From contig CAYMRD010000007.1 in assembly GCA_964392775.1 (NCBI GenBank), positions 67,516 through 131,515 of the forward strand: a stretch of 64,000 nt of DNA, given 5' to 3'. The notes below the pieces were generated by a model, which made no database searches, was not told the origin of the DNA, and saw only the letters and a list, made by a program, of their open reading frames with translations. The DNA comes from an uncultured Bifidobacteriaceae bacterium (GTDB lineage Bacteria > Bacteroidota > Bacteroidia > UKL13-3). Positions 1-64,000 of this stretch are shown here, piece by piece; the first letter of the stretch is position 1, and each line of letters begins with the position of its first letter. The position numbers and the translations under genes are program-made.

Positions 1-1
1 C

Positions 2-91
2 GGATACTCGGGAGGTAAGCGTACCGACTTTAACTATTATTATCCGCAGGCCAGGACCAATTTTCTGGCTAACCTGACCTTGTTGTTTTAA
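2..91 (+). CDS. Partial CDS, 3' end only. C-terminus of an outer-membrane beta-barrel protein, possibly a TonB-dependent receptor.
   Basis: An open frame runs from the window edge and translates to ...GYSGGKRTDFNYYYPQARTNFLANLTLLF*. The aromatic-rich tail ending in a terminal Phe is typical of OMP beta-barrel C-termini. A terminator hairpin follows. Confidence 0.3.
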   Translation, partial: GYSGGKRTDFNYYYPQARTNFLANLTLLF

Positions 92-100
92 CCTGAAAAA

Positions 101-134
101 ATGAGGAGGGATAATTGGTTTCTCTCCTCATTTT
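101..134 (+). terminator. Rho-independent terminator: 8-bp stem ATGAGGAG/CTCCTCAT followed by a T-run.
   Basis: Hairpin atgaggag...ctcctcat followed by ttttatt, directly after the partial CDS stop. Confidence 0.45.
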
Positions 135-157
135 ATTGTTTATTTGTGCCACCATTC

Positions 158-239
158 GCGCGGGTGGCGAAATTGGTAGACGCGCTGGTCTCAGAAGCCA
201 GAGGGTAACACTGTAGGAGTTCGAGTCTCCTCCCGCGCA
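158..239 (+). tRNA. tRNA-Leu, anticodon CAG. Type II tRNA with a long variable arm; CCA is not encoded.
   Basis: The acceptor stem GCGCGGG/CCCGCGC pairs cleanly. The D-loop AATTGGTAGA and the T-arm AGGAG-TTCGAGT-CTCCT are canonical. The anticodon stem CTGGT/GCCAG flanks the loop CTCAGAA, giving anticodon CAG. The long variable arm is typical of Leu. Discriminator is A. Confidence 0.8.
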
Positions 240-252
240 CAACACGAATACA

Positions 253-276
253 AGGAGGCGAAAGCCTCCTTTTTTA
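253..276 (+). terminator. Terminator hairpin AGGAGGC-gaaa-GCCTCCT plus T6, after tRNA-Leu.
   Basis: Perfect 7-bp stem with GAAA tetraloop followed by tttttt. Confidence 0.6.
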
Positions 277-479
277 GTTAATACCCTGCGGCTGCGTCAG
301 CAGACGTTATTCATCGTGTCAGCCTCCCCTTTGAGCCCGCAGAATTGTGTACCCGCGATTCTGCAATCTCCAGCCCCAAGGCTTCCGAGTTAATAGGCGG
401 TTGCTTTAGCAACCGTAAAAAAAACGCAATGGAAAGCCCGGAGAAACTGTATTTTTGCCCAAATTTCTTTGTGCCGATT

Positions 480-2165
480 ATGACAAACAAACGAGTATTA
501 CATGCCGCAACAGGCAACACCCTGAGTTGCAAAGGTTGGATTCAGGAAGCAGCCTTGCGCATGCTACACAATAACCTTGATCCTGAAGTAGCTGAAAGAC
601 CGGAAGATTTAGTGGTGTATGGTGGTATTGGTAAAGCTGCCCGCAACTGGGAAAGTTTTGATTTGATAGTAAAAGCCCTTCAAGATCTGGAAGAAGATGA
701 AACACTTCTGGTTCAAAGCGGCAAACCTGTGGGGATTTTACCTACACATAAAGACGCTCCACGTGTGATTATTTCTAACTCAATGCTGGTACCTAAATGG
801 GCCAACTGGGAAACCTTCCACGAGTTGGATAAAAAAGGATTGATGATGTACGGGCAGATGACTGCCGGAAGCTGGATTTACATAGGTTCGCAAGGAATTG
901 TACAGGGAACGTATGAAACGTTTGCCGAAGCAGCCCGTCAACATTTTGGAGGAACACTTAAAGGAACACTTACCGTTACTGCCGGTTTAGGTGGTATGGG
1001 TGGTGCTCAGCCTTTGGCTGTTACCATGTGTGATGGTGTGTGTTTAGCGGCAGAGGTGGTGGAATGGCGCATCAAAAAACGTATTGAAACACGTTACCTT
1101 GATGTGATGAGCCGCGATATTGATCAGGCTATTGATATGGCTTTGAAAGCCAAAGCTGCCGGACAACGTTTATCTATCGGGGTATTGTGTAATGTAATTG
1201 ATTTGCTGGAGCGTTTGAAAGAGCGCAATATCACCCCTGATTTGCTGACTGACCAAACATCGGCTCACGACCCGTTGAATGGTTATTACCCCGAAGGTAT
1301 AGCCGAAGAGGTTGCCGACCGTATGCGCAAAACAGAACCGGATAAATACGTAGAAAAAGCGCTTGATACCATGGCTCACCACGTGAAATTGATGATTGAA
1401 TTGCAAGAGCGTGGTGCGATTACATTTGATTATGGAAACAACTTGCGCGGACAAGCCAAAGACCAGCGTGGAGTTGAGAATGCATTTGCTTTCCCGGGAT
1501 TTGTACCGGCTTATATCCGTCCGTTGTTTTGCGAAGGAAAGGGGCCGTTCCGCTGGGTAGCGCTTAGTGGCGACCCGAACGATATTTATGTAACCGACCG
1601 TGTAATGAAAGAGTTGTTCCCTGAGAACACGTCTTTACACCGCTGGTTGGATATGGCTCAGGAGCGTATTGCTTTCCAAGGTTTGCCGGCACGTATTTGC
1701 TGGATCGGGCAAGGTGACCGTGAAAAAGCAGCTTTAGCATTTAATGAATTGGTGCGTACCGGAAAAGTTAAAGGTCCGATTGTAATTGGTCGCGACCATT
1801 TGGATACGGGTTCGGTAGCTTCACCTAACCGCGAGACCGAAGCCATGAAAGACGGAAGTGATGCTGTTGCCGACTGGCCGATTTTGAACTCACTAATCAA
1901 TACAGCCGGTGGAGCGAGTTGGGTTTCCATTCACCACGGTGGCGGAGTAGGTATGGGCTATTCAATTCATGCAGGCATGGTGATTGTTGCTGATGGTACC
2001 GAAGATGCAGCACGCAGGCTTAAACGTGTATTGCATAACGATCCTGCAATGGGTGTTATTCGCCACGCAGATGCCGGATATGATATTGCAATTGATACTG
2101 CCCGTAAGCACCGCTTAGATATTAAAGAAAGACTTAAAGATAAACCGGCTAAGCCGGCCTTCTGA
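480..2165 (+). CDS. hutU: Urocanate hydratase (urocanase).
   Basis: 562 aa counted from the MTNKRVL start. Conserved urocanase blocks are present across the full length, including the NAD-binding GGMGGAQP-type region and a C-terminal [15 protein letters not shown] block. The ORF-track start at 345 probably over-extends the N-terminus. Confidence 0.9.
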
Positions 2166-2172
2166 TACCAAA

Positions 2173-2202
2173 CCCGCCCCGAGTACTCGGGGCGGGTTTT
2201 TT
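2173..2202 (+). terminator. Rho-independent terminator after hutU.
   Basis: CCCGCCCCGAGTACTCGGGGCGGG palindrome followed by TTTTTTG. Confidence 0.7.
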
Positions 2203-2384
2203 GTTTGATACCACGCCAAAAGCATTCAGAATATCATTTCGCCTTTCGATAATTTATAGGTGATATGCTTATTGAATTAAATATAAGGCTCTATGAAGTG
2301 GCGCCAATAAGCTAGTTAGCGGTAATTATACACAGCGACACCATTTGACAGCAACCGACAACCAAACAGAAAAACAAGGGAATA

Positions 2385-3254
2385 TTGAAAGCAATCAGAA
2401 TACTCATAAATTCAAATATCTTTATTTCTCTTTCCGCAGTTGTATTAACTGTAGCGACACAAATACAGTTAGGGATTCATCCTCAATGGCATCCTTATCT
2501 ATTTTTGATTTTTTTTGCAACGCTTTTTGAATATAATCTTCATAGACTAATTACTATTTTAACGAATTCTGATGCTCTAAACTCTGATAAACACAGTTGG
2601 GTTAAAGACAAATTGAACTGGTTCTATTTATTAGTGTTTTTATCCGTTCTTGGTTTCGCTATTTCTGTTATTGAAGCAAAATTAAAGGTGCTTCTTACAT
2701 TAGCTCCAATTGCTGGGCTCACTTTATTTTATTCAACCCCTCTCTCAAAAAGTGCAAAGGGGATTTTTAGACTAAGGCAAATTCCTTTTTTAAAAATATT
2801 CTTAATTTCATTTGTATGGGCTACTGTTACCATATTACTTCCTGTAATTCATTCGGAAAAAGCGTATAACAATTTTCATATTTTGACCATGATAATTGAG
2901 CGATTTTTATTTGTATTCGCAATAACAATTCCATTTGATATTCGAGACATGATTGCCGACCGTCAAGCAGGATTAAAGACAATTCCATTGCTTATTGGTG
3001 AAAAAAAATCAATCTACAGCTCAATATCCGCCTTGGTTCTATTTCTTACAATTGCTGTATTTCATTACTTAATCACAAATCAATGGTTAATTATAAGTGC
3101 ATTTACAATTTCGTTCTTAACAACAATTGTATCTTTAATCAACGAAAGGATACGAAATTTGCCATTATATTATTATGGAATTCTTGATGGAACGATATTA
3201 TTACAAGGTGTTTTGGTTCTCGGGTTATATTTTATCAATTTAATTTTTCAATAA
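2385..3254 (+). CDS. UbiA-family integral-membrane prenyltransferase.
   Basis: 289 aa, polytopic and hydrophobic. An Asp-rich loop FDIRDMIADRQAGLKTIPLLIGEKKS resembles UbiA-family motifs. Very AT-rich coding sequence. Confidence 0.55.
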   Translation: MKAIRILINSNIFISLSAVVLTVATQIQLGIHPQWHPYLFLIFFATLFEYNLHRLITILTNSDALNSDKHSWVKDKLNWFYLLVFLSVLGFAISVIEAKLKVLLTLAPIAGLTLFYSTPLSKSAKGIFRLRQIPFLKIFLISFVWATVTILLPVIHSEKAYNNFHILTMIIERFLFVFAITIPFDIRDMIADRQAGLKTIPLLIGEKKSIYSSISALVLFLTIAVFHYLITNQWLIISAFTISFLTTIVSLINERIRNLPLYYYGILDGTILLQGVLVLGLYFINLIFQ

Positions 3255-3256
3255 AG

Positions 3257-5125
3257 ATGTTAAACAACGGAATACCTGTTTCTATTTCATTATCGCCAAC
3301 GCTACAACGAGAAAATGTAGCTTCAAAAAAGAAGTACGACAAGAAGCGTTTATTACGCCTATCGCTACTTGCTGTAGTAATTGCGGTTTGTATAAGTTTC
3401 ATTGCAAAAGTGCTTGTATATCTTATTGACTTAATAACCAACATCGCATTTTATGGCAATTTCTCTATTGAACCATCAAGTCCAATGCACCATTCTTATG
3501 GAATATTTGTAGTAGCCGTTCCAATTGTTGGAGGTTTAATTGTTGGCTTAATGGCGTTATATGGTTCAAAAGCCATTAGAGGACACGGAATTCCTGAAGC
3601 AATGGAGCAAATTCTAACCAACCAAAGTAAAATAAAACCAGCCATTACTTATTTAAAACCACTATCAGCAGCCATTTCTATTGGTACAGGTGGTCCTTTT
3701 GGCGCAGAAGGCCCGATTATTGCGACAGGCGGAGCTTTGGGTTCTACTCTTGGACAGCTCATAAAAATCACGCCCAATGAACGAAAAATACTACTTGCTG
3801 CCGGAGCAACAGCAGGCATGTCTGCTATTTTCGGAAGTCCGTTAGCTGCAATACTTTTAGCTATTGAATTATTGTTGTTTGAGTTTTCTGCACGGTCTTT
3901 TATTCCTGTTGCTTTGGCCTGTATTACTGGTGCTGCTGGACATCATTTGTTATTTGAAGAAGGGGTTGTTTTTCCACTTAATTTTCTACTACAACCATCA
4001 TCCAATTACGCACTTTTGTTTTATGCAACAATGGGAATTGTTATCGGTCTGATTTCAGTTATTGTAACTAAAGTTGTGTATTGGATAGAAGATGTCTTCG
4101 AAAAACTACCTATTCATTGGGCATGGTGGCCTGCTATTGGTGGTATAGCCGTTGGAGTGGTTGGTTTTTTTGCTCCTCGTACACTTGGTGTTGGATATAG
4201 CAACATTACCGACCTTCTTACAGGTACAATGCCAATGCAAGTTGTCCTTTCATTATGCGTTTTAAAATTTTTGTCTTGGGCAATTTCTTTAGGTAGCGGC
4301 ACTTCGGGAGGAACACTTGCTCCTTTGCTCACAATAGGCGGTGCAACAGGAGCTTTAATAGGTAGCATTGGAATGTTTTGGTTTCCAAATTCTGGAATTA
4401 ACATTCCTCTTTCAGTGCTTGTTGGAATGTCTGCAATGTTTGCGGGAGCATCAAGAGCGTTCTTGACATCTATTGTTTTTGCATTGGAGACTACAGGTCA
4501 ATCCAATGCTTTGTTGCCTTTATTGGCTACTTGCAGTACATCGTATTTTACATCCTTCTTTTTAATGGAAAACACAATTATGACTGAAAAAATTGCCCGA
4601 AGAGGAGTTGTTACCCCAAATTCTTACGAGTCTGACATTCTTGAAAAAACAACAGTAGGACAAATTGTAAATGATAATGGAATTGTTATAAACGACAATA
4701 TGGAAATTGGTGAAGTACGTAACTGGCTCACAAATGAGACCGACCTACTTTCAAGCTATTTTATTATTTCAGATACAGAGGGGGAATATAGGGGTTTGTT
4801 AAGTTCATCAACTCTATTTAATTCCCAACATGCCTCTGATAAAAAAGTAGGCTCGATTATTAAGCGAAATAATTTATTTGTTCAACCCACGGAAACACTG
4901 CGGAAAGCAGTTGAAATAATGGCAAAAGAAAATGTAGATATATTGCCGATTGTGGTGGACAAAAAAATTACTGGTATTTTAACTTATCAACATATAATTT
5001 CCATTTATAAAAATGGGCTTGACGAGCATGAGAAGCAACAAGCACACATTTCTTTAAACAGACAACGACTTAAAATATTAGTACACGGACAAAAACTTGT
5101 ATCAATCATGAAAAGTAAAAAATAA
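3257..5125 (+). CDS. ClC-family voltage-gated chloride channel / H+-Cl- antiporter with C-terminal CBS domain pair.
   Basis: 622 aa. Carries the ClC selectivity motifs GSGIP-like (GHGIPE), GGPFGAEGPI (GxEGP) and a GTSGGTLAP-type repeat. The C-terminal ~150 aa are CBS-like. Confidence 0.85.
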   Translation: MLNNGIPVSISLSPTLQRENVASKKKYDKKRLLRLSLLAVVIAVCISFIAKVLVYLIDLITNIAFYGNFSIEPSSPMHHSYGIFVVAVPIVGGLIVGLMALYGSKAIRGHGIPEAMEQILTNQSKIKPAITYLKPLSAAISIGTGGPFGAEGPIIATGGALGSTLGQLIKITPNERKILLAAGATAGMSAIFGSPLAAILLAIELLLFEFSARSFIPVALACITGAAGHHLLFEEGVVFPLNFLLQPSSNYALLFYATMGIVIGLISVIVTKVVYWIEDVFEKLPIHWAWWPAIGGIAVGVVGFFAPRTLGVGYSNITDLLTGTMPMQVVLSLCVLKFLSWAISLGSGTSGGTLAPLLTIGGATGALIGSIGMFWFPNSGINIPLSVLVGMSAMFAGASRAFLTSIVFALETTGQSNALLPLLATCSTSYFTSFFLMENTIMTEKIARRGVVTPNSYESDILEKTTVGQIVNDNGIVINDNMEIGEVRNWLTNETDLLSSYFIISDTEGEYRGLLSSSTLFNSQHASDKKVGSIIKRNNLFVQPTETLRKAVEIMAKENVDILPIVVDKKITGILTYQHIISIYKNGLDEHEKQQAHISLNRQRLKILVHGQKLVSIMKSKK

Positions 5126-5130
5126 CTACC

Positions 5131-5260
5131 GCTAACAGCGGTTTGGCGTAATGGCGGGTGACGTGCTTCTATGACAATTTTGTGGTAGGTTCAAATGCAG
5201 TTCTTCGATTGAACTTTTGTGCTGAAAAGCCCCCACTGCGGCAATACCCGAACCGTTAGC
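5131..5260. repeat. MITE-like intergenic repeat, copy C (imperfect TIRs gctaacagc...gccgttagc).
   Basis: Shares blocks with copies at 7548..7677 and 26785..26900: gctaacagc, cgtgcttc, cagttcttcga, aaaagccc, aaccgttagc. Confidence 0.6.
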
Positions 5261-5394
5261 TGTCACACACCACCGTGCAGACATCAACAAGCTGACATAA
5301 CGAACCAAGCCCACCCACCACCCCAAATTTTAGCACCCCAAAAAATTGCGCAACTAAATAATTGCATTTATATTTGCAACCAAATTATTGCACA

Positions 5395-5721
5395 ATGGAA
5401 GCAAGACGAGATATTTTTCAAGCAATAGCCGACCCGACAAGACGGGCAATTATTACGCTTATTGCTTTACAGGCAATGACACCAAACGCCATTGCCGAAC
5501 ACTTTGACACGAGCAGACAAGCGGTTTCCAAGCACTTACAAATTCTGACAGAGTGCGAATTGGTAACGCAAAACCAACAAGGTAGAGAAATCTACTATCA
5601 ACTTGAAGTGAACAAAATGAAAGAGATTGACAAATGGCTTGACCAATTCCGTAAGATTTGGGAAACACGATTTAATCAACTTGACAAGTTATTAGAAACA
5701 ATTAAAAAACAGAAAAAATGA
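5395..5721 (+). CDS. ArsR/SmtB-family metalloregulatory transcription factor.
   Basis: Winged-HTH signature [14 protein letters not shown]...[30 protein letters not shown]. Start moved to the MEARRDIF methionine. Confidence 0.8.
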
Positions 5722-6230
5722 ACAGTACCTTAAAATTTGACTTTGAAGTCAACAAAGACAATAACACAATTGTTGTAAAACGTGAATTTGCTGCAAACCT
5801 TGAATTGGTTTGGAAAGCGTGGACAACCGCAGAACTATTGGACCAATGGTGGGGTCCAGAACCTTGCAAAGCAGAAACAAAATCTATGGATTTTCGTGAG
5901 GGCGGACATTGGCTATATTGTATGGTTATTCCTCCATCTCTTACAGGTGCAGAGACAGACCAAAGGAATTGGGGACAACAGAACTACGAGAAAATTGTAT
6001 TGCACAAAAGTTTTTCGGGAACAGATGTTTTTTGCGATGAAAATGGAACAGTAAATCCAGAATTTCCAGCAGGAAATTTTGAAAATCAGTTTAACGAAAC
6101 TGACGGAAAGACGACTGTTACGATGATTTCAAAACACAACAGCTTTGAAGATATTCAAGCCGTAATTGAAATGGGCTTTAAAGAAGGTATTGAAGTATGC
6201 TTTAACCAACTTGACGAACTATTAAAATAA
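5718..6230 (+). CDS. SRPBCC-superfamily protein (AHSA1/activator-of-Hsp90-ATPase-like), partner of ArsR.
   Basis: 170 aa. N-terminal [22 protein letters not shown] block is typical of SRPBCC/AHSA1 proteins. Start overlaps the ArsR stop by 4 nt. Confidence 0.7.
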
Positions 6231-6258
6231 AACATTAAAAACTCTCGGTGCTTCGCAG

Positions 6259-6306
6259 TTTAAAATTCCTAAAAGTTTTATTTTTATCAAAGTTTTAGGA
6301 ATTTTA
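6259..6306. promoter_or_regulatory. Inverted repeat (17/18 match, 9-nt spacer) 15 nt upstream of the AAA ATPase start.
   Basis: taaaattcctaaaagtttt-atttttatc-aaagttttaggaatttt. The preceding gtgcttcgcag block resembles the MITE-like repeat family. Confidence 0.35.
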
Positions 6307-6320
6307 CTCACCTTTGCCCT

Positions 6321-7538
6321 ATGCAAGCAATAGCCCGAAAACGATATTTAGACACGCTTCGTGTACTCAAAGACAAGAACTTGATTAAGGTTGCCACGGG
6401 TGTCAGGCGTTGTGGAAAATCAACTTTAATGGCACAATTTCAAGACTTGTTGCGGAAAGAAAATGCTAAAGTTTCCATTCTGTCAATCAATATGGATATG
6501 CCCGAATTTCGTTTTTTGGCAGAGAAAAATTGGAAAGAAATTTATGATTACATCATTAAGAACCTCAAAAAAAACGCAACCAATTATGTATTTATAGACG
6601 AAGTGCAAAACGTTCCCGAATTTGAAAAACTTTTGGAAGGTTTGTACGTTCACCCAAACATAGATTTGTATGTAACAGGTTCAAACGCATTTTTGTTGAG
6701 CAGTGAATTGGCAACATTGCTCACAGGCAGAGTATATGAAATAAATGTATTGCCTTTTTCTTTTGCTGAATATTTGGAGTTTACAGGCAAAACCGCAAAT
6801 CCCGACCGGACTTTTGCTGAATACGTTCGAACGGGCGGTTTTCCCGAAGCAGTAAGACTTTCAGCAGACGGAAATCATTTTGCGAATGAATATCTGCAAA
6901 CGGTTTTCAAAAACATTTACGGCAACGATATTTCAAAACGACACACTATTTATGCCGAAGAATCGTATCAGGAAGTTGTAAACTTTTTAATAGATTCAGT
7001 TGGTTCAAGCGTTTCGGCAGGAAACATTGCAAAAGTTTTAACGGCTAACAAAAAGAAAATTGACAACAAAACCGTTTCAAAATACATTGACACGTTGGTA
7101 GAAGCCTATTTGTTTTACAAAGTAAATCGCTACGACATCAAAGGCAAACAACATTTAGCAACGCAAGAAAAATACTATTTAGTAGATTTAGGTTTTCGCA
7201 ATGCACTACTTGGAAAAGAATTAGTAAACGATGCAGGACATTTACTTGAAAATATCATTTACCTTGAACTAAAACGCAGAAACAACCAAGTTTGGATAGG
7301 GAAAACCAACAATTTGGAAGTTGATTTTGTTGTTCGCAACAATGACGGTTTTACGCAGTACATACAAGTTGCGCAAACTGCACAAAACACAACAACACTT
7401 GAACGTGAATTAGCACCATTTGACACCATTGCCGACCACCACGAAAAACTTTTAATCACAATGGACTACGACACAGGAACACTCAACGGAGTAAAAAAGA
7501 TAAACGCATTAGACTGGCTGACAACACCTGAAAAATAA
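6321..7538 (+). CDS. AAA+ ATPase of the DUF4143 family (ATP-binding protein).
   Basis: 405 aa. Walker A GVRRCGKST and Walker B FIDEV are present. Overall architecture is typical of stand-alone AAA ATPase plus DUF4143 proteins. Confidence 0.7.
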   Translation: MQAIARKRYLDTLRVLKDKNLIKVATGVRRCGKSTLMAQFQDLLRKENAKVSILSINMDMPEFRFLAEKNWKEIYDYIIKNLKKNATNYVFIDEVQNVPEFEKLLEGLYVHPNIDLYVTGSNAFLLSSELATLLTGRVYEINVLPFSFAEYLEFTGKTANPDRTFAEYVRTGGFPEAVRLSADGNHFANEYLQTVFKNIYGNDISKRHTIYAEESYQEVVNFLIDSVGSSVSAGNIAKVLTANKKKIDNKTVSKYIDTLVEAYLFYKVNRYDIKGKQHLATQEKYYLVDLGFRNALLGKELVNDAGHLLENIIYLELKRRNNQVWIGKTNNLEVDFVVRNNDGFTQYIQVAQTAQNTTTLERELAPFDTIADHHEKLLITMDYDTGTLNGVKKINALDWLTTPEK

Positions 7539-7547
7539 GGGCGAACA

Positions 7548-7677
7548 GCTAACAGCACCTACACGCAAGCAGGGGGTTCGTGCTTCGCAGGACAGGAAAG
7601 TGCTAAATTTGAAGTTCAGTTCTTCGTAGGAAGTTCAGTGGTAAAAATCCCTGCCTGCGTGTAGCTGCAAACCGTTA
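7548..7677. repeat. MITE-like intergenic repeat, copy A, with ~25-bp imperfect terminal inverted repeats.
   Basis: The left end ctaacagcacctacacgcaagcaggg pairs with the reverse complement of ccctgcctgcgtgtagctgcaaaccgttag. The internal block aaatttgaagttcagttcttcgtaggaagttcagtggtaaaaatccc is shared with copy B. Confidence 0.65.
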
Positions 7678-10600
7678 GAAACTAAAATTACGTGCAGCTT
7701 TCAGTGGATTCAGCTTGTTGAGGTTGAGCGAAAAAGTAATGCGTTCGGTATAACGTTTGGCACCGCTTACACTACCCGGAATATTGCCTTTAAAGTAGTC
7801 GCTAATTTCGGATGATGTCATGATGGGGAAGTTGATGCGGAATACATCTCCGGGAAGTTTTATACTAACCCCGGAAGTGTATAAAATTTTCGGAGTGTAC
7901 TTGCTCACCATTTGGTTGGTATTGCCATCCATATAACTTTCGTTAGCGTTAATAAATGCGATATCGGCATAGAGTACCAATGGCAAAATACCCGGAACCG
8001 TGGTTTCAAAATTTACGCCTGTTGCCCATTTGTCGGATGTTACAGAAGGATACAGTTCCTTAAATTGCAATCCGCCAAACATCAACTGTTGTGCAAACAA
8101 GCTGTTGGATGTTACGGGATTTTCGCCACGGCCAAACTGTGATTGGTCAAAGGTATAATCAAACAAACCGGTATTGGCTCCGGCACGAAAATCGGCACGC
8201 CCATCTGAGTTCATGAGTGATTGCAGAAACACACCACCAAACCACCGAACCGTAAATCCTTTTTTAGGCTTTTCGTAATTCAAAAACCGGGTTGCTTCGG
8301 CCGTAAGTTTATGTGCCTGTGCGTTGGTGCTGATGTATTGATAGGTGATATTGTAATTGTATGGCTGCAATACTCGCTTTTGTTGTGAGGCAAAGGTGAG
8401 TTCGGCAAAGGTGCTGGCTCCACTAAGGGTATAAGCGGCACCGCGATTGCGTTCGCTGATGCTTACCACGCGGGCGGTTACACTGTTTTGTGCATCCGTG
8501 CGGGGATGGTGCTGTGCCAGTTGTGCGGTGATTCCTCCTTCGAGTTTGGTATAAGTTGTGGGCGTAAAATAATCGCTTGCAAACTGTGTTGCCTTCATCC
8601 ATGGAGTATAGCTGCGGGCCACTCCATACGATATAAAGCGGTGCTGCAGTTCAGCCGTTCCGGCTAAGTCTTTGGTGCCAAATGCGTACATTGGAGCCAG
8701 CACAAACTCAGTAGGTTTAGCCGGCATTACGCTGTTGTAAAACGCCATTCCCAACATGGTTTTGTTGTACAGGTTGGCACCTGCAATGGGTGTATAATAC
8801 ACTTGTTGCTTGTATGGATTTTCGGTATTGAGGAAGAGCGAAAACTCGGGCGGACGAACGGTTTTGAGAACACCCGAGGTGCGAATACTATTATTGGTTC
8901 GGTTGATGTCGGTAGTTGTTTCATAGGCATCCAGGCGTAGTTGCTGGTAATCGCCCGCAGGGAAACTAACCTGATTGTTTGCCGGCAAGCTGTCAAACCA
9001 AACCGTTTGAACGGCATTGTTGGCTTTCATTGCTGTAACACTGAACGGAGCATTATTGGATGAACGGTTTTTAAGGCGTATGGTATAGCCGTTACCTGTT
9101 TTGCGAATACCTTTTATTTTCCAATCCTGTTTGCGTGTTGTGGTCATCAAATCATTGAAAAACCAATCGAGGTTTTTGCCCGAAAACTGTTTGACATGGT
9201 CTGTAAAATCATCGGGCAACGGGTGTTTAAATTTCCAGTTTTCATAATAGCTCTGCATCATTGCATCAAAAATACTATCACCCAAATACCGTTGTAAATA
9301 ATGAAAAGCAGAGGAGGCTTTACCGTAAACGATAGCCCCATAATTATAATCGGTATAAGCTTCGGATGGCAGGAAACAGGCCTGATCTTCATTTTTACGG
9401 GCTCCAACCAGATAGCGGGTTTCCAGACCACGGTAGCCATCGCTGGCAAAGGCTCCTATATTTCCGGGTGTAAGTCGTTCATACGGCTTGATGGTTTCTG
9501 TTTCGGAGCTGCGGGTTTCATAGTAGTTGTTAATGCTCTCATCCATCCAGGGGTAAGCACGTTCGTTGCTTCCCAAAATACCATACAGCCAGTTATGTCC
9601 CACTTCATGAAACACAACCTGACGGTTTACTTCGGTAATATTGGTAATCATCGGGTATTCCATTCCTGCACCCGAAACCAATGGAGTAACAGCAACAGAG
9701 GCTTGTGAGTAAGGATATTCTCCAAGCATTGACGAATAATATAAAATTGCTGCATTAACCAGTTCGATGTTGGAGCGTTTAGGGTTTACCTGAAACCACC
9801 AGGTGGTAACACGGTTACGTGATTTTGGCAATACAACTTCACTGCGTTCAACCTGAAAACGTTTGTCGGCAAACCATGCAAAATCATGAACTCTGTCCTG
9901 CTTGTAATGCAGCGTTTTGGTTTTGTTTGATGAGGCAGGGAAATCTGCTGTTGGATTCGAGGTATTACTTTCTTTACTTTTTTCAAGCAGCCATTGTTTC
10001 TCCGATTCGTTTTGCAATTCACCGGTGGCGCCAACCACATAGTTTTCGGGCAAAGTGATATGCACATCAAACTTGCCAAACTCGCTGTAAAACTCACCTT
10101 GGTCGAGGTATGGCATCGGGTTCCATCCGTTAACATCGTATACCGCAGGTTTGGGATACCATTGCGTTACACAATAAAGTTGGTCCTGATGGCCCATACG
10201 CGAAACGATGGAAGGCAGCTTTACTTTAAAGGTGGTTGCAAGGCGTATTTTTTCACCGGGTTCAAGTGGTTTGCGCAGGGTGAGTTTCGCAATATCAATC
10301 TGTTCGGTGAGTTCCCATTTTACCGCAACCCAGTCGGCTAAAAAGTTGAGGGAATCAATATACCCGCGGTTTTCTTCGGCCATGTACAAAAAATCTGTTT
10401 TGCCGTTTTCAATCTGTTGTTTGGCAAATGCCGTGTTGGTGTTGCGGTAGGCATTGGGCCATAAATGCATATATATTTCGGTTAGTGCATTGGGTGAGTT
10501 GTTGGTATACAAGATGGTTTCGTTGCCGCGTAAGATGTGGTTCACATCATCCAGCTCAACATTAATGGCATACTCAACATCTTGCTGCCAGATGGCTTGT

Positions 10601-10683
10601 TTCATCTGTTGAGCAACTATTGAGAAAGGGAAAAGAAGCAGGCTCAAAAATCCTGTAAACAGTAAATGAATCATAGCGGCCAA
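7675..10683 (-). CDS. Secreted M1-family zinc metallopeptidase (aminopeptidase N-like).
   Basis: 1002 aa with a signal peptide. Contains the GAGMEYPM exopeptidase motif and the HEVGHNW zinc-binding HExxH, with downstream Glu. Lies 22 nt downstream of the usher-like gene. Confidence 0.8.
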   Translation of the reverse strand: MAAMIHLLFTGFLSLLLFPFSIVAQQMKQAIWQQDVEYAINVELDDVNHILRGNETILYTNNSPNALTEIYMHLWPNAYRNTNTAFAKQQIENGKTDFLYMAEENRGYIDSLNFLADWVAVKWELTEQIDIAKLTLRKPLEPGEKIRLATTFKVKLPSIVSRMGHQDQLYCVTQWYPKPAVYDVNGWNPMPYLDQGEFYSEFGKFDVHITLPENYVVGATGELQNESEKQWLLEKSKESNTSNPTADFPASSNKTKTLHYKQDRVHDFAWFADKRFQVERSEVVLPKSRNRVTTWWFQVNPKRSNIELVNAAILYYSSMLGEYPYSQASVAVTPLVSGAGMEYPMITNITEVNRQVVFHEVGHNWLYGILGSNERAYPWMDESINNYYETRSSETETIKPYERLTPGNIGAFASDGYRGLETRYLVGARKNEDQACFLPSEAYTDYNYGAIVYGKASSAFHYLQRYLGDSIFDAMMQSYYENWKFKHPLPDDFTDHVKQFSGKNLDWFFNDLMTTTRKQDWKIKGIRKTGNGYTIRLKNRSSNNAPFSVTAMKANNAVQTVWFDSLPANNQVSFPAGDYQQLRLDAYETTTDINRTNNSIRTSGVLKTVRPPEFSLFLNTENPYKQQVYYTPIAGANLYNKTMLGMAFYNSVMPAKPTEFVLAPMYAFGTKDLAGTAELQHRFISYGVARSYTPWMKATQFASDYFTPTTYTKLEGGITAQLAQHHPRTDAQNSVTARVVSISERNRGAAYTLSGASTFAELTFASQQKRVLQPYNYNITYQYISTNAQAHKLTAEATRFLNYEKPKKGFTVRWFGGVFLQSLMNSDGRADFRAGANTGLFDYTFDQSQFGRGENPVTSNSLFAQQLMFGGLQFKELYPSVTSDKWATGVNFETTVPGILPLVLYADIAFINANESYMDGNTNQMVSKYTPKILYTSGVSIKLPGDVFRINFPIMTSSEISDYFKGNIPGSVSGAKRYTERITFSLNLNKLNPLKAARNFSF

Positions 10684-10705
10684 GTTAATAAAGCTTTCGG
10701 GAATT

Positions 10706-13660
10706 TTAGCGTTTGCGAGGTGCTGCCGGTTTTGGGCTTGTTACCGGAGCCGCAGGATTTACGGTTTCAGGGGTGGGGAATTGTTTTTTAATAACTTTTC
10801 TTCTTTTCTCCATGATGAGAAATGAGATGATCATTCCATCCGATTCACGCGTAGCTTCTACTTCATAATTGTTGCGGGCAAGCTTGTAGCGCGATCCCAA
10901 TATTCCTTCATCCATGGTAATGGTATATTTACCATAAGGCACATACAACTCGAAGCTGCCATTGAAGTCGGTTAATACGCTGTATACTTTGTTGCCGGAT
11001 GCCACTACCCGGATACGCCCCAGGTCAAATGGATCATCCGCATCGGCATTGATAGCATCGCGGTCAATATTGATTTTACCCTTAATCCTGACACCTCTGA
11101 CAAAAGGAACAAAGTACTGTCCTGATTTCATTACCATTACCGTATCCTCAATATTTGCAAACCAGCCATTAAACCGGTCGAGTGAGAATGCTGAAATCCG
11201 GTGAAGACCACCATGCATATTGTTTATTTTTGCATCTCCCTCTGCATTGCTAATCACTTCTTCATCACCTATCCGAATGACAATGTTCTCAATTGATTTC
11301 TCCGATTTATCTTTGATTCCGTTTCCATTAATATCAAAAAAGGCCACAAATTCCATATCATGAACCGTACTCTTTTTGAAAGGAACAGGCAAGGCAAACT
11401 CTTTACGGATACCTGCTGCAATAAAAGTATTTTGCGTGGTGAGGCGTTCGGCTTCATCAGCCGTTGCTTGTTGTGTGGAATAATTGTTTTTGAGTGCAAT
11501 ACCCGACAAAATATTATAGTTAAAGCCAAGCCGGAACCGCCAGCCATCATTGGTAAAATAATAGATATCGGGGAACAGGGTGATATTGTGTTGTTTGAAT
11601 ATATTGTTAAATGAATAATTGAAGCCCGTTTGTATCATAACCTTGCGGTTAGCAAACAAGTATTGGTGTTGTAGAGAAGAAGTAAACAACTGCTGGTTGG
11701 AGGTGTTTATTTGCGTTGCCAACTGTGGAGTGTAGCCATAAATACCAACCAGGTAGCGGGCATTTAGAGAAACTGTTTTATAAAAAGCAAGAGCTGTCCA
11801 CTGCAAAAAAGTTGTTGTTTCGGGATTAGGGATATGGGTTGGCAGATTGGCTCCGCCTTCAACGGTTGTTGAAAACCGGGTATTGGTTTTGGGATTAAAC
11901 TGGTTGAAGTTAACTCCTGCACCGCGAATCTGGTAAGTGACAATACTCTGTTGAAACAAATTGGCAAACACGTATGGTTGAACGCTTTTGTTCTTAAAAG
12001 AACGGTTCACCATAAACTGGTTTGTAAGTGAGCCTGTTTTGATGTGGCCAACAATCATGGTGGTGCTTTGGTTGTAGTTGTTTACAATGGTAGCACTCCA
12101 CTTATCCGTAAACATAAGGCGCGTACGGTGATTGTAAAAGAGCCGCTCGATATTAGAGTTGGCATATTCCCGCGTATTGTACCCAACGCTATGATTAATA
12201 GCAAGTTTGCCTCTGATAAAATTTCCATTATAGTTAGTCATTCCAAAATAACCAAAGGTGTTTACCGGTAGCGGGCCCAAATTATTCAGCTGGTTCCAGG
12301 TGTTGGAGATACTGAAATTAACAGACTGGGTTCGAAGGAAATTTATAGATACCCTGCTGTTAAGAGCTGTGGTTTTAACTCCGGTAAACTTATTGTCTGA
12401 CTGGCCTATTTCGAAACGGGCTTTGTTTTGTTTGAAATATTTAACATCGTAAGCAAAACCATACGAGCGCAAGGCTTCTTGGTCAAACCGGTCTTTTCGG
12501 GTTACAATATAACCCGTAACCTGATGGCTGCGGTTTATCATAAGGCTCGATTTAACCCCTTGTCCAAACCCCTGAATACCCAAAAACCCGCCATTGATGT
12601 ACCCTAACTGGACATTTCCCTTTGAGCCAAAATATCCGATATAATAATTGTTGTTGGTTAGAAATTGGTTGTATTGATTGTTGGTGGAACTACCTTGAAA
12701 ATTATAGATGAGTTGACGGGTTGCGTCCAGTTGTGCAACACCCCTTAAATTCAAAGTGGCAAACGTAACCTCGTCAAAAAGATTCGACAGATTGTAATCA
12801 ACAATCAAAGGAAGGTGTGAAAACGAATTGTTATCGGCCCTGGTATTGTCCGAAAGTTTTCTGAACTGAAACCTTTGCCCGGTTTGAAAGGCTCCCGGCT
12901 GGCCAAAATCAGGCTCCTCGCTGGTCACCAATAAATTAAAGCTCCGGTTTTCGTTTATGCCGGTTGGGCGGTAATTTTCAAGGTCAATTCTGCTTTGATT
13001 GCGCTCACCCTGAATCAACTGATACGAAAAATTAAAGGTAGTATCCTGATAGGGGTTAAGGGTAAAATTAACCGGCTGAGTGAGTGTCCGTGTATTGGCA
13101 GAATCTCTTACTTCTCCGAGCAGGCTCATATTGTTCATGTTCAGAACCATAGGCTGCCTTTCGGAGCCGGTATTTAATATATTTACATCAAACCGAATTC
13201 TGTTCTCATCATTTTTAAAATAAATTTTTGTTCCGCTTTCAGTGCTCATACTCCAGCTTGTTTTCTTTTCAGTATGAGCCCAAAACAGGTCATTGGCCAA
13301 AGCCTCGCCTCTCTGGCCCACAATAAAAGCAGAAAGCATAAAACGATTGTTTCCGGTCAAATCGCCCGAAGGAATAAATCGGAAAGGCAGAAAAAGCGAA
13401 TCTCCGGGGGCTATGGTATAGCCGTCCTTAATTCGGGAAATTTGTTTCCAACCGTATGGGAAATCAAGATTGATATTAAATAAAACAGGTTCTGAAGAAG
13501 TGTTTTCAATGCGCAATACATTGGAGAGGATTTCACCCGGGGTAATCATATACTCTTTGCCAATGAAATGTGCGGTAATGGGTGAAGTGGACTGCGCATG
13601 TAAGCAGTTGGTCAATGCTAATAGATAGTAAATCGTGCCTAAAAGCAGACTCTTTTTCAT
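10706..13660 (-). CDS. Large outer-membrane protein, candidate fimbrial usher.
   Basis: 984 aa with a signal peptide. An N-terminal ~100-aa soluble domain precedes a long N/Q/S/T/Y/F-rich segment typical of beta-barrels. The C-terminal region has transthyretin/CarboxypepD_reg-like beta-sandwich blocks (RIRVVASGNKVYSVLTDFNGSFELYVPYGKYTITMDE), as in usher C-terminal domains. Start overlaps the stop of the upstream subunit gene (ATGA). Confidence 0.4.
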   Translation of the reverse strand: MKKSLLLGTIYYLLALTNCLHAQSTSPITAHFIGKEYMITPGEILSNVLRIENTSSEPVLFNINLDFPYGWKQISRIKDGYTIAPGDSLFLPFRFIPSGDLTGNNRFMLSAFIVGQRGEALANDLFWAHTEKKTSWSMSTESGTKIYFKNDENRIRFDVNILNTGSERQPMVLNMNNMSLLGEVRDSANTRTLTQPVNFTLNPYQDTTFNFSYQLIQGERNQSRIDLENYRPTGINENRSFNLLVTSEEPDFGQPGAFQTGQRFQFRKLSDNTRADNNSFSHLPLIVDYNLSNLFDEVTFATLNLRGVAQLDATRQLIYNFQGSSTNNQYNQFLTNNNYYIGYFGSKGNVQLGYINGGFLGIQGFGQGVKSSLMINRSHQVTGYIVTRKDRFDQEALRSYGFAYDVKYFKQNKARFEIGQSDNKFTGVKTTALNSRVSINFLRTQSVNFSISNTWNQLNNLGPLPVNTFGYFGMTNYNGNFIRGKLAINHSVGYNTREYANSNIERLFYNHRTRLMFTDKWSATIVNNYNQSTTMIVGHIKTGSLTNQFMVNRSFKNKSVQPYVFANLFQQSIVTYQIRGAGVNFNQFNPKTNTRFSTTVEGGANLPTHIPNPETTTFLQWTALAFYKTVSLNARYLVGIYGYTPQLATQINTSNQQLFTSSLQHQYLFANRKVMIQTGFNYSFNNIFKQHNITLFPDIYYFTNDGWRFRLGFNYNILSGIALKNNYSTQQATADEAERLTTQNTFIAAGIRKEFALPVPFKKSTVHDMEFVAFFDINGNGIKDKSEKSIENIVIRIGDEEVISNAEGDAKINNMHGGLHRISAFSLDRFNGWFANIEDTVMVMKSGQYFVPFVRGVRIKGKINIDRDAINADADDPFDLGRIRVVASGNKVYSVLTDFNGSFELYVPYGKYTITMDEGILGSRYKLARNNYEVEATRESDGMIISFLIMEKRRKVIKKQFPTPETVNPAAPVTSPKPAAPRKR

Positions 13661-14283
13661 ATAGCCTCGGTTAAAACGTAACGTACCTTAAGCTGATAAA
13701 TACCGCTCTTGACTCCAACACCCGGCTGTAAGCGGTAGTCTATATCAAAAGAGTATTCATTATAATTATTTGTGGAGTTCCCCGGACCATTTACGTTGGT
13801 TATGCACGAACCTGCAGGAACGGTGATTCCTGTATTTGAAATAACCATAATTGGCAGGCCAACATTTATAGGCACATTAAAGAAGTTATTGCCTGTTTGG
13901 GAAGTGTTGCAATTATTTGTAATGCGCAATTGAAGCAAATCAACTTTGGGCGGAGTGCCTGATGATGATTGTGAATACAGAGATTCCCATTGATCATTAG
14001 GAGTGCTGCCATTACCATTTTCGATATATACTAAAAGATTCCAACGGCAATCGGGATTGTGGCTGATGGAATTGCTGACATTTACTTTTAAGCGCGTAGC
14101 CCCGTTTTGGGTAATTCCTCCGAGGTATTTCCCAAACGAATCATAAGTGAAATCCAGGTTTGTTTGGCCAACAGTGGTCAGCGTCACCACATCACAATAC
14201 TGTGCCTTAACATTGCTAACCAGTATTGGAAAGCAAAGCACTCCGATACAAAAGTTAATAAATAGTGTGTTTAGGCGTTGCAA
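13657..14283 (-). CDS. Secreted pilus-subunit candidate 2 (SCPU/Csu-pilin-like).
   Basis: 208 aa with a signal peptide. The N-terminal strand after the signal peptide alternates hydrophobic residues (VVTLTTV). Contains NLDFTYDSFGKYLGGITQNGATRLKV, paralogous to subunit 1. Ends ...KSGIYQLKVRYVLTEAI, resembling the SCPU terminal GtYtdtvtvtv block. Confidence 0.45.
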   Translation of the reverse strand: MQRLNTLFINFCIGVLCFPILVSNVKAQYCDVVTLTTVGQTNLDFTYDSFGKYLGGITQNGATRLKVNVSNSISHNPDCRWNLLVYIENGNGSTPNDQWESLYSQSSSGTPPKVDLLQLRITNNCNTSQTGNNFFNVPINVGLPIMVISNTGITVPAGSCITNVNGPGNSTNNYNEYSFDIDYRLQPGVGVKSGIYQLKVRYVLTEAI

Positions 14284-14303
14284 TTTTTGTTTCGGCTTTT
14301 TAA

Positions 14304-14337
14304 CATGAAGAAGAGCCGCTGAGGACTCTTCTTCATG
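14304..14337 (-). promoter_or_regulatory. 12-bp perfect stem-loop between the two subunit genes.
   Basis: catgaagaagag-ccgctgagga-ctcttcttcatg. No adjacent U-run on the transcribed strand. Confidence 0.4.
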
Positions 14338-14358
14338 AGGGTAAGTATCAAGAGGGGG

Positions 14359-15144
14359 TTATTGATCTTCAAGAATCATGTATTGAACATACATAGTGTA
14401 AACACCAGGTTGTGCGTACGATCCTGCAGAGTTAGCCGAAACGAGATCCTGAGCGGTTGTCCCGTCAGCAGAGAAAGCCATTGGGAAAATTGCAGGCAAT
14501 CCCGGAACGATACGGTAGTCGATAGAATAGTAGTAGTCGCTGGTTAAGGCATTTGCAGTTAAATAACTACCACCCGCAACACCATCTGCTCCGGTTGCTG
14601 TTGTTCCCGCATGGCCGGCAATGTATTTATGAGAGGCTGTAGGAGGAGTTCCCGCATTTGCAGGGTCAACATATATGCTGTTTGAACCTGCAGGCGATGC
14701 TACCGGAGGAAATGCAGAACTGTAATCAGCATACGTACCGGAGGCAGCTGTGGCGTTTGCGTTAGCAGTTGTTTGACGCAACTCAAGCGCGCTTAATGGC
14801 AACTGGTTGGTCGCTCCACCTGATCCACCTGTTCCGTACTTAATTTGCTGATCCCACATACCCGGAGCAACGTTACCGTTTGAGCGGGCAATCGCATACA
14901 AATCCCAGTTTACGGTTGAACTTACTTTTAAAATAGTCGCTCCATACTTGGTAATACCACCGTAGTACTCTTGGATGTCGTCAAAGGTGAAATCAATTTG
15001 GTTTGGAGTAGACATGTTAAGCTGAAGGATAGGTTGTAAGTCCATTGTAATGGTTACATCCTTTTCATCTTTCAACTGAGCAAAGGCTGTTGTTGACGCG
15101 AGCATGGCAATTCCGGCCATGGTCAGCAGTCTGTTGTTTTTCAT
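14359..15144 (-). CDS. Secreted pilus-subunit candidate 1 (SCPU/Csu-pilin-like) with a Gly/Ala/Thr/Ser/Pro-rich insertion.
   Basis: 261 aa with a signal peptide. N-terminal VTITMDLQPILQL has alternating hydrophobic residues. Contains IDFTFDDIQEYYGGITKYGATILKV. Ends ...AQPGVYTMYVQYMILEDQ, an SCPU-type terminus. Carries a ~90-aa low-complexity insertion. Confidence 0.45.
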   Translation of the reverse strand: MKNNRLLTMAGIAMLASTTAFAQLKDEKDVTITMDLQPILQLNMSTPNQIDFTFDDIQEYYGGITKYGATILKVSSTVNWDLYAIARSNGNVAPGMWDQQIKYGTGGSGGATNQLPLSALELRQTTANANATAASGTYADYSSAFPPVASPAGSNSIYVDPANAGTPPTASHKYIAGHAGTTATGADGVAGGSYLTANALTSDYYYSIDYRIVPGLPAIFPMAFSADGTTAQDLVSANSAGSYAQPGVYTMYVQYMILEDQ

Positions 15145-15371
15145 ATAATAGGTATAAGTTTACTACACTAAGGTAGTAAAAAAACACAGACTGTATTATT
15201 CAAACGGCTGGATTTTGGTGTAAACGGATGTTTTTGCGTGTAAATGTTAATATCTATTGAAATTTATCTCGCTAAAAACCAATGCATTAAATGTCATTTT
15301 ACCGTAAAATTGGCCTTTCAAAAAAAATAGTGCGTGGATTGTCTACTCCTTAGTACACAAAGGAGGGTGTT

Positions 15372-16223
15372 TTAGTCAACTTTAAACTCCAGTTCTGCGG
15401 CCTCAACCACATCTTTATTGCCGTAATCCAATACGCCAACAGCAGAGTAGTTGCCCTTTTCAAGGTTTTCGGGCAGGGCAAATAGGTAGTTCCGGGTATA
15501 ACCGGGTAATACCACAAATCGTTTAACCATCAGTTTCTGCTGTTTTCCTGTAGAAAGATTGGTAAGCTCAACATAAGAAACGCAAGAAGCAATACCGTCA
15601 CCGGTATTTTGCAATGTAATTTCAATATTCCGTTGGTTTTTTTCTTTCCCGCTCTGGAGCTGAAAGTTTTTAATTTCTACTTTGTTGTTTTGAACCGTAG
15701 GCGGATTTTGGTACAGGTATACGCCAAAACCAAATGACGGAACTACACCCAACGAAATTTTCTTGTCGCCTCCGGTGTTATCAAGCGCTTCACGCTGTTT
15801 TTTTTCCTCAATCAATAAGATGCTCCAGGCTGCACGATTTGAAAAACCGGTATCGGGAATAGATAGGGTAATATTTACTTTTTGAATTTCACCCGGTTTA
15901 AGTTCAAAAAAAGTTGGTGCAACATTAAGCCAATTTGACATTCCGTATTTGGAGGTTCCGGAATCACCGAACGTTGTTTTTCCGGCATTGTTCATGTCGA
16001 AGTCTTTGACAGATGCCGAGAAAGAGCGTTTTACAAGGGTTTCATTGGTTACCTTTACTTCGTATGTTTTGCTCTCACCGGGTTTCAGGTTAAAGTTTAA
16101 ATGAGAGGGAGAAACAGCAACACCAACATCTTTTAACGCTGCCGTATCTTTTGTTTGGGCCGAAATTTTTGTGAGCGGAATAAAGGTTGCGATTAACAAC
16201 AACGAAATAATTTTGTTTTTCAT
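15372..16223 (-). CDS. Periplasmic PapD-like (Ig-fold) pilus chaperone candidate.
   Basis: About 283 aa counted from MKNKIISLLL, with a signal peptide. An N-domain-like strand VSPSHLNFNLKPGESKTYEVKVTN has the pattern v.P..l.f...ge...l.v.N. A C-terminal second beta-domain is present. First gene of the cluster. The ORF-track start is 16253. Confidence 0.45.
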   Translation of the reverse strand: MKNKIISLLLIATFIPLTKISAQTKDTAALKDVGVAVSPSHLNFNLKPGESKTYEVKVTNETLVKRSFSASVKDFDMNNAGKTTFGDSGTSKYGMSNWLNVAPTFFELKPGEIQKVNITLSIPDTGFSNRAAWSILLIEEKKQREALDNTGGDKKISLGVVPSFGFGVYLYQNPPTVQNNKVEIKNFQLQSGKEKNQRNIEITLQNTGDGIASCVSYVELTNLSTGKQQKLMVKRFVVLPGYTRNYLFALPENLEKGNYSAVGVLDYGNKDVVEAAELEFKVD

Positions 16224-16346
16224 GGATACAAGGTGGATATGAGTCAGCAGCAATAATAAGCCTTCCGGTCGTTCTGTTCAAACAATCTCAATTTGTGTAT
16301 GAGTTTGGGAATCAGAATAATCACAATGAAGTGTTTATAACCTGTA

Positions 16347-17804
16347 GTGTCAGTCTGTCAATTGCCCGCTAATGGTGCTATATTTGTTCAACCCAATCCG
16401 ATGTTTATGGATGCAGATGATTTTTTAGACGAGGACGTTTCCTCCAATGTGCAGCGGTACGAGAAAATGCAGCGAAACAAATCGAAGGATTATTTTGATG
16501 CGGAAACGCTGGAAAGCATTATCGAATACTACATAGAGAAAGATAAGCTTAAGAAGGCGCTGGAAGTAGTATACTACGGAGAAGATTTATATCAATACTA
16601 TACAGGGTTTAAACTCAAAAAAGCCGAAGTGTTTGTGATGATGGGCAAGTTTGATGAGGCCATCACCGAAATCGAAAAGCTTGAATTGTATGAACCTTTT
16701 AATGCCGAACTTTTCCTTCTCAAAGGCGAAACCTATCTCAATATTGAAGACATAGCCGAAGCGGAGGCTTGTTTTGAAAAGGCCCTGATGTATGCCGATG
16801 ATATAGTGGACATGCTTTTTGAAATCGGATATGTATATGAAGATTGCGACTTGTATGAAAAAGCCATCGCTTGTTTTGAACAGGTATTACAGCATAGCAA
16901 CGACAACGAGCAGGCCTATTACGAAATAGCCAATTGCAACGATATGAGCGGACGGTATGACCGCTGTGTTGAGCAATACCAGAAACTGATAGATATCGAC
17001 CCGTATTCAACCAATGCATGGTATAACCTTGGTGTAATCTACAGCAAGATGGAAGTGTTTGAAAAAGCGATTGATGCGTTTGATTATTGTTTAGCGATTG
17101 ATGATGATTATGTAGCCGCCCGTTTTAACAAAGCCAATGCGCTGGTGGAACTTGATCGTTTTGCAGAAGCTATTGTCGAGTATCAAACCACCATTGATAA
17201 AGAAGGCCCCGACTCTATTACCTACTGCAACCTTGCCGGTTGTTACGAAAGGCTGGATGATAACCTTCAGTCCCGAGAGTATTACAAAAAAGCAACCCGC
17301 CTCAACCCCAATATTGCCGAAGCCTGGTTTGGCATTGGGCTTACCTTCGAAAAAGAAAACAACTACAAGGAGTCGCTGAGTTATTTGAAGCGTGCGGTTT
17401 TGCTTGAGCAGGACAATCCCGAATATTTGCTGGTACTGGCCGAAGCCGAATACCGGCAGGGCAACGAAACCGAAGCCGAATTTTTATACAAACGATTGCT
17501 CGAACTCGATCCGACAATGATGGAAGCCTGGCTCGACTGGTCGTTTGTGGCCTTCAAAAAGGGCGATACCGAAATGGCAATTGAGATGATTGAAGAGGCC
17601 CTCAAAATAGAACCCGATTGCCACCAATATCACTACCGCATGGTAGCATATTTGTGGGCTACCGGTAAAACCCAACAAGCAATCGATCATCTGGAAACGG
17701 CCTTAATCCTAAACTTTAACGATCATTACTTGTTGTTTGAACTAACTCCGGTATTTTCGCAGGTGCCCGAGATTATGCAGGCGATTGAAAGATACAGACC
17801 CTAA
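16347..17804 (+). CDS. Tetratricopeptide-repeat (TPR) protein.
   Basis: Multiple canonical TPR units, for example AWYNLGVIYSKMEVFEKAIDAFDYCLAID and AEAWFGIGLTFEKENNYKESLSYLKRAV. True start may be the MFMDADD methionine at 16401. Confidence 0.8.
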   Translation: MSVCQLPANGAIFVQPNPMFMDADDFLDEDVSSNVQRYEKMQRNKSKDYFDAETLESIIEYYIEKDKLKKALEVVYYGEDLYQYYTGFKLKKAEVFVMMGKFDEAITEIEKLELYEPFNAELFLLKGETYLNIEDIAEAEACFEKALMYADDIVDMLFEIGYVYEDCDLYEKAIACFEQVLQHSNDNEQAYYEIANCNDMSGRYDRCVEQYQKLIDIDPYSTNAWYNLGVIYSKMEVFEKAIDAFDYCLAIDDDYVAARFNKANALVELDRFAEAIVEYQTTIDKEGPDSITYCNLAGCYERLDDNLQSREYYKKATRLNPNIAEAWFGIGLTFEKENNYKESLSYLKRAVLLEQDNPEYLLVLAEAEYRQGNETEAEFLYKRLLELDPTMMEAWLDWSFVAFKKGDTEMAIEMIEEALKIEPDCHQYHYRMVAYLWATGKTQQAIDHLETALILNFNDHYLLFELTPVFSQVPEIMQAIERYRP

Positions 17805-17812
17805 TTCTAATC

Positions 17813-18604
17813 ATGAATAATTTTAAACTCAAAAACATTCCTTCCCGCACGGCCAAGCCGCGCAACAACGGCATCACCATGGTGATGGACAAAGGCCTCA
17901 GTCTTCGTGAAGCAGAAAACTTTATTGATGCCAATGGCGATTATGTTGATTTTGTAAAGCTGGGATTTGGAACATCCTATGTTACCAAGCATCTTCAGGA
18001 AAAAATAGACCTCTACAAACAGGCGGGTATTGGTGTATACTTTGGAGGAACCTTGTTTGAAGCATTTATTGTGCGCAATCAATACGATGATTTTTTACGA
18101 TTGCTCGAACGGTATAAAATGGAGCATGCCGAAGTATCGGATGGCTCGATTGAAATGCCGCATGAGGTGAAACTCGAATACGTACACAAGCTCAGCAAAC
18201 AATTCACCGTTTTGAGTGAAGTGGGTAGCAAAGACGTTGAAAAAATCATCCCTCCTTACCAGTGGATCGAGCTGATGAAAACAGAAATCAAAGCCGGTGC
18301 ATGGAAGGTGATTGCCGAAGCCCGCGAAGCTGGAAATGTTGGGGTGTTCCGCTCAAGTGGCGAAGTGCGTGAAGGTTTGGTTCAGGAAATTCTGACTAAA
18401 ATTGATGGTGACCGTATTATTTGGGAAGCCCCGCAAAAGGCACAACAAACCTATTTTATCAATCTGGCCGGTAATAATGTAAACTTAGGTAATATCGCCA
18501 CCAATGATGTGATTCCGCTCGAAACCCTTCGTTTGGGATTGCGCAGCGATACCTTCCCTTTCTTCTTACCTAAAACAGCAAAGTATATTGCTAAGAAAAA
18601 ATAA
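17813..18604 (+). CDS. (2R)-phospho-3-sulfolactate synthase (ComA) family protein.
   Basis: 263 aa. N-terminal block RTAKPRNNGITMVMDKGLSLREAENFIDANGDYVDFVKLGFGTS matches ComA/PSL-synthase family signatures. Confidence 0.65.
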   Translation: MNNFKLKNIPSRTAKPRNNGITMVMDKGLSLREAENFIDANGDYVDFVKLGFGTSYVTKHLQEKIDLYKQAGIGVYFGGTLFEAFIVRNQYDDFLRLLERYKMEHAEVSDGSIEMPHEVKLEYVHKLSKQFTVLSEVGSKDVEKIIPPYQWIELMKTEIKAGAWKVIAEAREAGNVGVFRSSGEVREGLVQEILTKIDGDRIIWEAPQKAQQTYFINLAGNNVNLGNIATNDVIPLETLRLGLRSDTFPFFLPKTAKYIAKKK

Positions 18605-18609
18605 AAACC

Positions 18610-19059
18610 ATGAGCTTACAAGAACAAGTTAATAAAGATATTATCACGGCCATGAAGGCTAAAGATGAAATCAGCCTGCGAGCCTTGCGAGCCGTTAAAG
18701 CCGCCATGCTGCTGGCTGCAACAGCCGAAGGAGCTAAAGACAGTGTTGATGATGATCAGGCCATCAAGATATTTCAGAAGCTGGCCAAACAGCGCAAGGA
18801 GTCGCTGGATATTTTTACCCAAAATGGCCGCACCGAGCTCGCCAAAACCGAACAGGAAGAACTCGAAGTATTTGAGCGTTACCTGCCCAAACAAATGAGC
18901 GAAGAGCAAATTAAAGCCGAACTGCAAACCCTGATTACACAAGCGGGAGCCACCAGTGGTGCCGACTTCGGAAAGGTAATGCCTCTGGCTATGAAACATT
19001 TTGCCGGCAAAGCCGATGGCAAGGTGATTTCAGCTTTGCTTAAAACACTATTGGGTTAA
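18610..19059 (+). CDS. GatB/YqeY-domain protein.
   Basis: 149 aa. N-terminal LQEQVNKDIITAMKAKDEISLRALRAVKAA and C-terminal FGKVMPLAMKHFAGKADGKVISALLKTLL are typical of YqeY. Confidence 0.8.
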   Translation: MSLQEQVNKDIITAMKAKDEISLRALRAVKAAMLLAATAEGAKDSVDDDQAIKIFQKLAKQRKESLDIFTQNGRTELAKTEQEELEVFERYLPKQMSEEQIKAELQTLITQAGATSGADFGKVMPLAMKHFAGKADGKVISALLKTLLG

Positions 19060-19176
19060 GAATAAAGGATTACAAGGTTCATTGACATGAACAATGCGTT
19101 AATTCAGCCTCTGCACTTGTCATTTATTCCTCACAACCACTGAGCAAACCGTGTAATTTTACAATCTTTCAAAACG

Positions 19177-19899
19177 TTGAAATCGAAAAGCATGACAGAC
19201 GAAGAGCGAATTAAAAAAGCTTTTGAAAAGAAACACTGGCCGGAAATTAAAGTAACCGATAGCTGGGCAACGTTTAAAATAATGGCGGAGTTTGTGGAAG
19301 GGTTTGAGAAGATGAGTAGGATTGGTCCCTGTGTATCTATTTTCGGATCATCCCGCACCCCAAGCAATCATAAGTATTACCTGCTGGCTGAGGAGATTGC
19401 CCAAAAACTGGTGCATGCCGGCTTTGGCGTTATCACAGGCGGTGGTCCCGGTATTATGGAAGCCGGCAACAAAGGTGCTTACGAAACAGGCGGAAAGTCG
19501 GTGGGGTTGGGCATTGAACTTCCCCTTGAGCAGGCTGTCAATAAATATGTGGACCGCGATAAGATGATCAACTTTGATTATTTCTTTGTGCGCAAGGTGA
19601 TGTTTATGAAGTATGCTCAGGGCTTTGTGGCCATGCCGGGCGGGTTTGGTACCTTAGACGAGCTCTTTGAGGCGTTAATGCTCATTCAAACACATAAGGT
19701 TGCGCGTTTTCCCGTTGTATTGGTAGGAACAGAGTACTGGAGCGGATTGCTCGACTGGATTAAAGGTACGATGCTCGAAAAAGAAAAAAACATCAACGCT
19801 GATGATTTGTTTTTATTCAAGCTGGTGGATACTGCCGATGATGCCGTAACGTATATTCTGGATTACTACGCAGAGATGTCAATCAGCCCTAATTTTTAG
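19177..19899 (+). CDS. LOG-family (TIGR00730) cytokinin riboside 5'-monophosphate phosphoribohydrolase-like protein.
   Basis: GGGPGIMEAGNKGA and PGGFGTLDELFE motifs. Confidence 0.85.
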   Translation: MKSKSMTDEERIKKAFEKKHWPEIKVTDSWATFKIMAEFVEGFEKMSRIGPCVSIFGSSRTPSNHKYYLLAEEIAQKLVHAGFGVITGGGPGIMEAGNKGAYETGGKSVGLGIELPLEQAVNKYVDRDKMINFDYFFVRKVMFMKYAQGFVAMPGGFGTLDELFEALMLIQTHKVARFPVVLVGTEYWSGLLDWIKGTMLEKEKNINADDLFLFKLVDTADDAVTYILDYYAEMSISPNF

Positions 19900-19904
19900 T
19901 ATAT

Positions 19905-20144
19905 TTGAATATGACAAATGCAACATTGAAAAAAGAAGTGCTTGCAGAAATTTCAAAAGCAGACACCCGTGTACTTAAGATGGTACATGCCATGCTGCAA
20001 GCAAATAAAGAATATGACTTTTGGGAGGATATTCCGGAACAGGTAAAAAAGGATGTTGATCTGGCCATAAAAGAATCAGAAAAAGGGTTGGGCAAATCAC
20101 ATGAAGAGGTGATGCTGAAATACAAAAAATGGCTTACAAAATAA
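19905..20144 (+). CDS. Type II antitoxin, Bacteroidota addiction-module type that pairs with ParE/RelE.
   Basis: 79 aa. C-terminal KSHEEVMLKYKKWL resembles antitoxins paired with RelE/ParE toxins. Its stop overlaps the ATG of the following toxin-like ORF. Confidence 0.5.
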   Translation: MNMTNATLKKEVLAEISKADTRVLKMVHAMLQANKEYDFWEDIPEQVKKDVDLAIKESEKGLGKSHEEVMLKYKKWLTK

Positions 20145-20369
20145 CTTGGTTGCCCACGACCGAAAAGAGGTTCAATCAGATCATTGCATACCTTGAGAAG
20201 GAATGGACAATAAAGGAGATTGAAGCCCTTCTTCAGAAAACCAATGATGTGCCTAAGTGTCTCACCCCTAACCTTCCGAAAATCTCCAAGCAAAAAAATA
20301 CATGAAGTTTTAGTTACCAAACACAATTTGTTGTTATATCGCGTCAAAGGAAAACGGGTTGAGCTTTGA
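20129..20369 (+). pseudogene. RelE/ParE-family toxin gene, disrupted by a frameshift in an A7 tract plus an in-frame TGA.
   Basis: Frame 1 reads MAYKITWLPTTEKRFNQIIAYLEKEWTIKEIEALLQKTNDVPKCLTPNLPKISKQKNT*, a ParE-like N-terminus. The expected continuation ...IHEVLVTKHNLLLYRVKGKRVEL is found in the +1 frame after the caaaaaaat run at ~20291..20299. That frame then stops at TGA (20367). Confidence 0.5.
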
Positions 20370-20408
20370 CACAAGACAGCATCCAACAAAAAAGTTTAGA
20401 AAATAACC

Positions 20409-22667
20409 ATGAGTACACTTAAAGAAGACGCATTAAAATACCACAGCAAAGGCCGTCCCGGTAAAATAGAAGTTATTCCAACCAAACCCACCAATACCAA
20501 ACGCGATTTGAGTTTGGCGTATTCACCGGGTGTTGCCGAACCTTGTTTGGAGATTGCAGCCAATGTAGAGGATGTATACAAATACACGGCCAAGGGAAAC
20601 CTCGTAGCTGTTATCTCCAACGGAACAGCCGTGTTGGGTTTGGGTGATATTGGCCCCGAAGCCTCTAAGCCTGTGATGGAAGGCAAGGGCGTGTTGTTCA
20701 AAATTTTTGCCGATATTGATGTGTTCGATATTGAAGTTGATACCAAAGATACCGAAGAGTTTATCCGCACCGTGAAGGCCATCAGTCCAACATTTGGCGG
20801 AATCAACCTCGAAGATATCAAAGCGCCTGAGTGTTTTGAAATTGAACAACGTCTCAAGGAAGAGCTCGATATTCCAATCATGCATGATGACCAGCACGGA
20901 ACGGCCATCATCGTAGGCGCTGCGCTTATCAACGGGTTGGAGTTGGTGAAGAAAAAAATCGGAGAGGTACGTGTGGTGTTCAACGGTGCAGGAGCATCAG
21001 CCATCTCATGTGCCAAGCTGGTTGTTTCCCTGGGTGTAAATCCTAAAAACCTGGTGATGTGCGACAGCAAAGGTGTGATTCGCAAAGACAGTCCGAACCT
21101 CGACATTACCAAACAGCAATTTGCAACAGACTTAAACATCCACACACTTGAAGATGCTATGAAAGGTGCTGATGTATTTGTGGGTTTATCCAAAGCCAAT
21201 GTGCTTTCGCAGGATATGGTGCGCAGCATGGCCAAAGATTGTATGGTGTTTGCTTTGGCAAACCCTGACCCGGAGATTGCTTATGATCTTGCCATTGCAT
21301 CACGCAAGGATATTATTCTGGCAACAGGCCGCAGCGATTATCCTAATCAGGTAAACAATGTACTGGGTTTCCCGTACATCTTCCGTGGAGCGTTGGATGT
21401 GCGCGCCACCAAAATCAATGAAGAAATGAAAATTGCTGCCGTGCACGCGTTGGCGCAATTAACCAAAGAGCCGGTTCCCGAAATTGTGAACATGGCATAC
21501 AACGAAAAAGCCATCACTTTCGGGCCGAAATATTTGATTCCCAAACCGCTTGACCCGCGCCTGATTACAACCGTTTCACCGGCTGTGGCAAAAGCAGCTA
21601 TGGATAGTGGTGTGGCCCGTCACCCGATTACGGATTGGGAAGCATACAACAATGAGTTGCTGGCCCGTTTGGGTAAGGAGAGCAATTTTATCCGTGTAAT
21701 CGGAAACAAAGCCCGATCAAACCCTAAACGTGTGGTATTTGCCGAAGCTGATAACTATAAAATTTTGCGTGCCGCACAGGTGGTGAAAGAAGAAGGAATT
21801 GCCATTCCGATTTTGTTGGGTAACAAAGAAAAAATTGAAACCATCATCCGCGAAAACAAAATTAACCTCGGGGGAGTACAAATTATTGACCCGTTAATGG
21901 AGGACGAAAAACGCACGGCTTATGCCAAATTGTTTTTTGAACGCAGACAACGCAAAGGCATTACCTTGTATGAGGCCAATAAACTGATGCGCGACCGTAA
22001 CCATTATGCTCCTATGATGGTGGACTTAGGTGAGGCAGATGCGATGATTTCGGGGCTGACTAAAAACTATGCAAGCACAATCAAACCGGCATTGCAAATT
22101 TTGGGTAAAGAAGAAGGTATTGATAAAGTGGCCGGGATGTATGTTGTATTAAGCAGCAAAGGCATGTTGTTCTTCTCCGACACAACCGTAAACATTGACC
22201 CGAATACGCAAGATATTGTGGACATCACCAAACTTACCTACGATGCAGTGAAGAAGTTTAATGTGCAGCCACGTATCGCGTTGTTGTCGTATTCCAACTT
22301 TGGTTCATCAGACGGGGAGATTCCACGCAAGATGGCTGATGCCCACAAAATTTTGAAGAAGAAATATCCGGAGATGATAGTGGATGGAGATATTCAGGCT
22401 AATATGGCGCTTAACCAAAAGATGTTGCAGGAAAACTTTCCGTTCAGCGAATTGTGCGGAGAGCCGGTTAATACCCTGATTGTGCCTAACCTTGCTTCGG
22501 GTAATATCACATATAAACTGATGCAGGAGCTGGGTTCGGCTGAAGCCATTGGTCCGGTATTGCTGGGCTTGAAAAAATCGGCCCATGTATTGCAACTGGG
22601 CAGCAGCGTGCGCGAAATTGTGAACATGGTGATTGTGGCTGTGGTTGATGCGCAAAGCAAAGAGTAG
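20409..22667 (+). CDS. maeB: NADP-dependent malic enzyme, large form with C-terminal phosphotransacetylase-like domain.
   Basis: 752 aa. Malic-enzyme N-terminal and NAD-binding blocks (VFNGAGASAISCAKL) are followed by a PTA-like C-terminal domain. Confidence 0.9.
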   Translation: MSTLKEDALKYHSKGRPGKIEVIPTKPTNTKRDLSLAYSPGVAEPCLEIAANVEDVYKYTAKGNLVAVISNGTAVLGLGDIGPEASKPVMEGKGVLFKIFADIDVFDIEVDTKDTEEFIRTVKAISPTFGGINLEDIKAPECFEIEQRLKEELDIPIMHDDQHGTAIIVGAALINGLELVKKKIGEVRVVFNGAGASAISCAKLVVSLGVNPKNLVMCDSKGVIRKDSPNLDITKQQFATDLNIHTLEDAMKGADVFVGLSKANVLSQDMVRSMAKDCMVFALANPDPEIAYDLAIASRKDIILATGRSDYPNQVNNVLGFPYIFRGALDVRATKINEEMKIAAVHALAQLTKEPVPEIVNMAYNEKAITFGPKYLIPKPLDPRLITTVSPAVAKAAMDSGVARHPITDWEAYNNELLARLGKESNFIRVIGNKARSNPKRVVFAEADNYKILRAAQVVKEEGIAIPILLGNKEKIETIIRENKINLGGVQIIDPLMEDEKRTAYAKLFFERRQRKGITLYEANKLMRDRNHYAPMMVDLGEADAMISGLTKNYASTIKPALQILGKEEGIDKVAGMYVVLSSKGMLFFSDTTVNIDPNTQDIVDITKLTYDAVKKFNVQPRIALLSYSNFGSSDGEIPRKMADAHKILKKKYPEMIVDGDIQANMALNQKMLQENFPFSELCGEPVNTLIVPNLASGNITYKLMQELGSAEAIGPVLLGLKKSAHVLQLGSSVREIVNMVIVAVVDAQSKE

Positions 22668-22693
22668 CCGTAGCCGCTAACAGTATGACCGTA

Positions 22694-22726
22694 GCCGTTC
22701 TGTAACCTGTGCAGAACGGCTTTTTT
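22694..22726 (+). terminator. Rho-independent terminator after maeB.
   Basis: gccgttctg-taacctgtg-cagaacggc followed by tttttt. Preceded by a gtagccg x3 direct repeat and a gctaacagtatgac fragment of the MITE-like family. Confidence 0.7.
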
Positions 22727-22872
22727 GCGTGTAAAAATGGGGAAAGCATAAATTGTTTTTGTAAAAACCGCAATAGCGCTTTCATTTCCATTCTGTAAAC
22801 ATTGATTAGCCAAAGTTATTCAAATGATTATTTTTGTCGCTTACTGAGTTGATAAAATTGACCGAACGAAAA

Positions 22873-23649
22873 ATGCACGACAGAGAAAGACCAAGTTTTG
22901 AAGACAGCAACAACGTAACCGTTCAACGTTGTTTTTTTGCATACGAATATGCCCGCGATTTTGTGAAGGGAAAAACCACAGCCGATATTGGTTGTGCCGA
23001 TGGATACGGAAGCCAGTATCTGGCTGATTATACTCAGAGTACCGTAGGTGTTGATTACAGCGAAGTAACGGTAGCTGAGGCTCGTCAAAAACATGCGGCC
23101 AAAACCAATCTTACGTTTAAAGCAGGCAGCGTTCCGCCTCTTCCGTTCGAAAGCGAAAGCATGGATGTGATTACGGCTTTTCAGTTCATCGAACATATCC
23201 ATCCGCGTTTGGAGTTTATGAAAGAAGTTTACCGTGTATTGAAACCGGGAGGTGTGTTTTTGTGTTCAACGCCCAATATCAAAATGAGCATTGCGCGCAA
23301 CCCTTTCCATGTACACGAGTATACATTTGACGAAATGAAAGGGGAGGTGTCGCAAGTGTTTGATACCTTTGAAATACAAGGCGTACAAGGCACTGCAGTT
23401 GTCAATAAATACTACGAAGACAATGCGCGCTGGGCAAAAAAAATATTGAGACTTGATCCATTGGGGATTCATAAAATCATTCCTGCAAGCTGGCTTGTTG
23501 CACCGTATAATTTTTTAACCTCATTGATGCGCAAGGACCTGAAAACACAAAATACTGATACGCTGAACATCACAACCAAAGACTTTTTCTTAACCACCGA
23601 CCGCCTCGATTTTACCTGGGATATTTTTGTGGTGGCCAGAAAGAAGTAA
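22873..23649 (+). CDS. Class I SAM-dependent methyltransferase.
   Basis: Motif I DIGCADGYGSQYLA and post-I VLKPGGVFLCSTPN. Start chosen at MHDRERP; the ORF track begins at 22834. Confidence 0.7.
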   Translation: MHDRERPSFEDSNNVTVQRCFFAYEYARDFVKGKTTADIGCADGYGSQYLADYTQSTVGVDYSEVTVAEARQKHAAKTNLTFKAGSVPPLPFESESMDVITAFQFIEHIHPRLEFMKEVYRVLKPGGVFLCSTPNIKMSIARNPFHVHEYTFDEMKGEVSQVFDTFEIQGVQGTAVVNKYYEDNARWAKKILRLDPLGIHKIIPASWLVAPYNFLTSLMRKDLKTQNTDTLNITTKDFFLTTDRLDFTWDIFVVARKK

Positions 23650-23700
23650 ATCAGTTAATATGTTAATGATGTTGATTGGTTGAAGAGAAATACCCGCTGA

Positions 23701-24087
23701 ATGAAAGCACTGTTTTCCCTTTTGTGTTTGATGTTGGCATGGCCTTTGGTGGCGCAACCACCAACCTATACCGAACAGCAAAAAACAGATCACCTGATTG
23801 TGTTTGTACGCAACCTGAAAGGCTCAACTTTTATCCGCAATGGAACCGGACATACCCCCGTTGAGGCGGCCAACCACCTTCAATACAAACGCGAGAAAGC
23901 GGGTTCCCGCCTAAAAACTGCCCGCGATTTTATTGACAAGGTTGCAACCCAATCATCCATTAGCGGAAAACCCTATATGATTGTGTTTGCGAATGGAAAA
24001 GAATTTCCGGCATCAATGGTGCTCACCAATGAACTGAATAAACTGGAAGCGGGAAAAGTAGCGCTGTTGTTATTATTAAACCATTGA
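23701..24087 (+). CDS. Secreted hypothetical protein (DUF5329-like).
   Basis: 128 aa with a signal peptide. Recognised by overall resemblance to the DUF5329 family. Confidence 0.35.
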   Translation: MKALFSLLCLMLAWPLVAQPPTYTEQQKTDHLIVFVRNLKGSTFIRNGTGHTPVEAANHLQYKREKAGSRLKTARDFIDKVATQSSISGKPYMIVFANGKEFPASMVLTNELNKLEAGKVALLLLLNH

Positions 24088-24116
24088 AGAGAAAAGAGTA
24101 GAATGGAAAGAATCTG

Positions 24117-24632
24117 TTAGTAGCTGGCATTTCTTAGTTTGCTGATTCTTGCATTAATTGAAGGTATATTTTCCTGTTCAACTTCTTTCAGTGTCAGGTT
24201 AAAATCCTGTATCCATTCTTCGTTACTTCGTACAATATGATGTAGTCCCTGCAACGAGTTTACTCTTACTATTCTGCTCTCCTTTTTGTCGTTTGCCCAA
24301 TTAGTCAAAGTTTTCCAAACGTTGCTGATTTCTTTTTTCGTTAAGTCAAGCCGGGACACCAATAATGCCAAATGCCATTTTAGCTCAATGTCTTTTGCTT
24401 TGTTGCAAAGTGTCAGAATATCGTCTTTGTGTTGATACAGGTAATCAGGTTTGTTTACGGTAATTTTTTCGATTGCATCGGCTGCCCGCATAACAACAAG
24501 CCTGTCCTCATGAAGTAGGCATTGAAAAAGGTCATCAAAATCTTTTTGAGTTTGAACTTTCAAAACAACAGCGTTACTTTTCCCAATAGACCTTAAGTCA
24601 CCACCGGATAATATTTTCTCAAACGCTGCCAC
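24117..24632 (-). CDS. HEAT-repeat protein resembling small DNA-alkylation-repair (AlkD-like) family members.
   Basis: 171 aa, all-helical. Repeats of the form WHLALLVSRL...VWKTLTNW. Confidence 0.35.
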   Translation of the reverse strand: MAAFEKILSGGDLRSIGKSNAVVLKVQTQKDFDDLFQCLLHEDRLVVMRAADAIEKITVNKPDYLYQHKDDILTLCNKAKDIELKWHLALLVSRLDLTKKEISNVWKTLTNWANDKKESRIVRVNSLQGLHHIVRSNEEWIQDFNLTLKEVEQENIPSINARISKLRNASY

Positions 24633-24654
24633 TAAACTTCAATGCTTAATACCT

Positions 24655-24795
24655 TTACTTTTCACTTAGGAGCTTTTCCGGTATTGGTCTGCAATTACAA
24701 TTTTTTTGATGGGCTAAATGCCATTTAACCCGTTCTTCAAATTTTGCATTCTCAGGCATTTTATTTTTCTCATGCCATTCCCTGTTAATTTTCAT
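24655..24795 (-). CDS. Small conserved hypothetical protein (46 aa, WH...WH...CNCR motif). Unannotated because it falls below the ORF-track length cutoff.
   Basis: Translates to MKINREWHEKNKMPENAKFEERVKWHLAHQKNCNCRPIPEKLLSEK*. Resembles a widespread small-protein family carrying paired WH and CxC motifs. Sits between the HEAT-repeat gene and the cyclophilin gene on the same strand. Confidence 0.45.
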   Translation of the reverse strand: MKINREWHEKNKMPENAKFEERVKWHLAHQKNCNCRPIPEKLLSEK

Positions 24796-24954
24796 CACTA
24801 TCTTATTTTCTTGTTGAGCAAATAATCCATTGTGTATTCTGCGGGAAACAACATTACAGAATCTTCCCGATAATCATTATTTGTGATGTGGATGATTATT
24901 GGCCTATGGGTATTCCATCAAAAGTGTCTGAATCGGAAACAAAAAGATTAGGAG

Positions 24955-24994
24955 CGAAAAAAGATTGTTGGTGCGATTGTTCTGTCAATCGCAC
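24955..24994 (-). terminator. Terminator for the cyclophilin gene.
   Basis: ggtgcgattg-ttctgt-caatcgcacc, followed on the minus strand by a U-run. Confidence 0.5.
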
Positions 24995-25004
24995 CCGGGA
25001 ATCA

Positions 25005-25607
25005 TTATTTGTTTCGCAACTCTTCAAACACCTTTTCAGCCTTGAACTTTTTAGCGCCTTTACCTTTGCGAATAATTTTAATATGGGTGATGGTATCGTC
25101 TTGCTGAATGGCATTCACCACTTCTTGTCCGGTTATTACATGTCCAAAAATGGTGTGACGGTCGTTGAGCCAGGACGTTTCCTTATGGGTAATAAAAAAC
25201 TGGCTTCCGTTGGTAGCCGGTCCGGCATTGGCCATTGCCAAAATACCCGGTCCGGTAAACCTGAACTCAGGCACAAACTCATCTTTAAATGAATAGCCCG
25301 GTCCGCCTTGTCCGTTACCCAACGGGTCTCCCCCCTGAATCATAAAATTAGCAATCACCCGGTGAAACTTTAACCCATCATAGTATGGTGTACCTGCCGG
25401 TTTGGCGGTATTGGCAATTTTACCCTCGGAAAGGCCAACAAAATTGGCAACCGTTAAGGGGGTTTTTTCAAATTCAAGTTTAAGCAGGATATTGCCTTTG
25501 CTGGTTTGGATTTCGGCATAAAAGCCGTTTTCGAGTTTTGGTTTTTTAGCCTCGGTGTTTGATACTGCTGCAATGAGTATCGTCAATGCTAAGAATAGTT
25601 TTTTCAT
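25005..25607 (-). CDS. Secreted cyclophilin-type peptidyl-prolyl cis-trans isomerase.
   Basis: Signal peptide present. Motifs FHRVIANFMIQGGDP and GPGILAMANAGPATNGSQFFI. Confidence 0.85.
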   Translation of the reverse strand: MKKLFLALTILIAAVSNTEAKKPKLENGFYAEIQTSKGNILLKLEFEKTPLTVANFVGLSEGKIANTAKPAGTPYYDGLKFHRVIANFMIQGGDPLGNGQGGPGYSFKDEFVPEFRFTGPGILAMANAGPATNGSQFFITHKETSWLNDRHTIFGHVITGQEVVNAIQQDDTITHIKIIRKGKGAKKFKAEKVFEELRNK

Positions 25608-25743
25608 GATGCAAAAATTAACATAAGTTGAAGCGGCAAGAAAGCAAAAACCTAAAAATTATAAAAATATGGCTGTTATGCGTCATACCGCAGAAGGTTT
25701 GTAGATTGCAAAATAATGACACTTTAAAAAAGAAATACAAATA

Positions 25744-26769
25744 ATGAATTCCAAACTTCTTAAGACCATAAATTATTTATCCATCACCATTACAGTTGTC
25801 TTAACAATAATCTTCTTTGTTAATCTAACTGGCAACTCTCTATATAGAAATGATAGTCGTTTTTTGACAACGATACCCTACCTTATTTCACAACCTTTAA
25901 TGGTTATTTTCTCCATAATTATTACAATAAAAACCCATCAGCAAAAAGGTGTTATGCTGTTTGCATTGTTCCTCTCATTAATATCAACGGATTGGATAAT
26001 TCAATTCTTACGATTGATGAATGCTGACTGGATACCTCTTATATGGTTATTAATAACTAATGCTTTAACAGCAACGGTTTACATAAAATCGTTACAAAGT
26101 TTTCCGAGACAAATTACAAAACAAGATATAATATCAGTATTCCCAAAAAACAAAATAGCATCTGGATATATAAACTGGGCAATAAAGGATTCTACTTGGC
26201 TAGTATTCCCATTAATAGTAGTAGGATTTACATATTTAAATATCAATGACAAGTTGAATGATTTATTCGTATTACTTACCGCATTGTTATGCTTGTATGT
26301 CAATTATAAAACATCAGCTACAATAGAAAGAAATAAAATATTGTGGCTATTCTGGGGTTTGATTTCTTTTACTTTTCTGGCGATTATTCAATCTATATTG
26401 TATTTCAGCACAACGGAAATTTCACTTATTGTTAGACTGATATTTAATATTTTTATGACATTTGTGCTTCTATTATCACTGGTGATGAGTTTATTCTTTT
26501 CAAATACTTTTGATACTGGTATACTATTAAGGCGAACAATTGTAGATGGTTTTGTATTTATTATAATTATCCTAATGTATAATACTGTAGAACATTATCT
26601 TTTACATTGGCTTTCGCACAAATTAGAAATATCAGATGCTTTATTGTCCTCCTTATTATCGGGAATATTTGTATTGGCATTTAGTCCGCTTCATCATAAG
26701 TTTATGAGTTTTTTAGAGAAAAAAGTAAAAAAGCAACCGCTTGAACACATAGAAAGTACGCACGCATAA
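25744..26769 (+). CDS. Polytopic membrane protein of unknown function, very AT-rich.
   Basis: 341 aa with about 8 predicted TM segments and no recognisable catalytic motif. Codon usage is skewed. Confidence 0.45.
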   Translation: MNSKLLKTINYLSITITVVLTIIFFVNLTGNSLYRNDSRFLTTIPYLISQPLMVIFSIIITIKTHQQKGVMLFALFLSLISTDWIIQFLRLMNADWIPLIWLLITNALTATVYIKSLQSFPRQITKQDIISVFPKNKIASGYINWAIKDSTWLVFPLIVVGFTYLNINDKLNDLFVLLTALLCLYVNYKTSATIERNKILWLFWGLISFTFLAIIQSILYFSTTEISLIVRLIFNIFMTFVLLLSLVMSLFFSNTFDTGILLRRTIVDGFVFIIIILMYNTVEHYLLHWLSHKLEISDALLSSLLSGIFVLAFSPLHHKFMSFLEKKVKKQPLEHIESTHA

Positions 26770-26784
26770 CACAGGTTTTGCGTC

Positions 26785-26900
26785 AGGCGGGGCGAACAGC
26801 TTCGTATGACAGTTTTTCGTAAATTTGAAGTTTCGGCTTCGTAAGAAAGTTTGGTGGTAAAAACCCGCCCGAACGCAAAGCCCGAAACCGAATACTTACG
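26785..26900. repeat. MITE-like intergenic repeat, copy B.
   Basis: Contains gggcgaacagct...aaatttgaagtttcggcttcgtaagaaagtttggtggtaaaaaccc, homologous to copy A at about 75% identity. Confidence 0.6.
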
Positions 26901-27006
26901 GTTTGAATAGAAAGGAGTTAACCGCAGGTGCGCTGCGGTTAAATTCTGCGTCTCTGCAATAATTCTCTTTCAATCGGCTCGATAAATATTATTTTCGTCC
27001 CACTTT

Positions 27007-27843
27007 ATGGCACTTGATCACATTGATGAAACGTTTGAAGACGAAAAAGAAATGAGCTTTTTCGATCATATTGATGCGCTGCGCGGGCATTTGTTCCGGT
27101 CGGCTATTGCTGTGGTTGCCCTTGCTGTGGTGGCATTTGTCAATAAATATCTGTTGTTCGATGTGATTTTGTTTGGTCCAACGCGCACCGACTTCTGGAC
27201 TTATCGTTTATTATGTGATTTGTCGTACAGGTTTACCGGAAGCGACAGTTATTGCATTCACGAAATGGGTTTTGTGCTTTCCAATATTTCGATGTCGGGG
27301 CAATTTACCCAACATTTGTTCATTTCATTTATTGCAGGTATCATTCTGGCTTTCCCCTATATTCTGTGGGAGTTTTGGCGTTTTATCAAACCGGCACTCA
27401 GCAAAAAGGAAATGACTTACGCCAAGGGTTTGGTGTTTTTTAGCTCGGTATTGTTTTTCACGGGAATTTTGTTCGGGTACTTCTTTCTCTCGCCCTTATC
27501 CATCAACTTTCTGGGCTCGTACCGGGTAAGTGATTTGGTGAGCAACGAAATCAATCTCGAATCCTATATCTCCTTTATTTCAACGTTAACCTTTGCCACA
27601 GGACTCATTTTTGAGATGCCTATTTTGGTATATTTCTTGGCTAAAATAGGATTGATGGGCAGCGCCTGGATGCGCAAAAACCGCAGGTATGCTGTGGTGG
27701 TGATTCTGATTTTGTCAGGTATACTCACTCCATCACCGGACGTGGCCAGTCAGATTATGATGTTTATTCCGCTATACGGTTTATATGAACTTAGTATCTT
27801 TGTGGCCAAGGGCGTTGAACGCAATCAAAAAAGAAAAGTATAG
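27007..27843 (+). CDS. tatC: Twin-arginine translocase subunit TatC.
   Basis: 278 aa with 6 TM segments. N-terminal MSFFDHIDALRGHLFRS resembles the TatC consensus (FLDHLEELRRRL). Confidence 0.85.
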   Translation: MALDHIDETFEDEKEMSFFDHIDALRGHLFRSAIAVVALAVVAFVNKYLLFDVILFGPTRTDFWTYRLLCDLSYRFTGSDSYCIHEMGFVLSNISMSGQFTQHLFISFIAGIILAFPYILWEFWRFIKPALSKKEMTYAKGLVFFSSVLFFTGILFGYFFLSPLSINFLGSYRVSDLVSNEINLESYISFISTLTFATGLIFEMPILVYFLAKIGLMGSAWMRKNRRYAVVVILILSGILTPSPDVASQIMMFIPLYGLYELSIFVAKGVERNQKRKV

Positions 27844-27866
27844 TACCACCACCTAAACACAGTCGT

Positions 27867-28298
27867 ATGAAAATAGCAATTGGAGGCGATCATGCCGGAT
27901 TTATGTACAAGCAGGCCATCACGGAAATGCTGACGGCACAAGGACATGTGGTAACGGATTTTGGTCCGGATTCGGAAGCATCTGTTGATTATCCCGACCA
28001 CGCGCACCCGTTGGCTTTATCGGTTGAAAAAGGCGAAACAGAATTGGGCATCTTGATTTGCGGAAGCGGAAATGGTGTAGCCATCACTGCCAACAAACAT
28101 CAGGGTATTCGTGCGGCTTTGTGCTGGAACGAAGAACTGGGCAGATTAGCCCGCCTGCATAACAATGCCAATGTATTGTGTTTGCCGGCTCGTTTTGTAG
28201 ACCTAGCTTTGGCCAAAAATATTGTGACAGCATTTTTAACGGCACAGTTCGAAGGTGGTCGCCACCAAAACCGTGTGGCTAAGATTGCCTGTGCGTAA
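27867..28298 (+). CDS. rpiB: Ribose-5-phosphate isomerase B.
   Basis: MKIAIGGDHAGF... and GSGNGVAITANK motifs. Confidence 0.9.
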   Translation: MKIAIGGDHAGFMYKQAITEMLTAQGHVVTDFGPDSEASVDYPDHAHPLALSVEKGETELGILICGSGNGVAITANKHQGIRAALCWNEELGRLARLHNNANVLCLPARFVDLALAKNIVTAFLTAQFEGGRHQNRVAKIACA

Positions 28299-28958
28299 TT
28301 GATGTTTACTGTTACCGAAATCATTGAACGTACCATTGTGTACGTAAAACATGAATTAGCTGCAGCAGAAGGCGGCCACGACTGGTGGCATATTGAACGT
28401 GTTTGGAAAACCGCTCAGCATATTGCGCAGCAGGAACAGGTAAATTTATTGGTAGTAGAACTTGGCGCTTTGTTGCACGATATTGCCGACTCTAAATTCC
28501 ATAATGGTGATGAGGAGATTGGCCCTCAAAAGGCTCAGACTTTTTTGCAAAGCATTGGCGTGAGTGCCGGGATTATTGATGCAGTGGTGTACATCATCCG
28601 CAATATTTCATTTAAAGGACAAAAACAGCAAACAGCAGGTGCAACACCTGAATTGCAAGTGGTACAGGATGCCGACAGGCTGGATGCCATTGGGGCCATC
28701 GGCATTGCCCGGGCTTTTAGTTATGGTGGATTTAAAAACCGCGAGTTCTTCAACCCGGCTATTCCACCCGATTTACACCAAACACAAGAAGCCTACAAAA
28801 ACAGTACGACTCCAACCATCAACCATTTTTACGAGAAATTGTTATTGCTCAAAGACCTCATGAATACAACCACCGGTAAAGAGCTGGCACAGGAACGCCA
28901 TCTGTTTATGGAAGGGTATTTGGAGCAGTTTTATAAGGAATGGGAAGGACAGGGTTAA
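28299..28958 (+). CDS. HD-domain phosphohydrolase.
   Basis: H...HD signature (WHIERV...LLHDIADSKF) with a downstream D. Confidence 0.75.
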   Translation: MMFTVTEIIERTIVYVKHELAAAEGGHDWWHIERVWKTAQHIAQQEQVNLLVVELGALLHDIADSKFHNGDEEIGPQKAQTFLQSIGVSAGIIDAVVYIIRNISFKGQKQQTAGATPELQVVQDADRLDAIGAIGIARAFSYGGFKNREFFNPAIPPDLHQTQEAYKNSTTPTINHFYEKLLLLKDLMNTTTGKELAQERHLFMEGYLEQFYKEWEGQG

Positions 28959-28960
28959 GG

Positions 28961-29419
28961 ATGAATCGTCAAATGTTGAAACGCCTTACAAATTTCAAAG
29001 GCATGTCGGGTATACAGAAAAAAGAGCTTAGAAATAATGTATTGAGATGGGTCGCTTTTATCTGTTTCATTTCATATTTTATTATTAAGACAATACGAGA
29101 GGATAATTCGCTAAAATCCAAACATCTTTATACTGTAGGAATTATTATTGATAAATATAAAGGAATAAAACAGCCCTTACCTATTCTTGAGTTCGAATAT
29201 TATCTTAACAATAAAAAACACATTGAAGGGCAAGCATTCAATTCTGATGAATATTCCATAAAAATTGGTCAAAAGTATTTAGTGATGTTTTCGCCTGAAG
29301 ATTCTGATAATAGTCGAATTCTATTGGGAGTTCCGTTAGCTGATAGTATCCAAGCCCCATATGGAGGATGGCAAGAACCTCCATTTGGATTGAAGGGTTC
29401 TGAGGCTATTAAATGGTAG
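28961..29419 (+). CDS. Hypothetical membrane-anchored protein, AT-rich.
   Basis: About 150 aa counted from MNRQMLKRL, with a single N-terminal TM segment. No recognised motifs. Confidence 0.35.
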   Translation: MNRQMLKRLTNFKGMSGIQKKELRNNVLRWVAFICFISYFIIKTIREDNSLKSKHLYTVGIIIDKYKGIKQPLPILEFEYYLNNKKHIEGQAFNSDEYSIKIGQKYLVMFSPEDSDNSRILLGVPLADSIQAPYGGWQEPPFGLKGSEAIKW

Positions 29420-29520
29420 TTGGGTAGTATTCCTGCGCCTCCCTGCTCATGTGCTATAAACAAAAACTTCGTGCCCGCGAGCGTCCTGCTCGTGTACAAT
29501 TTTAACCAATTGACAATACG

Positions 29521-29700
29521 GCTCCGAAGGAGCTTCATCTCTGTAGAAATTTAAATCGCAGCAATATTAGCGCTCCGGAGGTGCGCTATCTGTATTCATC
29601 CATCCATCTCAAAATCATGTAAATAAGATTGAGCTCCTCCGGAGCTCCGGGTTATTCTTTTTTTTATTGGCTATAGAGGTTTGCCTCCTCCGGAGGAGGC
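29521..29700. repeat. Array of four GC-rich palindromes with a CTCCGGAG core, spaced about 50-60 bp apart.
   Basis: The four palindromes are gctccgaaggagc (29524), agcgctccggaggtgcgct (29572), gagctcctccggagctc (29638) and gcctcctccggaggaggc (29689). The spacers share atct(g)ta..ttcatc motifs. Confidence 0.6.
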
Positions 29701-29748
29701 CAGATACATTCATCGGAGAATATGGTAGGGCTCCTCTTGATAATAAAA

Positions 29749-29780
29749 CGGGGCTGTTTCTTCTTATGAAACAGCCTCGT
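29749..29780 (-). terminator. Bidirectional rho-independent terminator serving pyk on the minus strand.
   Basis: cggggctgtttc-ttcttat-gaaacagcctcg with T/A runs on both sides. Confidence 0.7.
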
Positions 29781-29804
29781 TTATTTAAGAGTACAATTAT
29801 AATT

Positions 29805-31238
29805 TTATTCGATTTCTGTAATCTTAATCGCATTGGTACGCGAACGTTCCTTAATAGGCATACTGGCGGTATTGATTACAAGGTCATTGATTTTCACCAA
29901 TCCTTTTTGTTTTAAGATTGAATTTACTTCCTGTATACTTTGGTCGGTACTGTCAAAACCTTTGTAATAAAAGGCTCGTACACCCCAAACCAAACTTAAG
30001 GTATTAATTAAGCGCAAATTGCTTGTGAAAATATAGATATTGGCTTTAGGGCGGAATGAAGAAACTTTATAGGCCGTATATCCCGAGAAGGTCATGCTCA
30101 CAATCGCTTCGGCCTTGAGGTGATCTGAAATACGGACAGCCGTAAAACAAATTTCATCGCTTAAAAAGGTTGGAGAGTTTTCGGCAGGACGTGTTCCTTT
30201 AAAATATGGAGCATTGGTTTTTTCAGCCTCGGCAATCGTTTGCTGCATATTGCGCACAGCCAAAATCGGATAGGCTCCCACCGAAGTTTCGGCACTGAGC
30301 ATCACCGCATCGGCACCATCCATTACGGCATTGGCAATATCATTTACCTCGGCACGGGTAGGCGAAGGACTGGTGATCATACTTTCCATCATCTGCGTAG
30401 CAATAATCACCGGCTTACCTGCCAGGATACATTTTTTAACAATTTGTTTCTGGATCACCGGCACCTGGGCCATTGGCATCTCCACACCCAAATCACCACG
30501 AGCCACCATTACCGCATCGGTCACAGCAATGATCTCGTCAATATTGTCCATGGCTTCAGGCTTTTCAATTTTGGCAATCACGCGCGGCCTCCATTCATTG
30601 TCCTCAATCATTTGTTTGAGGTCGATGATGTCTTCGGCCTTGCGCACAAATGATAATCCAATCCAGTCCACTTTCATTTCCAGTCCAAAAGCTAAATCGG
30701 CTTTGTCTTTTTCGGTCATAGCCGGAATAGAAAGACGTGTATCCGGGAGGTTAAATCCTTTGCGTGATGAAAGTGGTCCGCCAAACTTTACGAGGCATGT
30801 AATCTCATCAACACCGTTTGATTTCAATACTTCAAGCTCCAACTTTCCATCATCGAGCAGGATGCGTTCTCCGGGCATCACATCCCGGGCCAATCCCGGA
30901 AACTTAACGTATACACGGTCGGCTGTGCTGATGGCTTCTTGTGTGGTAACAGTGATGGTACTTCCGGTAACCAGTTCGATTTTACCGTTTTCCATCTCAC
31001 CCACCCGTAGTTTAGGGCCTTGCAAATCGAGGAGGATAGATGTAAACGATTGAGTATCTTCATTTACCTTTCTGATATTTTCAACCACTTTGCGGTGATC
31101 ATCATAAGTTCCATGTGAAAAATTGAGTCGGCAAACATCCACTCCTTCGCCAATGATGGCTTTAAGCATTTCGTAGCTGGAAGTGGCCGGTCCGATGGTG
31201 GCAACAATTTTGGTTCGGTTAAATGGATTTGTTTTCAT
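29805..31238 (-). CDS. pyk: Pyruvate kinase.
   Basis: 477 aa. N-terminal TKIVATIGPAT and the MVARGDLG motif. Confidence 0.95.
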   Translation of the reverse strand: MKTNPFNRTKIVATIGPATSSYEMLKAIIGEGVDVCRLNFSHGTYDDHRKVVENIRKVNEDTQSFTSILLDLQGPKLRVGEMENGKIELVTGSTITVTTQEAISTADRVYVKFPGLARDVMPGERILLDDGKLELEVLKSNGVDEITCLVKFGGPLSSRKGFNLPDTRLSIPAMTEKDKADLAFGLEMKVDWIGLSFVRKAEDIIDLKQMIEDNEWRPRVIAKIEKPEAMDNIDEIIAVTDAVMVARGDLGVEMPMAQVPVIQKQIVKKCILAGKPVIIATQMMESMITSPSPTRAEVNDIANAVMDGADAVMLSAETSVGAYPILAVRNMQQTIAEAEKTNAPYFKGTRPAENSPTFLSDEICFTAVRISDHLKAEAIVSMTFSGYTAYKVSSFRPKANIYIFTSNLRLINTLSLVWGVRAFYYKGFDSTDQSIQEVNSILKQKGLVKINDLVINTASMPIKERSRTNAIKITEIE

Positions 31239-31335
31239 GTGTTGAGTTGAGTGGGGATGGCGTTGTGGCTTTAAGGTTTTATGTAAATTGTATGTTTATT
31301 TATTCTCGCTGATAAACATAAAACCACTTTCCATT

Positions 31336-31773
31336 TTAAAATATGAGGTTTTGTTTTGATTTCAATTTCTGATGATCGATTTCGGTAATAAGCTGAATAG
31401 AATCAATTGGTTTTAGATTTGTGATCAAATCGCGGATGTCTAAAAAATCAAGCGCGCCTTTAATCATCATAAAAAAATCAACGGTCCGCATTTCGGGGAC
31501 AAGGTAGTTTGAATCATCGCGGTTTTCAAACAAGGTTAATTCGAGGTGGTTGATTTCATCGGCAAATTCATATTTGGTAAAAGCAGATCCGGTCAGGTCG
31601 TGTTCGGTAAATTCAATCTCTCCACTGTGAGCAAACTGATAACCTAACTGCTTATTAATGAGCCAAACCAGCCGGTGAAATTTTTCCAATGAAACGATTC
31701 CCAACAACACAAAGTCATAATCAAAACCAATATCAAGAAGCACTTTTTTAGGTTTGATGTTTTCTCCTGCCAT
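31336..31773 (-). CDS. IPExxxVDY-family protein, a conserved Bacteroidota neighbour of acpP.
   Basis: Contains VPEMRTVDFF, matching the IPExxxVDY signature. Start placed at MAGENIKPKK; the ORF track extends to 31857. Divergent from acpP. Confidence 0.5.
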   Translation of the reverse strand: MAGENIKPKKVLLDIGFDYDFVLLGIVSLEKFHRLVWLINKQLGYQFAHSGEIEFTEHDLTGSAFTKYEFADEINHLELTLFENRDDSNYLVPEMRTVDFFMMIKGALDFLDIRDLITNLKPIDSIQLITEIDHQKLKSKQNLIF

Positions 31774-31945
31774 ATAACAACAAGGTTTAAGGTGTTTGTC
31801 GTGAAGAACTGAAGCCGTTTCAAAAGCAACGGTGCAAAGGTGGTTAATCTCTTGCAAATCCGATTAAGTTAATGTAAAATTTAAAATTTGCTGTTTTGTG
31901 TAAAAATGCCTTTTATTTGCAGCATCAAACTAAATATTTACTACA

Positions 31946-32185
31946 ATGTCTGACATAGCAAACAGAGTAACAGCAATCATCGTTGACAAACTTGGCGTTG
32001 ATGCAAACGAAATCACAAATGAAGCTAACTTTACAAACGATTTAGGAGCGGATTCTTTGGATACTGTAGAGTTAATCATGGAATTCGAAAAAGAATTTAA
32101 CATTGCTATTCCGGATGACCAGGCTGAAAAAATTGGTACAGTTGGACAAGCAATCTCTTACATCGAGCAAAACGTAAAAGGCTAA
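31946..32185 (+). CDS. acpP: Acyl carrier protein.
   Basis: 79 aa with the [11 protein letters not shown] phosphopantetheine-attachment site. Confidence 0.95.
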
Positions 32186-32209
32186 TTTTTAGCACAAACA
32201 AAAAACTGC

Positions 32210-33457
32210 ATGACATCTCGAAGAGTAGTTGTTACAGGCCTTGGCGCACTTACGCCCATTGGTAACAATGTTCAGGAGTATTGGAATGCTTTGTCAAATG
32301 GGGTGAGTGGGGCAGCTCCCATCACCCAATTTGACACTTCCAAATTCAAAACAAAATTTGCCTGTGAGGTTAAAAACTTCCAAGTAGAAAACTTTATTGA
32401 CCGCAAGGAAGCCCGCAAAATGGACCGATTTACCCAGTTTGCCATGGTTACCGTTGAGGAAGCTTTAAAAGATTCGGCCTTGAATTTGGACGCCATTAAC
32501 AAATCGCGCGTAGGTGTGATTTGGGGATCGGGAATTGGCGGACTCACCAGTTTCTTTCAGGAATCTGTTGAATATGCCCGTGGTGACGGAACCCCGCGTT
32601 TCTCACCTTTCTTTATTACCAAAATGATTGCCGATATCGCCTCAGGCCTTATCAGCATTAAATACGGCTTCGGTGGTCCAAACTATACCACCGTTTCGGC
32701 CTGCGCTTCTTCAAACAATGCGATGATTGATGCGTTCAATTATATCCGTTTGAATAAAAGCGACATCATTGTTACCGGAGGCTCGGAAGCTTGCGTGAAC
32801 GAACCTGCAATGGGTGGTTTCAGCAATATGAAAGCCTTATCTGAGCGTAATGATGATCCTGCATCTGCTTCACGTCCGTTCGATAAAGACCGCGATGGTT
32901 TTGTTCTGGGCGAAGGAAGTGGAGCTATTATCTTAGAGGAATACGAACACGCAAAAGCACGCGGAGCCAAAATTTACTGCGAAGTAGTAGGTGCCGGAAT
33001 GAGTGCGGATGCATACCACATGACTGCTCCGCATCCTGAAGGATTGGGCGTAATCAACGTAATCAACTGGGCATTGGAAGATGCCGGAATGAAAGCGGAA
33101 GAAATTGATTATATCAATGTACACGGTACGTCAACCCCATTGGGTGATGTGGCTGAGCTTAAAGCTATCAAATCGGTATTTGGCGAACATGCTTACAAGC
33201 TTAATATCAGTTCAACCAAATCAATGACCGGGCATTTGCTGGGTGGAGCCGGGGCTGTTGAAGCCATTGCAACCATTATGGCCATACAACACAATCTGGT
33301 GCCTCCTACCATCAACCACTTTACGGATGATGAAAATATTGATCCTAGGTTAAACCTTACCTTTAACAAAGCTCAACAAAGACCTGTTAATGCAGCATTG
33401 AGCAATACATTTGGTTTTGGTGGTCACAACGCTACGGTAATTTTCCGCAAACTCTAA
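32210..33457 (+). CDS. fabF: 3-oxoacyl-ACP synthase II.
   Basis: 415 aa. Active-site Cys in the VSACASS block. The His-His and GHLLGGAG blocks are present. Confidence 0.95.
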   Translation: MTSRRVVVTGLGALTPIGNNVQEYWNALSNGVSGAAPITQFDTSKFKTKFACEVKNFQVENFIDRKEARKMDRFTQFAMVTVEEALKDSALNLDAINKSRVGVIWGSGIGGLTSFFQESVEYARGDGTPRFSPFFITKMIADIASGLISIKYGFGGPNYTTVSACASSNNAMIDAFNYIRLNKSDIIVTGGSEACVNEPAMGGFSNMKALSERNDDPASASRPFDKDRDGFVLGEGSGAIILEEYEHAKARGAKIYCEVVGAGMSADAYHMTAPHPEGLGVINVINWALEDAGMKAEEIDYINVHGTSTPLGDVAELKAIKSVFGEHAYKLNISSTKSMTGHLLGGAGAVEAIATIMAIQHNLVPPTINHFTDDENIDPRLNLTFNKAQQRPVNAALSNTFGFGGHNATVIFRKL

Positions 33458-33472
33458 GTAAATACGAAGGCT

Positions 33473-34210
33473 TTGCTCAGGACGTTACTCTCCGGAATCT
33501 ATTATTCTTATTTCCATTCACAAAAGACGGTTTACCGTAAAATAGTAAAGATCGCGGGATTTTATCCCGCAAAGTTTAGTTGCTATTTACAGGCGCTGCG
33601 CCATCACTCTGTTAGCACAGCCATACACCAAAGTGGTATGCGCGACAGCAATGAACGACTTGAATATTTGGGTGACTCTGTTCTGAATACCGTTATTGCC
33701 GAAATGCTGTTTTCTCGTTTTCCGTTTAAGGACGAAGGTTTTATGACGGAGATGCGCTCCAAGATTGTGAGCCGCGAAAGCTTGAACGACCTGGCCCAAA
33801 AAATAGGACTAAACGAAATTGTGCTGTACGACAGGCGTGCAGTGGGTCAAAATCTTAAAGGAAGTATTTTCGGAAATGCCCTCGAAGCCTTTATCGGGGC
33901 CGTGTTTTTAGACCGCGGATTTTACGGAGCCCGCAACTTTATCAAACACAAGCTGCTTACCCATATTGATGTTGACAAACTGGAGTTTACCGAAAAAAAC
34001 TTCAAGGGCAAACTCATTGAGTGGACGCAAAAAAACAACCGCACCATCGACTTTGAAAGCGATGAGGAGATTTCGCGCAAGCAAAAAATATACAAGGTTC
34101 GTGTAAAGATAGATGGTGAGGAATATGGTGCAGCCGAACACCTCTCCAAGAAAAAGGCCGAACAATTAGCCTCCGAAAAGACCTGCGAAAAACTCAACCT
34201 GCAACTCTGA
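33473..34210 (+). CDS. rnc: Ribonuclease III.
   Basis: RNase III signature NERLEYLGDSVLNTVIAEMLF plus a C-terminal dsRBD. Confidence 0.9.
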   Translation: MLRTLLSGIYYSYFHSQKTVYRKIVKIAGFYPAKFSCYLQALRHHSVSTAIHQSGMRDSNERLEYLGDSVLNTVIAEMLFSRFPFKDEGFMTEMRSKIVSRESLNDLAQKIGLNEIVLYDRRAVGQNLKGSIFGNALEAFIGAVFLDRGFYGARNFIKHKLLTHIDVDKLEFTEKNFKGKLIEWTQKNNRTIDFESDEEISRKQKIYKVRVKIDGEEYGAAEHLSKKKAEQLASEKTCEKLNLQL

Positions 34211-34229
34211 TTTTTTGTACCTTTAGTGC

Positions 34230-35057
34230 ATGGACAGCAAACGGTTGTTTATGTACAAAAACTCTGTGGTATCCTACCTTCGGTATGGGCATGGCCCCGA
34301 AGTGCTCGTGGCATTTCATGGCTACGGACAAACGGCTGCCGATTTTTTGTATTTTGAAGAGGTACTCAGTGAAGGATACACCGTGCTTGCCATTGATTTT
34401 TTTTGGCATGGACAATCGCAATGGCGAGAATCAGAAGATTTTACGGAAGAGGATTTAAAGCAAATTGTAGTCGGCATCAAGGCTCAGGAAAACCTTTCAG
34501 CCGAACGGTTTTCCATCTGTTCCTTCAGTATGGGGGCTCGTATGGCAAGGGCTTTGGTACGTAGTTTTCCGCACCGTATTCACCACCTTATTTTTATTGC
34601 CCCGCCCACCTTTTCCTTCAACCTTTTTCTCGACTTTACTACCAATACCAAACTGGGGCTGTTTTTATTCCGCTACTTCCTCAAAAACCAAGGTTCGCTC
34701 TCATACTGGGTTCAGCAACTGCATAAAGCCCGGATATTAAACCGGCCTGTTTATGTTTTTACGTCTAAGTTTATCAACGCAAACCATCGTTTGCAAAAGG
34801 TATTTGATACATGGTTTGCACAACGTAAACTCAAAACCGACTTTAAAGATTTTTTTGAGATGGTAGAACAATATGAAATCCGCACTACCTTAATTGCGGG
34901 AGTGCAGGATAGTATTACTCCTGCTAAACGGATGGCTGCCCGCATTACTAAGCTTAAACGAGGGCAAGTGTACTTGTTGCACCAACATCACCAGCTTACC
35001 ACACCCCATATCCGACAGATGCTGCACAAGCTCCTGAATGAGCCCTCCGAATCATAA
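34230..35057 (+). CDS. Alpha/beta-fold hydrolase.
   Basis: The HGYGQ oxyanion region and the nucleophile elbow CSFSMGARMA. Confidence 0.6.
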   Translation: MDSKRLFMYKNSVVSYLRYGHGPEVLVAFHGYGQTAADFLYFEEVLSEGYTVLAIDFFWHGQSQWRESEDFTEEDLKQIVVGIKAQENLSAERFSICSFSMGARMARALVRSFPHRIHHLIFIAPPTFSFNLFLDFTTNTKLGLFLFRYFLKNQGSLSYWVQQLHKARILNRPVYVFTSKFINANHRLQKVFDTWFAQRKLKTDFKDFFEMVEQYEIRTTLIAGVQDSITPAKRMAARITKLKRGQVYLLHQHHQLTTPHIRQMLHKLLNEPSES

Positions 35058-35068
35058 ACCACGGTAAT

Positions 35069-36337
35069 TTGCTTGAAAAGCTTATCTTTGCGGCCTCTAA
35101 ACCAGTTAGGCTCGTGAAAAGAAAAGTGATTGTGGTGGGTGGCGGTGCGGCCGGATTTTTTTCGGCTATTACCTGTGCTCAAGCCAGTAAAGACGTAGAA
35201 GTATTGTTGTTGGAAAAAACAACCAAGCTGCTTGCTAAAGTGGCCGTATCAGGTGGCGGCCGATGCAATGTAACACATGCCTGTTTCGAAAACAAAGTCC
35301 TTTCGGCTTCTTATCCCCGTGGAGAAAAGCAGCTTAAGAGCGCCTTTAGTCGCTTTACAACCACCGATACCATTCAATGGTTCGAATCGAGAGGAGTGAA
35401 GCTTAAAACAGAAGCCGATGGCCGTATGTTCCCTGCTACCGACAGTTCTCAAACCATTATTGATTGTTTGCAGAAAGAGGCAAAGAAGGCTAAAGTTACT
35501 ATTCAAACCGAAGTGGCTGTTAAAGAGGTGAAAGCTAAATTTGACGGTAGTTTTGACGTTGAATTATCGGATGGAACAACCCTTACTTGTGATAAAATAA
35601 TTGTAGCAGCAGGTGGAAGCCCGAAGCCCGAAGGTTTTGAATGGCTGCGTAAACTGGGACATCAGATTGTAGAACCAGTCCCTTCCCTGTTTACCTTTAA
35701 TATTCCCGATAACCCTATTGTTGAGCTGCAAGGCATTGCCGTTGATCCGGCCAAAGTAAAAATTGCCGACAGTAAAATGGAGTTTTCCGGGCCGGTACTG
35801 ATTACCCACTGGGGCCTGAGCGGACCGGCAGTGCTGAAACTATCGGCTTATGGAGCCCGCCTTTTAGCCGACAGGGATTATCAGTTTGATGTTCAGATCA
35901 GCTGGTTGAACAATAAAAAAGAAGACGCCCTGCGTCAGGAGCTGTTTAATATCAAAGCGGCCAATCCAACCAAACATATCGGTAATTTATTGCCGGTGGT
36001 ATTGCCTAAACGTTTAATCGAATTTATCTTACATAAATGCGGTATTCCAACGGATAAACGCTGGGCCGATATAACCAAAGAAGAAATACAATTGCTCCAA
36101 ACCCATTTTTTATACGATACGTATCAGGTACAGGGTAAAACTACTTTTAAAGAAGAGTTTGTAACCTGCGGTGGTATTAATCTGGATGATGTGGATTTTA
36201 AAACCATGGAAAGCAAACGTTGCAAAGGCATTCACTTTGCGGGTGAGGTACTCGATATTGATGGCATCACCGGAGGGTTTAACTTCCAGGCCGCGTGGAC
36301 AACCGGATTTATTGCCGGTAACGGAGTATTGCGTTAG
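35069..36337 (+). CDS. HI0933/BaiN-family NAD(P)/FAD-dependent oxidoreductase.
   Basis: VIVVGGGAAGFFSAI dinucleotide fold and the SGGGRCNVTHA family motif. Probable true start is the GTG at 35114 (VKRKVIVVGGG). Confidence 0.75.
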   Translation: MLEKLIFAASKPVRLVKRKVIVVGGGAAGFFSAITCAQASKDVEVLLLEKTTKLLAKVAVSGGGRCNVTHACFENKVLSASYPRGEKQLKSAFSRFTTTDTIQWFESRGVKLKTEADGRMFPATDSSQTIIDCLQKEAKKAKVTIQTEVAVKEVKAKFDGSFDVELSDGTTLTCDKIIVAAGGSPKPEGFEWLRKLGHQIVEPVPSLFTFNIPDNPIVELQGIAVDPAKVKIADSKMEFSGPVLITHWGLSGPAVLKLSAYGARLLADRDYQFDVQISWLNNKKEDALRQELFNIKAANPTKHIGNLLPVVLPKRLIEFILHKCGIPTDKRWADITKEEIQLLQTHFLYDTYQVQGKTTFKEEFVTCGGINLDDVDFKTMESKRCKGIHFAGEVLDIDGITGGFNFQAAWTTGFIAGNGVLR

Positions 36338-37512
36338 CGGCCAATAAGTTTAACACCCAATCCGAATTCAACCCAATCGGCTTTAGTGCCTCGATATGAT
36401 TTTAATCCAACCTGTGCGTACACTCGTTTGCTAAAGTCAAATTTGATTGCAGGGCGTGTAAAAAACGGGCTTTTCATTTCCCTTCCCGCTTCGGTTACCA
36501 GATATCCCAATTGCACCCGGGCCGTAAACCGCCACCACATAAAATCATAACCGATATGGATACCCGGAAAAAATGTGGTTTGATAACGATTGTATAAAGG
36601 CGTAGCAAGGGTGTCTGTTAGGCTATTGTCCACGAAAGCATCAGCACCCAGAGTAATTCCATGCATTTCCGTAAACCGGTATTGCCAGTCCAATATTGTA
36701 GAGGATGTCATATATCTTTTATCCGTTCCCCGGTCGAGAGAGTTTTGAACCGTTCCTAAAGCCTGATATAGAAATAAAGCTCCGGACTGTACTTTATGTG
36801 GTTTTCTGGCTTTTAAAAATGGAGGGCGGGCATCGGCAATCTGGTTCGGGTGAAACGAAGGATCGAGTTGTTTTTGAGTCCTGTTAAAATGATACCGTAC
36901 ACCTATATTGATACCTGCCATATTTAAACCATAGTTGGGCGTCACTGTCCGGCCGTTTGAAAAGTGAGTAATATCAATCCCGTACAGCAAATCCACCTCG
37001 CGGGTGAGTTGCCAGGCCCCTCCGAAATTCAAATTAAAATACACCGCCATCCGTGCACCGAATGCATCATTCTGTGCATTGGTTTCGGGATCATAAGGAA
37101 TCAGGTTGTAGGTTAATCCCAAAGCAGGCTCAATCGCCAATATGTTGCGCTTGCTTTTATCGGTTAACGGAAAATTCATGAAACCATACAACGCATTGGG
37201 GTTGCCGAATATATTTACATTGCCAACATATCCGCTGTACCAACCAATTCCATAAGAAGGATAATTATAGGCTCCTTCCCAATCATTGTTACCTTTAGTG
37301 TGCCATCCATAACGCAACTCGATAGCAACATATCCGTTTTTGAGCGCATCTTGTAACTGTGTTCCCGAATAAAAATTGTCACCGGTATGCAGTTTTACGT
37401 CCACAAAATGAAAGCGGTCAACAGGCTTAACTTGCGCCCATCCTTTGGGGATAAAAGCCAGGAGTAAAAGCAGAACCGCAAATCGGGCTATCATATAGCC
37501 AAATATACGCAA
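36334..37512 (-). CDS. Outer-membrane beta-barrel protein, possibly a PagL-like acyloxyacyl hydrolase.
   Basis: 392 aa with a signal peptide. Alternating aromatic beta-strand patterns. Partial resemblance to lipid A deacylase-type proteins in the HFSNGRT region. Confidence 0.35.
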   Translation of the reverse strand: MRIFGYMIARFAVLLLLLAFIPKGWAQVKPVDRFHFVDVKLHTGDNFYSGTQLQDALKNGYVAIELRYGWHTKGNNDWEGAYNYPSYGIGWYSGYVGNVNIFGNPNALYGFMNFPLTDKSKRNILAIEPALGLTYNLIPYDPETNAQNDAFGARMAVYFNLNFGGAWQLTREVDLLYGIDITHFSNGRTVTPNYGLNMAGINIGVRYHFNRTQKQLDPSFHPNQIADARPPFLKARKPHKVQSGALFLYQALGTVQNSLDRGTDKRYMTSSTILDWQYRFTEMHGITLGADAFVDNSLTDTLATPLYNRYQTTFFPGIHIGYDFMWWRFTARVQLGYLVTEAGREMKSPFFTRPAIKFDFSKRVYAQVGLKSYRGTKADWVEFGLGVKLIGR

Positions 37513-37518
37513 AGGGGA

Positions 37519-38763
37519 TTAATCGTTCCACAATAATTTAATGTAAAACAGTGGATTACGCAACTTTGCTCTCAGATCCAGATCCTCAAACATACAGCTG
37601 ATGGTTTCGCGAAGGGCTTTGTTTTTATGCGCTTTGTTTACCACAAAATTGAACAACCACGGGTATTTACACAACCGTTGCATGGTATGGCTCAGTTTGA
37701 GTTCATCCCATTGTCTGTTGTAAAAAGTCTTGTCGTATTGAGCCATAAAGGCCGCATCGTAACGGTTTTGTTTCACACATTCAACAATATGATTTGCTGC
37801 CATCATACCACTGTATAAGGCATTACCGATTCCTTCACCCGTAAATGGATCAATGAGCGAACCGGCATCACCCACCAGTAAAAACCGCTCTCCGCTTACG
37901 GGGCGTTTTTTGCTGCCCAATGGCAAACCCCAACCCTGAATTTTTCCTTCGAGTTTGGCATTTTTAAACCGCTCGCGGATATTGGGATTGTTCTCAATGG
38001 CTTTGAGCATATCCGCTTTAAGGTTTACCCTGCGCTTGCTCACTTCGCTGCTCAACATGCCGGCACCTATATTGGCTCTGCCATTTGGCAAAGGGAAAAT
38101 CCAGAAATACCCCGGCAACATTTCGGGTAAAAAATGCAGCTCAATAAAATTGTTCGGGTGCATGCCTTCCACACCTGTGTAGTATGCACGGATACCCGCG
38201 CAATAATGTTCGTTTTCTTTTTGAAGACCCGCCAACTTTTTAGCTACAATGCTACGGTCACCCTCTGCTCCAATGATGATTTGAGCGTTTCGAATTTCGA
38301 ATTTCGAATTTTGGTATTTGTAAGCTATTGTTACACTCTCTGCTGTCTGTTCGATTTCGGTTACTTCGGCTCCTTCAATCACATTGGCATATTTGCGGTC
38401 GAGGCGTTTAAACAACTCGTTATCGAAATCAATACGTTTGGAAATAAAGCCCGGAGGCAGGGCCTCTTTGCTCATATCCGACTTAAACGGAATATCAATA
38501 GCCTTGCCATTGGGCGCCACAAATTTTACACCCCAGCTTTCAATAAATGTGTCCTTTTGTTGATTAAAGGCCGGAATGATGGAAGGGTCGAGTTGGTTTA
38601 GCACATAAACGGATTTTCCGCTCAGGGCATCTCCGCATACTTTATCGCGTGGGAATATGGCTTTATCAATGATAGTATGTGGAATGCCGTGTTTTGATAA
38701 AAACAGTGAGGTTGAGCAACCTGCCGGTCCGGCTCCGATGATGACGATGTCTGTTTGTTTCAC
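37519..38763 (-). CDS. Geranylgeranyl-reductase-family FAD-dependent oxidoreductase.
   Basis: DIVIIGAGPAGCSTS FAD fold, the CGDALSG motif and the GDAGSLIDPFTGEGI block. Confidence 0.75.
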   Translation of the reverse strand: MKQTDIVIIGAGPAGCSTSLFLSKHGIPHTIIDKAIFPRDKVCGDALSGKSVYVLNQLDPSIIPAFNQQKDTFIESWGVKFVAPNGKAIDIPFKSDMSKEALPPGFISKRIDFDNELFKRLDRKYANVIEGAEVTEIEQTAESVTIAYKYQNSKFEIRNAQIIIGAEGDRSIVAKKLAGLQKENEHYCAGIRAYYTGVEGMHPNNFIELHFLPEMLPGYFWIFPLPNGRANIGAGMLSSEVSKRRVNLKADMLKAIENNPNIRERFKNAKLEGKIQGWGLPLGSKKRPVSGERFLLVGDAGSLIDPFTGEGIGNALYSGMMAANHIVECVKQNRYDAAFMAQYDKTFYNRQWDELKLSHTMQRLCKYPWLFNFVVNKAHKNKALRETISCMFEDLDLRAKLRNPLFYIKLLWND

Positions 38764-38968
38764 AAGGTGGAGTTAATCCTGCAAGTATAATAATAAGCAG
38801 CCAACGGCAAAACAGCCAACGGGTAAAGTTATCATCTGTCAGGCAGAATCTTTACAAAACCATTTACCTGACAGCAACGGTACAAATACCGCAATTGTGG
38901 CACATGCAGGCTTCTCTTCGGTCATTGGAGTGTTTTTTGGTAGCTTTGTGGTTCAACACCATTACAAG

Positions 38969-39460
38969 ATGAATATACCGTTTGATGAAATGCCCTCCAC
39001 GTCACGGGTGTGGGTATACGCAGCCAACCGCAAACTCACTGATGCCGAACAGGCTGAAATAACCCAGCGCGGCCAAAATTTTGTGAGTAGCTGGACTGCA
39101 CACCAGCAACAGCTCAAAGCCTCTTTTGCCATTTTACACAATGTATTTGTGGTGATTGCAGTTGATGAAAATATGAATGAAGTGAGCGGATGCGGCATTG
39201 ATAAATCCATTCATTTGATGCAGGAGATTGATGTTGCCTATAATCTGAACCTGTTTAACCGCCTGCAGGTTGAATTGTGGCTGAATGAGGAGGTGCTGTT
39301 GACCAATAAACAAAAAACATCGGTTATGTTGCAGGAAGGAAGCGTAAACGACCAAACTAAGGTGTTTAACAAAACCGTTACCACTAAAGCAGCTTTCGAC
39401 TCGGAGTTTCTGATTCCGCTGGGCCGTTCGTGGGTTTTTCCTCAACATCAGGCTTCCTGA
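38969..39460 (+). CDS. Hypothetical protein.
   Basis: About 163 aa counted from MNIPFDEM. The ORF track begins at 38897. No recognised motifs. Confidence 0.35.
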   Translation: MNIPFDEMPSTSRVWVYAANRKLTDAEQAEITQRGQNFVSSWTAHQQQLKASFAILHNVFVVIAVDENMNEVSGCGIDKSIHLMQEIDVAYNLNLFNRLQVELWLNEEVLLTNKQKTSVMLQEGSVNDQTKVFNKTVTTKAAFDSEFLIPLGRSWVFPQHQAS

Positions 39461-39543
39461 AACACCCTTTCTTTGTTTGGGTATCAAACAAAATAGACTT
39501 ATTCTTGCTTCTTATATTACCGACTTACAAATAACAGATACGA

Positions 39544-41601
39544 ATGTCAGATATCAATTCTCAAGACTTGAAACCGGGAGATCCTAACCGTCCTCAAAAA
39601 CCTAAGATGCCACAAGTTCCAAAATTCAACTTTTACTGGATTTACGGAATCATTGCTGTTATCTTCCTTGCTCTTCAGTTTATGCCTCATGATGTATCGC
39701 TTAAAACCACCTGGTACAAGGTGCAAAACGATATGATTATGACCAATGAGGTTGAGAAAATTGTGGTGGTGAATAAGGAGCGTGCTGAAATTTACCTTAA
39801 AAAAGAGGCGTTGACACAGGACAAATACAAGGAACTGCGCGACCGTGGTTTTTTTGGTGATGATATTGGTCCGCACTATTTCTTCGAAATTGGTGACGTT
39901 AACCAGTTCTCAACCGACCTTAATAATGCCCGTGCCGAGTATGAAAAAACGCATCCGGGGCAGCCTGTTCAGATTCCGGTTGAATACATTACCCAACGAA
40001 ACTATTTGGGTGATATCATCGGCTGGATTTTGCCTATAGCCTTGCTTATTGGTTTCTGGATGTTTGTGATGCGCAGAATGGGTGGTGGTGCCGGAGGAGG
40101 AGGACAATTGTTCAATATCGGTAAATCGAAAGCCCAACTGTTTGATAAAGACACGCTGGTAAAGGTTACTTTTAAAGATGTTGCGGGATTGGATGAAGCC
40201 AAGGTGGAAATCATGGAAATTGTGGATTTTCTGAAGAACCCTAAAAAATACACTAATCTGGGCGGTAAAATTCCGAAAGGTGCTTTGCTGGTTGGCCCTC
40301 CGGGTACCGGAAAAACTTTGCTGGCAAAAGCCGTTGCAGGTGAGGCCGGTGTTCCGTTTTTCTCATTATCAGGTTCTGATTTTGTGGAGATGTTTGTAGG
40401 CGTTGGAGCCAGCCGTGTACGTGATCTGTTCCGTCAGGCCAAAGAAAAAGCACCGTGTATTATTTTCATTGATGAGATTGATGCCGTAGGTCGTGCACGT
40501 GGTCGTAATGCTGTTCAGGGCGGAAACGATGAACGCGAAAATACTTTGAACCAATTATTGACCGAGATGGATGGTTTTGCCACCGATATCGGGGTAATCA
40601 TTTTGGCCGCTACTAACCGTCCTGATATTTTGGATGCAGCTTTGTTGCGTCCGGGTCGTTTCGACCGTCAGATTTCGATTGACAAGCCTGACTTAAACGG
40701 ACGTGAAGAAATCTTCAGGGTTCACTTGAAACCATTGAAGCTAAGTGCCGATGTTGATCCTGCTAAATTAGCTACGCAAACAGCCGGATTTGCCGGAGCC
40801 GATATTGCCAATGTATGTAATGAAGCAGCTTTGATTGCAGCACGCAGAAACAAGCCGGCTATCGAGATGCAGGATTTTCATGATGCTGTTGACCGTATCA
40901 TTGGTGGATTGGAAAAGAAAAATAAAATCATCAGTGCTGATGAAAAACAAATCATCGCTTACCACGAGTCAGGTCATGCCATTATGGGCTGGTTCCTCGA
41001 AGGATTGGATCCATTGGTAAAAGTATCAATTGTACCGCGTGGTGTAGCCGCTTTGGGTTATGCGCAATATTTACCTAAAGACCAGTATTTATACACCACC
41101 GAACAAATGAAAAACATGATGATGATGACGCTGGGCGGACGTGTGGCCGAAGACATCGTGTTCGGGCGCATCAGCACCGGAGCTCAAAACGATTTGGAGC
41201 GTATTACCAAAATGGCTTATGCCATGGTGAGTATTTATGGTATGAATGCCAAAGTGGGTAATGTATCGTTTTACGATCCTAACAATGAGTATGGATTTAC
41301 CAAGCCATACAGCGATAAAACCGCTGAGATGATTGATATTGAAGTGCGCAATATGATTGATGAATGTTATATAGCTACTAAAAAACTGCTCTCCGAAAAA
41401 CGCGATATGCTCGAAAAATTATCACACTTATTGCTCGAAAAGGAAATTTTATTCCCGCATGATCTGGAAGAAATTTTAGGTCCGCGACCTTTTGCTGAAC
41501 TGAAAGAAGAAGAAAAGAAACCAACAGTATTGAATGGTGTTGTACATGAAGAAACAACCGGTATTGTAACAACGCCAGCTGCTGATGAGCAGGCAGATTA
41601 G
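39544..41601 (+). CDS. ftsH: ATP-dependent zinc metalloprotease FtsH.
   Basis: Walker A GPPGTGKT, second region of homology, and the zinc-binding HESGHAI. Confidence 0.95.
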
Positions 41602-41626
41602 TATATACTGATTAATATAAAAATGG

Positions 41627-41666
41627 GCTGTTTCAACTAGTTGAAACAGCCCATTTTTATTGTTAC
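41627..41666. terminator. Bidirectional terminator between ftsH and menB.
   Basis: aaaaatgggctgtttcaa-ctag-ttgaaacagcccattttt. The stem sequence is nearly identical to the pyk terminator at 29749. Confidence 0.75.
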
Positions 41667-41683
41667 ACTTCCATAAGTGAAAG

Positions 41684-42508
41684 CTATGGAAACTTAGGGA
41701 ACTTCTTAAAATCAGGCTTACGTTTTTCGAGGAATGAGTTTTTGCCTTCTTTGGCTTCTTCGCTCATGTAGTACAACAGAGTAGAGTTTCCGGCCAGCTC
41801 CTGAATACCCGCTTGACCATCCAGCTCTGCGTTAAATGCGCTTTTGAGCATTCGCAAGGCAATCGGACTTTTCTCCATTATTTTGCGGCACCAGTCAATG
41901 GTCGCATCTTCCAATGCTTCCAATGGAACCACTTTGTTTACCAAGCCCATATCCAATGCTTCTTGTGCATTGTATTGGTCGCACAGGTACCAAATTTCGC
42001 GTGCTTTCTTTTGTCCAACGATACGAGCCAGATATCCCGCTCCAAAGCCGCCATCAAAACTACCAACCTTTGGTCCGGTTTGACCAAATTTTGCATTTTC
42101 GGCAGCAATAGATAAGTCACAAATCACATGCAATACATGTCCGCCACCAATGGCCCAACCTGCCACCATAGCGATAACCGGCTTTGGTATTCTGCGAATC
42201 TGCATTTGCAGGTCCAGCACATTTAAGCGGGGAACACCATCTTTACCCACATATCCTCCATGTCCGCGTACACTTTGATCGCCACCACTGCAAAAGGCTT
42301 CTCCGCCTTCACCGGTTAAAATCACGCAGTATACATTTTCATCCTGACGGGCAAGTTCCATGGCTTCACTCATTTCCTTAACAGTAAGCGGAGTAAAAGC
42401 GTTGTGTTTTTCCGGTCGGTTGATGCTTATTTTGGCTATACCTTCGAAAAACGAATATTTAATTTCTTCGTATTCCTTAAGGGTTTCCCATGCGTATTTT
42501 GATTCCAT
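41684..42508 (-). CDS. menB: 1,4-dihydroxy-2-naphthoyl-CoA synthase.
   Basis: Crotonase fold with MenB-specific blocks, including [10 protein letters not shown]. Confidence 0.9.
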
Positions 42509-42516
42509 ATTCTAAG

Positions 42517-44184
42517 TTAGATTGACAATTGTTTAAACGTTTCAAAGTCGCGTGCGTTTTGCTCCGCATCAAACTTTAATTCGAGCATTGCAGCTTTTTT
42601 GCTGTTTGCAAAAAAACGAAGTGTTTGCTTCCAGCTTTTTAACGAGTCGCAAAAGTAATATTCCAACCCTTTTTGCAAAGCAATTTGTTGAAGCGAATGT
42701 GAATGTGGAGTGGTAAAGTAAGGTTGTTGTGCGGCATGTTTGGAAGGACCGTCAATCAACCTGAAAATACCACCTCCGTTATTGTTCCAAACTACCATTT
42801 TCAGGTTGTGCGGTACTGTATTCCACAAAGCGTTGATGTCATATAAAAAAGCCACATCACCACTCAGCAAATAGGTAGGCCTGTTGTTTGCCAAAGCAGC
42901 ACCAACAGCAGTTGAAGTGCATCCGTCAATGCCACTGGTACCGCGGTTGCCGTTCATCACCCAGCTTGGGTTTATATTGCCAGGGTAACTCAGGTAGCGA
43001 ATAATCGAACTATTGCCAACCTGCACGTTGGCGGCATCCGGAATATGCTTGAGCACCTGACGCATGGCCGAAAGTTCATTCCAGCGTTCGGTTTTCAGGT
43101 AGTCTTCGGCTGCTTTCCATATAACAGTATTGGCGGCCTGCCAAAGCAAGGCATAGTCAGAGTTGGAAGTTGGTTTGCTTAATGCACAACCAAACAACCA
43201 GAGAGCCGGATTGCCTTCAATTCGGTGTGTAACATTGTTGTAAGTGTTCACCTGCTCACCCGTAAGGTCAAACCGAATATGGGTAGTTGGTTTGATTTGT
43301 TGCAGCCACAATTTAAGTGATTTAGAAAGAACCGGCCCGCCCAATGAAACAATACAATCGGGCTCTAAGGCTTTGCACAAGGCAGCATCTGCTCTTAGCA
43401 AAAGGTAATCAAACTGTGCAGCCGTATTAAACTGATACTGGTTGGAGAGCACATCGCACACAATGGTTACATCGGGGTGCTTAGACAATTCAAGTAATAC
43501 TGCTGTCAACGAGCCATCCGGAGGGAGTTGTCCAACCAATACCATCTTGCGATATGATTGGCTCCAGAGGCGGGTAATCTTTTCTGAGTCTGCTTTAGAA
43601 ATGGAAGGTTGTGTGTATTCAACAGGGGCAATATCCGGTTGCTCACGCTTACGCGAAACGCTTGCCGGATATAGCGGTTCGCGCAAAGGAATATTCACGT
43701 GTACCGGACCTTTCACCGGACCCATGGACTGTTGAATAGCTTTCCGTATAACTTTAGCCGTTTCAGCAAAATCTTCTTTGCCATGCAGATAGCAGGGAAG
43801 TTCAAAGGCAGCCCGAACATGTTTTCCAAATACATTTTGCTGCATAATCATCTGTCCATCTTGCTGGTTAAGCAATTCGGGCGGCCTGTCGGCTGTGAGA
43901 ACCAGCAACGGAATTTTTTGGTAATAAGCTTCGGCAATGGCCGGAAAAAAATTGAGTACCGCAGTACCCGAAGTACAGATAAGTGCTACGGGCTTCCCCG
44001 TTTGTTGAGCTATACCCAGCGCCTGATACCCGGCACTGCGTTCATCCACTACGCTGTGACACCGAATACCCGATTGCGTAAAAGCAAATACAAGCGGTGC
44101 CGAACGTGAACCCGGACAAATAACCGCGTGTGCAATACCTGAGATTTCACACAGGTTAGATATGGTATAAACGTGTTGTTGCAT
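42517..44184 (-). CDS. menD: 2-succinyl-5-enolpyruvyl-6-hydroxy-3-cyclohexene-1-carboxylate synthase.
   Basis: 555 aa. ThDP-binding motif GDVAFLYDINALW...NNNGGGIF. Lies directly upstream of menB. Confidence 0.8.
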   Translation of the reverse strand: MQQHVYTISNLCEISGIAHAVICPGSRSAPLVFAFTQSGIRCHSVVDERSAGYQALGIAQQTGKPVALICTSGTAVLNFFPAIAEAYYQKIPLLVLTADRPPELLNQQDGQMIMQQNVFGKHVRAAFELPCYLHGKEDFAETAKVIRKAIQQSMGPVKGPVHVNIPLREPLYPASVSRKREQPDIAPVEYTQPSISKADSEKITRLWSQSYRKMVLVGQLPPDGSLTAVLLELSKHPDVTIVCDVLSNQYQFNTAAQFDYLLLRADAALCKALEPDCIVSLGGPVLSKSLKLWLQQIKPTTHIRFDLTGEQVNTYNNVTHRIEGNPALWLFGCALSKPTSNSDYALLWQAANTVIWKAAEDYLKTERWNELSAMRQVLKHIPDAANVQVGNSSIIRYLSYPGNINPSWVMNGNRGTSGIDGCTSTAVGAALANNRPTYLLSGDVAFLYDINALWNTVPHNLKMVVWNNNGGGIFRLIDGPSKHAAQQPYFTTPHSHSLQQIALQKGLEYYFCDSLKSWKQTLRFFANSKKAAMLELKFDAEQNARDFETFKQLSI

Positions 44185-44341
44185 ATTACGGGAGGCAAAT
44201 ATGCATCATTTGATCCTTATTTACCGCGTGTAGCTTGTGGTGTACATGGAATGAAAATATGCGTAAAACTCTGTTTGAAAACCGAAGGTATTTTATATTT
44301 TTGACGGCTTGAAATTTGATATAAGCGAAAGATTTCTAAGG

Positions 44342-45025
44342 ATGAAAAGAACTATAAGCGTATTTACACTGCTATTGCTCACGTTAACGGGATTTGCCCA
44401 GCATCAGGATCCTACCTCTCCGGGGTTTGATTTCAACTATCTGGACAGTACCGACACTGAACAAAGTGCTGATGAAGATGGGGAGGGTAAGGCTGAGGAT
44501 ACTCCTGCTAAGCCTTATGAGCGCATTGTATTGACAATGGATACGCTGACCAATTTGATTACCTATTCGGGTGTGGTAGAGCAGGAAGAGAGCAGCTCAG
44601 ACTCGCTTTATGCGCGCACCAAAACATTTGCAGCCAAAACATTTGTGGGCGTGGGTAAAGAATCCAAGGCGATGTTTGATGTTGACAAGAAAGGGCAAAA
44701 ATTAATTATCAATGGTGTATTACCGGCATACTCATACGGAAATAAGTATTCAAAAAAACTGATTGGTACGTACCAGTTTAAAATGACGGTACTCATCAAA
44801 GAAGGACGTTATAAATACATTATAACCAATCTGGTGCACGAGGGCATTAAACCCAATGTGGGAACCCCTTCCCGAAGCTATTTTGAATATTACTATACTA
44901 CAACAACGAATATCAAAGGCACAGATCAAATCTTGCGTTATGCTGATAAAGACATCAACGAGCTGATAGAGAATTACAAGAAGGCTATGAAAGAGCCTGT
45001 TTTGGTTGATGAAGACGAGTGGTAG
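44342..45025 (+). CDS. Secreted hypothetical protein (DUF4468-like).
   Basis: Signal peptide counted from MKRTISVF, then an acidic low-complexity stretch, then a beta-rich domain. Confidence 0.3.
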   Translation: MKRTISVFTLLLLTLTGFAQHQDPTSPGFDFNYLDSTDTEQSADEDGEGKAEDTPAKPYERIVLTMDTLTNLITYSGVVEQEESSSDSLYARTKTFAAKTFVGVGKESKAMFDVDKKGQKLIINGVLPAYSYGNKYSKKLIGTYQFKMTVLIKEGRYKYIITNLVHEGIKPNVGTPSRSYFEYYYTTTTNIKGTDQILRYADKDINELIENYKKAMKEPVLVDEDEW

Positions 45026-45042
45026 TGAAAACTAACTTATCG

Positions 45043-45786
45043 TTATTGTAAGAAGTAGAAATCGCCACGGCTGTACTGCACAGCTTCCTCAACGGGTAAG
45101 TAAACCAGTTTATCATTTTCTAGCTTATAGGGTTGATAGCCTAATGGCTTCAGTAATTCGATAATTGTTTTGCGGTGTTCCTCTGAACCCAGTTCAATTT
45201 GAATACCTGGCTTGAACCGGGATAAAATGTTTGTGAAATACGGCATCAAAATCACCTCATATCCTTCTACATCACATTTTATAAAATCCAATCGTGTAAG
45301 TGAGGAGAACAGTTCATCAGGTGTGCACATTTCTACTGAGTAAGTGTGTTGGGCTGATGTGTCTTCTCCGGGTTCCACTACATGCGTTAACCCATGGCGA
45401 AATACACCATCAATAATGGGTGTGCCCATAGTAATTGAACCCTTTTCGCCACCCAGCGCCACAGGATGCAAGGTTACATTGTGGCAGTTAAACCTGCGCA
45501 TGTTGGTTGTAAAAATATCCTGAAACAGTTTCACGGGTTCAACAGCATGCACGTGTCCTTCGCTTCCGCAAACACGTGATAACATTGTGCTGTAGTAACC
45601 AACATTGGCGCCAATATCAACGCATATAAACCCGGGTTTTACAATGGTTTTCAAATAAAACAGTTCGGGATATTTGCCTCGCATCATGCCGGCCTTAATC
45701 ATGCGGATGTATATCTGGCTAACCAGACTCAGGTAGCGCTCAGTACCCAGAGTTTTGAGCAACAATGCCCGTATTTTTTTCTCCAT
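45043..45786 (-). CDS. FkbM-family methyltransferase.
   Basis: VDIGANVGYYS motif and general FkbM layout. Confidence 0.7.
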   Translation of the reverse strand: MEKKIRALLLKTLGTERYLSLVSQIYIRMIKAGMMRGKYPELFYLKTIVKPGFICVDIGANVGYYSTMLSRVCGSEGHVHAVEPVKLFQDIFTTNMRRFNCHNVTLHPVALGGEKGSITMGTPIIDGVFRHGLTHVVEPGEDTSAQHTYSVEMCTPDELFSSLTRLDFIKCDVEGYEVILMPYFTNILSRFKPGIQIELGSEEHRKTIIELLKPLGYQPYKLENDKLVYLPVEEAVQYSRGDFYFLQ

Positions 45787-46025
45787 TATTTTACTTCTTC
45801 GTAATCAACGTATTCACCAATCTTTCCTGTTTCTGATTTACTCTTTTCCACTACCTTGGGATTTACTGTAACGGTTCCTTCCGGTTTTTTGTCAGGCTGC
45901 TTGTAGTGGTGGTGATGGGTGTCAAAGCGGTATACCTTTGTTTTAAAGGTGGTTCCGGTTATTCGCCCGGCAATCAGTCGATACAATACATAAAACACAA
46001 ACAGATAAAAGAAAAACTTTAACAT
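45786..46025 (-). CDS. DUF4834-like small membrane protein.
   Basis: 79 aa. N-terminal TM segment and a C-terminal acidic GEYVDYEEV tail. Confidence 0.4.
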   Translation of the reverse strand: MLKFFFYLFVFYVLYRLIAGRITGTTFKTKVYRFDTHHHHYKQPDKKPEGTVTVNPKVVEKSKSETGKIGEYVDYEEVK

Positions 46026-46133
46026 GGCTCAAAGTAGGTAATAGGGAGGCAAAATTACATTTTTTCTGCATTTGATGCAGCCTGATTCAAAACAGAATCA
46101 TCTTTAACCTTTATATACCCTACTTTTGCCGGA

Positions 46134-46508
46134 ATGGAAATGCAAGACCCCGAATTGTTTGATATGGATGAGGCCACGCGGATGAAGTGGTATAAGATAG
46201 TGTTTGCAATCAAAAAAGACTTTGGCAAAAAGCCCGATTTAAACGGACTATTATATCTTATAGGGATGCGTGAAATTGGCGCTGTGCGCGAATTTTCGAA
46301 AGATGAAAAGATGGATATGATGCATGTGGCAACCTGCGCGTTGATGAGTTTGGAAGGAATTTATGAGCTCGAAAAAACAGATGAAGACGGATGGCCGCAT
46401 TATGTGCAGAAAAAACAGTTGCCGTATGGGGAACTGCATCAACAAGAAAGCTTTTTGCGCAAGCTGATTGTAAAATACTTTGAACAAAACGAATTGCTGG
46501 AAGATTGA
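46134..46508 (+). CDS. Conserved hypothetical protein.
   Basis: 124 aa. Ends at the start of the downstream cyclophilin gene. Confidence 0.4.
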   Translation: MEMQDPELFDMDEATRMKWYKIVFAIKKDFGKKPDLNGLLYLIGMREIGAVREFSKDEKMDMMHVATCALMSLEGIYELEKTDEDGWPHYVQKKQLPYGELHQQESFLRKLIVKYFEQNELLED

Positions 46509-46509
46509 T

Positions 46510-47334
46510 ATGATAACAAAACGAACAATCCCATTTGTGTTTGCCGGGGTGCTTAGTATTTGGCTACTGGCGGGTTTTACCATCCCCGCACCGGTTGAGC
46601 AAAAGGTGGAAATTACAACCCGTTACGGAAAAATTATTGTAAAGCTCTACAATGAAACACCTCTTCACCGTGATAATTTTATTAAACTGGTGAAGGAAGG
46701 ATTTTATGACAGCTTGTTGTTTCACCGGGTGATTCCGAAGTTTACCATTCAAAGTGGAGACCCGGATTCTAAACTTGCCCCGGCCGGGCTTCCGCTTGGT
46801 AAAGGATTTGTCAGGTATACTATCCCTGCGGAGTTTAATTCAAAGTTATACAACAAACGCGGAGCGCTTGCAGCTTCGAGAGAAGAAAACGATCCAAAAG
46901 GGGAATCAAGCGGCTGCCAGTTTTACATTGTGGTGGGGCGTACCTATACGGTTGAAGAGATTAACATCATCATGAACCAAATCAACTACAACGCTAAAAC
47001 AAAACTTTTCACTGATATCATGCAATCGGATTCAATGCGTACAAAACTGCATGAGTTTACATTGCGTGGAGATAAGCAGGCCATGCATAAGTACATGCAG
47101 GAATTGCAACCTAAAGTTGATAGTATGTACGCTCCGCTTGAGCTCAGGTATACACCTGAACAGGTAATTACATATATGCAGGTTGGTGGCGCTCCTGAGC
47201 TGGACAGGTCCTATACGGTGTTTGGCGAGGTTGTTTCAGGGATGAACGTGGTGGATTCAATTGCCGGGGTAAAGTGCGATAGCCTCAACCGCCCCGTGGT
47301 TGATTTACGCATCCGCATGCGATTGATCAAATAA
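46510..47334 (+). CDS. Secreted cyclophilin-type peptidyl-prolyl isomerase, second paralog.
   Basis: FHRVIPKFTIQSGDP and GCQFYIV motifs. Start placed at MITKRTIPF. Confidence 0.8.
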   Translation: MITKRTIPFVFAGVLSIWLLAGFTIPAPVEQKVEITTRYGKIIVKLYNETPLHRDNFIKLVKEGFYDSLLFHRVIPKFTIQSGDPDSKLAPAGLPLGKGFVRYTIPAEFNSKLYNKRGALAASREENDPKGESSGCQFYIVVGRTYTVEEINIIMNQINYNAKTKLFTDIMQSDSMRTKLHEFTLRGDKQAMHKYMQELQPKVDSMYAPLELRYTPEQVITYMQVGGAPELDRSYTVFGEVVSGMNVVDSIAGVKCDSLNRPVVDLRIRMRLIK

Positions 47335-47339
47335 GAGGC

Positions 47340-47735
47340 TTAGTCCTCCATCATCGCTTCCCAGTACTCTTTGCCGTACGATACCAATACTTCTTCGCCA
47401 GCTTTAATGGTGCGCTTAGCGGTAATGTATGGTTTGTTTTTGATAACAGCATACTCGGCATTGTTACGTAAACCTTGCACTCTGCCCGGCCCCGAAGCAT
47501 CATTGGCGTAGCGGCCTAAAGCCCATAATGTATATTGGGCATCCACACAATTGCGGTCGGTTATATGAAAAAAATATGCGCCTTTACCTTCCATGGCATC
47601 ATTGCGTCTTAAGCATTCTTTCCAGGTTACTTTTTCGCCTTCATACTCACAAACAATTTCTCCTTTAGTAATTTCGGTGTCGGTAAACAATCCTTTTCCT
47701 GCCTTCGGCAGCTTCGATTTTTTAACAAATAACAT
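47340..47735 (-). CDS. SET-domain protein (putative protein-lysine methyltransferase).
   Basis: About 131 aa from MLFVKKSK. A GKGLF-type N-terminus, RYANDAS (NHS-like) and a C-terminal EELLVSYG-like EEVLVSYGKEYW are present. Confidence 0.65.
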   Translation of the reverse strand: MLFVKKSKLPKAGKGLFTDTEITKGEIVCEYEGEKVTWKECLRRNDAMEGKGAYFFHITDRNCVDAQYTLWALGRYANDASGPGRVQGLRNNAEYAVIKNKPYITAKRTIKAGEEVLVSYGKEYWEAMMED

Positions 47736-47813
47736 AAGTGGCGCGAAGATGCATTTTTTACCATTACCCGATTGTGATTTTTTGCTGTTTATTTGTCGAT
47801 AACATTTATCATT

Positions 47814-48572
47814 ATGCAAATTGTATCATACAACGTAAACGGAATTCGCTCGGCCGTAAGCAAAGGATTGCTCAACTGGATGGAAGAGCAAAGGGCAGAC
47901 GTATACTGTTTTCAGGAAACCAAAGCCGATGTTTCGCAACTCGACCTTAAACCATTTGAGTTGTTTGGTTACAAAAGCTATTGGTTCTCGGCTCAGAAAA
48001 AGGGATACAGTGGAGTGGCCATCTTTACCAAACATACTCCCGACAATGTGGTATATGGTTTTGGCAATGATACTTACGATGCCGAAGGCCGTTGGGTGCG
48101 TGTTGATTTTGGTGACTTATCCATTGCAAGTGTATACATTCCTTCGGGCTCGAGTGGGGAAGAACGACAAGCATACAAAATGAAATGGCTTGATTTTTTT
48201 GACGATTATATTCAGCAGTTGCGCAAAGAAAGACCCAAGCTGGTGGTGTGTGGCGATTACAATATTTGTCACCAGCCCATTGATATCCACGATCCGGTGA
48301 GCAATAAAAACAGCTCGGGTTTTTTGCCCGAAGAACGGGAGTGGATGAGTCGGTTTATCGACACCGGATTTATTGATACTTTCAGAAGATATCATCCCGA
48401 ACCTCATCAATACAGTTGGTGGACTTTTCGTGCCGGAGCACGCGAACGGAACAAAGGCTGGCGAATTGATTATTGCATGACCACACCCGATATCACAATA
48501 GAAGATGCCGGTATTTTGCAGCAGGTAAAACACAGCGATCACTGTCCGGTTTGGGTAAACATCAAAACATAA
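47814..48572 (+). CDS. xth: Exodeoxyribonuclease III.
   Basis: MQIVSYNVNGIRS, CFQETK and the C-terminal SDHCPV. Confidence 0.9.
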   Translation: MQIVSYNVNGIRSAVSKGLLNWMEEQRADVYCFQETKADVSQLDLKPFELFGYKSYWFSAQKKGYSGVAIFTKHTPDNVVYGFGNDTYDAEGRWVRVDFGDLSIASVYIPSGSSGEERQAYKMKWLDFFDDYIQQLRKERPKLVVCGDYNICHQPIDIHDPVSNKNSSGFLPEEREWMSRFIDTGFIDTFRRYHPEPHQYSWWTFRAGARERNKGWRIDYCMTTPDITIEDAGILQQVKHSDHCPVWVNIKT

Positions 48573-48662
48573 ACTATACTGCCTGTATAGTAATTAGTTA
48601 TATTCGAACTAAACATAGTGGAACACTATTTGAATACTCGCAACACCATATAGAACAAAGCC

Positions 48663-49463
48663 ATGAAAAAGTATGTATTGTTAGTTTCATTTGCCATAGT
48701 CGGCCTTGTTGCTCACAACCAAATAACGAGTCGTGAGGAAGTTATTTACGATGTTAAAAGACAATCAAACAAAGCCTTCACCTTTGGAGAGCGCCTGACT
48801 TACCGTGTTCATTACGGTATACTCAACGGAGGCTCATGCGAATTTGTGGTAGATGATGTTGCTGCAAGAATTGGCGATCACTCAACCTATCATTTAAAAG
48901 TTGCCGGAAAATCAACCGGTATGGTGGATCTGATGTTTGGCGTAAAAGACGAGTTTGAATCGTATATGGACGTGGATGCCCTGATTCCTTGGCAAGCCAC
49001 CAAAAAGGTGAAAGAAGGAAATTATAAAGATTCCGACTTCATCATTTTTGACCATAAGCGGAGGAAAGCCAACAGCAGAAGAGGCACACTGGATATTCCT
49101 GAAAACACTCAGGACATTATCTCGGCTATATACTACGCCCGCACCACCGATATGAGCAATGCCAAACCCGGTGATGTATTCCCGATTAACTTTTTCCTCG
49201 ATAATAAAAACTATGAGTTCCGCTTTAAGTATATTGGAAAAGAGGTAATTGAAACCGGGCTGGGAACCTTTAATGCATTGAAAATAAAACCACAGGTGGT
49301 TGAAGGCCGCGTGTTTAAAGATCAGCAAGCCATCACCATGTGGGTTACTGATGATGATAACCACTTGCCGCTCCGGGCACAATCGGATATATGGGTGGGC
49401 TCACTCAAAGCCGATTTGGTAAAAATGAGTGGAGTTCGAAATCCACTCACATCTAAACACTAA
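48663..49463 (+). CDS. Secreted DUF3108-like protein.
   Basis: Signal peptide present. Contains a GERLTYRVHYGILNGGSCEFVV block. Confidence 0.4.
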   Translation: MKKYVLLVSFAIVGLVAHNQITSREEVIYDVKRQSNKAFTFGERLTYRVHYGILNGGSCEFVVDDVAARIGDHSTYHLKVAGKSTGMVDLMFGVKDEFESYMDVDALIPWQATKKVKEGNYKDSDFIIFDHKRRKANSRRGTLDIPENTQDIISAIYYARTTDMSNAKPGDVFPINFFLDNKNYEFRFKYIGKEVIETGLGTFNALKIKPQVVEGRVFKDQQAITMWVTDDDNHLPLRAQSDIWVGSLKADLVKMSGVRNPLTSKH

Positions 49464-49465
49464 AA

Positions 49466-49502
49466 AAATCCCCATTCCGAAATATTCAGGATGGGGATTT
49501 TT
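49466..49502. terminator. Bidirectional terminator between the DUF3108 gene and polA.
   Basis: aaaaaatccccatcc...ggatggggattttt palindrome. Confidence 0.7.
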
Positions 49503-49512
49503 GTTGAAGTTC

Positions 49513-52362
49513 TTAATGTGCCTCAAGCCAGTTTTGTCCGGTACCTACTTCAGCTCTAATCGGAACGTCTAGCGTAAGGGCTTGCTCCATTTGGGCTTGC
49601 ACCAACTTCGTCATTGAGTCTACTTCCGATACATGCACATCAAACAATAACTCATCATGCACCTGCAAAATCAGTTTCGATTTCCGGATTTCGGATTTCG
49701 GATTTTTCATCGCATCGGCAATATGAATCATTGCAACCTTAATCATATCGGCTGCGCTGCCTTGTATGGGTGCGTTGATGGCATTTCGTTCGGCAAACCC
49801 GCGCACGGTAAAGTTCTTCGAATTGATATCGCGCAGGTACCGTCTGCGGCCCAAAATGGTTTCTACATATCCATGCTCCTGCGCAAAATGAATGGTGTTG
49901 CTCATGTATTGTTTGATGCCCGGATACTGTTTAAAGTATTCGTCAATCATGGCTGCTGCTTCCTTGCGGGGTATGCCCAAACTCTGTGACAGGCCAAAGG
50001 CCGATTGTCCGTAGATGATTCCGAAGTTTACAGCCTTGGCGTTTCTGCGTTGTTCAGGTGTTACCTCCTCAATCGAAATATTGTATACACGCGCAGCGGT
50101 AGCGGTATGGATGTCGATGTTTTGGCGAAAGGCTTCAATCATGTTTTCCTCTTTGGCCATTGATGCAATCACACGCAATTCAATCTGCGAATAATCGGCA
50201 CTCATCAATACATACTCTTCGTTGCGCGGCACAAAGGCTTTGCGGATCTCACGTCCTTTATCGGTACGAATCGGGATATTCTGCAAATTCGGATCGGTGG
50301 ATGATAAGCGTCCGGTAGCGGCTACCGCCTGATTAAAGGAGGTGTGAACGCGTCCGGTTTTAGGATGCACCAACTGAGGCAAAGCATCAACATAAGTCGA
50401 TTTTAATTTTTGCAGTTGGCGTACATCCAAAATGCAACGTGCAATTTCATGTTCACTCAATCCTTGTAAAATATCTTCACCGGTTTGGTACTGTCCTGTT
50501 TTGGTTTTTTTTGCTTTAGGGTCCAGTTTCAGGTGGTCGAATAATACTTCGCCCAGTTGTTTGGGTGAAGCAATATTGAAGGGCACTCCGGCCAACTCGT
50601 GAATGCGTTTTTCAAGCGTGCCAATTTCTTTGGCCAGCTCAACAGAGTAGTCGTTTAAAAACTGCGCGTTGATGCGAATGCCCTCGCGCTCCATTTCATT
50701 GAGTACAGCCAAAAGCGGAACCTCTACTTCATCAAACAATTTTTGCGCATTGCGTTCGGGTAACTGAGGAGCAAACAGGTTCTTAAGTTGCAAGGTGATA
50801 TCGGCATCTTCGGCAGCGTATTCCTTGATTTTTTCAACCTCCACATCGCGCATATTCAACTGGCCTTTTCCTTTTTTACCAATCAAGGTTTCGATGGAAA
50901 CAGGTTGGTAGTTTAAGTAGGTGCTCGATAAAAAATCCATACCATGACGGAGATCCGCATCAATCAGGTAATGCGCCAGCATGGTATCAAATAATTTTCC
51001 TTTCAGCTCAATACCATAGTTGAGCAGGATGCTGCGGTCAAACTTGATGTTTTGTCCAATTTTTTGAATCTGTTCGTTTTCGAATACAGGTTTAAACTCG
51101 TTCATCACTTGTTGTGCCTCTGTTTGATCGGCTGCAACCGGAACATAATAAGCGATGCCCGGTAACCATGCAAATGAAAGGCCCACCACTTCGGCTGTCA
51201 GTTCATCCAATCCCGTTGTTTCGCTATCAAAACAGAATTCAGATAATGCACTGAGTTGGTTAATCAAATCAGCACGTTGTTCTGCTGTTTCAACAAGATG
51301 ATAGATATGTGGAGTATTGTCAATATTTTTATATGGCACTGCGGGTATTTCTTCCGCTTCTGCGGTTGGAGCGACCGCTACCGGTTTGCCTAAGCCGCCT
51401 TGGTTAAACAAATCAAAAGAGCTGTTAGCTATTGGCTGTTGGCTATTAGCGGCTGACCGTTGACTACCAGCTGCTGACTCTTCTTCCACAGGCGCGAATA
51501 CCCGCTTGGCCATGGTTTTAAATTCGAGTTCGGCAAATAGTGCTTCACAGGCTTCGCGGTTGGCAGGTTCAAATATCAGCTTGTCTTCTTCAAACTCAAT
51601 CGGCACGTTGATGTCGATGGTGGCGAGACGTTTACTCAAAAATGCTTGCTCTTTATTGGCTTCAACTTTTTCTTTTTGTTTACCTTTCAGCTCATGAGTA
51701 TGTTCATACAAACCTTCCATGCTGCCGTATTTTTGCACCAGCAGCTTGGCAGTTTTTTCACCAATACCCGGAATGCCCGGAATGCCATCTACTGCATCGC
51801 CCCACATGCCTAAAATATCAATCACCTGTTTGATGTCGGTGATCTCCCATCTTTTTAAAACCTCCGGAACACCCATGATCTCATAGTCGTTGCCCAAACG
51901 TGCCGGCTTGTAAATAAAAATATGATCACTCACCAGTTGCCCGAAATCTTTGTCGGGCGTCATCATAAACACATCAAAACCTTGTTGCTCGGCTTTTTTG
52001 GCCAGGGTGCCGATAATATCATCGGCTTCATAACCCGGCTTGATTAAGATGGGAATATTCAAGGCTTCGGTGAGGCGCATGATAAAAGGCAAAGCCTTCG
52101 ATATATCTTCAGGCATCTCCTCTCGGTGGGCTTTATAGGCTTCGTATTCAATATGTCTGGCCGTAGGTTCAGCTGTATCAAATGATACACCGATATGTGT
52201 GGGTCTTTCTTTTTTGAGAATATCTAAAACGGTATTGGCATAGCCAAAGATAGCGGATGTATTAAACCCGTAAGAGGTGATGCGTGGATTTTGGCTAAAG
52301 GCAAAATAGGCGCGATACACCAGGGCCATTCCATCCAGTAAAAAGAGTTTTTTGCGTGACAT
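49513..52362 (-). CDS. polA: DNA polymerase I.
   Basis: 5'-nuclease, 3'-5' exonuclease and polymerase domains are all present, including RRNAKAVNFGIIYG and QVHDELLFDV. Start placed at MSRKKLFLLDG; an alternative ATG lies at 52401. Confidence 0.95.
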   Translation of the reverse strand: MSRKKLFLLDGMALVYRAYFAFSQNPRITSYGFNTSAIFGYANTVLDILKKERPTHIGVSFDTAEPTARHIEYEAYKAHREEMPEDISKALPFIMRLTEALNIPILIKPGYEADDIIGTLAKKAEQQGFDVFMMTPDKDFGQLVSDHIFIYKPARLGNDYEIMGVPEVLKRWEITDIKQVIDILGMWGDAVDGIPGIPGIGEKTAKLLVQKYGSMEGLYEHTHELKGKQKEKVEANKEQAFLSKRLATIDINVPIEFEEDKLIFEPANREACEALFAELEFKTMAKRVFAPVEEESAAGSQRSAANSQQPIANSSFDLFNQGGLGKPVAVAPTAEAEEIPAVPYKNIDNTPHIYHLVETAEQRADLINQLSALSEFCFDSETTGLDELTAEVVGLSFAWLPGIAYYVPVAADQTEAQQVMNEFKPVFENEQIQKIGQNIKFDRSILLNYGIELKGKLFDTMLAHYLIDADLRHGMDFLSSTYLNYQPVSIETLIGKKGKGQLNMRDVEVEKIKEYAAEDADITLQLKNLFAPQLPERNAQKLFDEVEVPLLAVLNEMEREGIRINAQFLNDYSVELAKEIGTLEKRIHELAGVPFNIASPKQLGEVLFDHLKLDPKAKKTKTGQYQTGEDILQGLSEHEIARCILDVRQLQKLKSTYVDALPQLVHPKTGRVHTSFNQAVAATGRLSSTDPNLQNIPIRTDKGREIRKAFVPRNEEYVLMSADYSQIELRVIASMAKEENMIEAFRQNIDIHTATAARVYNISIEEVTPEQRRNAKAVNFGIIYGQSAFGLSQSLGIPRKEAAAMIDEYFKQYPGIKQYMSNTIHFAQEHGYVETILGRRRYLRDINSKNFTVRGFAERNAINAPIQGSAADMIKVAMIHIADAMKNPKSEIRKSKLILQVHDELLFDVHVSEVDSMTKLVQAQMEQALTLDVPIRAEVGTGQNWLEAH

Positions 52363-52432
52363 ACAATCGTGAGGATTCGTCCCCAAATATAAGATTGCCA
52401 CGAAGGTTTAATGCACTATTTTTTTAATGCTG

Positions 52433-53458
52433 TTAAATCAGTTTTTCGCTCAGCTTTTCAATGGCTTTGCGTACCGGAACCTGTTGGTAGATGATGCTGT
52501 ACACCGCTTCGGCAATGGGCATTTCAATATGTAACTCTTCCTGATTGAGCTCAAACATGCTTTTGGTAGCGTAGTATCCTTCGGCAATCATGTTCATTTC
52601 GAGCTGTGCCGATTGTACGGTGTATCCTTTGCCCAGCATGTTTCCAAAGGTGCGGTTGCGCGAGTGTTGCGAGTATGCTGTTACCAGTAAATCACCTAAG
52701 TAAGCCGAGTGGTTAATTTCGCGCGGGTGAGCATGCACTTTGTACAAAAAGGCTTCCATTTCGCGAATGGCATTGCTGATAAGCACGGCCTGAAAATTAT
52801 CGCCATACCCGATACCATGGCAGATCCCGCTGGCTACGGCATAAATATTTTTGAGCACGGCACCGTATTCGGTACCGGTAATATCTTCGGAGATGATGGT
52901 GCGGATATACCGGCAGGCCAGCAACGAAGCAAAATAGGTGGTGATTTCGGTATTCAGTCCGGCAATGGTGAGGTATGATAATTTTTCGGAAGCCACCTCT
53001 TCGGCATGGCAGGGGCCTGAGATTACCATCATGTTTTCATGCGGAACATCAAACTCATTCATCAGGTAGTTGGCCACAATTTGTTTGCTATGCGGCAATA
53101 AACCTTTGATGGCCGAAACGATGAATTTTCCTTTTAAGTCTTCTTTGGTCAGTCCTCTCAGTGCATCCTTTAAAAAAGCAGATGGAATGGCCAATACCAG
53201 TAACTGAGCTGATGATACCACTTCTTTGATATCACTCTTTACAGAAACCCGGTCGGGGTGAATTTCAACCGAGCTGATGTATTTAGGGTTGTGGCGATTT
53301 TGACGGATAAATTCGGCTGTTTCCTCGTTGCGAATCCACCATTGCAGGGTTTCTATGCTGCTGTTTGGAGCGGCTTTGTGTTCGCTCAACATCTTGGTAA
53401 TGGCTGTTCCCCAGCTTCCTCCGCCCAATACTGCTATATGTTTCGGTTGCATATCCAT
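52433..53458 (-). CDS. gpsA: NAD(P)H-dependent glycerol-3-phosphate dehydrogenase.
   Basis: IAVLGGGSWGTA Rossmann motif and conserved GpsA blocks. Confidence 0.9.
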   Translation of the reverse strand: MDMQPKHIAVLGGGSWGTAITKMLSEHKAAPNSSIETLQWWIRNEETAEFIRQNRHNPKYISSVEIHPDRVSVKSDIKEVVSSAQLLVLAIPSAFLKDALRGLTKEDLKGKFIVSAIKGLLPHSKQIVANYLMNEFDVPHENMMVISGPCHAEEVASEKLSYLTIAGLNTEITTYFASLLACRYIRTIISEDITGTEYGAVLKNIYAVASGICHGIGYGDNFQAVLISNAIREMEAFLYKVHAHPREINHSAYLGDLLVTAYSQHSRNRTFGNMLGKGYTVQSAQLEMNMIAEGYYATKSMFELNQEELHIEMPIAEAVYSIIYQQVPVRKAIEKLSEKLI

Positions 53459-53552
53459 GGGGTAAAAATAGGGTTTTTAGCGGTAAAACAATTGAGATTA
53501 GAAATGAAAGTATATACTAATTATATATACCTTTGAGTATTCAATTAAGATT

Positions 53553-53783
53553 ATGAAAAGCTTATCATTGAAACTGGAAGTCCAAATTTTTGAAGAAACC
53601 GAAGAGGTTACAGCAAAACTGAATCGTACCCGCAACCGATACATTAACGAGGCCGTTCACTTTTACAATTTGTTCAACAAGAAGAGATTACTCAGGAAAC
53701 AACTTGTGAAAGAATCAGCTGCGGGTATGGTTGATGCAATGGAGGTATTAAAAGAATTCGAAGCGTTAGTCGATGAAGATTAA
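53553..53783 (+). CDS. Antitoxin partner of MazF/PemK.
   Basis: 76 aa. Overlaps the downstream toxin start by 11 nt. Confidence 0.5.
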   Translation: MKSLSLKLEVQIFEETEEVTAKLNRTRNRYINEAVHFYNLFNKKRLLRKQLVKESAAGMVDAMEVLKEFEALVDED

Positions 53784-54114
53784 GCAGTTTGATATTTGGC
53801 TAGCCAATCTTTATCCAAGTCGGGGAACCGAAGCCGGAAAGGTGCGCCCGGTTGTGGTGGTTCAAACCGATTTGTTGAATGATGTACACCAATCTACTTT
53901 GGTTTGTCCCATAACAACCAATATCAATCCCGAAATAGAATTACTGCGTGTTCATTTAACGGCTGCGCAACTTGATAAGCCAAGTGATATTTTAGTTGAT
54001 CAAATCCGGGCCATTGACAACAAACGACTCTTGTCGCGCTTAGGGAGGTTAACAGCAAAACAGCAACAACAATTACAGTTTAATATTAAAGTTGTTCTGA
54101 ACTTACCGGACTAG
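53773..54114 (+). CDS. MazF/PemK-family type II toxin (mRNA interferase).
   Basis: FDIWLANLYPSRGTEAGKVRPVVVVQTD matches the PemK/MazF N-terminal signature. Confidence 0.8.
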   Translation: MKIKQFDIWLANLYPSRGTEAGKVRPVVVVQTDLLNDVHQSTLVCPITTNINPEIELLRVHLTAAQLDKPSDILVDQIRAIDNKRLLSRLGRLTAKQQQQLQFNIKVVLNLPD

Positions 54115-54116
54115 TT

Positions 54117-55481
54117 TTATTTAGCAACAGGAGCCGCTTCAAACAGTTCTTCCTTGCTCACTTTAATGACTTTATCGCCATTGCGCAGGGTGCGCGAAAC
54201 AGCACTGTACGGTCCCGACACCACTTCTTCACCATCGCTTATACCGCTGATGATATGAATGAATTTATCGTCCTGAATACCGGTGGTTACTTTACGAATG
54301 ACAAGGGTATTATCGGCTTTGCATACAAATACCACTTCCACATCTTCTTTGCTTTTTTCAGCGTTTTTGCGGAAACCTGTTTTGGTTGTTTTGGAGCTGT
54401 CGGTATCGGACTGGTTACGGGTGGTTACGGATTCAATCGGCAAAGCCAGAACCTGATACACACTTTCGGTTTGTACCTCAACCGAAGCACTCATGCCCGG
54501 ACGGAACACTGTGCGTTTATTGCCGATGGTGCGGGCCAGATCATCATACGATGAGCGCAGGATGCGAATTTTAACTATAAAATTAGTTACCTGATCGGAG
54601 GTAGTGGCCGAACTGGTGGTAGCCGAGTTGGCAATCTCCGTTACCATGCCTTTAAACTTGCGGTTGTTGTAGGCGTCCACTTCAATGGTGCAGGTATCAT
54701 CAATGCTCACCTTTACAATATCGTTTTCGTTTACATCCACACTTACCTCCATATCGTTGAGGTTGGCAATGCGCATCATTTCAGTTCCGGCCATTTGCGA
54801 AGTTCCTACTACACGCTCGCCTTTCTCAACATTCAGTTTTGAAACGATACCATTTACCGGAGCAAAAATTTCGGTACGTGTCAGGTTTTTACGGGCTTCT
54901 TTTAATCCGGCCTCTTGTGTTTTAACGGCAAACTCGGCACCTATAATGGTTTGTTTGGCCGCATCTACATCAGCTTTAGCCGAGAGGTAAGTAGATTGAG
55001 AAGTTTGAAACTCTCCATCTGAAATGAGTTTTTGATCATGCAGTTGCTTGTTGCGTTTAAACTGTTGTTCTACTTCGTTGTATTTGGCTTCGCTTTGCAG
55101 CATACGTGCTTTGGAGTTGGCCAGGCTTGCTTTCGAGCTGTTAAGGTTGGCTTCGGCCCGGTCGAGTGCCGACTGGTACAACTCCGGGTCGATGCGCGCC
55201 AGTAAAGCTCCGGCTTGCACACTATCTCCCTCTTTTACATATAGCTCAGTAATCTCACCTGATACATCCGAACTGATTTTGATTTCAACCTCAGGTTGAA
55301 TTTTGCCGTTGGCCGAAACCGTTTCGACAATCGTTTTGCGCTCCACTTTGCTCACACTTACTTTAATGCCCTCTTGCCTGCCTACCCAACCGGCTTTTTT
55401 TGCCATCACAAAAAATGCAATGAGCAGTACAGTCACGCCACCAAGTATCCATATTGTTTTATTTTTTGGGTTCATCATCAA
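54117..55481 (-). CDS. Efflux-pump periplasmic adaptor (HlyD/MFP family).
   Basis: N-terminal TM anchor, coiled-coil region and a beta-barrel domain. Confidence 0.8.
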   Translation of the reverse strand: MMMNPKNKTIWILGGVTVLLIAFFVMAKKAGWVGRQEGIKVSVSKVERKTIVETVSANGKIQPEVEIKISSDVSGEITELYVKEGDSVQAGALLARIDPELYQSALDRAEANLNSSKASLANSKARMLQSEAKYNEVEQQFKRNKQLHDQKLISDGEFQTSQSTYLSAKADVDAAKQTIIGAEFAVKTQEAGLKEARKNLTRTEIFAPVNGIVSKLNVEKGERVVGTSQMAGTEMMRIANLNDMEVSVDVNENDIVKVSIDDTCTIEVDAYNNRKFKGMVTEIANSATTSSATTSDQVTNFIVKIRILRSSYDDLARTIGNKRTVFRPGMSASVEVQTESVYQVLALPIESVTTRNQSDTDSSKTTKTGFRKNAEKSKEDVEVVFVCKADNTLVIRKVTTGIQDDKFIHIISGISDGEEVVSGPYSAVSRTLRNGDKVIKVSKEELFEAAPVAK

Positions 55482-55490
55482 TGCGTTTAG

Positions 55491-56924
55491 TTAATAAAGA
55501 GGTTTGCCTAGATAAAAGTCGAGCACTTTTTTGCGGAACAACAATTCATATTTGGATTGCACCAGCGAAGTTTCGGCTTGCAGGTATTGGTTTTTGGTCA
55601 CTATAAAATCGGCTGCACTTACAGCGCCTAAGCTAAACTGCGCTTCGGCCATCAGCATCGATTCTTTGTTGGCTTCATAGTTGTTGATGTTCGACTCGTA
55701 ACGTTTTTGGGCCGACTTAAAATCGAGGTAAGCCTGATTTACATTTTTATACAAATCAAGTTCAGCTTGTTTTTGATTGAGTTCGCTGCTTACCTGATTG
55801 ATTTTGGCTTTTTGAACGGTGTTGTTTACCTGCCAGCCATTGAAGATTGGAACCGATAAGGTAAGGCCAAAGTTCTTACCAAAATTTCTGTCCATCTGAG
55901 TGTTAAACGGAACAACTTCAGTGCTGTTGTAGCGTGGAACAGCAGAGTAATATGGAGAGGGATTCCCCATAGCATCTACACCAATTGGAATAAATTGGTA
56001 ATCGGGTGTTCCCACACCTTGCATGGCTTGTGTGGTGTAAAATGAGTTGAGTCCTCCGCTAAAGGTAAGTCGGGGGCTGCGACCTCCCAGGGCAATATTG
56101 TGGTTGATGCGGGAGGCCTCACTGCGATGTTTGGCAGCCAGCACTTCGGGGCTTTTCTTCAAAAACTGCTGGTAAATCTGTTCGGCTGATTGATTCTCGG
56201 AAGCAATATTTATCATGCTGCTGCTATCCGGTTTCGCCACCTGGTTATTGGTGTCGGGATTCATATTGAGCAATTGCCACAATGTTAAATACGACTGGTC
56301 GAGTTGGGTTTGGGCAGCAATGAGTTGTGATTCTTCGCTGGCATACTGGGCTTTGATTTGCAAATATTTGACACGGCTCACACCTCCCAGTTCATACAGC
56401 CGTTCCTGCTTGCGCAATTGCTCGGCCGTGCCGTTGAGTTGTAAAGAGCGGGCTTCCAAAATTTCACGGTTCATCAACACTTGCATGTAAGCATTGGAAA
56501 CCGACAATGCGATGCTATTCTTGGTTGCTTCCACATCGGCTTCAGAGGCTTTGGTATTGGCCGACTGTTGGCTGATGCGGTTCATGTTTTGAAGACCATT
56601 AAACAACGTCATTGAGGTGTTGAGCCCGAATGAATTGCTGCGAAAGGTAGCATCACGCGTAGCGGTATTGGTTACCGGATTGATGGCAAATCCAATATTG
56701 TAATTATTTGTAGCCGAACCGTTTAAGCTGGGCAATAGGTTGAGCTTGCTCTGCAGGTGATCCGCCTCTGCACTTTGTTTGGTTAACTCACGCTGTTTGA
56801 TGCTGATATTGTTTTTAAAAGCAAGAGATATACATTCTTCCAAACTATAGTATTTTTGTCCATAAACTTGTATGGACATCATTACGCCAAGCAAAAGTGT
56901 AAAGCAGGTGTTTAATAGGTTCAT
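55491..56924 (-). CDS. TolC-family outer-membrane efflux protein.
   Basis: Signal peptide counted from MNLLNTCFTLLL. Two TolC repeat halves with coiled-coil segments. Confidence 0.8.
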   Translation of the reverse strand: MNLLNTCFTLLLGVMMSIQVYGQKYYSLEECISLAFKNNISIKQRELTKQSAEADHLQSKLNLLPSLNGSATNNYNIGFAINPVTNTATRDATFRSNSFGLNTSMTLFNGLQNMNRISQQSANTKASEADVEATKNSIALSVSNAYMQVLMNREILEARSLQLNGTAEQLRKQERLYELGGVSRVKYLQIKAQYASEESQLIAAQTQLDQSYLTLWQLLNMNPDTNNQVAKPDSSSMINIASENQSAEQIYQQFLKKSPEVLAAKHRSEASRINHNIALGGRSPRLTFSGGLNSFYTTQAMQGVGTPDYQFIPIGVDAMGNPSPYYSAVPRYNSTEVVPFNTQMDRNFGKNFGLTLSVPIFNGWQVNNTVQKAKINQVSSELNQKQAELDLYKNVNQAYLDFKSAQKRYESNINNYEANKESMLMAEAQFSLGAVSAADFIVTKNQYLQAETSLVQSKYELLFRKKVLDFYLGKPLY

Positions 56925-56991
56925 GCAGCGTTTTTTTAGATGCGTTTCAAAAATAATGTTTAAACACACAATACCATTTTTTATTCGGTCA

Positions 56992-57573
56992 ATGACACCC
57001 ATGCTTACATGGAAGGTGAAAACCGGTGATAAAACAGTATTTTTAACGTTTGATGATGGTCCCCACCCCGAAATTACGCCCTGGGTGATGGAGCAACTCA
57101 GTCGCTATAATGCCAAAGCTACTTTTTTTTGTGTAGGCCAAAACGTGGAGCGCCATCCGGCTATTTACCGGCAAGTACTTGAAGCCGGACATCAAACAGG
57201 CAATCATACGTTTAACCATCTCAACGGATGGAGAACACCCGCGAATGAGTACTTGAATAATATTGAAAGGTGTGCTCAGGTCGTTAACAGCAAGTTGTTT
57301 CGTCCGCCTTACGGACGTATTGGCCGGAGGCAATTGCAGGCTTTACGCAAACAAGGATACCAAGTGGTGATGTGGGATGTGCTTACCTGCGATTATGAAC
57401 AAGATTTAGATACGGACAAAGCGCTCAAAAATATTTTGCGCAGCATCAAACCCGGATCAATCGTGGTGTTTCATGATAGCCTCAAAGCGCAAAAACAACT
57501 TCAAATATTATTGCCCAAGGTGCTTCAGCACCTTGCTATAAATGGTTATACTTTTAAAACTTTGTCTGCATGA
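56992..57573 (+). CDS. Polysaccharide deacetylase (NodB-homology domain).
   Basis: TFDDGP motif and the His-His metal site GHQTGNHTFNH. Start placed at the MTPMLTWK methionine. Confidence 0.8.
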   Translation: MTPMLTWKVKTGDKTVFLTFDDGPHPEITPWVMEQLSRYNAKATFFCVGQNVERHPAIYRQVLEAGHQTGNHTFNHLNGWRTPANEYLNNIERCAQVVNSKLFRPPYGRIGRRQLQALRKQGYQVVMWDVLTCDYEQDLDTDKALKNILRSIKPGSIVVFHDSLKAQKQLQILLPKVLQHLAINGYTFKTLSA

Positions 57574-58679
57574 TGACCCTTATAATGATTTGTTTAACCC
57601 TGCTGGTGGTGTATGTGGTGATGCAGGTTGTGTTGTTTGTGAGTGTGGCGGCTACCAAGCCCGATGCACATATTCCTTTGGATGAAGAAACGCTTCCGGT
57701 GGTTTCTGTATTGGTGGCGGTGCGCAACGAAGAAAAAAATATTCTCAACTGTTTGCGTGCGTTGGATGAGTTGGACTACCCTGCAAGCAAACTGCAAATC
57801 CTGATTGGCAACGACCAGTCGGACGATCAAACCAAACCTTTGGTATTGGAGTTTATTCGCAGCAAACCCAAATTTAAACTTATTGATATCAACCAGCAAC
57901 TGGGCAAGGCACAGGGCAAGGCCAATGTACTGGCACATTTGGCCAAATCCGCCAACGGTTCGGTATGGTGTATTACCGATGCCGATATTGTGGTGAACCC
58001 CGAATGGGTACGTGAGATGCTGAGGCATTTTATCAATCCCGAAATCGGAATTGTATCGGGTACAACCTTGGTATACGATAGCAGTTTGTTGGGGCAATTG
58101 CAGGGCATCGACTGGTTATATTTTATGGGCCTCATCAAAGGTTTCGACAATGCCGGAATTCCGTGTACCGCCATTGGCAATAATATGGCCATCACCCGCA
58201 AGGCTTATGAAAGCACAGGTGGATATGAGGAGATTGATTTTTCGGTAACCGAAGATTTTAAATTGTATGCTGCAGTGCGCAAGCAAGGTTGGCTTACCCG
58301 TAATATTCTTACCCGCTACAGTTTGAATGTATCGGCTCCGGTAACTAACTTTTTGCAACTGATGCACCAACGCAAACGCTGGCTTACAGGTGGGCGTGAA
58401 TTGCCTTTTTACTGGTGGCTGCTGTTTGGATTGTTGGGTTCTTTTGTGCCGGTATTGCTGGTGTTTGCTGTGTATCAGCCGGTATTGGCTTTGCAGATAT
58501 ATGGTATCAAACTGGGCATTCAATCGTTGTTTATCTTGTTGCTTCAACATAAGCTGGGCATCAGGCAAAATGTGTTTCTGGTGATTCTGTATGATTTGTA
58601 TGCAGCGGTGATGACGCTTGCCTCTGCAATATTTTTTGTGCTGCCCATTTCGATGAAGTGGAAAAAAAGGACATACTGA
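57570..58679 (+). CDS. Processive family-2 glycosyltransferase (NodC/PgaC/HasA-like) with a C-terminal TM bundle.
   Basis: DxD region CITDADIVV and the QRKRW (QxxRW) motif. C-terminal TM helices. Start overlaps the deacetylase stop (ATGA). Confidence 0.8.
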   Translation: MMTLIMICLTLLVVYVVMQVVLFVSVAATKPDAHIPLDEETLPVVSVLVAVRNEEKNILNCLRALDELDYPASKLQILIGNDQSDDQTKPLVLEFIRSKPKFKLIDINQQLGKAQGKANVLAHLAKSANGSVWCITDADIVVNPEWVREMLRHFINPEIGIVSGTTLVYDSSLLGQLQGIDWLYFMGLIKGFDNAGIPCTAIGNNMAITRKAYESTGGYEEIDFSVTEDFKLYAAVRKQGWLTRNILTRYSLNVSAPVTNFLQLMHQRKRWLTGGRELPFYWWLLFGLLGSFVPVLLVFAVYQPVLALQIYGIKLGIQSLFILLLQHKLGIRQNVFLVILYDLYAAVMTLASAIFFVLPISMKWKKRTY

Positions 58680-58721
58680 TTTGCTTTCAATTATCTGTAA
58701 ACTTGTACCAACAAAAACCGA

Positions 58722-59618
58722 ATGATGCATCCTCTTCTTCAACAAATTGAACACCGGCAAAAGCTGGCTTTGGCGCGCGCCATTAGTTTGGTGGAGAATG
58801 AACAGGAAGGATATGAAGAATTGCTTCAAGCATTACCGGCTAAACACACGCCTGTAATCGGTATCACCGGACCTCCGGGTGCGGGAAAAAGTACGCTCAT
58901 CAGCGCGCTTACAAAACATCTGGTGGAGCGTGATTACCATGTGGCCATTCTGGCTGTCGACCCCAGTTCACCGTTTAACCACGGCTCGCTGATGGGCGAC
59001 AGGGTACGCATGAGCGATCATTTTTTGCATCCCAATGTGTTTATCCGGAGCATGGCCAGCCGCGGCAGTCTGGGCGGACTTTCTCCAAAAACTTTAGAAG
59101 TAACTGATGTATTGCGGGCGGCCTGGTTTGATTTTATTTTGATTGAAACCGTGGGCGTGGGACAAAGCGAAGTGGAAATTGCTTCATTGGCCGATACAAC
59201 TATTGTAGCATTGGTACCCGAAGCAGGCGATGATATTCAAACCATTAAAAGCGGGGTGATGGAGATTGCGGATATTTTTGTGCTCAACAAAGCCGACCGC
59301 GATGGGGCCAATACGTTTTACAAAAACCTCACACTGTTGTCGCATACCCATGCCACAGCCGAATGGGAAATGCCGGTGGTAAAAACCATTGCCACCAAAA
59401 ACGAAGGACTGGATGATTTGCTCAACGCCATTCTGAAACACGGGGAATCGAATGTGCACAACAACCGCAAGGTGGTATTGCTGGCCGAAAAGGCATTGAC
59501 TCTCATCAAAAACCTTCGCACCAAAGATGTATCGTTTCAAACATTGGTGAGTGAAATTGGAAAAGAGTTGGAAAACAAAAACTTTAACCTGTATACATAC
59601 GTTTCGAAGTATAAATAA
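58722..59618 (+). CDS. MeaB/ArgK methylmalonyl-CoA-mutase-associated GTPase.
   Basis: GITGPPGAGKST P-loop and the NKADRDGA guanine-specificity motif. Confidence 0.85.
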   Translation: MMHPLLQQIEHRQKLALARAISLVENEQEGYEELLQALPAKHTPVIGITGPPGAGKSTLISALTKHLVERDYHVAILAVDPSSPFNHGSLMGDRVRMSDHFLHPNVFIRSMASRGSLGGLSPKTLEVTDVLRAAWFDFILIETVGVGQSEVEIASLADTTIVALVPEAGDDIQTIKSGVMEIADIFVLNKADRDGANTFYKNLTLLSHTHATAEWEMPVVKTIATKNEGLDDLLNAILKHGESNVHNNRKVVLLAEKALTLIKNLRTKDVSFQTLVSEIGKELENKNFNLYTYVSKYK

Positions 59619-59619
59619 T

Positions 59620-59772
59620 GTCACACTGAGTTTGCCGAAGTGTTTACTTAGAACAAGCTTCGGTGAATTCATGTTTCGATAAACTCAACATGACGAAAAC
59701 AGTCACACAAAGTTTATATTTTGTCACACTGAGTTCATCGAAGTGTGCTCCGGTAAACTCAACATGACAAAA
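59620..59772. repeat. Two tandem ~75-85-bp direct-repeat units. The second unit contains the start of the downstream FMN-reductase gene.
   Basis: Unit 1 is tgtcacactgagtttgccgaagtgt...aaactcaacatgacgaaaacag. Unit 2 is tgtcacactgagttcatcgaagtgtg...aaactcaacatgacaaaacag. Confidence 0.65.
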
Positions 59773-60360
59773 CAGAAAAACAACTACATGAATATATCCA
59801 TTCTATCGGGTTCGGCAAGGGCCCAAAACAATACCATAAGAGTAGGCAAAGCCATTGCTTTACGATTGCAACAAATGGGGCATACAGCAACTCTTGTGGA
59901 TTTCATAGAATATGATATCCCCCTGATGAATCAGGGGGGAATTGATGAGAATAACCTTACACCTTTTCAGCAAGAACTTGCTAACTCCATGCGGGCGGCT
60001 GATGCCGTTTTGCTTATCACACCCGAATACAACTGGAGCACCACACCCGAAATTTTAAACTTTTTGCACCGCATGAGCGACCGCAGGTTTAAAGACCTGT
60101 TCGACCAAAAGGTATTTGCCACCGTGGGCGTATCAACCGGCAAAGGTGGTAAAGCTCCGGCCTTGCACCTGCACAGCATCCTCAATAAGATTATCAGCTT
60201 CACCGATCTGGATTCGCTGGTATCGGCTAAAATTTTTGAAGCGCACTATACCAAAGAAGTGCTGGATGAAAACGGACACTCCTTAGGCAACGAACTGTTT
60301 GACGCGGGACTGAATGATTTTATACGGTATACGCTGCGGATAACAGGAAGGTGGAAGTGA
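59764..60360 (+). CDS. NADPH-dependent FMN reductase-family oxidoreductase (flavodoxin-like fold).
   Basis: ISILSGSAR...LLITPEYNWS motif layout. Start placed at MTKQKNNYMNISIL. Confidence 0.7.
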   Translation: MTKQKNNYMNISILSGSARAQNNTIRVGKAIALRLQQMGHTATLVDFIEYDIPLMNQGGIDENNLTPFQQELANSMRAADAVLLITPEYNWSTTPEILNFLHRMSDRRFKDLFDQKVFATVGVSTGKGGKAPALHLHSILNKIISFTDLDSLVSAKIFEAHYTKEVLDENGHSLGNELFDAGLNDFIRYTLRITGRWK

Positions 60361-60872
60361 TAGTCACGGACGGCACGTCCGCGACAACGGGGAATGATAA
60401 CTCCGGGGCTGTGTGGAGCAACGTTATTTCATCCGTTAAAATTTTTAACTGATATTCTAAATAATGCCAAACCAATCTTTGTCTGCCTCTTGCACCATTG
60501 GATGGAGTAACCAATTCACCACCAATTTTTGCTATAGGGCAATATGCTTTTTTAGGGAAATATTTCTGAAATGCTGTTTGGAAAAAATAATAGCGTTTCC
60601 AGTTGAGCCTCCTTAAAGAAATTCTAATAGAATGAGGTACTATTTTTTTTCCTATGTTGATGATTGATTCATTTTCTTGTTTAGCTTTTTCGTTTATAGT
60701 TCGTTGCTTTGTGCAGCACAAGCGGATGGCGGCAAGGTGCGGCCAAGATAAATAAAAAGACGGAAACACAATATTGAACGCAGAAAAAACGCACTTGTAA
60801 TAAAGGGGTATTATGGTAACGACATTGGTTATATGGATGGAGAATACACGTCTGCCGTAATTCCCGATTTGA

Positions 60873-61235
60873 TTATTGTCGTAGAATCTTTTCCATCTTT
60901 TTGCCTTTCGCCAATTCGTCCACCAGCTTGTCCAAATACCTTGCTTGTTTTGTTAATGGATTTTCAATTTCTTCTATCCGATAGCCACAAATTACTCCTG
61001 TTATTAGTTGTGCGTTGGGGTTCAGGTTTGCTCTCTTAAAAAAGGTTTCAAAAGTTGCTTTTTCGTCAATGAGTTCTCGCAGTTTTTTGTCATCAAATCC
61101 TGTCAGCCATTCTATTATCTGATGCAATTCCCCTTTTGTCCGGCCTTTGCCCTCAACCTTAGTGATGTAGTGCGGATATACCGATGCGAATGTCATTTTT
61201 GCAATTCGCTCATCGTGTTCGGGAGTTGTTTTCAT
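60873..61235 (-). CDS. DUF2200-domain protein.
   Basis: [47 protein letters not shown]... matches DUF2200 family blocks. Confidence 0.6.
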
Positions 61236-61314
61236 AACGTATGTTTTAATATTGTCTGCTAAATTTATAAGTCGTTTCAGGTGATTATTTGCTACCACCT
61301 GATGAATCAGGTGT

Positions 61315-62643
61315 CTATAAAATAATAATCTGAACCCGTATTTGGTAAATCTGCAACGCGCCTGTTAAATCATACCGGCTCAATTGTCCATATCCGTAAA
61401 TAAACTCGGTGCGCACAATTTTCGACATATACCAATTGACCATTGGGGTAAGCCTCCAGAACCGGCCGCCTTTAATGGTGCCATCGTTCAAATCAAGACT
61501 TGAAAAACGAAGCACTGCTTCCCATTCGCCCCAGCCTCCTTTAAAAACAGATTTCCGCACCGGCACAAATCCAAACAGACTACTGGTGGTATTGTAAGGA
61601 CGTGTGGTATTGGTGAGCAAATAACTTGCTACCACATCGCCTCCCAAAAATTTGTGATTGGCGGCTGTGTTTGAATGAAAACTGTGAACCATTACCTCTG
61701 AACCCAATAATAACCTTCCTGTACTGTAATAGGCTTCCCCACCGATATGTGTTGAGTTATCGGCTGCAAAGGAACCGGTATTGATAATCTGAGGGGCAGG
61801 GTTTGATTCGGGACGGGATTTCAGGGTGATTTTTCCGTTAACGGGGACGCCATAGCGGTAATTTCCTCCAATATGGAATACTCTGTTTGTTTTTGGATCA
61901 AAAAAAGGTAACCATCCCACACGCATATCATATTGCCATGCATAGGTTGAAAATCCCTGCCCCTTCGATACAAAATCATTGTAGTATCCGATATTCCAAA
62001 ATATTCTCGATTTTTCGAAGGAACCGAAATATTTGATTCCATCGGCCAGAATCGGAATTACATCCAGAGCCATTTGGCGTTCGGCCGTCCAGGGTGAATA
62101 CCCGTTCATCACCTTTACCATTGAATATCCTTCTTTGGTACGGCCAACAAAAAAGTGTCCGGCAAGTTCGGGAACCCCGATGGTCAATCCCGATTCACGA
62201 ATCCACCACGCTTTTTGGTCCCCATCATACATATACGCAAACTTCCACGATAAGGCTCTTTTGGTTCGGAACTGCCCGCTGGCTAATATCCTGAAATCCC
62301 GTGTTTCATACATCGACTTTACTTCCAGCCCGGCCGAATCCATTTGTTGTTTGAATACATCATTCATAACGTATCCTGCATATTCGGGCAGAAACCCCAT
62401 ACCAAGCTTAAAGGTAGAGAAAGGAGTTACGACCTCATTGGGTTGAACATCTTTGGGTTTGCCGGTTGTGGAGTCTATTTCCGGAACAATATGCATCGTA
62501 CCATCTGTTCCATCCGGAATTGTTTTTTTTGGAGCCTGCGCCCGGGAAGGTGCTGAGGATAGTAATGCTGCAACAAGCAATAGCCAATAAATACGAGTAA
62601 AACACCTGATGGAAGATTGTATATGCACGGTTTTTTTGTTCAT
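61315..62643 (-). CDS. Outer-membrane porin, phosphate-selective porin O/P-like.
   Basis: Signal peptide present. Beta-barrel pattern throughout. C-terminal [23 protein letters not shown] block. Confidence 0.55.
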
Positions 62644-62986
62644 GCTTTCGGGTTTATGCCTGGGTGCAAATTAGCAATCCTTCGGTGGAATAATTATAAA
62701 ACCTGATTCAATATTAATTGAATAGACTCCTGTTTAGTCTACGGGATTTATAAACGTTGGTGATGTTGTAATTATAGTGTTGATGATTCATTCAATGTAT
62801 ATCCGCAAGTGTATCCCAATGCATATTTGGCATGGCTCAAAGTATCACTAAGTTTAGATTCTACTGGTAAATTTGCAGATATACACTTCATTTTATCCAT
62901 TTAATCTGCGGCAATTTTCTCTCAACACACTTTTACAACATGCCGTAAACGTTTAATCGTTACACTAAAAACCTGATGGGTTTTGA

Positions 62987-63787
62987 TTATCTCATTCCAC
63001 CCATTTTTTTGACAATAAATTTAACGGCTTTGGCCGGGGCAATCCGATAGAGTATGTCCAGCAGACGGGCATCCTTACCCACCATTACCCGGAATTTATT
63101 TTTTTCGATCGCATCAATCATAATGGCGGCAGCTGTTGAGGCCGACAATGCCATATTACCCTGAGCCTTCTTCGATTCGGCTTCTTCGGCAGCAGATTTA
63201 ATGCCTGAGTTCGACATAATATTGGTATTGACGGCACCGGGATGAATAACGGTTACGCCCACCGATGTGCCTTGCAACTCGGCAAACAGACCTTCGGTGA
63301 GCAGCTTTACGGCAGCTTTAGAGGCTCCGTAAAAAGTTTGCCCCGGAAAAGGAATAAAACCACCCATGCTTGATACATTGGCAATATGCGCTTCAGGTCG
63401 TTTTAATAAATGAGGCAAAAACGATTTGGTCATATAGAGCGTACCGTAAAAGTTAATATTCATAATGCGTTCAATCACATCATAACCCAAATCGTTTACA
63501 TCTACAAAGGGTTGAATAATACCCGCATTGTTAATCAGTCCATCTACGCAACCATGAACACGGATCACTTCATCCGGAAACCTTTCAACCTTTTCGCGGT
63601 CGCTAATGTTTAAGAGATGAATGGACACATTTGATTCACCTGCTGATTGAGCGGTTTCCTTCATGCCTTGCTCATTGATATCGGCCATGGCAACCGTGGC
63701 TCCTTTTTTTACCAATTGCAATGTCAACTCCCGTCCCATGCCACTTCCGGCTCCTGTTACAACGATAACTTTGTTCCTGATTTTCAT
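62987..63787 (-). CDS. Short-chain dehydrogenase/reductase (SDR).
   Basis: TGAGSGMG cofactor motif, NNAG, and the catalytic YGASKAA. Confidence 0.85.
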   Translation of the reverse strand: MKIRNKVIVVTGAGSGMGRELTLQLVKKGATVAMADINEQGMKETAQSAGESNVSIHLLNISDREKVERFPDEVIRVHGCVDGLINNAGIIQPFVDVNDLGYDVIERIMNINFYGTLYMTKSFLPHLLKRPEAHIANVSSMGGFIPFPGQTFYGASKAAVKLLTEGLFAELQGTSVGVTVIHPGAVNTNIMSNSGIKSAAEEAESKKAQGNMALSASTAAAIMIDAIEKNKFRVMVGKDARLLDILYRIAPAKAVKFIVKKMGGMR

Positions 63788-64000
63788 GTTTCTTAATGAT
63801 TAAGTTTAAGATTATGTCGATTTCCTAAACGGGTCAGCTAACGTTCCGTAAATTTGATTTGGCACTGGTTCAACCGAAAACTAAGATAAATTATAATTCG
63901 GAATGATATACTCAAATGTTGGGATTGATTTCAACAATTCTAATTGTTGAGCAGGGCCACATTTAGCAGAATTAAACCGTTAACGAACCCCGAAACCCTC

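Follow-up and report, generated by a model that had tools for sequence, protein, structure and literature searches.

The window analysed here, a stretch of 64,000 nucleotides, carries four genes on its minus strand. All four are present as co-oriented open reading frames where the first-pass annotation had placed them, in the order chaperone, subunit, subunit, usher that it had described:

15372..16223, minus strand: chaperone gene, 283 amino acids from an ATG (293 amino acids from a TTG at position 16253)
14359..15144, minus strand: sub1 gene, putative major fibre subunit, 261 amino acids
14304..14337, minus strand: intercistronic hairpin of 14 bp, directly after the sub1 stop codon
13657..14283, minus strand: sub2 gene, putative minor subunit, 208 amino acids
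10706..13660, minus strand: gene of the usher-like outer-membrane protein, 984 amino acids

The annotated ATGA overlap between the stop codon of sub2 and the start codon of the 984-residue gene is present (...GCTATATGAAAAAG). As read from the translations, each of the four proteins begins with a signal peptide that ends in A-x-A and is followed by Q, and the lipobox cysteine is absent. The gene order is real and conserved among related loci: 75 of 81 keep the four genes in the same order and on the same strand, and the other six are interrupted by contig ends, so that the arrangement holds in 75 of the 75 complete loci. The four-gene grouping is therefore far from chance. Its carriers are almost all Bacteroidota, with loci labelled Chitinophaga/Chitinophagales, Sphingobacteriales, Flavobacteriales and Bacteroidales, between which the flanking genes differ; no further conserved accessory gene was found across the related loci.

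The hairpin that follows sub1 (dG -21.8 kcal/mol, z -5.4) is kept at the same site in related loci, where the median stem is 14 bp and 96% of stems reach at least 10 bp, as against 12 to 23% downstream of other genes or within coding regions. This conservation suggests an element that is likely to act as an attenuator or mRNA stabiliser, raising the ratio of sub1 to sub2 and usher expression.

Of the four genes, sub1 shows the highest conservation, and it is the one that ties the locus to a known structure. In a phmmer search of PDB sequences, its residues 25-259 aligned with residues 3-236 of 9ikk_A (E = 7e-42) and 9ikj_A (E = 4.7e-40), and a profile built from 51 sub1 homologues matched these chains at E = 7.8e-66. 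They are the TLP-1a/b proteins (PDB 9IKJ/9IKK), solved by cryo-EM from pond-water fibrils (CryoSeek, Wang et al., PNAS 2024, PMC11494351). These environmental fibrils are hollow and 8 nm wide, and are made of four separate strand-exchanged chains: polymerisation is driven by N-terminal donor-strand exchange, in which strand beta1 sits in the cleft of another protomer, n+4 donating to n (PMC11494351). The corresponding parts of sub1 are:

15079..15144, minus strand: signal peptide, with cleavage after A22
15031..15078, minus strand: mature N-terminal extension, residues 23-38, QLKDEKDVTITMDLQP, predicted donor strand

Residues 23-38 are nearly invariant in the 51 homologues and match the N-terminal end of TLP-1a/b in the alignments. 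Both proteins share, as mature N-terminus after signal-peptide cleavage, the pattern Q-L-x-x-E-x-(D/N)-V-T-(I/V)-T-M-D-L-Q-P, as well as a C-terminal strand PGVYT..V.(Y/F)...E. As judged from sequence, sub1 is clearly a full-length homologue of the TLP-1a/b protomer, donor strand included, and by this homology its extension is predicted to engage in donor-strand exchange. The exchange found in the homologue is of the n+4 type, not the n+1 to n type. Identity is only about 38% for sub1 of the window and at most 44% for any locus retrieved, and the pond fibrils therefore do not come from the organism of the window. The TLP-1a/b residue identities are themselves approximate, since the PDB entries take them from the density map, with a family member serving as reference for model building (PMC11494351).

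The TLP-1 paper gives no organism, metagenome or mass-spectrometry match, gene neighbourhood, chaperone or pore; in AFDB, a Flavobacteriales protein without annotation came closest (PMC11494351). Relative to that paper the operon is new, and it probably provides what was missing for the fibrils: their genes, the machinery that assembles them and the phylum they come from. Two orphan structures, published without organism, gene or assembly route, would thus probably find their place in a Bacteroidota four-gene cassette, of which cultivable carriers exist, among them Lutibacter sp. Hel_I_33_5, Polaribacter sp. MF5-112 and Pseudotenacibaculum haliotis KCTC 52127.

The first-pass annotation had instead seen an archaic, sigma-type cluster, with subunit termini like those of SCPU or Csu pilins. 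An ordinary Csu/CupE-like member of that family is very improbable, being contradicted at the profile level. No Pfam match was obtained for sub1 or sub2 (E ≤ 1), and the 51 homologues of sub1 yielded none at E ≤ 10; SCPU (PF05229), in particular, matched none of these proteins, even at that looser threshold. The subunits share the fold of TLP-1, and when the authors of the TLP-1 structures compared this fold with experimental structures, CupE among them, they reported nothing that matched it significantly (PMC11494351). The other components point the same way: the PapD family of Pfam did not match the chaperone, nor did Usher, PapC_N or PapC_C match the 984-residue protein or its homologues. 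When the chaperone was compared with known ones, CfaA, WxLIP and FimC scored above CsuC, which is not the closest of them.

The surface-filament systems expected in Bacteroidota are type V pili and T9SS, and the phylum is thus what speaks for reading the cluster as a type V pilus locus of the FimA/Mfa type, or its products as T9SS cargo. The sequences contradict this and leave it hardly any credence: the signal peptides, with no Cys at +1 after A-x-A, carry no lipoprotein signal, at their C-termini the subunits have a conserved ...LLEDQ in place of a T9SS C-terminal domain, no FimA/Mfa or T9SS family matched in Pfam or NCBIfam, and the mature protein carries its donor strand at the N-terminus, like TLP-1.

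The proposal that the two small proteins are paralogous was borne out (phmmer E = 5e-9; hhalign probability 99.4%, E = 5e-21). The same alignment revealed an 11-residue gap in sub2 opposite DEKDVTITMDL, and the sub2 profile matches the TLP-1 chains (E = 1e-6) from TLP residue 17 onward only. Donor strands with alternating hydrophobic residues had been proposed for both subunits: the proposal stands for sub1 (DVTITMDLQP) and falls for sub2, which is without those approximately 11 residues. The homologue alignment also shows four invariant cysteines in sub2 (C30, C79, C125 and C160). Moreover, natural fusions of about 450 amino acids exist, in which a sub2-like domain is followed by a linker of about 14 residues, then by a donor strand and finally by a body like that of sub1; they fill the sub2 slot in two loci of the same operon type (L083 and L084). 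Because sub2 misses the N-terminal donor strand and such fusions occur in nature, it is likely to be the distal, tip or initiator, subunit. The earlier statement that the cluster has no tip gene is thus not supported.

The predicted domains of the chaperone are the following:

residues 1-23: signal peptide
residues 35-141: Ig-like domain 1
residues 142-164: conserved, low-confidence loop between the two domains
residues 165-282: Ig-like domain 2

There is no C-terminal transmembrane helix, and the last strand of domain 2 is the end of the protein. As modelled, it is a periplasmic PapD-like or WxLIP-like two-domain protein, and the PapD-like Ig fold assigned to it at first was recovered with both its domains. 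By sequence it is a member of the WxLIP (DUF916) family: it passes the Pfam cut-off for WxLIP_PGBD, the WxLIP N-terminal domain (PF06030), and has WxLIP of E. faecium as a homologue. The second WxLIP domain, WxLIP_HBD (PF11797), had no Pfam match in it, while the E. faecium control protein matched both. Residues 142-164 and the invariant FGxxxYQNPP that follows are a candidate region for donor-strand complementation. Alignment of domain 1 with the usher N-terminal domain reached an hhalign probability of 51% only. Searches of PDB sequences with the chaperone, single or as a profile, returned C2-domain and ferredoxin-reductase matches, which we rejected as spurious.

This family membership raises the question of whether the operon could be the diderm counterpart of the WxL surface complex of Gram-positive bacteria, in which the WxLIP-like protein would tether two surface proteins and no polymer would form. 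The match to WxLIP_PGBD and the homology to the E. faecium protein fit such a scheme; the WxL clusters, too, combine one WxLIP with two partner proteins, and AF2 predicts a WxLIP strand inserting into WxL (PMC10599100). The partners differ, however. W-x-L triplets are present in the subunits (NWDLYA, RWNLLV), but a WxL identity was rejected at the sequence level: the WxL domain (PF13731) matched neither sub1 nor sub2, and the sub1 profile aligned with a bona fide WxL protein at an hhalign probability of 1.2%. Compared with the clusters of Bacillota (Enterococcus, Lactiplantibacillus, Listeria), the operon has TLP-1-type pilins in place of WxL-domain proteins, no WxLIP_HBD match, no membrane helix at the chaperone C-terminus, no LPXTG protein, and in addition a giant outer-membrane protein. 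Given these differences, and since a sub1 homologue, TLP-1a/b, forms a polymer in nature, we regard a non-polymeric complex as very improbable. Conversely, because the operon chaperone is homologous to WxLIP, the comparison suggests that the WxL surface clusters of enterococci, listeriae and lactobacilli may use a PapD-type strand-complementing chaperone.

In the structure model of the outer-membrane protein, an N-terminal part, a barrel and two C-terminal domains follow one another, with a disordered, basic and proline-rich tail:

13016..13588, minus strand: two N-terminal Ig-like domains, residues 25-215
11387..12946, minus strand: predicted beta-barrel region of about 26-28 strands, residues 239-758
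10808..11365, minus strand: two C-terminal transthyretin-like beta-sandwiches, residues 766-951

When this model was compared with the PDB by Foldseek, the best nine matches were full-length FimD (E = 6e-13 to 8e-11) and PapC ranked 12 and 13, ahead of other barrels by 5 to 7 orders of magnitude, with TM-scores that are low (0.22-0.32). The usher-like architecture that had been assigned to the protein is thus supported at the level of models. The transthyretin-like C-terminal domain, part of the same assignment, is weak in the window protein (CarboxypepD_reg, E = 9e-4) and is found in 31 of 36 homologues, with a best E of 7e-16. The secondary-structure map shows no evident plug domain, and more than 24 strands appear to make up the barrel. 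The usher profile returned nothing among PDB sequences at E ≤ 10, and a wider search with it gave an essentially unchanged set of 32 proteins, with one swapped.

A pore of this kind could also be passive. Like TasA fibres and archaeal cannulae, the fibre might assemble by itself in the extracellular space, with no usher to catalyse the step, the 283-residue protein acting only as a periplasmic holdase and the 984-residue protein as a passive channel for export or an anchor at the cell surface. We consider this unlikely, given that full-length FimD and PapC are the top Foldseek matches, that the pore gene is translationally coupled and invariably linked to sub2, and that periplasmic-type Ig and transthyretin domains flank the barrel on both sides, in the fashion of ushers.

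Our preferred reading, to which we give a probability of roughly 70%, is that the four genes form a pilus operon of chaperone-usher-like type, representing a very divergent and hitherto unclassified class that is almost confined to Bacteroidota, with a TLP-1-type fibre as product. Within the literature searched, this assembly system is not described for Bacteroidota, as had been supposed. The assembly that we propose is as follows. Sec would export all four proteins, and signal peptidase I would cut before the conserved Gln, to judge from their sequences. In the periplasm, the chaperone would fill the open beta-sandwich cleft of the subunits. Sub2, with a cleft but no donor strand, would start the fibre and end at its distal tip, as the missing strand and the natural fusions suggest. 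Sub1 would be made in excess, owing to the conserved hairpin after its gene, and its N-terminal strand (DVTITMDL) would enter the cleft of an earlier subunit, a step that is experimental for TLP-1a/b (n+4 to n). Finally, the 984-residue protein would be the assembly and secretion platform, its Ig-like ends serving as usher N- and C-terminal domains and its barrel as the pore; its architecture, its Foldseek likeness to FimD and PapC and its strict genetic linkage argue for this role.

Chaperone-usher pili (Fim, Pap, CFA/I, Csu/CupE) share with this operon a periplasmic chaperone of two Ig domains and PapD fold, open Ig-like subunits completed by the N-terminal strand of another subunit, a donor-strand-less subunit fitting the tip position, a large predicted outer-membrane barrel with beta-sandwich domains of periplasmic type on either side (FimD and PapC being the top Foldseek matches), and organisation in a single operon with a hairpin after the major-subunit gene. 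The differences are as marked: the three component types share no sequence profile with their counterparts (Pfam, NCBIfam), the chaperone is a member of WxLIP/DUF916, a larger barrel is predicted (about 26-28 strands against 24) with no plug evident, the order is chaperone, major, minor, pore, and the host phylum is Bacteroidota. The chaperone-usher principle would thereby reach into a phylum for which type V pili and T9SS are thought to be the mainstay, by means of components without a sequence-profile match to those of Pap or Fim.

The fibre itself raises a mechanistic problem. Chaperone-usher pili are single chains joined n+1 to n, whereas the homologous TLP-1a/b form four chains, joined n+4 to n, in a hollow 8-nm tube. 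Against the usher model, it may be argued that a single usher-type pore handling subunits one at a time would not obviously yield such a four-chain fibre.

More tentatively, the TLP-1 operon, the Gram-positive WxL/WxLIP clusters and perhaps a cluster on a Deinococcus plasmid may belong to one ancient lineage of strand complementation assisted by a chaperone, apart from the proteobacterial chaperone-usher clades; we find this possible, though doubtful. The Deinococcus cluster (L085) has a homologous chaperone (E = 2e-19), and its small proteins and a 1090-residue protein gave no match to the sub1, sub2 and usher profiles beyond the C-terminal domain. If a single lineage exists, WxLIP would be a membrane-tethered PapD-type chaperone and not a peptidoglycan- or host-binding protein, and the 984-residue pore would represent a novel type of usher, one that builds a four-chain hollow fibre, for example via an usher oligomer or four chaperone-capped subunits held together.

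Downstream of the operon, the window contains two further features:

7675..10683, minus strand: clade-specific gene of a secreted 1002-residue protein with a peptidase M1 domain (HEVGH; Pfam Peptidase_M1, E = 1.4e-12)
7653..7672: terminator-like hairpin, following the M1 gene

The M1 gene is possibly co-transcribed with the operon. Only the closest loci, L003-L020, carry it immediately after the operon; their labels are Chitinophaga, Sphingobacteriales, Bacteroidia or Bacteroidetes. It is missing from the Flavobacteriales loci and lies outside the conserved operon core.

The four-gene operon is best read as encoding a chaperone-usher-like pathway. This reading draws on the gene set and its conservation, the fold of the chaperone, the homology of the major subunit to a strand-exchanged fibre, a strand missing from its paralogue, and natural fusion proteins. 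The four minus-strand reading frames reported in the first-pass annotation match the window exactly, as does the ATGA shared by the stop codon of sub2 and the start of the pore gene.

Features of the operon, in order of reading
15372..16223, minus strand: chaperone gene, 283 aa when started at the ATG (293 aa when started at a TTG further upstream)
15320..15365, minus strand: 6-bp hairpin CTCCTT...AAGGAG just past the chaperone stop, with a T8 run 18 nt beyond
14359..15144, minus strand: sub1, major fibre subunit, 261 aa
14304..14337, minus strand: 14-bp hairpin after the sub1 stop codon (dG -21.8, z -5.4)
13657..14283, minus strand: sub2, paralogue of sub1, 208 aa
10706..13660, minus strand: pore gene, usher-like outer-membrane protein, 984 aa

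The database copy of the chaperone is the 283-aa form. All four translations begin with a signal peptide ending A-x-A|Q, without a lipobox cysteine; such ends fit the signal peptidase I "Q-rule" that Bochtler et al. reportedly described in Bacteroidetes in 2018. The window holds a single copy of the system and no second one.

One genome per species was scanned, the best 80 of 174 loci with a chaperone relative were retained, and one further Lutibacter locus was added. Among these 81 loci, 75 carry all four genes in identical order (chaperone, sub1, sub2, pore) and strand, the remaining six being interrupted by contig ends. The arrangement is no chance juxtaposition, and because clades differ in their flanking genes, the four genes are the unit. 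Carriers are Bacteroidota (with labels such as Chitinophaga/Chitinophagales, Sphingobacteriales, Bacteroidales MAGs, and Flavobacteriales, including Polaribacter, Lutibacter, Flavicella and Pseudotenacibaculum), apart from one Chlorobiota MAG and one short contig in a Comamonas bin. The organism labels of the closest loci (L002, L003, L005) look doubtful: one locus lies on a 3.2-kb contig binned as 'Comamonas sp.', while others come from MAGs labelled 'Chitinophaga pinensis' with a chaperone identity of just 68-77%.

The hairpin 3' of sub1 recurs in related loci, with a median stem of 14 bp. In 96% of cases the stem reaches at least 10 bp; the figure is 12% downstream of the chaperone gene, 23% downstream of the pore gene and 17% within coding sequence. 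A T-run follows the hairpin in 31 loci. Such an element would be expected where a major subunit has to be made in larger amounts than the minor subunit and the pore encoded behind it. Since the 227-nt gap between chaperone and sub1 contains the 6-bp hairpin and T8 run, the chaperone and sub1-sub2-pore may be separate transcription units in the window; a strong hairpin after the chaperone gene is not conserved in the other loci. On the same strand, 22 nt downstream of the pore gene, 7675..10683 encodes a secreted protein of 1002 aa that carries a peptidase M1 domain (HEVGH). Its last ~450 aa have no family assignment and finish with ...NFSF, a terminus resembling those of outer-membrane proteins; past this gene, at 7653..7672, lies a terminator-like hairpin. 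The M1 gene adjoins the operon in the closest loci only (L003-L020, labelled Chitinophaga, Sphingobacteriales, Bacteroidia and Bacteroidetes) and is absent beside it in Flavobacteriales loci.

The chaperone had been called a PapD-like Ig-fold protein, which holds for the fold and not for the sequence family. Its AlphaFold2 model (53 homologues, mean pLDDT 85.8) consists of two beta-sandwiches, at residues 35-141 and 165-282, and of a connecting loop (142-164) that is conserved and modelled with low confidence. Structure comparison places CfaA, the CFA/I chaperone, at the top (the two values of the comparison being 13.7 and 184), then EfmWxLIP1 (9I1Y; 13.3, 161), FimC (13.0, 176), SafB (12.8, 176), CupB2 (12.6, 166), CsuC (12.5, 171), EcpB (12.1, 165), YadV (11.8, 171) and PapD (11.0, 182); single PapD-like/MSP domains are also listed. 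In Pfam, the one match over its curated cut-off is WxLIP_PGBD (DUF916; 29.7 bits versus 27.3, residues 39-132), and profile-profile alignment to a genuine WxLIP of E. faecium, which matches both PF06030 and PF11797, gives 97.1% probability (E 5.7e-11, residues 36-178). The chaperone is thus a WxLIP/DUF916 member within the PapD-like fold. It differs from WxLIP proteins, which have PF11797 and a C-terminal membrane helix, in that neither was found by Pfam or in the translation. This membership is of interest in view of an AF2 prediction by Hassan et al. (PMC10599100), in which a disordered WxLIP hairpin becomes a strand completing the beta-sandwich of its WxL partner, much like donor-strand complementation.

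Neither sub1 nor sub2 has a Pfam or NCBIfam match. In a search of PDB sequences, the sole matches of sub1 are 9ikk_A (E 7e-42) and 9ikj_A (E 4.7e-40), its residues 25-259 aligning with 3-236 of the chains, and a profile of 51 homologues matches these chains with E 7.8e-66. The entries, 9IKJ and 9IKK, are TLP-1a and TLP-1b, and by sequence comparison sub1 is a homologue of their protomer. Its mature N-terminus, QLKDEKDVTITMDLQP, is almost invariant across the family and aligns with that of the fibril chains. Identity is ~38% for sub1 of the window and at most 44% for any locus compared; these values are soft at residue level, since the chain sequences were derived from the density, the family member A0A2M8AA21 serving as building reference. 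An exhaustive HMMER search of 1.84 billion cluster representatives returned 135 proteins at E<=1e-3 and 49 at E<=1e-30: the family is small.

TLP-1a/b are hollow helical fibrils, 8 nm wide, which Wang et al. (PMC11494351) recovered from filtered Tsinghua Lotus Pond water and resolved to 3.2 and 3.5 Å. Their authors, whose fold match came from an automatically built model with no sequence input, obtained no match by mass spectrometry or in a metagenome, identified no source species, and called them "potentially uncategorized bacterial pili". Their text is silent on gene neighbourhood, chaperone and usher, words of this kind occurring in the reference list only, and a 2025 follow-up still has the fibrils as "likely from uncharacterized bacteria". 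In the searchable literature, we found no other paper linking TLP-1a/b to such an operon, and no description of the operon, its machinery or its phylum assignment. The cluster had been put forward as a candidate of the archaic (sigma) type, that of Csu and CupE; we reject this, as an SCPU domain is absent and CsuC is not the nearest chaperone. A type V pilus and T9SS cargo were likewise rejected as identities. The fibre is, as far as homology tells, a member of the TLP-1 family, whose structure is known, and we rate the operon as a divergent chaperone-usher-like class.

Sub2 is a paralogue of sub1 (phmmer E 5e-9; hhalign 99.4%), and the two have in common the motifs F-x-F-D..Y.GGIT, (C/S)-W-x-L, N-E-Y-x-F-x-I-D-Y-R-I-x-P-G and P-G-x-Y-x-hydrophobic. 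In their alignment, sub2 has an 11-residue gap exactly opposite DEKDVTITMDL of sub1, and its profile aligns to the TLP-1 chains from residue 17 onward only. An invariant Cys, one of four in sub2, lies near its start, a few residues past the cleavage site. A subunit with an acceptor cleft and no donor strand can only stand at the first-assembled end of a strand-exchanged chain, the place that tip subunits occupy in chaperone-usher pili; sub2 is therefore probably the distal subunit. The exhaustive search also returned fusion proteins of about 420-457 aa: a sub2-like domain comes first, then a linker of ~14 residues and a donor-strand segment (for example FTLEIEIQPILQL), and last a sub1-like body. 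Engineered self-complemented pilins have the same topology. One fusion gene (related locus L084, 2899..4233) occupies the sub2 slot of a chaperone/sub1/fusion/pore operon, another (L083, 2635..4014) immediately precedes the pore gene, and the proteins P0194, P0203, P0206 and P0214 are of this kind. As independent support, these fusions argue for a sub2 cleft that accepts a strand of the sub1 type. With the missing donor strand, they make the earlier statement that the cluster has no tip gene probably wrong, "tip/initiator" being safer than "adhesin" since sub2 has no separate lectin domain.

The AF2 model of the pore protein (32 sequences, pLDDT 82.2, pTM 0.50) predicts the following layout.

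Predicted domains of the pore protein
residues 28-129 and 136-215: two N-terminal beta-sandwiches
residues 239-758: extended series of some 26-28 strands of transmembrane type
residues 766-866 and 884-951: two C-terminal beta-sandwiches
thereafter: disordered basic tail

The transthyretin-like C-terminal domain noted at first pass is real: SdrD_B matches 33 of 36 homologues and CarboxypepD_reg 31 of 36 (best E 7e-16), and SpaA prealbumin-like domains match as well. Two structure searches rank their matches differently. Foldseek against the PDB puts nine full-length FimD chains first (E 5.8e-13 to 8e-11, 760-840 aligned columns), then PapC (E 1.9e-8 and 3.7e-8), with TonB-dependent receptors from ~1e-6, at low TM-scores (0.22-0.32); the strand map of the model shows no insertion of the size of a plug. 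Among solved multi-domain outer-membrane proteins, the model thus most resembles ushers, and its barrel is probably larger than theirs. The Usher, PapC_N and PapC_C profiles match none of the 36 homologues, and the pore profile matches no PDB sequence. What stands of the original usher assignment is therefore the architecture and the genetic position; the protein is predicted to be usher-like, homology to PapC/FimD being unproven. The first N-terminal Ig-like domain (residues 25-116) weakly matches chaperone domain 1 (hhalign probability 51%, E 1.5e-4), and MSP/FixG_C/NPCBM_assoc matches occur in a few pore homologues, likewise in the chaperone; this likeness may reflect a shared origin or a mere shared fold class. 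In Lutibacter and Polaribacter the pore-like protein is much longer, 1418-1779 aa versus a median of 996 (L001 12389..16645; L021 3691..8109; L042 12367..16884; L054 12367..17706).

In the proposed pathway, Sec would export all four proteins, the chaperone would cap the clefts of sub1 and sub2, sub2 would initiate, and sub1 would be added by donor-strand exchange at an outer-membrane platform, the presumed role of the pore protein. In TLP-1, exchange from n+4 to n means that the 8-nm tube is wound from four separate chains, each with its own strand exchange (PMC11494351). FimD, in contrast, adds one subunit to one chain through one pore, and a four-chain fibre is not obviously obtained in this way. 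Several pores might cooperate, the platform might hold four chaperone-capped ends at once, or chains might join after export. The same geometry keeps alive an account in which subunits leave through a passive channel and self-assemble; we regard it as unlikely, and usher-like assembly remains the best-supported reading.

A tblastn search of plasmids with the chaperone found a cousin cluster on the Deinococcus sp. AB2017081 plasmid NZ_CP140100.1 (L085, 6869..12554), and two further Deinococcus plasmids also match. In the AB2017081 cluster, the chaperone homologue (272 aa, profile E 2e-19) is encoded together with two hypothetical proteins, of 293 and 181 aa, and with a protein of 1090 aa, annotated 'carboxypeptidase-like regulatory domain', that has an Ig-like N-terminus and a CarboxypepD_reg C-terminus. 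Despite the small proteins having no detectable similarity to sub1 or sub2, the occurrence of such a cluster in another diderm phylum hints at a lineage extending beyond Bacteroidota.
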